Source: Zygophlyctis sp. KS116 (taxonomy: Eukaryota > Fungi > Chytridiomycota). Taken from it: DNA of 32,000 nucleotides. The position numbers and the translations under genes are program-made. The notes under the pieces were generated by a model. The model saw only the letters and a program-made list of their open reading frames with translations. It was not told the origin of the DNA and did no database searches. Of this stretch, positions 1 through 32,000 are shown one piece after another. The first letter of the stretch is position 1. Each line of letters opens with the position of its first letter. The stretch covers positions 43,955 to 75,954 of the forward strand of contig BAAFSQ010000019.1 in the NCBI GenBank assembly GCA_054661495.1, read 5' to 3'.

Positions 1-779
1 GCGTTAATGCTATTTCAAAACTTAAGAAATTTTTCTTATCTATCCATCCTTCTCTTTCGGAATAGTAAAGCGCCCATCTTGACGCAAGTCCAATAACAGT
101 ACCAAAAATTAATGATAATATTAGCTCATACGCTATAATCATGTAGCCCCATTTTGCAAATGCTTGACCAATATCATACTTATTGAGGTAAACGGAAAGT
201 GCCCACAATGGTAATACAAGCCCGTCATTAGCGGCCGATTCTGCTGCAAGTAATTGTCTAATTGAAATTGGAATGTGCATATCTGCAAATCGTCCACTAG
301 TGATAGAATTTGCAAGAATTGGATCAGTTGGGCAAGTGCATGCAGAGAGGATCAATGATTCAACAAAGGGCCTACCCAAGACCAAGTAAAAAATCAACGC
401 ACCAGCAAGCCATTTGTAAATAACAACTGGTACTAGAAGAATTGCCATACTTTTCCACCTCCTGAGCCAAAACTTTTTAGGAAGAGAAATAGCCGCAGCC
501 ATGATCTGAATACAAATTACAATATCAGAAAAAGCAAGATTGATTTTCTGCTCATCACCCAAGTCAAATGGATTCAGCGCTTTAGCCCCAATAGGCCCAA
601 AGCAAATTCCAATTAAAGTTGCCACAAGCGATTCTGATAAGAATAATCTCTCCTTTATAACAAAAGAAACAAAACCTTTCATGAGCTATCGTCATCTTAC
701 CAAAAATTAGTATAAATCCCCCAAACAATGCTGACAATACAGAGACCTCATTGGTATATGCAGACGCAAAATCTCCCAT
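1..779 (-). CDS. NHA1: Fungal Nha1/Sod2-type Na+(K+)/H+ antiporter (CPA1), 5' part; continues past the left edge of the window
   Basis: ATG at 779, 25-nt intron 676-700 (GTAAG...GCTCAT GAAAG). Spliced frame reads GGFILIFGFVSFVIKERLFLSESLVATLIGICFGP...CPTDPILANSI...LAAESAANDG, which has the CPA1 TDP and ESxxND motifs. Confidence 0.92.
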
Positions 780-1016
780 TTTAACAAAATCTCAGCCACA
801 GAAACGTTTAAAATTTTTATGTTTTTTAACTGCAATCACTGAAATTTCATAAATTCAGGAGGCACATAGGATCTGCGGGTCACAGTTGTTAACTCTCTAA
901 TCGGACCATTGGATGTGACTTGGGGATGAAGATATTCTCCAAGAAGATCTGCGCGGGGTTTAAAAGGCGTGGCTCTTTCAGCCCCTATTAGAGGTTTGTA
1001 TACGTTTGAGGTGACT
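693..1016. repeat. 324-bp direct repeat, copy 1 (Nha1 exon 1 + 56-bp spacer + last 181 bp of the SAXO5-like CDS)
   Basis: Identical by eye to 2656-2979 (offset 1963), from catcttacc to gaggtgact. Confidence 0.97.
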
Positions 1017-1135
1017 TTTTCCTTAGTCTGAATACGATCAGACTTCTCAGCTTATTTTTTTCCGGCTTTAGATGGACTAGAACCTGTATGATTTTTTAAT
1101 TTCTCAAACATTTGCTCAATGAGATATTACTGATT
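836..1135 (-). pseudogene. Truncated, internally deleted relic of the SAXO5-like gene 3' end
   Basis: 836-1016 equals 2799-2979. 1027-1044 (tctgaatacgatcagact) equals 3173-3190. About 1057-1135 aligns with mismatches to about 3534-3615. Confidence 0.8.
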
Positions 1136-1261
1136 GCTATTAGCTAAAAATGTGGTATATTATTGATAACTGTTCAACCGCTGGAATAGAATGTTGTCCG
1201 AACTCCATCACCCAAGACATAACTTCGATTAGAACCCTCTTAACACTTGTCAAATTAGCTA

Positions 1262-2398
1262 ATGCTAGGCATTGATTTCTCAGTTTTCAAGGAGTTCTTA
1301 CCTCTGCTAACTATTGGAGGAGCCACAGTTTCAGCTGCAGGTTTGATACCTCGGATCGGCCCAGGAAGAGCAATTTGGATTGGAATTCGCTCTCGTTTTG
1401 CAAGAAAGCCAGAACCTTTATCTATTCGTTCTGAAGAGATCGCTGAAATTAAGAGCATGCTTTTGAGAAAAAAATTCAATGAAACTTATTTGGTTGTTAC
1501 TGGTGAAAAGGGAGTTGGAAAGACTTGCTTGCTCAATACTGTCTTGAACAAGACTCCAGGAGTAATCAGAGTCAGTGTTTCGCCAAAGGATGATGAACAC
1601 ACAATTATCAGGAATACTCTTTTGGAATTGACTGGAATTAAATTTGATTTTGTACCTCCTTATGCCAGTGCGAAAAGACTTATATTTTGGTACCGGTTCT
1701 TTACCTTAAAGCGTTCTCCAATTGTTGTCATTAATGCAACTGAGAGAACAGCCGGGAAAGACTTTGCTAGCATAACCGGCGCTGTTCGTATACTGGTAGA
1801 AGATTACAGGCTACGTGTTGTTGTTGATGTCTCACCGAATTCTCTAGATGAATCACTTTTGTGGAAAACTAGGCCGATTGTATTTAATATCAAGCCAATG
1901 AAAAAGGAAATGATTTGTCAAATGGAACAACTGCAAGATCTGTTCAAATATATTCAAATGGCTGGTTTAGAACATACAGTTTTCGCTGTTCTTGGTGGAA
2001 TACCCTCTCGCTACAATGCACTTTGGGAGGATGTCCAAACTAAATTGGAAAATGGTGAAGATCCTAGAGAAATTATTGGAAGGTTCTTGTGTGATAAGAT
2101 ATATGCCGCAATCCAAAGTGTCAGGAAATCTAGGAGAGAGCAAAGATATGGCTGAAATAATCAAATTGTTTGACAAGGACAAAAAATTCATTCTGAGTGA
2201 TACCATAGACTTAAATAACCTAAAGCGATCTACTCCTGATAAAGTCTTTCGTGAAGTTAAACAAGATAGTTCTTCTGTTCTCATCCCAGCAACCAATGCA
2301 ATTGGAGTTGTTCTGCAGCATGGATTGTTCTGCAGCATGGTCTTACCAGTGAGCCATCTTTGGATCAGCTTGAAAAGTTACTCAAAAATAAGCAATAA
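1262..2398 (+). pseudogene. Intronless P-loop NTPase (AAA+/STAND-like, N-terminal hydrophobic segment) with two frame disruptions
   Basis: Walker A YLVVTGEKGVGKT. Frameshift near the (AG)n run 2132-2140 joins ORF 1262 to ORF 1992. A 17-nt tandem duplication at 2308-2340 shifts the tail; removing it gives ...GVVLQHGLTSEPSLDQLEKLLKNKQ* ending at 2398. Confidence 0.75.
2308..2340 (+). repeat. Tandem duplication TTGTTCTGCAGCATGG x2 (period 17)
   Basis: 2308-2323 equals 2325-2340. Confidence 0.95.
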
Positions 2399-2572
2399 AA
2401 CATGAGTTGAACTTTCAATACTTTTAAAATACGTTCGATCTTGATTTTTGAACACACTGTTAATCAACCATTAAGGAAAGACTTTAGCGTTTTCATTTAA
2501 AAATGGAATCGGTACAGACAATCTAAATTTTAAAGTAAGGGATTTATTTGGGTCGAAATAGGGATAGTATAC

Positions 2573-2584
2573 TTTCGCGCCAAA
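2573..2584. promoter_or_regulatory. E2F-type double site TTTCGCGCCAAA
   Basis: Matches TTTSSCGC on both strands (the same 12-mer as the classic DHFR E2F site). Function is not shown. Confidence 0.4.
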
Positions 2585-2655
2585 TCAAGGAGATAAATAT
2601 CTAGAACAAAATGTTTATTTCCAGCAAGAATGCATTGATTCTATTCTTTTAAAAA

Positions 2656-2979
2656 CATCTTACCAAAAATTAGTATAAATCCCCCAAACAATGCTGACAA
2701 TACAGAGACCTCATTGGTATATGCAGACGCAAAATCTCCCATTTTAACAAAATCTCAGCCACAGAAACGTTTAAAATTTTTATGTTTTTTAACTGCAATC
2801 ACTGAAATTTCATAAATTCAGGAGGCACATAGGATCTGCGGGTCACAGTTGTTAACTCTCTAATCGGACCATTGGATGTGACTTGGGGATGAAGATATTC
2901 TCCAAGAAGATCTGCGCGGGGTTTAAAAGGCGTGGCTCTTTCAGCCCCTATTAGAGGTTTGTATACGTTTGAGGTGACT
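2656..2979. repeat. 324-bp direct repeat, copy 2 (orphan Nha1 exon 1 at 2664-2742 + SAXO5-like 3' end)
   Basis: Identical to 693-1016. Similarity to Nha1 ends 8 nt into the first intron. Confidence 0.97.
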
Positions 2980-4793
2980 GTTTCAAAAGATGTTTTATCG
3001 TAAGGATAGCGAGATATAGTGTTTGCCAATGTCATCTCATAGCTATTACACGCAGATGAGGTTACTTTTGAGCATGGCCCATTGGATCCTGCAGCAATTG
3101 TATGTTGCATGCTGTGATCGGCACTTAAACTTGAGGGATCTTTAAAATGTGAATGAGTCAAAGTGACCATATTCTGAATACGATCAGACTGCTCTGGTTC
3201 GCCACCAAATGAAAAATGATGAGTTCGCAAGTACATCTTATTTTCTCTACTTTGAGACTTAGCATCCCGATCTTGTACTTTCAAAGTATATTCTTTTTTA
3301 GCAACACTATTATAATCGCACTTGATTTCAGAATCCATATTGATAGGATCAAAGAAGGGGATATCTGGTTTTCTAGTTTCTCCTCGACGGCTATAAGCCT
3401 CTTGAGCAATTGAAGAATCAATTTCATTTGGAGATCTATAATCTTTGGAAGTCACAGAAATCGTACTTTTGGATAGACCCGAATTATTAGTTCCGAATGA
3501 AATCGAGGCTGCTCCATTGAGATCTTTAACTTCTTTTCCGGCTAAGTATGGACTAGAATCCTTAACAGTTTTAGTAATATCTCCAAAATCTGCTTTATGA
3601 GAGCTAGTACCAATTTTTCTATCGGGTAAATCTTCTACAATAATGCATTGACCCTGTGCAGGGAATGCAGCAGGTGGTAATACTTTTCTTTCCAATCCTG
3701 ATTCGTGACGTTTAAATGAAGAATCATACTGAGAAGTGCCAAAGGTAAGCTCTGGGTCTCCAAGCTAACATTTCAAAATTGAATGGTCTTACAGAGAAAT
3801 GTGTTGCCTTTAAATCTTTTATAAACGAAGCACTATCTACAATAAGAGATTTATGATCTATTCTAGAATTAGCAGAAAAATCTTTTAATTTAGATTCGGA
3901 TTTGTGTACCTTGCTGATGAACGCTAGTCATGGGGACTTTTTCCATATCCGGATTGTCCAAGACCGTCGATCGGACATATTTTGATTCTTTGTGGTAGCT
4001 TTCTTCTTCAAATATGCGATCGAAAGGTTTCATGGAGCTCTTTGTTACGCTTATCCAGGGGATTCTTTCATTTCCTAAAGAAATATTGGTCTTATTTTTT
4101 GTTTGAAGAGAATCTCTTGTTGGTCGAGTTTCAAACTTTTTTTGAATCTTTAATTTAAATCCTATTTACAATACCGTTTTTGGAGTTTTTGATTCATTAT
4201 TGATTCTACTTTCAAGAGTTTCCAACGTTTCATCTCTGTAAATCGGAGGATATTTCTACTATTTAGCCAAATTAAAAATACAGAATATGATATAACACTA
4301 TGATCGGGTCTTTGAATTGGATAGCTAGGATCCATGTTATAGTCCTTTTTTGTAATACTTGTGTATGATGGTTCGGAACCTCTATCCAATGTAAAATGAG
4401 CCTTTTTTATATAATCAGCGACTAAATCATTTGACTATAAATGCATACCTTCTCTAATCTTTTCCCTTTCAGAGACTAGAGTCTTTGTCGTATATTCTGC
4501 TTTAGAGGTACTTATCCATTTCGGAGGAATTTCGTCCGGAAATCCTATTATATTGTCCCCTGGCTCATGATGATCTAAAGGCTTTGCTTATAATCAAGGA
4601 ATTTATATTTACTTTTGACAATCTTTGCAACTCTGTTTGCCCCATATAGTCGATCTCTCATAAACGCTCGATGACTGATTGAAGTATCCATTGCGGTTGT
4701 ATCAATATCTCTTTCATTTACAGAATCAACAGAATCTAGCAGCAATAGCCTCTTGCAAGCTGCCGATTTAGACGATAATGATGTTGTATTCAT
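2799..4793 (-). CDS. Ciliary microtubule-inner-protein-like repeat protein (SAXO5/TEX45-like), about 610 aa, 7 exons
   Basis: Introns 4587-4612 (26), 4422-4448 (27), 4256-4281 (26), 4148-4174 (27), 3882-3909 (28), 3765-3792 (28) give one open frame of 1833 nt. Recurring HF(S/T)(L/F)G-type and (S/T)xxxxDY/F motifs. Family assignment is by motif recognition only. Confidence 0.65.
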
Positions 4794-4940
4794 TAGGAGA
4801 TTATATGCCCAATGACGTATCCATGATCTCTTTTGGCGCGATCAAAGTATTCCTTCATCAGTCTCTAAAATATACATATAATCCCCGTCTCTACTTTTTA
4901 AGGATGCATAATGAATTAACTACTATATCTGATCGCTGGT

Positions 4941-4982
4941 CGCGAAAGTTGCACGAAAAACACGAAATAGAATAACGCGAAA
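4941..4982 (+). promoter_or_regulatory. Cluster of four SCB-like CRCGAAA motifs in a divergent promoter
   Basis: CGCGAAA at 4941, CACGAAA at 4952, CACGAAA at 4961, CGCGAAA at 4976. TTTGGCGCG at 4832-4840 lies in the same 200-bp spacer. Confidence 0.55.
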
Positions 4983-4993
4983 ATCAATTAGAA

Positions 4994-7640
4994 ATGCGTA
5001 CGATAGCTTTTCTTGTCTTTACTTCATTGGTTCTAGCAATGGATTATAAGGAAAGGTTAAGATTGAAAAGTAGGGTGCGTACCATGTTTCAACAGAGTGA
5101 TTTTTATATTTTTAATGTTTAATAGGCTTTGAGTCGTACATGGAAAATGCCTTTCCCCAAGATGAATTAGATCCAGTCAACTGCATTGGCCGATCGCGTG
5201 ATAATAATCATAATAATTGGGGAATCAATGATGTTCTAGGGAATTTCTCATTGACTCTGATAGATTCATTGGATACACTACCAATCATGGGCGATCATGT
5301 TGGATTTGAAAAGGCAGTTGATAAAGTGATCAAAACAGTTTCATTTGATAAAGATTCTAGAGTTCAGGTACTTGTTTCTATTTTTACAATTAGGTATTTG
5401 AGGTAACCATACGGGCTTTAGGTGGACTGCTTTCAGCACATTTACTGGCAAGTGATCCAACTCATGGATTTAAAATTTCTTGGTATGATGATCAGCTTTT
5501 AGTATTAGCAATTGATCTGGGGTAACATTACAATGCATTAAGAATTTTAGGAATAGGTTGATGCCGGCTTTTGAATCTAGTACCGGTATACCATATCCTA
5601 GGGTGAATCTTCGGCACGGTCTATACAATTATGAGGCTCAAGAGACATGTGCAGCAGGAGTTGGGACACTTTTATTGGAATTTTCATTATTAAGTCGTTT
5701 ATCGGGTGATCCAAAATATGAAGAGGTTGCCAAGAAGGCTTTATTTAAAATGTGGGAACTTAGGTCACCGTTAGATTTAATGGGAAACTCGTTGCAGTTT
5801 TTAGAAAACAGGTGGACTTATGGTCTTACTGGTATAGGAGCAGGTGTGGATTCGTTTTATGAATACTTGTTCAAATCATGGATTTTCTTAGGTGATCAAG
5901 AGTATCTAGATATGTTCCAAGTTTCATATAATGCCGTTATGAAACATATCAAGGACTCTTCTGGGTTTATTTATAAAAATATCGATATGAATACTGGAGA
6001 GTTAGGTGCAACTTGGATCGATTCTTTGGGAGCATTTTTCCCTGGCCTGCAGGTATTGCATGGTGATTTAAAAAATGCAATCAAACATCACGCAATGTAT
6101 TTTACTATTTGGAAAAAATACGGGGCATTGCCCGAGCGTTTTAATTGGAATACAGGGAAGTTAGATATATCTTATTACCCCCTCCGCCCAGAGCTTTTTG
6201 AATCGACATACATGCTTTATCAAGCGACAAAGGATCCTTTTTATCTCTATGCTGGAAAGATAATGCTGGAAGATTTGGAAAAAAATGCCAAAGTTAAGTG
6301 TGGTTATGCTACAATTAGTAATTTGGAATCAATGCAACATGATGGACGAATGGAAAGTTTTTTCTTATCAGAAACATTGAAATATCTATATTTGCTATTT
6401 GATTCTGGTATTTTATAAGACACCTACTCATGCTAGATAACTATTTCAACAAAATAGATTCAAACAATGTATTTACCACAGAGGCGCATTTCATATACTT
6501 GCCCAATAAGTACATTGAAAAGTCGAGCATGCATTCATCGTCGACCCTCACCTGTTCAATTTATAAGCCGAAGCCATTCAAATTAGAGGATCGTCCTCCA
6601 CTTCTCACTGACAAGGAAATAACCTTTATTGAATCGCTTGTAAATCACGCCCATAAATCCGCTAAAGGAGAAACGCCGATACCTGAACACGATATTAATT
6701 CAGAAGTTACATTTATGTATGATTTTCTTGGCAAGTTATTTTTTTTCTATGCAACATACCATGTATGTTTGATTAGTCTATATTTTGTACTTGTTTTCGG
6801 GTATAATACTTTAGGTTTCCTGGAGATCACAAAAAAATACAAGTTATCAAATTAGATGAATCTTCATTATTTTATAGCAGTATCAATGGCTCTAGAATAC
6901 AGATAAAGCTTGATAAAAGCGCGGATAAAACGTATATGGAGTATTATGTGAGCGAAATCGACAATACACCTATTGGTAATATGATTCAAGTCATAGTACC
7001 TGATAGGGCTCTATGGTTTTTGCAAAATCGTTTCCGATCTGATATCGGATCATTACGTTTGTCGAATGGACACACTGTACAAGCACAAATGGCTAATTTT
7101 GGGATAGCCTTGTCATTTTACGAGAATCTAGAATCAGAAATAGAATACGTTTCAGCATCTAAAATAATATCAAGTGTTGTAGACATTGGTTTTGGATGCG
7201 AATATTTAGATCCTTTAAAGTATTTTGGTAAATTTATAGTTGTAAAAAGGGGGAAATGTACTTTTCCCACAAAAGCATTTTGGGCTCAAGAAGCCGGCGC
7301 AAAAGCATTACTAGTTATATCTGATGATGAAACTTTGATTAGTATGGAGCAATCATCAAAGCAATGGGATTATAATTTAGAAAATGGGGTTGATATGACT
7401 TGGATCCCTTGTTTCTTTTTGACCAAATCAGCCTCTGCTTCACTCTTTGAACATTCAGATTCAAAAGTAGTACTTAATGGACCTCCAGAAATAAGCAATC
7501 TTTTCTATTCAAAAATCAAGGTCTCTAATCTACTTATTAAAGTCAAAAGAACAAATGGTAACATTCTTAAAAAAGGATACTTATATCCTGGACAATCATT
7601 TAGATGCATGAAAAAATGTATGGCCTATATATGCTGTTAA
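4994..7640 (+). CDS. GH47 alpha-1,2-mannosidase with C-terminal PA domain (Mnl1/Htm1/EDEM3-like), about 820 aa
   Basis: Signal peptide [15 protein letters not shown]. Motifs [64 protein letters not shown]; PA motif [15 protein letters not shown]. Introns 5097-5125, 5368-5393, 5522-5550, 6408-6436. The 6731-6814 junction is uncertain. Confidence 0.9.
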
Positions 7641-8165
7641 TTATATTTTTATAACAGAATAAGTCTCTGCAGGTAAGTTATTTTTCCCTTTTAAGTCTAC
7701 TAGTTCAACAATAAAGATAAACTTTGACACATTAGCACCTGCTAATTTAACCAATTTAGCTGCAGCCTCTGCTGACCCTCCAGTAGCAATCAGATCATCA
7801 ATTATAATGACATTACTATTTGGCGCAATAGAGTTTATAGACATTTCAAAATAATCTGTTCCATATTCCTTTTCATAACCAACTTTTAGAGTTTGACCAG
7901 GCAATTTCCCAGCCTTACGGACAGGAACAAAAGAGACTCCACATCTACTTGCGATCCAAGGCCCCAACAAAAATCCTCTAGAATCTAGCCCGACAATCAC
8001 ATCTGGCTTTGCTCCTGATGATAGGATATAATGGACAATATGAGTAACTAAAGTTTCAGCAGCCAATGGATCCTGGAAAATAGGAAAAATATCCTGAAAG
8101 AGAATCCCTGGCTTTGGAAAGTCTGGAACAGCAACTAGTTTAGATTTAAGGAATTCAACGTCCAT
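7641..8165 (-). CDS. APT1: Adenine phosphoribosyltransferase, intronless
   Basis: PDFPKPGILFQDI, GLDSRGF, VRKAGKLPG, YEKEYG, PRPP-binding IIIDDLIATGGSA. Confidence 0.97.
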   Translation of the reverse strand: MDVEFLKSKLVAVPDFPKPGILFQDIFPIFQDPLAAETLVTHIVHYILSSGAKPDVIVGLDSRGFLLGPWIASRCGVSFVPVRKAGKLPGQTLKVGYEKEYGTDYFEMSINSIAPNSNVIIIDDLIATGGSAEAAAKLVKLAGANVSKFIFIVELVDLKGKNNLPAETYSVIKI

Positions 8166-8192
8166 TTGCGTCCGTTAAAGTCCAGGGCTTGC

Positions 8193-8988
8193 ATGTCGCT
8201 GGAAACTCAACAAACGATTGTTTTACATTCTGCCGAATACACTGAAAATGAAATTGTATCTACATGTCAGATAGATCCAATCAAGCCGATCGCAGAGTTG
8301 GATCGGTTGTCAGATCGTGATCTCTCGTTAGTGTTTGCATTGAGGAATACCAAGAATGAAAGCTACAAAAAGGTATTCGAGACTCTATATTTTGCCTTTC
8401 GGATAAGGAGGATCATGCCAGTCAAGGTTGTTTATTTAGAGGAAATTCTGTTGGAATCAAACTCTGAATTAATTTATAAAATGTTAAATGTGCATCATGA
8501 TCTAGTAAAGGAAAATGATCATGTAAATATGAAAAGTTGGATTGGACTTTTATCTGTTTATGGGATGACTTGGGATATTATTCACTCTTTATATGTACAT
8601 GATTCTATTGTTTTAGGTAAGGATATTTCTAAGATTAGAAGAACAGATTCATGGACAAGATGTCGTGTTTGGTTCAAGACATCAGGATTGTGTAATGACG
8701 AATGAATCGATAATAAAAAAAGTATCGGTCAAAATTCAAAAGTATTTACTGCTCTTAAGTACAAAAGATTTGGGATTTTGGTTAGAATTTGAAGTGGATT
8801 GTACAATGGAGGATTTAAAGTTTGTTTCAAATGCATGCATAGATCAGGATTGGGTCAAAGGTATTAATTGATCTTTTAATGCTTATTATTTAGATGATTT
8901 CCTTTATTCAAATGATAGACTAGTAGTTGTATTTAAGATGGAATTTGGAGCGGATGTTTTAGTTGTGATTTCACGTCTACGTCATTGA
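8193..8988 (+). CDS. Hypothetical protein, about 245 aa, 3 exons
   Basis: ATG 8193. Introns 8617-8641 (25) and 8861-8893 (33) join the ORFs in frame (738 nt) to TGA at 8988. No family recognised. Confidence 0.6.
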
Positions 8989-9020
8989 ATTCGACGCGCT
9001 TCGGAACTTTCTTTACAAAA

Positions 9021-12000
9021 ATGGCAACTATCGGCAGTCAGTCTGCTCTTCATCGCTCAAACCAAAACATTCATGATAATGATACAAAGAAAAAAGCTGC
9101 TTTGGCAGGTAACGCCGCCAAAGAAAAGCGTGGATTGTTGGATGTTAGACACAAGTATCTCTTGGAAAAATTTGCCACGTATCTTGATGAGAAACCATCT
9201 ACTCTTGAAAATGCATTCATTTTGGGTAATAAGCTAGAGACTGTAAATGAATTTTTCAGTGAAAATGGCTCAAAAAAAGTATTAATGTATTGGCAAGCTC
9301 CAACAAAGGTATTTAAGCTGATGTCTGATAATTAATAGGATGAAATAAAAGCTACTGGAAGTCAAGCAAAAACTCTCGTAGTGACTTTATCAGCAAAAGA
9401 AATGTTTACTGGAATGGGTTGTTTTTTTGTGAGAACGACTAATAAAGCATTAACGACTGCAAATATTTTTCAAGAAGTTTCTTTTGGACCTATCAATGCC
9501 AATATTTTGCCATCACTTACAGCCATGGTAAAAAATCTTATATTGCCAGCATTGAATGCACAAGAAAGCTGGGGTGTATTAACTAGAACTAAAGATGAAT
9601 CTGTTAAATCATTCATGGAAGTCTTGGAAAAATTTGTATCTGATTTACAAGTCGCCATGTTAAACTTGCAAGACAGTGTACAGCTAAACCCATGTAATAC
9701 AGATCTTGACGAGTACAAAAAACCTACTGATTACCTCAATGTCTCTCATAATCCAGAAGTTGTCTCGTCTCTGGAAGGTAAATTTTATTTGTTGACATAA
9801 GGATTGGTAACTGAATGGTGTAAACAAATCGAGCAAGTTCTTGCCGAAAGTGAACAGATGAGGAAAGAAGCTGATGATATTGGACCAAATGCAGAATTAG
9901 AACACTGGAAAGCTAGAATGGTTAAATTCAATAGCATAACAGATCAATTGAGAAGTCCTACCTGTAAAAAAGTAATTGGTATTCTCAATGCAATTAAGTC
10001 TCGCGTTTTAATGAAGACTTGGAAAGAATTGGATGACCGAGTAACGGATGCTGCCAATGAATCAAAGGTAAACATTTATAATTTTAATCTTTAGGACAAT
10101 GTTAAATATTTGTATACTCTTGAACGATTTTGTGAGCCTCTTTCAAGATCAGACCCTATTGGAATGATACCAGCGATTCCGGGATTAATCAATGCTATTA
10201 AGATGATATATAGGTATTTAGATTGTAAAATCTCATAAATAGCATTTCGCGCTACTACAATACAAGTGAGCGCATGACTTCTCTTTTTGTTAAAATCACG
10301 AATCAGATGATTACTAGCTGTAAAGAATATGTCTACAAGGTGAACCCAGATAACTTATTTTTTAGGATGGTGGCTCGTCTATCTGGGGATTGGATCGCCA
10401 TATCTTAATTAAAAAGCTTTTGGAATGTGTGAAGTTAAATGAGGCTTATCAAAGATGTTTTCATGATGTAAAGGTGTGTTTTTATCATTTTATGGAAGAA
10501 AAAATTACAAGAAACACCCCACGAGAAGCAGTTTGATTTCTCCGAGATGTATATATTTGGGAAGTTTGATGCTTTTTGTAAAAGAATACAAAAGGTGATC
10601 GATATGTTTAGCATCATTGATAAGTTTTCACTTTTGGAAACTTTAGGAGTTGAAGGCATGGATTCTATGAACAAAAAATTTAATACTATCTTGTCTGCTA
10701 TGCAGCGCAAGCCTTATGAAATTCTTGATCATAGAAAAATGGTATTTATTTAACAGTAAATGATAGGAGTATGATGCTGACTACAATAGCTTTAAGAAAC
10801 AGATTAGTGATTTAGAGGGAGTTATACAGCAATTTATCGACTCATCTTTTGATCACATTTCTAGTACTGAACAATCTTTAAATCTCTTGAAAAAGTTTAG
10901 CCAGATTAAGGATATGCAGCTCAATCTCGAGTCTAAATATCACGCTGTGTTTGTTCATTATACTCGAAGAGATTTAGAAGGGGTGCGTAAGCTTTATCAA
11001 AAATTTAAAGATTCTCCCTCCATCCCAAGAAATATCCCTCCTGTATCTGGTGCAATTGCTTGGGCAAGGCAGCTATATAGAAGAATTGAGGTTCCTATGA
11101 AAATCTTTAAATCAAATTCGATGGTATTGGAATCTCTCGAAGCCAAGAAGCATATTAGAAATTATAATAAACTTGCAAGGGCCCTTATAGAATTCGAGGT
11201 ATTTTTTGCTAATTTTATTTTAAGCTTCTATGGTATAAAGCGTGGTATTCAATAGTGGATGAGACCAAAACGGGACTCCAAGCTACCTTATTCGTTGCTG
11301 ACAATCATGGAAAAATATTCGTAAATTTCGATTTCAACATCATCCAGTTGATAAAAGAAACACGATATTTACAGCGGCTCGGATTTGAAATTCCTGAAGC
11401 TCTTACAAATATATGTCTAAAGGAAACATACTATAAAAGTTTGTTTTCATCCCTTTCCTCACTTTTATTGCTGAAAAAGGACCTTTACGGTGAGAGAAAT
11501 TTAACATTAATAATTTAGGGCGTGTGTCAACAATCATTCTTAAAGCAATGTCGAGTCATATATCAGAGCTTGATAAGACTCTTCAACCTGGACTAACGTC
11601 ACTGACATGGTATTTAATAATGGTTTTATTTTTAGGACCTCATTAAATCTGGAGAACTTTCTATCGGAAAATAATAAGCAGCTTTTACAGGTGCAAGAAG
11701 TTGTCGAAAAGGTCTTGGATATTTTTGAGTGCCGCATTGAAAATGGTGTCAAAAGAATAGCCGAAACTGCTCTTTGTGAGGTGCCGACAGAATCTGAACA
11801 ATGGCAAGTTGACGTTTTTTTGGACAAAATTGACAAAAGATGTCAGTTGGTTCTTCAAACTATTGCTACAAGAAGTAATCTTGTTGAATCGGCTGTCAGA
11901 GACGTCATTTCTATCCTATCTAAAAATGCAAATGTCATTGATAATCCGGATTTGAGGTTAAGCCACGAAGCCGTTTATTATTATGCCAATTCACTTAATT

Positions 12001-15000
12001 TGGAGGCTCTTGTTCAGTGCACCAAAGGATCACTAGACTTACTGCGAGCAAGACTTGGGACATATGCAAATGTCCAGTATGGTAAACAGCCTCTGCAGAA
12101 GGCTTCCTTTAAGACTGAAATATTGCTTTTGATACCTAACGTTGTTCTCCAACCTAAACTGGAAGACGTTCAAGCTGCGTTAAATAAGGCAGCTGTAATG
12201 ATTGTGGACGTCTCCAAGAAATTAAATCTGAACTGGAGAGTTTTTTTGGATTCTCCTGATGATGCTGCAATAGCCAATTCTCCTGAAGATACGTCACAGA
12301 TTGCAAACAACAAAGATGTCTTAAAAGTGATTTTGACTCTCAGCTCCGCTGTAAACTCAATTAAAAAAGATGTTGAAACTCACAAAGAACAATTTATGAA
12401 ATATGACTCTCTCTGGAAAGATGATAAGTCTGAAACAATTGCAGCCTTTCTGCAACAGAAACCCACAATACCAGATTTCGAGAATGAAATCAACAAATAT
12501 GAGTTTATTGAACGAGAAATCCATGAAATCCCCAATTCTACACAGATTGGTCTGTTAGTTATTTCAGCGGAGCCTTTGAAATTGGCTCTGATATCCGAAA
12601 CTAAAGAATGGAAGCAACAGTATGGAGCCAACTTGAATAGGAAAGTCAAAAAAGATATGGAGGAATTAATCGATCTTATGGAAAACAAGACTATACGTCT
12701 AAGTAGAAAGATCAATGATATTGATGATCTTCGAATGGCCGTTCAAACTCTGGGTGAAATTCGTGAAGCTGAAGTAGATATAGATATGAAGGTAGCGCCG
12801 ATTGAAGAAGCTTATATACTTCTGAACCGGCACAATGTTTCAGTCACAAGAGAAGAAACTGAAATGGTGGACTCACTTCGCTATAGCTGGAAAAAATTAA
12901 AAGGTTTAGTGATTGATACTCAAGCACATCTCCTCAAGATTCAACCTGTATTTAAGGGAGAGTTGGTTGCATCTGTACAAAAGTTTACTCAAGATGTCAA
13001 GGAGTTCTCATTCGAATACAATGAATCAGGCCCGATGCAAGCTGGAATTGCTCCAAAAAATGCTAGCGAACGACTTGTCGTTTTTCAAAGATCATTTGAC
13101 GAGCTCAATAGAAAGTGGGAGACATACTCTGCTGGTGAGGAGTTATTTAGTTTACCTGTTACGCCTTTCCCATCCCTTTTGAAAATTAAGAAAGAGTTAA
13201 AACTTTTGCAAAATCTCTACTCACTATATAATGATGTTCTTGAAAAAAGGGCAGGATATAATGAGACATTGTGGAGTGATGTGGATTTGGTCAAGATTGC
13301 TAATGATATGACTGATTTCCAAGCTAAAATAAAAAAATTACCCAAAGCTTTAAAAGATTGGGACGCTTTCAACGAACTCAAAGGAATAGTAGATAACCTT
13401 GCTGATATGGTTCCTCTTCTAGAAATGATGAGCCATAAAGCTATGCAGACTAGACATTGGGATTCAATTCAAAGCTTGACAAAAACTCAATTTAATTTAG
13501 ACCCAGAGATGTTCTATGTCAAAAACTTATTGGATGCCCCTCTCAATAATTTCCGAGAAGATATTGAAGACATTTGCACCGCCGCAGTAAAAGAAGCAGA
13601 TATTGAAGTTAAACTCAAAGCCGTGGTGACTGAATGGGAAGACAAAATCTTCACTCTTGGACAGTTTAAAACCAGAGGCAATTTGATATTGAAACCATCG
13701 TCAACTTCAGAAATTATCTCTCAAATGGAGGATAGTTTAATGACATTAGGTTCTCTACTGAGTAATCGGTATAACGCTCCATTCAAGCCCACAATTCAAA
13801 AATGGGTTCAGAATTTGAGTACTGCATCTGAAGTTATTGAAAACTGGCTTGGGGTTCAAAATTTATGGATTTATTTAGAGGCAGTATTTGTTGGAGGAGA
13901 TATAGCCAAGCAGATGCCAAAAGAGGCCAAAAGATTCAGTAATATAGACAAATCTTGGTGTAAGATTATGGGACTTGCAAATGAAAATCCTAATGTGATT
14001 CAATGTTGCGTCTTAGATGAAACTATTGCCGGTCTCTTACCTCTTTTGACTGAACAGCTGGAATTATGTCAAAAATCTCTGTCTGGTTATTTGGAATCTA
14101 AGAGAGCAATCTTTCCTAGGTTCTTTTTTGTTTCTGATCCAGCACTTTTGGAAATTCTCGGTCAGGCCAGTGATTCGCATACTATCCAAGCCCACTTACG
14201 CAGTGTCTTTGATAATGTGAACGCAGTTCAGTTTCATGATAAAGAGTATGACAAAATTTTGCGCCTAGAATCTGCAGAAGGAGAAAAAATATCACTGACC
14301 AAGCCTATGGTCGCCCAAGGAAATGTTGAGCTTTGGCTGGGCACCCTATTGAAATCGATGCAGCTTTCAGTGAACGATATTATACGCGAGGCAGCTTCCA
14401 GAGTGAATGATATGCAGACACAGAAATTTTTAGATGAATATCCAGCTCAGATTGGGCTTTTATGCTTACAAATACAGTGGACACAGCAATGTGAGGAAGC
14501 CCTTACTCTGGCCAAAACAGACAAGAAAAAGATGGCATCTGCAAATCAGAAGATTACTGAGATTTTAAATATTCTTATTGAACAAACTACCAAGGATCTT
14601 ACTAAAATGGATCGTGTTAAATATGAAACTTTTATTACAATTCAAGTTCATCATAAAGATGTTTTTGAGAAATTGCTAAAATCTCACGTTAAAGCAGTTG
14701 ATGATTTTGAATGGCTCAAGCAGGCTAGATTTTATTGGAATGAAACAAAAGACTGCTGTAAGGTTTCGATCACAAATTTCGATTTCATTTACCAATGCGA
14801 GTATTTAGGCTGCACAGATCGTTTGGTCATTACCCCCTTAACTGATAGATGCTACATAACTCTTGCTCAAGCTTTAGGTAATATTTCTAAAACTCATTTA
14901 AGGTATGTCTCTCGGTGGATCACCTGCAGGTCCTGCTGGAACTGGTAAAACTGAATCTGTTAAAGATTTGGGGAAAAATTTGGGTAAATGGGTAGTTGTG

Positions 15001-18000
15001 TTTAATTGTTCTGATCAGATGGATTATCGTGGACTGGGGAGAATATACAAAGGTCTTGCCCAAAGTGGGTGCTGGGGCTGCTTTGATGAATTCAATCGAA
15101 TAGAATTACCGGTCCTTTCTGTTGCAGCCCAGCAAATAGCATGCGTTTTCGCCGCTCGAAAAGAAAGAAAAACCTTATTTGTTTTTACAGATGGGGAGAC
15201 AGTAGATTTGAATCCTGAGGTTGGTCTTTTCATAACAATGAATCCTGGTTATGCAGGTCGTGTTGAACTTCCGGAAAATTTGAAGGTTCATTTTAGATAT
15301 GTAGCGATGATGGTCCCTGATAGACAGATCATTATCCGGGTAAAGCTTGCTGGATGTGGTTTCCTTAGCAACATTATACTAGCTAAAAAATTCTTTGTCC
15401 TTTATCGGCTATGCGAAGAACAACTTTCTAAACAAGTTCATTATGATTTTGGGCTGCGAAATATTTTGTCGGTTTTACGTACTTGCGGCTCTGTCAAGCG
15501 TTCTAATCCTCAAGACAGCGAAAACCAAATTCTGATGCGTGTATTGCGGGATATGAATCTTTCAAAACTGGTAGACGAGGATGAGGCATTATTCTTAAGT
15601 TTAGTCAATGATCTTTTCCCTGGAATGACGGCAGTTAAGGCAAGCTATCCAAACATAGAAGCAGCTATTGAACAGCAACTTACAGAATCTAATTTAATTG
15701 TTCATCCTCCTTGGGTCTTGAAAGTAATTCAGCTCTATGAGACCTATAGAGTACGTCATGGTATTATGGTCCTAGGTCCTACTGGTACAGGAAAAACGAA
15801 ATGTATCAATGCTTTGCTCAAGGCTCTAACCGCATGTGGTGAACCTCACAAAGAGCTTCGAATGAATCCAAAAGCTATTCTGGATTATCAAATGTTCGGT
15901 AAACTTGATGTTGCTACAAATGATTGGACAGATGGAATATTCTCTTCACTCTGGAGAAAAACACTGAAGAAAAAGGGAGAATATATTTGGATTGTATTAG
16001 ATGGGCCAGTAGATGCCGTTTGGATTGAAAATTTGAATTCTGTTCTAGACGATAACAAATGCTTAACATTAGCAAACGGTGATCGAATTTCCATGAGTCC
16101 TACATGTAAGCTGATTTTTGAAGTTCATAGCTTGCGAAATGCAAGTCCTGCAACAGTTTCACGCTGTGGTATGATTTATATTGGTGTCACAGCTCTAACA
16201 TGGGATGTCCTGCTTCAATCATGGTTTAAGACCCGTGCGCCCGCAGAAATATCTATTTTGGAGCCATTATTTAACTATTCATTCAACTCAGTGAACACTT
16301 TCTTTCAATTTGAATTGCATCCAAAAATGATTATTGCCCGAGTAAATTATTTGGTTAATACTACTATTTTGATCGCTGGACTGATTCCTAAATGTGAAGG
16401 CAATAAACTCCAAATATCCACAGATCACCTTTCCCGTGTATTTACGTTTGCTCTTTTCTGGGCATTTGGAGCGTTGCTTGAACTAGACGAAAGAAAACGG
16501 CTTCAAACATATATGCTCGAGAAACTGCCCGACTTACAATATCCTAATTTTGATTCCAATAGTTTGGATACATTTTATGAATATTTTGTTGATGATATTG
16601 GTAATTGGGCGCATTGGAAAAGTCGAGTTCCAGATTGGATTTATCCACAAGATTCTACTCCTGACTTTTCTAGTATCATAATTCCGATGGTCGATAATAT
16701 ACGGACAGAATATTTAATGAACGTAATTACTAAGCAAGGCAAACCGGTACTATTAATAGGTGAACCAGGAACGGCTAAAACAGTCACCAACAAAAAATAT
16801 ATTGCAAAATTAAACCCTGAAACGCACCTATCAAAACAGTTATCTTTCTCTTCAGCGACAACACCTGGGATTTTTCAGCGGACCATTGAAAGTTACGTTG
16901 ACAAGAGAATGGGATCCACTTATGGACCTCCAGCTGGTAAAAAGATGACCATTTTTATTGATGATATAAACATGCCCGAAATTAATACATGGCAAGATCA
17001 GATCACCGGGGAAATAGTCCGTCAGTTAATGGAACAACAAGGATTTTATTCATTAGATAGGCCTGGTGATTGGACCAGTATTGTCGATTTGTCATTTTTG
17101 GCAGCAATGATGCATCCTGGAGGAGGTAGAAACGACATACCGAGTCGTCTAAAGCGTCAATTTGTTGTCATAAACTGTACAATCCCGTCTGATACATCTG
17201 TCGATAAAATTTTTGGGACGATCCTTCAAGGGCATTTTTCGCAAAGTCGCGGTTTCTCAGAAGAAGTTATTTCGTTGGCCGAAAGGCTGGCGCCCATAAC
17301 TAGAAAGCTTTGGCAACAAACTAAAATAAAGATGCTTCCAACTCCTGCTAAATTTCATTATATATTCAATCTTCGCGATCTCAGCCGAATTGTTGAAGGG
17401 ATGTTGAATACAAAGGCAGAATGTATAACAAACAGTAAGATTATGATTCAGCTTTGGGAACATGAATGCTCTAGGGTACTGCCGGACCGGTTTGTTCATT
17501 CCGACGATGTCGACTGGTTTAGTAAAACTATGGTGAACTTAGTTCAAAAAGAGCTTGGTGACGAATTTTCACAGGCTGTGGCAACTAAAAGCTTCTTCGT
17601 TGATTTTCTTAGAGAACCTCCTGAAGTTGAAGATCCAGAGGTAGAAATTGATTTAGAAGCGATAAAAGTATATGAGAAAGTACCATCTTTTGAAGTACTT
17701 CGAGCTCGAATCTCAGATTATATGCGCCAATATAATGAATTTATTCGTGGATCGAAAATGGGTAATCTATACTTCGGTTTAATTCACAGATCTTGTACTT
17801 TTTGAAGATGCAATGAAGCATATCGTTAGGATATCTAGAATAATCAGAACTTCGCGTGGAAATGCTCTTTTAGTAGGTGTTGGAGGCTCTGGAAAGCAAT
17901 CTTTAACTAAGCTTGCTTCATTTATAGCGAAAGCGCAAGTATTTCAAATTGCTATTTCTAAAAATTATAATCAGACCAATCTTTTGGAGGACTTAAAAAA

Positions 18001-21000
18001 TCTTTACAAAATATCTGGGATACAAGGAAAGGCCATTTCTTTTATTTTTACAGATAATGAAGTAAAGGAAGAAGAATTTTTAGGATATATTAATAACATT
18101 CTTACTTCAGGGGAAATTACAAATCTTTTCCCAAAAGATGAAATAATTGCTATCAGCTCAGATCTTCGTGGAGCTTTGAAAAAGGCCAGACCGACTGTAA
18201 TAGACACCATAGAGAATCTTTGGCAGTTTTTCATAGATAGAGTCAAAGCAAATCTCCATGTTGTTCTTTGCTTCTCTCCTGTAGGTGAGAAGTTTAGAAA
18301 CCGTGCCTTAAAATTCCCTGGTCTTATATCAGGATGTACGATGGACTGGTTTACAAGATGGCCCAATGAAGCTTTGAGAGCTGTCGCAGAAAAGTATATG
18401 GGAGAAGTTGAAATAGCATGCACAGATCATGTTAAGAGAGAAGTTGTCAACCATATGGCTTTCGTTCATGATCTTGTGACAACTACATGTGATACATATT
18501 TTATGCAGTTTAGGCGTAGAACCTTCGTTACACCCAAGTCATATTTATCTTTCTTGAGCTCTTATAAAGCGCTTTACGTTAGCAAACGAACAGAAGTAGG
18601 CGGAATGTCTGATCGTATGAATATGGGATTATCTAAACTTGTTGAGGCTTCTGCGTCGGTTGCGGAGCTCCAAATTCAGTTAGTTGTGAAGGAGAAAGAA
18701 TTGGCAGTCGCTTCAAAGGCTGCAGACGCAGTGCTAGCCGATGTCACGTAATTTTTGATATTTTCTTAATTTTAGGATGAGCACAGCTGCAGCTGAAAAA
18801 GTTAAGGATTCTGTTTTGAAGGTTAAGACGAAGTCTGAAGCTATAGCTAACGCTATTAAAGCAGATAAAGAGTATGCTGAGTCACAGCTAGAAGCCGCAA
18901 AACCTGCATTAGCTGAAGCTGAAAATGCTCTAAATTCAATTCAGCCAGCGCATATTTCAACTGTACGTAAGTTGGCTAAGCCTCCGCATTTGATCATGCG
19001 AATTATGGATGGAGTAATGTTATTAATGAAAAAGAGGATTGATCCCACCACTCAAGATCCAGAAAAGCCTTGCGCTAAGCCGTCTTGGAGTGAGGCGATG
19101 AAGTTAATGTCCGCCTCTGATTTCTTGTCTGGTCTTTTAAACTTCGAGAAGGATGGAATAAATGCAGAAACTGTAGAATTACTTGAGACGCTTCTAGAAA
19201 TGCCAGATTTTACTTTGGAGGGAGCGAAGAAAGTTTCTGGGGATGTAGCTGGTTTGGCTTCTTGGGTTAGAGCAATGGCCATTTATTATGGAATCAATAA
19301 GAAAGTTGTCCCATTAAAAGCCAATCTTATTGTACAAGAATTTAAGCTTGGCATCGCTATGGGCGATTTGGCTAAAGCTCAAGCTGCCTTAGATGAAAAG
19401 CAGGCCGAACTTGACATTTTAACTGCGAAGTTCAACGCGGCCATCTCTACGAAGCAAGCTCTTCAAGCAGATGCAGATAGTTGTAAGAGAAAAATGACTG
19501 CTGCTACCGCCCTCATTTCAGGCCTCAAAGGAGAAAAAGATAGATGGACGATTCAAAGTAAAGAATTTGCAGTAAGAATTGGACAGCTTGTTGGTGATGT
19601 TATCCTTGCCGTAGCATTCTTGTCATATAGCGGTCCATTCAACCAAAGTTTTAGGCAGCAGCTCTTAGTTGAATGGAAGAAGGAGCTTGGAAAGCGTAAA
19701 ATACCACATTCTGAAGATATTGATATTATTGGACTATTGGTGGAAAGTACCACTGTTGGGGAGTGGAACATTCAAGGGTTGCCGACCGATGAGCTATCTA
19801 CTCAAAATGGTATTATTGTAGCGAAAGGCACACGATTCCCTCTCCTGATTGATCCTCAGACTCAAGCGAAAGTTTGGATAAAGAACAGAGAGGAGAAAAA
19901 CAAACTTGTTGTGACCAATTTGACACACAAATATTTTAGGCAGCATGTAGAGGATTGTGTAAGTCAAGGAAGGCCGCTTCTGATAGAAGACGTAGAAGAA
20001 ACTCTTGATCCAACTTTGGATAATATTTTAGAAAAGAACTTGATCAAGGCCGGTAGATCTTTTAAAGTCGTATTTGGGGATAAAGAAATTGATTGGTGCG
20101 ATGGCTTCTATGCATTTATTACTACCAAATTACCTAATCCCAATTATACTCCAGAAATTTATGCCAAGTGCTCTATTATTGACTTCACTGTTACCCATAA
20201 GGGTCTTGAGGAACAACTGCTGGGTCGGGTAATTATGAAAGAAAAGCAAGAGCTGGAAACTGAAAGGACCAAACTCCTGGAGGAAGTGAATTCAAATAAG
20301 CGGAAGATGAAGCAGCTGGAAGACAATCTTCTCGAAAGACTCACATCTACGAAGGGATCACTGGTTGATGATGAATCTTTAATTGAAGTCTTGGCGATAA
20401 CAAAATCCACCTCTGAAGAAGTAAATGAAAAGCTTGTTATTGCAGCTGAAACTCAGAAAAAAATATCTGTGGCAAGAGAAGAGTACAGGCCAGTTGCAAG
20501 CCGAGGGTCAACGATTTACTTTTTGATTGCTGAAATGAGTATGGTAAATGTGATGTATCAAACATCACTGAAACAGTTTTTAGGGATTTTTGATGAAAGT
20601 ATGGATAAAGGAGCTCCTTCTCCGATTCCAAGTAAAAGAATCCAGAATATTATTGAATACTGTACTTTCAGATCTTTCCAATATGCGGCACGAGGATTTT
20701 ATGAAACTCACAAAGTTCTTTTTGTTTTATTGTTAGCCTTAAAAATAGATATTGCTGCTGGAAAACTTACACACGAGGAGTTCAGATGCTTTATTAAGGG
20801 TGGTGCAGCTTTGGATATAAACGCTGTGGTCAAAAAACCTTTCAATTGGATAGCTGATATGACATGGTTGAATCTTGTGGCACTTTCCAAAATGCCTGGA
20901 TTTAATGATATCTTAAATCAGGTTGGAAAGAATGAAAAGGCTTGGAAAGCCTGGTATGAAAAAGACGCACCGGAAAATGATCTTCTTCCTGGGGGATATC

Positions 21001-23022
21001 AGACCTCTTTAGATATCTTTAAACGGCTGCTTTTGGTGAGGTCATGGTGTCTAGATAGGTCGATCATGATGGCTAAACAGTATATTGCATCTTCTCTCGG
21101 AACAAGATTCGCTGAATCTCAGGTTTTAGATTTGGATGTATTGCTGGGTGAATCAGACAGTCGTACCCCTATGGTTTGTCTCTTGTCACAAGGTTCAGAC
21201 CCTTCTGCAGATATCGAAAATCTGAGCAAAAAATATAAAATTGATTGCAAATCAATTTCCATGGGGCAAGGACAGGAAGTCCATGCGAGAAAACTCTTGA
21301 ACTTATTTATGGTTAGTGGAGGATGGGCCCTTCTTCAAAATTGTCATTTAGGACTGCCATTCATGGATGAATTACTTGGGATGATTCTTGAAACTGAAAA
21401 CATCAGCGATAAGTTTAGATTATGGATTACAACAGATGTTTCTCCTAAATTCCCGATTACTTTCCTTCAAACATCTATTAAGTTTACAAATGAACCGCCC
21501 CAGGGGTTGAAAGCAGGTTTGAAGCGTACGTACGCCTGGTTTACTCAAGATATGTTAGACATGTCTCCAAGACCGCAGTACAAGCCATTACTATATGGCC
21601 TTGCATTTTTACATTCTGTAGTTCAAGAAAGACGAAAGTTTGGACCTCTCGGCTGGAACATCCCTTACGAATTTAATCAGTCAGATTTAGCTGTTAGTGT
21701 TCAATTTGTACAAAATCATGTCGATGAATTAGCCCCGAAAGTGCCAATATCTTGGACTACTGCCCGATATATGTTCTGTGAAGTACATTATGGTGGTAGA
21801 GTAACTGATGATTTTGATAGGTAAATATTTTTAAGTTAAGTTCTTTAGGCGATTGATTATTACTTACGGCAAAGTCTGGTTTGGAGAACACATGTTTGCC
21901 GATAATTTTGCCTTTTTCAAGGGATACAATATTCCTCATCTAAAAACTATCGAAGAATTCCGCCAATCGATTGAAAGTTTACCTTTAGTTGATACACCAG
22001 ATGCTTTTGGCCTACATCCCAATGCAGATATTTCATGCCAGACAAAGGATTCTCAAAAAATGCTCGGTAAATTGGCTTTTATTAATTGTAGACACTATTA
22101 TGTCAATCCAACCTAAAGATAGTAATGCAGGCGGCGGAGAGACTCGAGAAGAGGCAGTAAAGCGTATGGCCGGTGAACTTCTTAGTAAACTGCCTGAAGA
22201 CTTTGATAAAAACAAAACAAAGGTCTGTATTCAGAAACAAGGAGCCTTAAAACCCTTAAGCATTTTCCTTGGACAGGAAATTGATCGAATGCAAGCGGTA
22301 ATATCTCTTGTAAGATCCACGTTAAATGACCTGAAACTTGCAATTGACGGCACAATTATAATGAGCTCAGGGCTACAAAATGCATTGGATGCTATGTATG
22401 ACGCTAAAGTCCCAGATACATGGGTAAGATTATATTTCTGAATCAAATAGGCAAAAATTTCTTGGTTAAGTGCCACTTTTGGTCTTTGGTTTTCTGAGAT
22501 GCTTGCAAGAATTGGTAATTGAAAATAATTTTAATAATAGCTCAATTCCAAACTTGGCTATATGAAGGACGACCTTTTGTCTTTTGGCTCAGTGGTTTTT
22601 TTAATCCACAAGGATTTTTGACTGCCATTCGTCAAGAGATTACGAGAGCGCATAACGGCTGGGCATTGGATAATGTTAAGCTTGCAAATGAAGTAATGAA
22701 ACAAATGAAAGAAGATATAAATGCTCCACCGTCCGAAGGTGTCTACATCCATGGACTTTTTATTGAAGGGGCAGCCTGGGACAGAAAAAATATTCGCTTG
22801 ACTGAATCACAACCGAAGATTATTTATCAACCGATGCCTGTGATCCATGTTAGTGCAACGAATTCTACAGATGATTCTGATCCTCGCCTATACAGATGCC
22901 CTGTATATAAGAGACCTCGAAGAACTGATTTGAATTACGTTTTTGATGTAGAGTTGAAAACAACTCAGAATCCAGACTATTGGATTTTGCGTGGAATAGC
23001 GCTATTGTGTTCTACCAGTTAA
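9021..23022 (+). CDS. Axonemal outer-arm dynein heavy chain, gamma/DNAH5-DNAH8 class, 4515 aa, 18 exons
   Basis: P-loops [32 protein letters not shown]; stalk and MTBD; C-terminus [10 protein letters not shown]. 17 introns: 9309-9338, 9778-9801, 10068-10094, 10214-10242, 10340-10365, 10474-10498, 10742-10766, 11199-11224, 11490-11518, 11610-11635, 14878-14902, 17762-17789, 18748-18775, 21821-21848, 22067-22091, 22424-22450, 22515-22540. They sum to 454 nt, leaving a 13548-nt CDS. Confidence 0.96.
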
Positions 23023-23139
23023 TATTATCAAGTATCATTTGCACTTTTGGAATTTTTCTTCTTAAAGAATAAGGAAATAAAACTCTGTTTTAACCAATGT
23101 TTATGTATTTATTATCATCAAGAAAAAATTCCGCATTTA

Positions 23140-25401
23140 TCAGATCATGCCAAGCTGTTGTAATGATTTAAGTGCACTTTGATCTGCTTCAAGATTTGCT
23201 TTTTGAGAGCGAGGTTCCAAAGAGTAAGATAGCTGATATTTTGTATCCTCGTCAGCTTCATCACTCAAACATTGATTCAGGTAAATATGAAAGGCAGGTA
23301 CCCGAATAAAAGCGTATTTATCAGCTGATTGGCTGGCTAGTACTTGATGTATAGCATCTGACAAAAGGTCCATTTTAAGATAATTGATCATGCCTGATTC
23401 TGTATAAGTAGGATAATCAGAGCTAATAGTGCGCAAATCTTCCATATGGCAGTGGAGCAGTGGGAAAAAAGGTGATTTTACAGTTTGTAATACATTTCGA
23501 TACTCGGAATATTCATTTTTTGAAGAAACCATGAGTAACAGATGTCGAAATAATTTAAAGCCTTTAGAAGGCAATGCTCTCCATGTCTTTGCCAACCGAT
23601 TCACTTGATTAGCTTGTAGCCCTCGAATTATATCATTCACAGTTTGAAAGTTATTTAGTAAGCGACATTTCTAGAAATAAGTAAAAATAAATACCTCTGC
23701 AATTAAGATGAAGTGATTCAGCAATAATGCCCTTTTATCTACACTTGCTTCTAACAGAATTGTATAAGAAACCCAAGAGCAAATCTTAAATTTAAATACA
23801 TTGTTTAATCATACCTTTTTACTAAGAGAAAGTGTTGATTTCAAACTTTCGCAGACATATCTATCAGAAGTTAACAACAAATCATGAGCACTGGTTTTCG
23901 AAAAATGATCACAATACATCAATGATAGCTGCCGTGCCAATTCAAGAGGATCTAGTTCCAAAAATCGCATTCTATTCAAGTTTTTAGGTAATATTGGATT
24001 AGGGCATTCTTTCTGAACAGGAACTAGTTTCAAGTTCCTTTTTTTTCTTTGCAAAATCAGGCATAATTGATCTCCATATTTTGGAAGAAGTTTTTCAATG
24101 TGATTTTTGGCCAAATCGATCAATGGATCGATGAGTTTTGAATCATCGTCTGTAAATTGCAGGTAATGTTCTATCCATGTACGTATAACTGTAAATATCC
24201 TATTATGGTTAGTCGAAAATAAAAATTATACATAAACAAGGCGTGAAAATGAGTCGATTCCTTCCATTTTGTTCCTTCTTCGAATGGAATATTATTCATT
24301 GGCTGCATAATATTTAAAGAATCTTTGAAAAAAAGATAAAGATCCATCGATGAGAAATATAGTTTGTAAGTTGCCAAGAAACTATTTGTAAAAGAAGAGT
24401 CTATATTGATTATATTAGCTGTAACATACCTCTTCTATGATATTCTTTTAAGTGAAGTAACAAGGATGAAATTTTCCCAGCTTTAACCTTCCCTCTCTTT
24501 GTAAATATAAGACCATCACAATTTGCCGTACTCTTTAATGATTATATGATAATACTCTTACGAAATTTAGATCTGCCTTTGAGAAGCTAGGAGTACTTTT
24601 AGCCGACACAGGAGAAGGATAATCGCAAACATCAGTAAGAATCATTTTTTTTGAAACAAGAAAATGTTTCTTTGACGCAGAATCCAGAGATTGTATTCCA
24701 TTTCTGGGTAATGATTGAAATAAATCATTACAGGCCTCTGAGAGACCTTTCAATGTTATTCCCAATTCATCAACAATCCCATCGGTTGGATTTTTGAGAC
24801 CTGTCTTGAGAAGTTTTGAAAATGACAATAGCAAAGTTGAAATCCAACCTTTCAATTCATGAAGTCGATCATTTTCTAGTCCCGACAGGATATTTTTTAA
24901 TGATGATATCAAAAATTTCCCATTACTAGATACAGATTCAAAATCTCTTATTTCCAAATCCTCTATTAATTCTCTAAATAAGTGGAGAATTTCTTCATTT
25001 GCAAATGAATCAGTTACCCCAGTGTCACTGGTCCAACTGATAGTTGGAGTTATCTTGTTTGGGGTACTTATATTTACAGAAGACATCTATAATCAGATAA
25101 TAGTAATCTTACATTTTCAGTTAGAGTTAGATCAATAGCTGATAACAATGTGCGATCAACATCCCTTTCACTAGCAATTTCTTCATTGGCTTTCAATGCA
25201 TTCCTCTTCACTTTTACAAAGTTTGATGGAAACCTGTAAATCGTAAATTCTAAATTCTTCCTACCATCCTCTTTCATTATTAAGAATACCATCCCACCAT
25301 CCAGATTGATCTTTTTTGATAACCCGGATTTCATCCCCAGTCTTGAATTGAAGTTGTGAGTCCTCTGTTGGTACATAATCGTATAATGCAATAACAATCA
25401 T
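23140..25401 (-). CDS. SH3-REM-CDC25 Ras guanine nucleotide exchange factor (Cdc25/Ste6-like), about 686 aa
   Basis: SH3 ALYDY...LQFKTGDEI...SGWWDG...RGWFPSNFV; REM FLATYKLY; CDC25 LDPLELARQL, LNNFQT, RLAKTW. Introns 25234-25264, 25087-25112, 24533-24561, 24401-24429, 24200-24231, 23785-23814, 23671-23694. Confidence 0.9.
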
Positions 25402-25432
25402 TGATTTTAAAGCTGAAGAGAAAATGCGGCAG

Positions 25433-25466
25433 TTTGAGACGCCACGAGTGGCGAGCGCAACTCAAA
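25433..25466. repeat. GC-rich imperfect inverted repeat upstream of the RasGEF start
   Basis: CGCCAC-GA-GTGGCG (25440-25453) flanked by TTTGAG / CTCAAA. Confidence 0.6.
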
Positions 25467-25515
25467 GAAATCACCCCAAAAGTCCCCAAAAGATCTCCTA
25501 AAACCCCGTTTATTT

Positions 25516-26804
25516 TTAAAAATCATTCTCATCATCAATATCCTCTCTAGATTCTAGAAAAGAGTCATCAGATGCATTTTCTTGAGTTTCATCAGCTTTA
25601 CTAAACTCTTCTTCTTCACTAGATCCAAATGATAATATTTCACCGCTATCATCAACTGAACCATCATCATCCGAATTATTATCAGGATGTCGACGTCCTG
25701 CTCCTACATTATGATTTAATGAAAGAAATACCGTTTGGTCTAATGGGGCGTTCAATGCTAGTCTTACCCTCTGAAAAACTAACTTGGGCAGTAGGACCTC
25801 TTAATAACTGAATCTCTTCTTGACGTATTCTATCTTGCATAGCTTTTAGAGTTGAATCTGTTTCCTAAAATTCTTATAATCCTAAAATATACCATTGCTT
25901 TATCCATTTCAACTTGGACATGTTCATCTAATTGCTGTTCTAAAAACGCTAAATTTCTAAATCTTTCCATATAAATTGAATATAATCTGATTAAATCGAT
26001 CTCTTGTTTTTCATATTCATCCATATAAGCAGGACGAACACTTTGTAAACTCTTTAATCTAGTTTCTGCTCTTGCAACCTCTTCTCTCTTTTTGTTGATT
26101 TTATTTTCTAGATTTGACTGATCAGAAGAGAGATTTTCAATCGTTGAAATCATGTGTTGTTTTTGCTTTTCTAGATTTTGTATAGACTCTAATATATCAT
26201 TTTCCATAGACTTTAAATCCAATGGTTTAGAAATAACTTGATTTCTTGAATTCTAAAAGATCAATATTTTAGATTTACAGATAACCTCTCTTCTTTTTCC
26301 AGATACTGGAATAATTCAGCCCCTTTATCAGTCAGACTAGAAGCAAGACTTCTAATAGACTTTAATATTGATAACTGATCATTAAAATCTCCAAATGACA
26401 ATTGATCGGTCATAGATTTGATCGGATTTGCTGCTTTATAAAGTAAATTAGCAACTTTAAGTAATTCTCTTACTGCATATCCATCTGCCATGTACAATTT
26501 TTTAGGATTTAGATTTACATGAGCCTTACAACTAAAAAATGTAACGACAGATTTTAAGAAAATAACTCTATCCTGCTCTGAGCTTATATCATAGAGTATG
26601 TCTAGATTAGAATCGTATCTACCATATTATTTAAATAATGTACCTTTTGCATAACCAGTATAAGATATCAGAGACTAACGGGAAATTCGGCATTCTAAAA
26701 CTATCTAGTCCGATGACTTTTGGATATCCCAACACTCTCATTTTCTCATTGAATGCTATCAAATTATGATTCGGACACTTACATTTGATTTCTCTGAAAG
26801 ACAT
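25516..26804 (-). CDS. CLUAP1: Clusterin-associated protein 1 / IFT38, about 384 aa
   Basis: MSFREIKSFNEKMRVLGYP...FRMPNFPLV, KKLYMADGYAVRELLK, LQSVRPAYMDEYEK, acidic tail ending ENDF. Introns 26756-26782, 26619-26643, 26253-26278, 25865-25892, 25704-25731. Confidence 0.94.
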
Positions 26805-26854
26805 GAAAATTATCGCGTTTTCGGATCGTTTTTGCGCGTTTTTCAACGGTTGCC

Positions 26855-28530
26855 ATGAATGAAAACTCTAGAGTTGTAGACTGCTTGTCTAAAATTAATG
26901 CATTGCTTTCTAAAATCAGAGTCCCGATAAACTTACTTTCACTTAAAGAATGTGTACCTAGTCTTTGGATTGCCTTATTTGAAGGACTACTAGAAACCAG
27001 AATTCCGGACATTGATCGGTCTTTTGAGCTTTCAAATGACTCAAGGACTAGTAATTTAATAGCCGTTCAAAATCAAATTCACAAATTATTTAAAATTGAT
27101 ATCTCTCATATCAAACCAGAGGATCTAATACTCTATGATGAATCTGCAATTTGTAATATGATTGATATATTTACAGATATCGCAGAATCTATTGATGATT
27201 GGAAAGATATTTCATCCGAGCAAAAGGATTTAAATTCAAAAGGAAACGGAGAGGGTCAAAGAAAGCGTAAAAGGTCGATTTATACTGGTAACAATCTATT
27301 AAGTGTTGTAAAGGATGATGTAACAAACTTTGTAAAAGATTCTAATAGAGAGTCTTTAAATAATATTACAATCAAGGTAATAAATGAAATTAAGGAAAAT
27401 AGACACCAATTAAAGAGAATGCAGCAGAATTATTAAAAGCGCAAAATACTGATACGCCTCATATGAAGGCATTAAAACTGAAGAGAATGAATTTACTCAA
27501 AAATATTACTCAAGCTACAGATAAAGCCTCTAAATCTTCAGGAATGCAAAAGACAAAAGAATCAAATTTAGATAAAAGGATTGCAAAAGAGATTAAACAA
27601 ATTTATTCAAGGCCAGATCCAGATCCTCTTTCAGAAATTGAAAAATTGGAAATAATTAAGAAAGGGGAATTTATGTCAAGAACTGAAAAAAATTTAGAAA
27701 ACTTTCAAGCAAGAGTTTGTAAATCTATACCAACTCTGGAACCATATCCTTCTAAGCAAGCACAAGATAACATACATGAACAACAAACAAAGACTTGGAA
27801 AAAGGCTCTTGATGATAGGTTACGAGATAGAAAACTCAACGCTCATACAGATTTAGAAAGAATAACTGCAGACGGCCTTATAGTTGAGCAAGCCAAAAGG
27901 GACATTGAAAAAACAAGAAATATCGTAAAACTTGTATTTTTGATTTCATAGGAAGAGAAGAGGAAAGAATCTGCTGCTTTAAGAAATATTAAAGCGGGTT
28001 TGAGTGAAAGAATACGAGGTGCAGTTAGGATGGAACATCGGCGCCAGGTTGTTCATGAAGAGGTGGAAAATATGAAATTAAAAAGAAGATTTAGGGAAGA
28101 ACAGGTAAAGTCTAGAGTTATAATGTTAGGCTGTCAAAGGATTACTAAATCATTATGTCAAAGAAGAAAGGAAAATGATTATCGAAGAGCGCAGGTTTGA
28201 AAAAGACAGGAAAAAGGCTCAAGAACAAAAGATAAGACAAAAGCATGAGTCTAAGCTCAACTATTATCGCGATCAGATCCAACTCCTGAAAGAGCAGTAC
28301 GAAGAAACGAAAAAAGAAGAAGAAATCATGGAAAAGGCAATGAAAGAAGTACTGTTTCTGAAATTTCTAACAATAAGGAACAGAGGAAAATAGTCAGGGA
28401 AAAAAAGGAAACTGCAAAGAAAAAGGTTAGAATGGTTAAAGAGAAGTTGGAAGTTGATTCAGCTAATTTAGGATTTCAGGAAGAGACTGCTCAAAGACTT
28501 AAATCGGGTCTTAAATTTGCATTTCGTTGA
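26855..28530 (+). CDS. CEP95-like centrosomal protein (N-terminal CH-like/DUF5745-type domain + coiled coil), about 522 aa
   Basis: N-terminal PSLWIALFEGLL...IDISHI...AICNMIDIF; C-terminal coiled coil with NYYRDQIQLLKE. Introns 27377-27402, 27925-27951, 28105-28129, 28349-28377. Confidence 0.7.
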
Positions 28531-28550
28531 TTCAATAGTTTTTAGATTAC

Positions 28551-29341
28551 TTATGCCACAGATAGATCATCACTAGTAGATTATTAAACTGAAAATAATA
28601 CCTAAAATATAAATGAATTGCAGGAAGATAATCATCTTGATTCATTGCTACCTTTTCAAACAACTCTGATTCATCTCTGATTGAGTTTTGCTCTAAATTT
28701 TGGCCCATATCGATCAAAGTCCCTAGTCTTTTCCACATGTATCCTTTAGCATGCGAGTTGAAAGAAGCTAGGTATCGATTCTGAATTGCCGATACGCATT
28801 CTTCTGAGCATACCTTGATTTAAACACAAAAGCAATACCTCTAAAACATGCTCATCTTTAGTGAGCGTATTGATAATCTTAATCTTTCTGATTTTTTTAC
28901 TAAGTTTTCCAATGCATTTGCTACTATCGAGCCACCATGGAATTTCAGGTGCTGCCCAATCAGCACGAGGTAGGGGAGGTGGGACATGGACAAATCGTCC
29001 AAAAGGAGTATAAGGAATTTCAACTCCGGTCAAGGGATTGATTTGAGTCTTGATCTATAAAATAAATAATTTAAAAGTACACTAGCCGTTTTCGGATCAA
29101 ACCAATTAGAAATATCCTGACCTGCATGCTTCAAAATAGGGACCATGAGTATGTCCCCTTAAAATTTATAATATGTATTCTTACCTTTGTATTCCTGTGA
29201 TAAACTAGTCAAGTCATAAACATGGCCTAGCCAACTCAACCATAAATCTGACTCTGAATTATGCAATTCGATTTCTGCAGGAGTGAAATATCTATCAGGA
29301 GCTTTAAAGTTCACTGGTGCCTCAGCATCTGTTATAGGCAT
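28551..29341 (-). CDS. CYB5D1: Cytochrome b5 domain-containing protein 1 (axonemal), about 227 aa
   Basis: [69 protein letters not shown]. Introns 29158-29184, 29055-29080, 28814-28838, 28573-28601. Confidence 0.92.
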
Positions 29342-29397
29342 AATTGCGATCGCAGATATTTTGGGTCGACGTCATCATAAATTGTTAACATCATCTA

Positions 29398-30764
29398 TTA
29401 GTAAACGTGTAGAACTCTATAATTTTCTTTACCAGTTCTAAGCAAACAAATGGATCCATGTGACAAATCATTCATTGAAGTATGATATTCTCCTCTGATT
29501 TTGTTTTTGTTTAAATATAGACCACCAGACTCTCGTAATTTCTTGGCTGCACCTAGGATAAGTGATAGAAAACTTACTTTTAGATTTTGTAATCTTGACG
29601 AATGAAGCTAAATCAGTAAGCTCTTTTCCCAAAAATTCATTTTTACATATTCGAACAAATATAGGATCATCTTTGAATGCATCTAAAATCTCCTTTTCGG
29701 AAATCGTGTTTATGTCATCATCAAATAGAAATGATGATTTGATCATGGCTTTTTTGCATGCATCTTGACCATGTACCAACTCAGTAACCTGTGCCGCTAA
29801 AGATCTCTGCAAGATATGTTGTTGCGGAAAGATCTAATAATCAAAATATAAACCTTACAAGATGCTGTTCGGATAACTTCAAAATTTCCTCCATTGTTAA
29901 TAAAGTAAAATATTTTAAATATTTTTCTACAACAGAATCACTAGTCCGTCGAAAAAACTTTACTAAGTCCAAAAAAATTACCTGGAAAAAATCAAACACC
30001 GATGTCATTTCAGAATCCAGCCAAATTGCATTACCCTCACTCTTTCCAAACTTTATGCCATCAGATGTAGTAACAAGTGGTAAAGTCAATCCTCCAACTT
30101 GTACAGAACTCGATTGATTTTTTTTCGATATTAAATCGCATCCAGCAAGAATATTTCCCCACTGATCTGTTCCGCCAATTTGTAGATTGCATCCATAGTT
30201 TTTATGTAAATGATAAAAATCAAAGGCCTGTAGAGTCTGATAAGAAAATTCAGTGAAACTCATTCCTGCAGCTGTTGATAGACGTGACTTAACTGATTCT
30301 TTTGATAACATTGAACCTAACCTAAAATTTCTGCCAATATCTGCCAGAAAATCTAGAATAGATATATTTTTGAACCAGTCTCTATTATCTAATATATTAA
30401 TTGAAGATGCAGTTAGTGATCTTTTGAGTGCGTACTTGTTAGCATTTTCATTTAATTTTTCCAGCTGATCCCTTATCGAATTCGAATTACTAGAAATTGT
30501 TGATGCATCAATAAATTTTCTTTCTGTAGACTTTCCAGATGGATCACCGATGCCCCCTGTGGCCCCGCCGATAAGAGAGAATGTCTTACTTCCCGACCAT
30601 GAAAAGTGCCACAACCCCATCAGAGTCATTAGATTACCCACATGTAATGATGAAGCAGTTGGGTCAAATCCGGCATAAACGATCCAGTTTTTTATAGGAG
30701 AATTCTTGAATGAATTATCTACAACCATTCCCCGCATCGTTAGTTCACTTATTGGACATCTCAT
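29398..30764 (-). CDS. MSY1: Tyrosyl-tRNA synthetase, bacterial/mitochondrial type, about 430 aa
   Basis: YAGFDPTASSLHVGN (HIGH), IGDPSGK, QIGGTDQWGN, KFGKS, C-terminal S4-like domain. Introns 29958-29981, 29834-29858, 29553-29577. Confidence 0.93.
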
Positions 30765-30830
30765 ATTTCTTTAGGGGCCTAGGTTCTGATTAACTCAATT
30801 CCTTGGTAAAAATCTAGCTTATCTTGCAAT

Positions 30831-32000
30831 TTATCCCTTTTTTAATCGCTGAAAGTATGGTTCTCTATATAAATCTAGCAACTGTGCATTCGAGACTATG
30901 ACAGCATTCTCAGGTAGATCTGTATGTTTAAATTTACCATTTCTGCGGCAAAACATCACAAAAACAAAATCTGTGTTTTGAGAGACAACAGAAGATCTCG
31001 CTTTTTGGTATTCTGAATTGATCAGTTTGGCACCAAAAGAATTCGTTCCACTTGACTCTTTGATTTGTCGCACCATCAGCAAAATACGTTCAGAGCTTGC
31101 TGTTTCTTCTAGCCAAGTACCAGCGTCAAATTTTGCATCTAAGGCATCCAATAAATATGGTTCAGCATTGATCTCTGGCCGATAATAGTATTTAAACGCT
31201 GTAATTTTGGGCTTTTCAAATGAAGGAATTTTGACAATTATGTCTTGAGAGAAATTGACTATGGCACCTTGGAAAAGGTCACGTAGAGAGACTTGTTTAT
31301 ACCCGAGAAATTCATACAGAGAAATACGAAACGCAATATAGTTCCGATTGAATACTTCCCATTCCTGCCAGCCAATATCTTTGCCGATAAGTATATTATT
31401 CCAGAAATAGCAATAATAATCTTCGTCTTCATATTCCTGTAAATAACACCACAAAAACATAAAGGGAATTTTAACCAAAAATTTAGTTTCCTTTGGCTCC
31501 AATTGGATGAGCCCAGCTTCTTCTAGATCCAAGAATGTTGCATTTTCTCCAACTTTTGCAGTTTCATCAACTAGAATATTAAGAAATGAGTATGCTAAGG
31601 CATGACCAAGTGCAGTATGATCTATACGATAAGATATGCGAATTCGTTGTCGAACATCAATTCCAGCATCAATCCAACATCCATTCGACGATTTGTTGAA
31701 TTTTTCGGAAATCAAAAAATCATAAAGATATTCCAGCGAGCGACAGTGTCCTCCAATATCAGAAACCACTTGTATAAATCGCTCATCTTCAGTATCTAAT
31801 TCGGGCATCTTCTTTTTCAGGATTTTTTTACATGCTTCCAAAGATAGTAGCGGGAGAGGAATTCGGCAGGGAGGATAACTAGACTTCAAAACAAAGTCTT
31901 TAATTGGACCAACCACGGTTCCGGCAACAACTGGTACAACAAATATCGAGCATGAACTTGATAGCTTACCAACGACATTGAATAGTTCTTTAAATGCAGC
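30831..32000 (-). CDS. Crinkler (CRN)-like protein: C-terminal part of an NTPase domain + REase-fold domain; starts beyond the right edge; no intron needed in the visible part
   Basis: PVVAGT...IPLPLL...SDIGGHCRSLE, WQEWEVF and DAKFD...RQIK (PD-(D/E)xK-like) resemble fungal CR-NTPase/CR-REase effectors. Recognition only, no search run. Confidence 0.7.
   Translation of the reverse strand, partial: AAFKELFNVVGKLSSSCSIFVVPVVAGTVVGPIKDFVLKSSYPPCRIPLPLLSLEACKKILKKKMPELDTEDERFIQVVSDIGGHCRSLEYLYDFLISEKFNKSSNGCWIDAGIDVRQRIRISYRIDHTALGHALAYSFLNILVDETAKVGENATFLDLEEAGLIQLEPKETKFLVKIPFMFLWCYLQEYEDEDYYCYFWNNILIGKDIGWQEWEVFNRNYIAFRISLYEFLGYKQVSLRDLFQGAIVNFSQDIIVKIPSFEKPKITAFKYYYRPEINAEPYLLDALDAKFDAGTWLEETASSERILLMVRQIKESSGTNSFGAKLINSEYQKARSSVVSQNTDFVFVMFCRRNGKFKHTDLPENAVIVSNAQLLDLYREPYFQRLKKG

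Follow-up and report, generated by a model that had tools for sequence, protein, structure and literature searches.

An ATPase gene between identical 324-base repeats in a compact chytrid genome, probably at the junction of an old tandem duplication

Gene order and the repeat pair

The window, a stretch of 32,000 nucleotides from the chytrid Zygophlyctis sp. KS116, opens with the 5' part of a Na+/H+ exchanger gene of the Nha1-like type on the minus strand (1–779), composed of exon 1 at 701–779, a 25-base intron at 676–700 and an exon 2 that extends past the left end of the window. In the profile searches, for which exons were searched singly, the exon-2 frame matched the Pfam family Na_H_Exchanger (PF00999) with E = 7e-29 and 101.3 bits against a cut-off of 26.2, and the join of the two exons is colinear with the Cladochytrium orthologue P0131. 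The gene below the exchanger is zf-UBP/DUSP, according to its Pfam matches. To the right, also on the minus strand, lies the intact last exon of a SAXO5-like gene (2799–3695), an open frame of 298 residues with more exons upstream, to about position 4400 or beyond. Orthologues of this gene were found at 55–98% identity; its nearest protein-atlas cluster was "stabilizer of axonemal microtubules 5" (score 0.94, 191 shared features), which serves as a lead only, and the frame had no match in Pfam at E ≤ 1, the family profile PF15373 included. The genome is gene-dense, with spacers of 27–56 bases, and no RNA genes were found within positions 1–6000.

Positions 693–1016 and 2656–2979 are identical at 324 of 324 bases, as the earlier note on this DNA had read from the window, and a search of the whole 12.7-Mb assembly returned only these two copies. 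The DNA between them comprises 1,639 bases and has one copy in the assembly. The match stops abruptly at its left edge, while its right edge consists of one mismatch followed by four chance matches. Read on the minus strand, the repeat contains the last 181 bases of the SAXO5-like frame including the stop (2799 in the right copy, 836 in the left), the 56-base spacer, and then the exchanger ATG (2742 and 779, respectively) with exon 1, and it ends in GTAAGATG, the first 8 bases of exchanger intron 1. Collapsing the two copies restores a SAXO-to-exchanger tandem with the 56-base spacer, the duplication is host-derived and both neighbouring genes are left whole, all of which agrees with the earlier note. 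The left copy (693–1016) serves the working exchanger with exon 1 and 237 bases upstream of the ATG. The right copy (2656–2979) serves the working SAXO5-like gene with its last 181 coding bases and 143 bases downstream of the stop, and the C-terminus it encodes is conserved in six SAXO5-like orthologues.

The foreign core and its ATPase gene

The core of the insert (1149–2499, plus strand) has no significant alignment to the SAXO and exchanger regions and contains an ATPase gene with about 110 bases upstream and 100 bases downstream. This gene (1262–2398, plus strand) encodes a P-loop ATPase of the STAND/AAA+ type, is full length and is broken into three frame pieces: tblastn with the intact 373-residue relative P0001 recovered residues 1–293, 293–356 and 346–372 in three frames at 89–97% identity. 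The breaks correspond to a frame change near 2136–2140 and a 17-base near-tandem duplication at 2310–2343, so that the pseudogene reading given previously stands as far as the assembly is correct. There are two frame breaks only, and the gene is 94% identical to the intact relative; as judged from its sequence, it probably worked until recently and is now decaying.

The window frame matched the Pfam families AAA_22, ATPase_2 and NB-ARC, the AAA_22 score being 27.3 bits for the window frame and 28.8 for P0001 at a cut-off of 27, which is a small margin. Among 42 family members, the Walker A loop shows no variation at G81, G84 and G86 and hardly any at K87. The AlphaFold model (pLDDT 82.7) consists of an ATPase core followed by a helical/winged-helix tail, and its Foldseek matches were 2qen, 2fna, ORC1 (ORC/Cdc6) and CED-4, with E-values from 1.7e-7 to 1e-6. 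The protein shares the Walker A loop, the ATPase core and the helical plus winged-helix-like tail with the STAND and ORC/Cdc6-like AAA+ ATPases (AAA_22, ATPase_2; 2qen, 2fna, CED-4, Apaf-1). It differs from them in its short length (about 372 residues), the lack of sensor repeats and an N-terminal hydrophobic stretch, and it belongs to a separate family present in chytrids and aphelids. The relatives are intronless, as seen from contiguous DNA alignments. The gene is single-copy, with no paralogue in this genome, and the search in IMG/VR returned no relative, by which a viral origin was rejected. In a metagenome scan, the family appeared on nine contigs, all short and offering no flanking repeats for comparison; the contig of the closest relative was not among them. 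One metagenomic homologue of the ATPase has a Crinkler-N-like frame next to it.

The earlier note had taken the 324 bases for a very large target-site-like duplication, and the locus for a possible mobilisation route of NTPase/CRN families. A recent one-step insertion of a mobile ATPase cassette, duplicating exactly 324 target bases and belonging to such a general NTPase/Crinkler route, would agree with the perfection of the repeat, with the intactness of both neighbours and with a near strain that may hold the empty site (see below). We nevertheless consider it very improbable, since the insert has neither inverted repeats nor a transposase, its ends match nothing else in the genome, and the cargo is single-copy, has no paralogue and carries no Crinkler domain. 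More specifically, no inverted repeats pairing the ends of the insert were found, nor any transposase or reverse transcriptase frame, the ATPase being the only long frame; on these points the earlier note was right. When the insert and each of its non-coding ends were compared with the genome (E ≤ 10, and short words in a 237-kb sample), only chance 12–14-mers appeared, and a transposon with a shared "tip" was discarded, since the insert's ends have no other match in the genome. A retrocopy or LINE-mediated insertion was likewise discarded: the right end of the insert has only five A's, which align to the native exchanger 3' region, and the relatives are intronless anyway. Target-site duplications of transposons are usually 2–15 bases long and only rarely reach hundreds of bases in LINE-mediated insertions. 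They resemble this locus in that an insert is flanked by direct repeats of host DNA. In contrast, the duplication here has 324 bases intact, would originally have covered at least 2.7 kb, and comes without element ends, enzyme gene, other copies or poly(A). Nothing on point was found in the literature about long target duplications in chytrids.

The Crinkler (CRN) effector genes of oomycetes and chytrids are, like this gene, accessory P-loop genes of zoosporic organisms; however, neither the window frame nor the intact P0001 matched the Crinkler N-terminal domain (PF20147) at E ≤ 0.1. A Crinkler-type gene does occur within a repeat pair elsewhere in the genome (G000:C1), where a 149-base repeat surrounds it in a layout similar to that of the ATPase locus and no remnants lie beside the repeat. 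This second locus speaks for a one-step route. The ATPase has no similarity to the C-terminal 481 residues of that Crinkler-type gene. Most paralogues of the latter are on short contigs breaking inside the gene, and for the one on a long contig (C40), no flanking repeat of at least 20 bases occurs within 1.5 kb. Asking whether NTPase paralogues are also flanked by direct repeats, as the earlier note had proposed, led nowhere, the ATPase having no paralogue in the genome. At this locus, the idea of a mobilisation route for NTPase/CRN families is not supported, given the single-copy cargo and the missing paralogues, shared ends and Crinkler domain.

Decayed remnants and the history of the locus

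Both ends of the insert turned out to be decayed copies of the host locus, which the earlier note had overlooked. On the left, a decayed remnant of the SAXO5-like last exon (1021–1148, minus strand) continues from the SAXO part of the left repeat and is colinear with 3167–3630, with several deletions and an in-frame stop. It is identical to the SAXO gene at 101 of 128 aligned bases (79%, Jukes-Cantor distance 0.25), with an alignment score of 43.5 against a null of 26.6 ± 2.4 (z = 7.1). On the right, a decayed remnant of the exchanger 3' end (2500–2655) spans the final 39 coding bases, the spacer that follows and the first part of the zf-UBP/DUSP gene. Its source, G000:C19:42930–43140, precedes the window by 1023 to 815 bases, and the remnant is identical to it at 86 of 103 aligned bases (84%, Jukes-Cantor distance 0.19), including a 17/17 exact word, with a score of 53.5 against 26.8 ± 3.3 (z = 8.1). 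For both scores, the null was drawn from 250 to 1,330 control windows taken in this genome, where similarity of this kind was not common, and the identity figures are optimistic because the alignments are short and gapped. The right remnant abuts the right repeat, the exchanger copy on this side lacking about 1.5 kb of its body. Such leftovers of the same locus, at about 80% identity, are impossible for a recent clean insertion.

The order and orientation of the remnants are those predicted for a tandem-duplication junction, SAXO on the left representing the unit's end and the exchanger 3' flank on the right its start, and their similar divergence (79 and 84%) would fit a single event. On each side, the repeat stops exactly where the first deletion starts. 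Beside the SAXO remnant, at the right side of the repeat block, a deletion scar lies between two GTGAC words. The edges of the block can accordingly be described as deletion scars, apparent in the bases themselves on the right and deduced from the alignment on the left. This is where a single staggered cut fails as an explanation: the 324 bases would lie within an older duplication of at least 2.7 kb, the rest of which is only about 80% identical. The peptide of the SAXO remnant has EK and SKAGK as in distant orthologues, in place of EQ and YLAGK in the SAXO of this genome, a weak hint that the copy may be older than the recent SAXO changes. RIP-like mutation was rejected as a source of the divergence, all five mismatches in the first block (1021–1053) being transversions.

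The locus probably represents an old and by now worn-down tandem duplication whose junction carries a foreign gene. The duplication would have covered at least 2.7 kb, beginning at the start of the zf-UBP/DUSP gene and including the entire exchanger, the 56-base spacer and the last ~830 bases of the SAXO5-like gene. Where the two copies meet, there is about 1.35 kb of foreign DNA with the small STAND-type ATPase gene. The foreign DNA may have come in the same event or landed later in redundant DNA. After that, the exchanger would have survived in the left copy, where very little of the SAXO fragment is left, and SAXO in the right copy, where 1.5 kb of the exchanger is gone. Only the 324 bases used by both surviving genes would stay in both copies, namely exchanger exon 1 with its upstream region and the SAXO C-terminus with its downstream region. 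We infer that repeated gene conversion between the copies keeps these bases identical, because a perfect 324-base block stands beside remnants of about 80% identity. Zero differences in 324 bases next to about 20% divergence is extreme and counts against this reading; an assembler reusing one repeat node could mask a few real differences. Tandem segmental duplications with reciprocal loss have the same appearance: two direct copies of a contiguous host stretch, a different gene lost in each, and colinear remnants. Unlike a plain case of this kind, the present locus has foreign DNA with its own gene at the junction and a 324-base core that stays identical, the latter because the end of one gene and the start and upstream region of the next overlap in function in this compact genome.

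An assembly artefact would mean that the true chromosome has the simple SAXO-to-exchanger tandem and that the insert is an extrachromosomal circle, or mis-threaded DNA, looped through the repeat node. The assembly is fragmented (1,175 contigs for 12.7 Mb), the assembly graph of an exact repeat around unique DNA does not differ from that of an empty site and a circle, and a reused node yields perfect identity. Even so, we regard this as quite unlikely: the insert bears diverged copies of both sides of the same locus and so arose here, no other repeat flank is present in the assembly, and a circle with no integrated form would be lost over time. Since the assembly has no third context for the repeat, there is no other place for the insert.

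A near strain, with SAXO and exchanger proteins 98 and 99% identical to those described here, apparently has both genes on one contig of 39,407 bases. SAXO and exchanger orthologues have two contig sizes in common (39,407 and 5,148 bases), and no ATPase match came from contigs of those sizes; the near strain seems to hold both neighbours without the ATPase. A SAXO orthologue and an ATPase homologue, both on contigs of 9,684 bases, were left unused, since they come from different sources and the match in size could be chance. If the near-strain site is empty, the duplication, being old, must later have been lost in that strain through recombination of one repeat with the other, and such a reversal fits the hint of a cassette-free strain.

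A Campbell-type integration would reconcile the old remnants with a possibly empty near strain in another way. Here, a circle of 1,963 bases (repeat plus insert), derived from an old filled locus of another lineage, would have integrated again into an empty allele through homologous recombination in the repeat, the cassette then acting as a reversible and transmissible unit, and the diverged remnants would be its old baggage. Single-crossover integration does give direct repeats of host DNA around an insert, and in the laboratory a chytrid, Batrachochytrium, integrates whole circular plasmids through homology (PMC12595416). In such ends-in integrants, as in those of yeast integrative plasmids, the region of homology is duplicated around the insert and the event is reversed by recombination between the copies. 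By comparison, the present locus is natural, shows no vector or circle, and has a duplicated region that has decayed except for its core. We think this course of events unlikely, since neither a circle nor a second locus was seen, identity of the repeat copies would demand that donor and recipient did not differ in this region, the older filled locus of the tandem-duplication reading would still be needed, and plain inheritance with loss in the near strain accounts for the same data.

Implications for a gene-dense genome

The locus is a real and tidy rearrangement, and there is no evidence here for a new gene-moving route. The 324-base block as putative exchanger promoter and SAXO terminator fits what outlived the decay. 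The exchanger promoter is expected at most 237 bases upstream of the ATG, inside the coding sequence of its neighbour, and the 3' end signals of SAXO within 143 bases after the stop. The locus also calls for caution with other repeat-flanked cassettes of this genome: what looks like a perfect long "target duplication" can be the part of a larger, older duplication that has been homogenised, and its length and identity are then not necessarily a guide to how or when the insertion took place.

Tentatively, and with more doubt than confidence, one may also suppose that the chytrid has a recurrent, gene-sparing way of adding accessory genes one at a time, in which cargo arrives with a landing-site duplication of hundreds to thousands of bases and recombination between the repeats later removes it cleanly, this locus being an old, worn example. 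Homology-driven integration of gene-bearing circles and replication template switching are candidate mechanisms. If true, this would give a genome that has hardly any free spacer a system of reversible cassettes. Overall, the locus illustrates how a gene-dense genome can gain a gene while its neighbours stay intact, first by duplicating the landing site and then by losing through decay all that is not needed by both neighbours.

The repeat and the two genes that share it

The source assembly of this zoosporic fungus comprises 12.7 Mb in 1,175 contigs, and the contig carrying the locus, C19, has 75,954 bases. As the earlier note had claimed, 693-1016 equals 2656-2979: the two stretches are identical at all 324 positions, and a genome-wide search of the assembly recovered only these two copies, both here. 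The 1,639 bases that separate the copies are single-copy in the genome. In minus-strand order, the repeat opens with the final 181 bases of an open frame of 298 residues (stop included), followed by a 56-base spacer, an ATG with 79 coding bases and, lastly, GTAAGATG, the start of intron 1 of the next gene.

This downstream gene, searched exon by exon with each exon as a separate query, encodes a Na+/H+ exchanger: exon 2 matches Pfam PF00999 at E=7e-29. Intron 1, between exons 1 and 2, is apparently just 25 bases long (676-700, minus strand; GTAAGA...AG), and splicing it out gives a junction colinear with the Cladochytrium orthologue P0131. The orthologues of the upstream frame are 55-98% identical to it, with a conserved C-terminus. 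Its nearest protein-atlas cluster, 'stabilizer of axonemal microtubules 5', makes the previously proposed name SAXO5-like plausible, albeit unproven; the Pfam search of the frame gave no match. The repeat corresponds to the stretch that both surviving genes have retained in common: exon 1 and 237 bases upstream of the ATG for the exchanger, and the last 181 coding bases with 143 bases downstream for the SAXO5-like gene.

Diverged host sequence at both ends of the insert

Immediately beyond the left repeat, on its right side, 1021-1148 can be aligned to 3167-3630 of the intact SAXO5-like exon (101 of 128 bases identical, with large gaps), the score being 43.5 against 26.6 +/- 2.4 in 248 control windows. 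This remnant, which has an in-frame stop, continues the SAXO5-like reading frame from the left repeat. At the other end of the insert, adjoining the right repeat on its left, 2500-2655 matches C19:42930-43140 (86 of 103 bases identical, including a 17/17 word; score 53.5 against 26.8 +/- 3.3 in 1,330 controls), a segment that comprises the last 39 coding bases of the exchanger, the adjoining spacer downstream and the beginning of a zf-UBP/DUSP gene. The core, 1149-2499, resembled no part of the locus. An empty site accompanied by a 1,963-base circle is a possible alternative that would give the same assembly graph as an integrated insert, but the insert holds diverged copies of both sides of the locus, and a genome-wide search found no third flank for the repeat in the assembly. 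Since it carries these copies, the insert appears to have arisen at this locus.

The order within the insert (SAXO5-like remnant, foreign core, exchanger 3' remnant) is that of a tandem duplication junction, where the unit end is followed by the unit start. The duplicated unit measures at least 2,694 bases, namely 2,041 from C19:42930 to the repeat end plus 653 of the SAXO5-like gene. Missing from the right copy are 1,507 exchanger bases, a deletion that begins 8 bases into intron 1 and ends 39 bases ahead of the stop; the left copy lacks most of its SAXO5-like fragment, the first deletion beginning at the repeat edge, between two GTGAC words. Because deletions in both copies abut the repeat, its edges are most simply taken as deletion scars rather than a staggered cut, which leaves a giant target-site duplication by a new mobilisation route unsupported at this locus.

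The Jukes-Cantor distances of the two remnants are similar (0.25 and 0.19), which fits an origin of both in one old event. The remnant peptide also retains EK and SKAGK as in distant orthologues, both changed in this genome's SAXO5-like protein, although this is weak evidence. Such divergence rules out time or selection alone as the cause of 324 unchanged bases. The repeat copies have probably been homogenised by repeated gene conversion, limited by the flanking deletions. A few real differences between the copies could be hidden by the assembler reusing one repeat node.

The ATPase gene in the insert

The frame at 1262-2155 has a Walker A loop and weak Pfam matches to AAA_22, ATPase_2 and NB-ARC. 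Its family consists of proteins of about 372 residues in Batrachochytrium, Phlyctochytrium, Amoeboaphelidium and many environmental contigs. In structure comparison, the family's AlphaFold model (pLDDT 82.7) resembles archaeal Walker ATPases, ORC/Cdc6 and CED-4/Apaf-1, and the cargo is thus predicted to be a small STAND/AAA+ ATPase. Several results set the gene apart from Crinkler genes and mobile families: it has no Crinkler N-terminal domain, it does not resemble the 481 C-terminal residues encoded by a Crinkler-type gene in the same genome, and searches found neither paralogues in this genome nor viral relatives.

The closest relative, P0001, is intact, has 373 residues and is 94% identical to the window gene, which matches it over the full length but in three frame pieces, broken by a frame change near 2136-2140 and a 17-base near-tandem duplication at 2310-2343. 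With only two breaks and such identity to an intact relative, the gene was probably functional until recently. In two metagenome contigs, homologues adjoin a Crinkler-N-like frame (L010:2454-2762, E=0.002) and a chromodomain frame (L013:1-624, E=2e-4), which suggests that in other zoosporic fungi the family resides amid accessory and mobile DNA.

Other loci, relatives and the origin of the locus

A 237-kb genome sample contained two cases of unique DNA enclosed by direct repeats that were exact or nearly so, one being this locus. In the other, C1:48458-48606 equals 51140-51288 (149 bases, one mismatch), enclosing a minus-strand gene of 2.5 kb that carries a P-loop motif and has a pseudouridine synthase gene and eIF3c as its neighbours; its Crinkler N-terminal match is weak (E=0.002, below Pfam's cut-off), and its stop codon falls some 50 bases within the left repeat. 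Beside these 149-base repeats no decayed remnants were found. A genome search found no 'tip', an end sequence shared with other loci, at the ATPase cassette. Paralogues of the Crinkler-type C1 gene (C849, C776, C1085, C769, C1135) are 46-75% identical, and most lie on 1-2 kb contigs breaking inside the gene, so the assembly represents this family poorly. Elsewhere on C1, a 76-base inverted repeat pair (54550-54625 and 55272-55347, 98.7% identical, enclosing about 650 bases) is a candidate small inverted-repeat element. At C2:56110-58030, two paralogous genes in tandem, probably encoding secreted proteins, share a 5' block of 66 identical bases inside a duplicated region of 79-94% identity and look like an ordinary young tandem gene duplication.

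In a near strain, the SAXO5-like (P0121) and exchanger (P0127) proteins, 98% and 99% identical, appear to be encoded together on a 39,407-base ENA contig; in a more distant relative, their counterparts P0124 and P0129 appear to share a 5,148-base contig. No ATPase match came from contigs of either length. These data hint at empty sites in the two relatives. If the near-strain site is empty, repeat-repeat recombination would have removed the insert there, or the site would be polymorphic.

Overall, the most likely reading of the locus is an old tandem duplication holding a captured gene, in which the two copies would have decayed reciprocally around a homogenised core. The ATPase gene may have come with the duplication or landed afterwards in redundant DNA. 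Such an event is of a known kind, found here in an unusually clean and instructive form.
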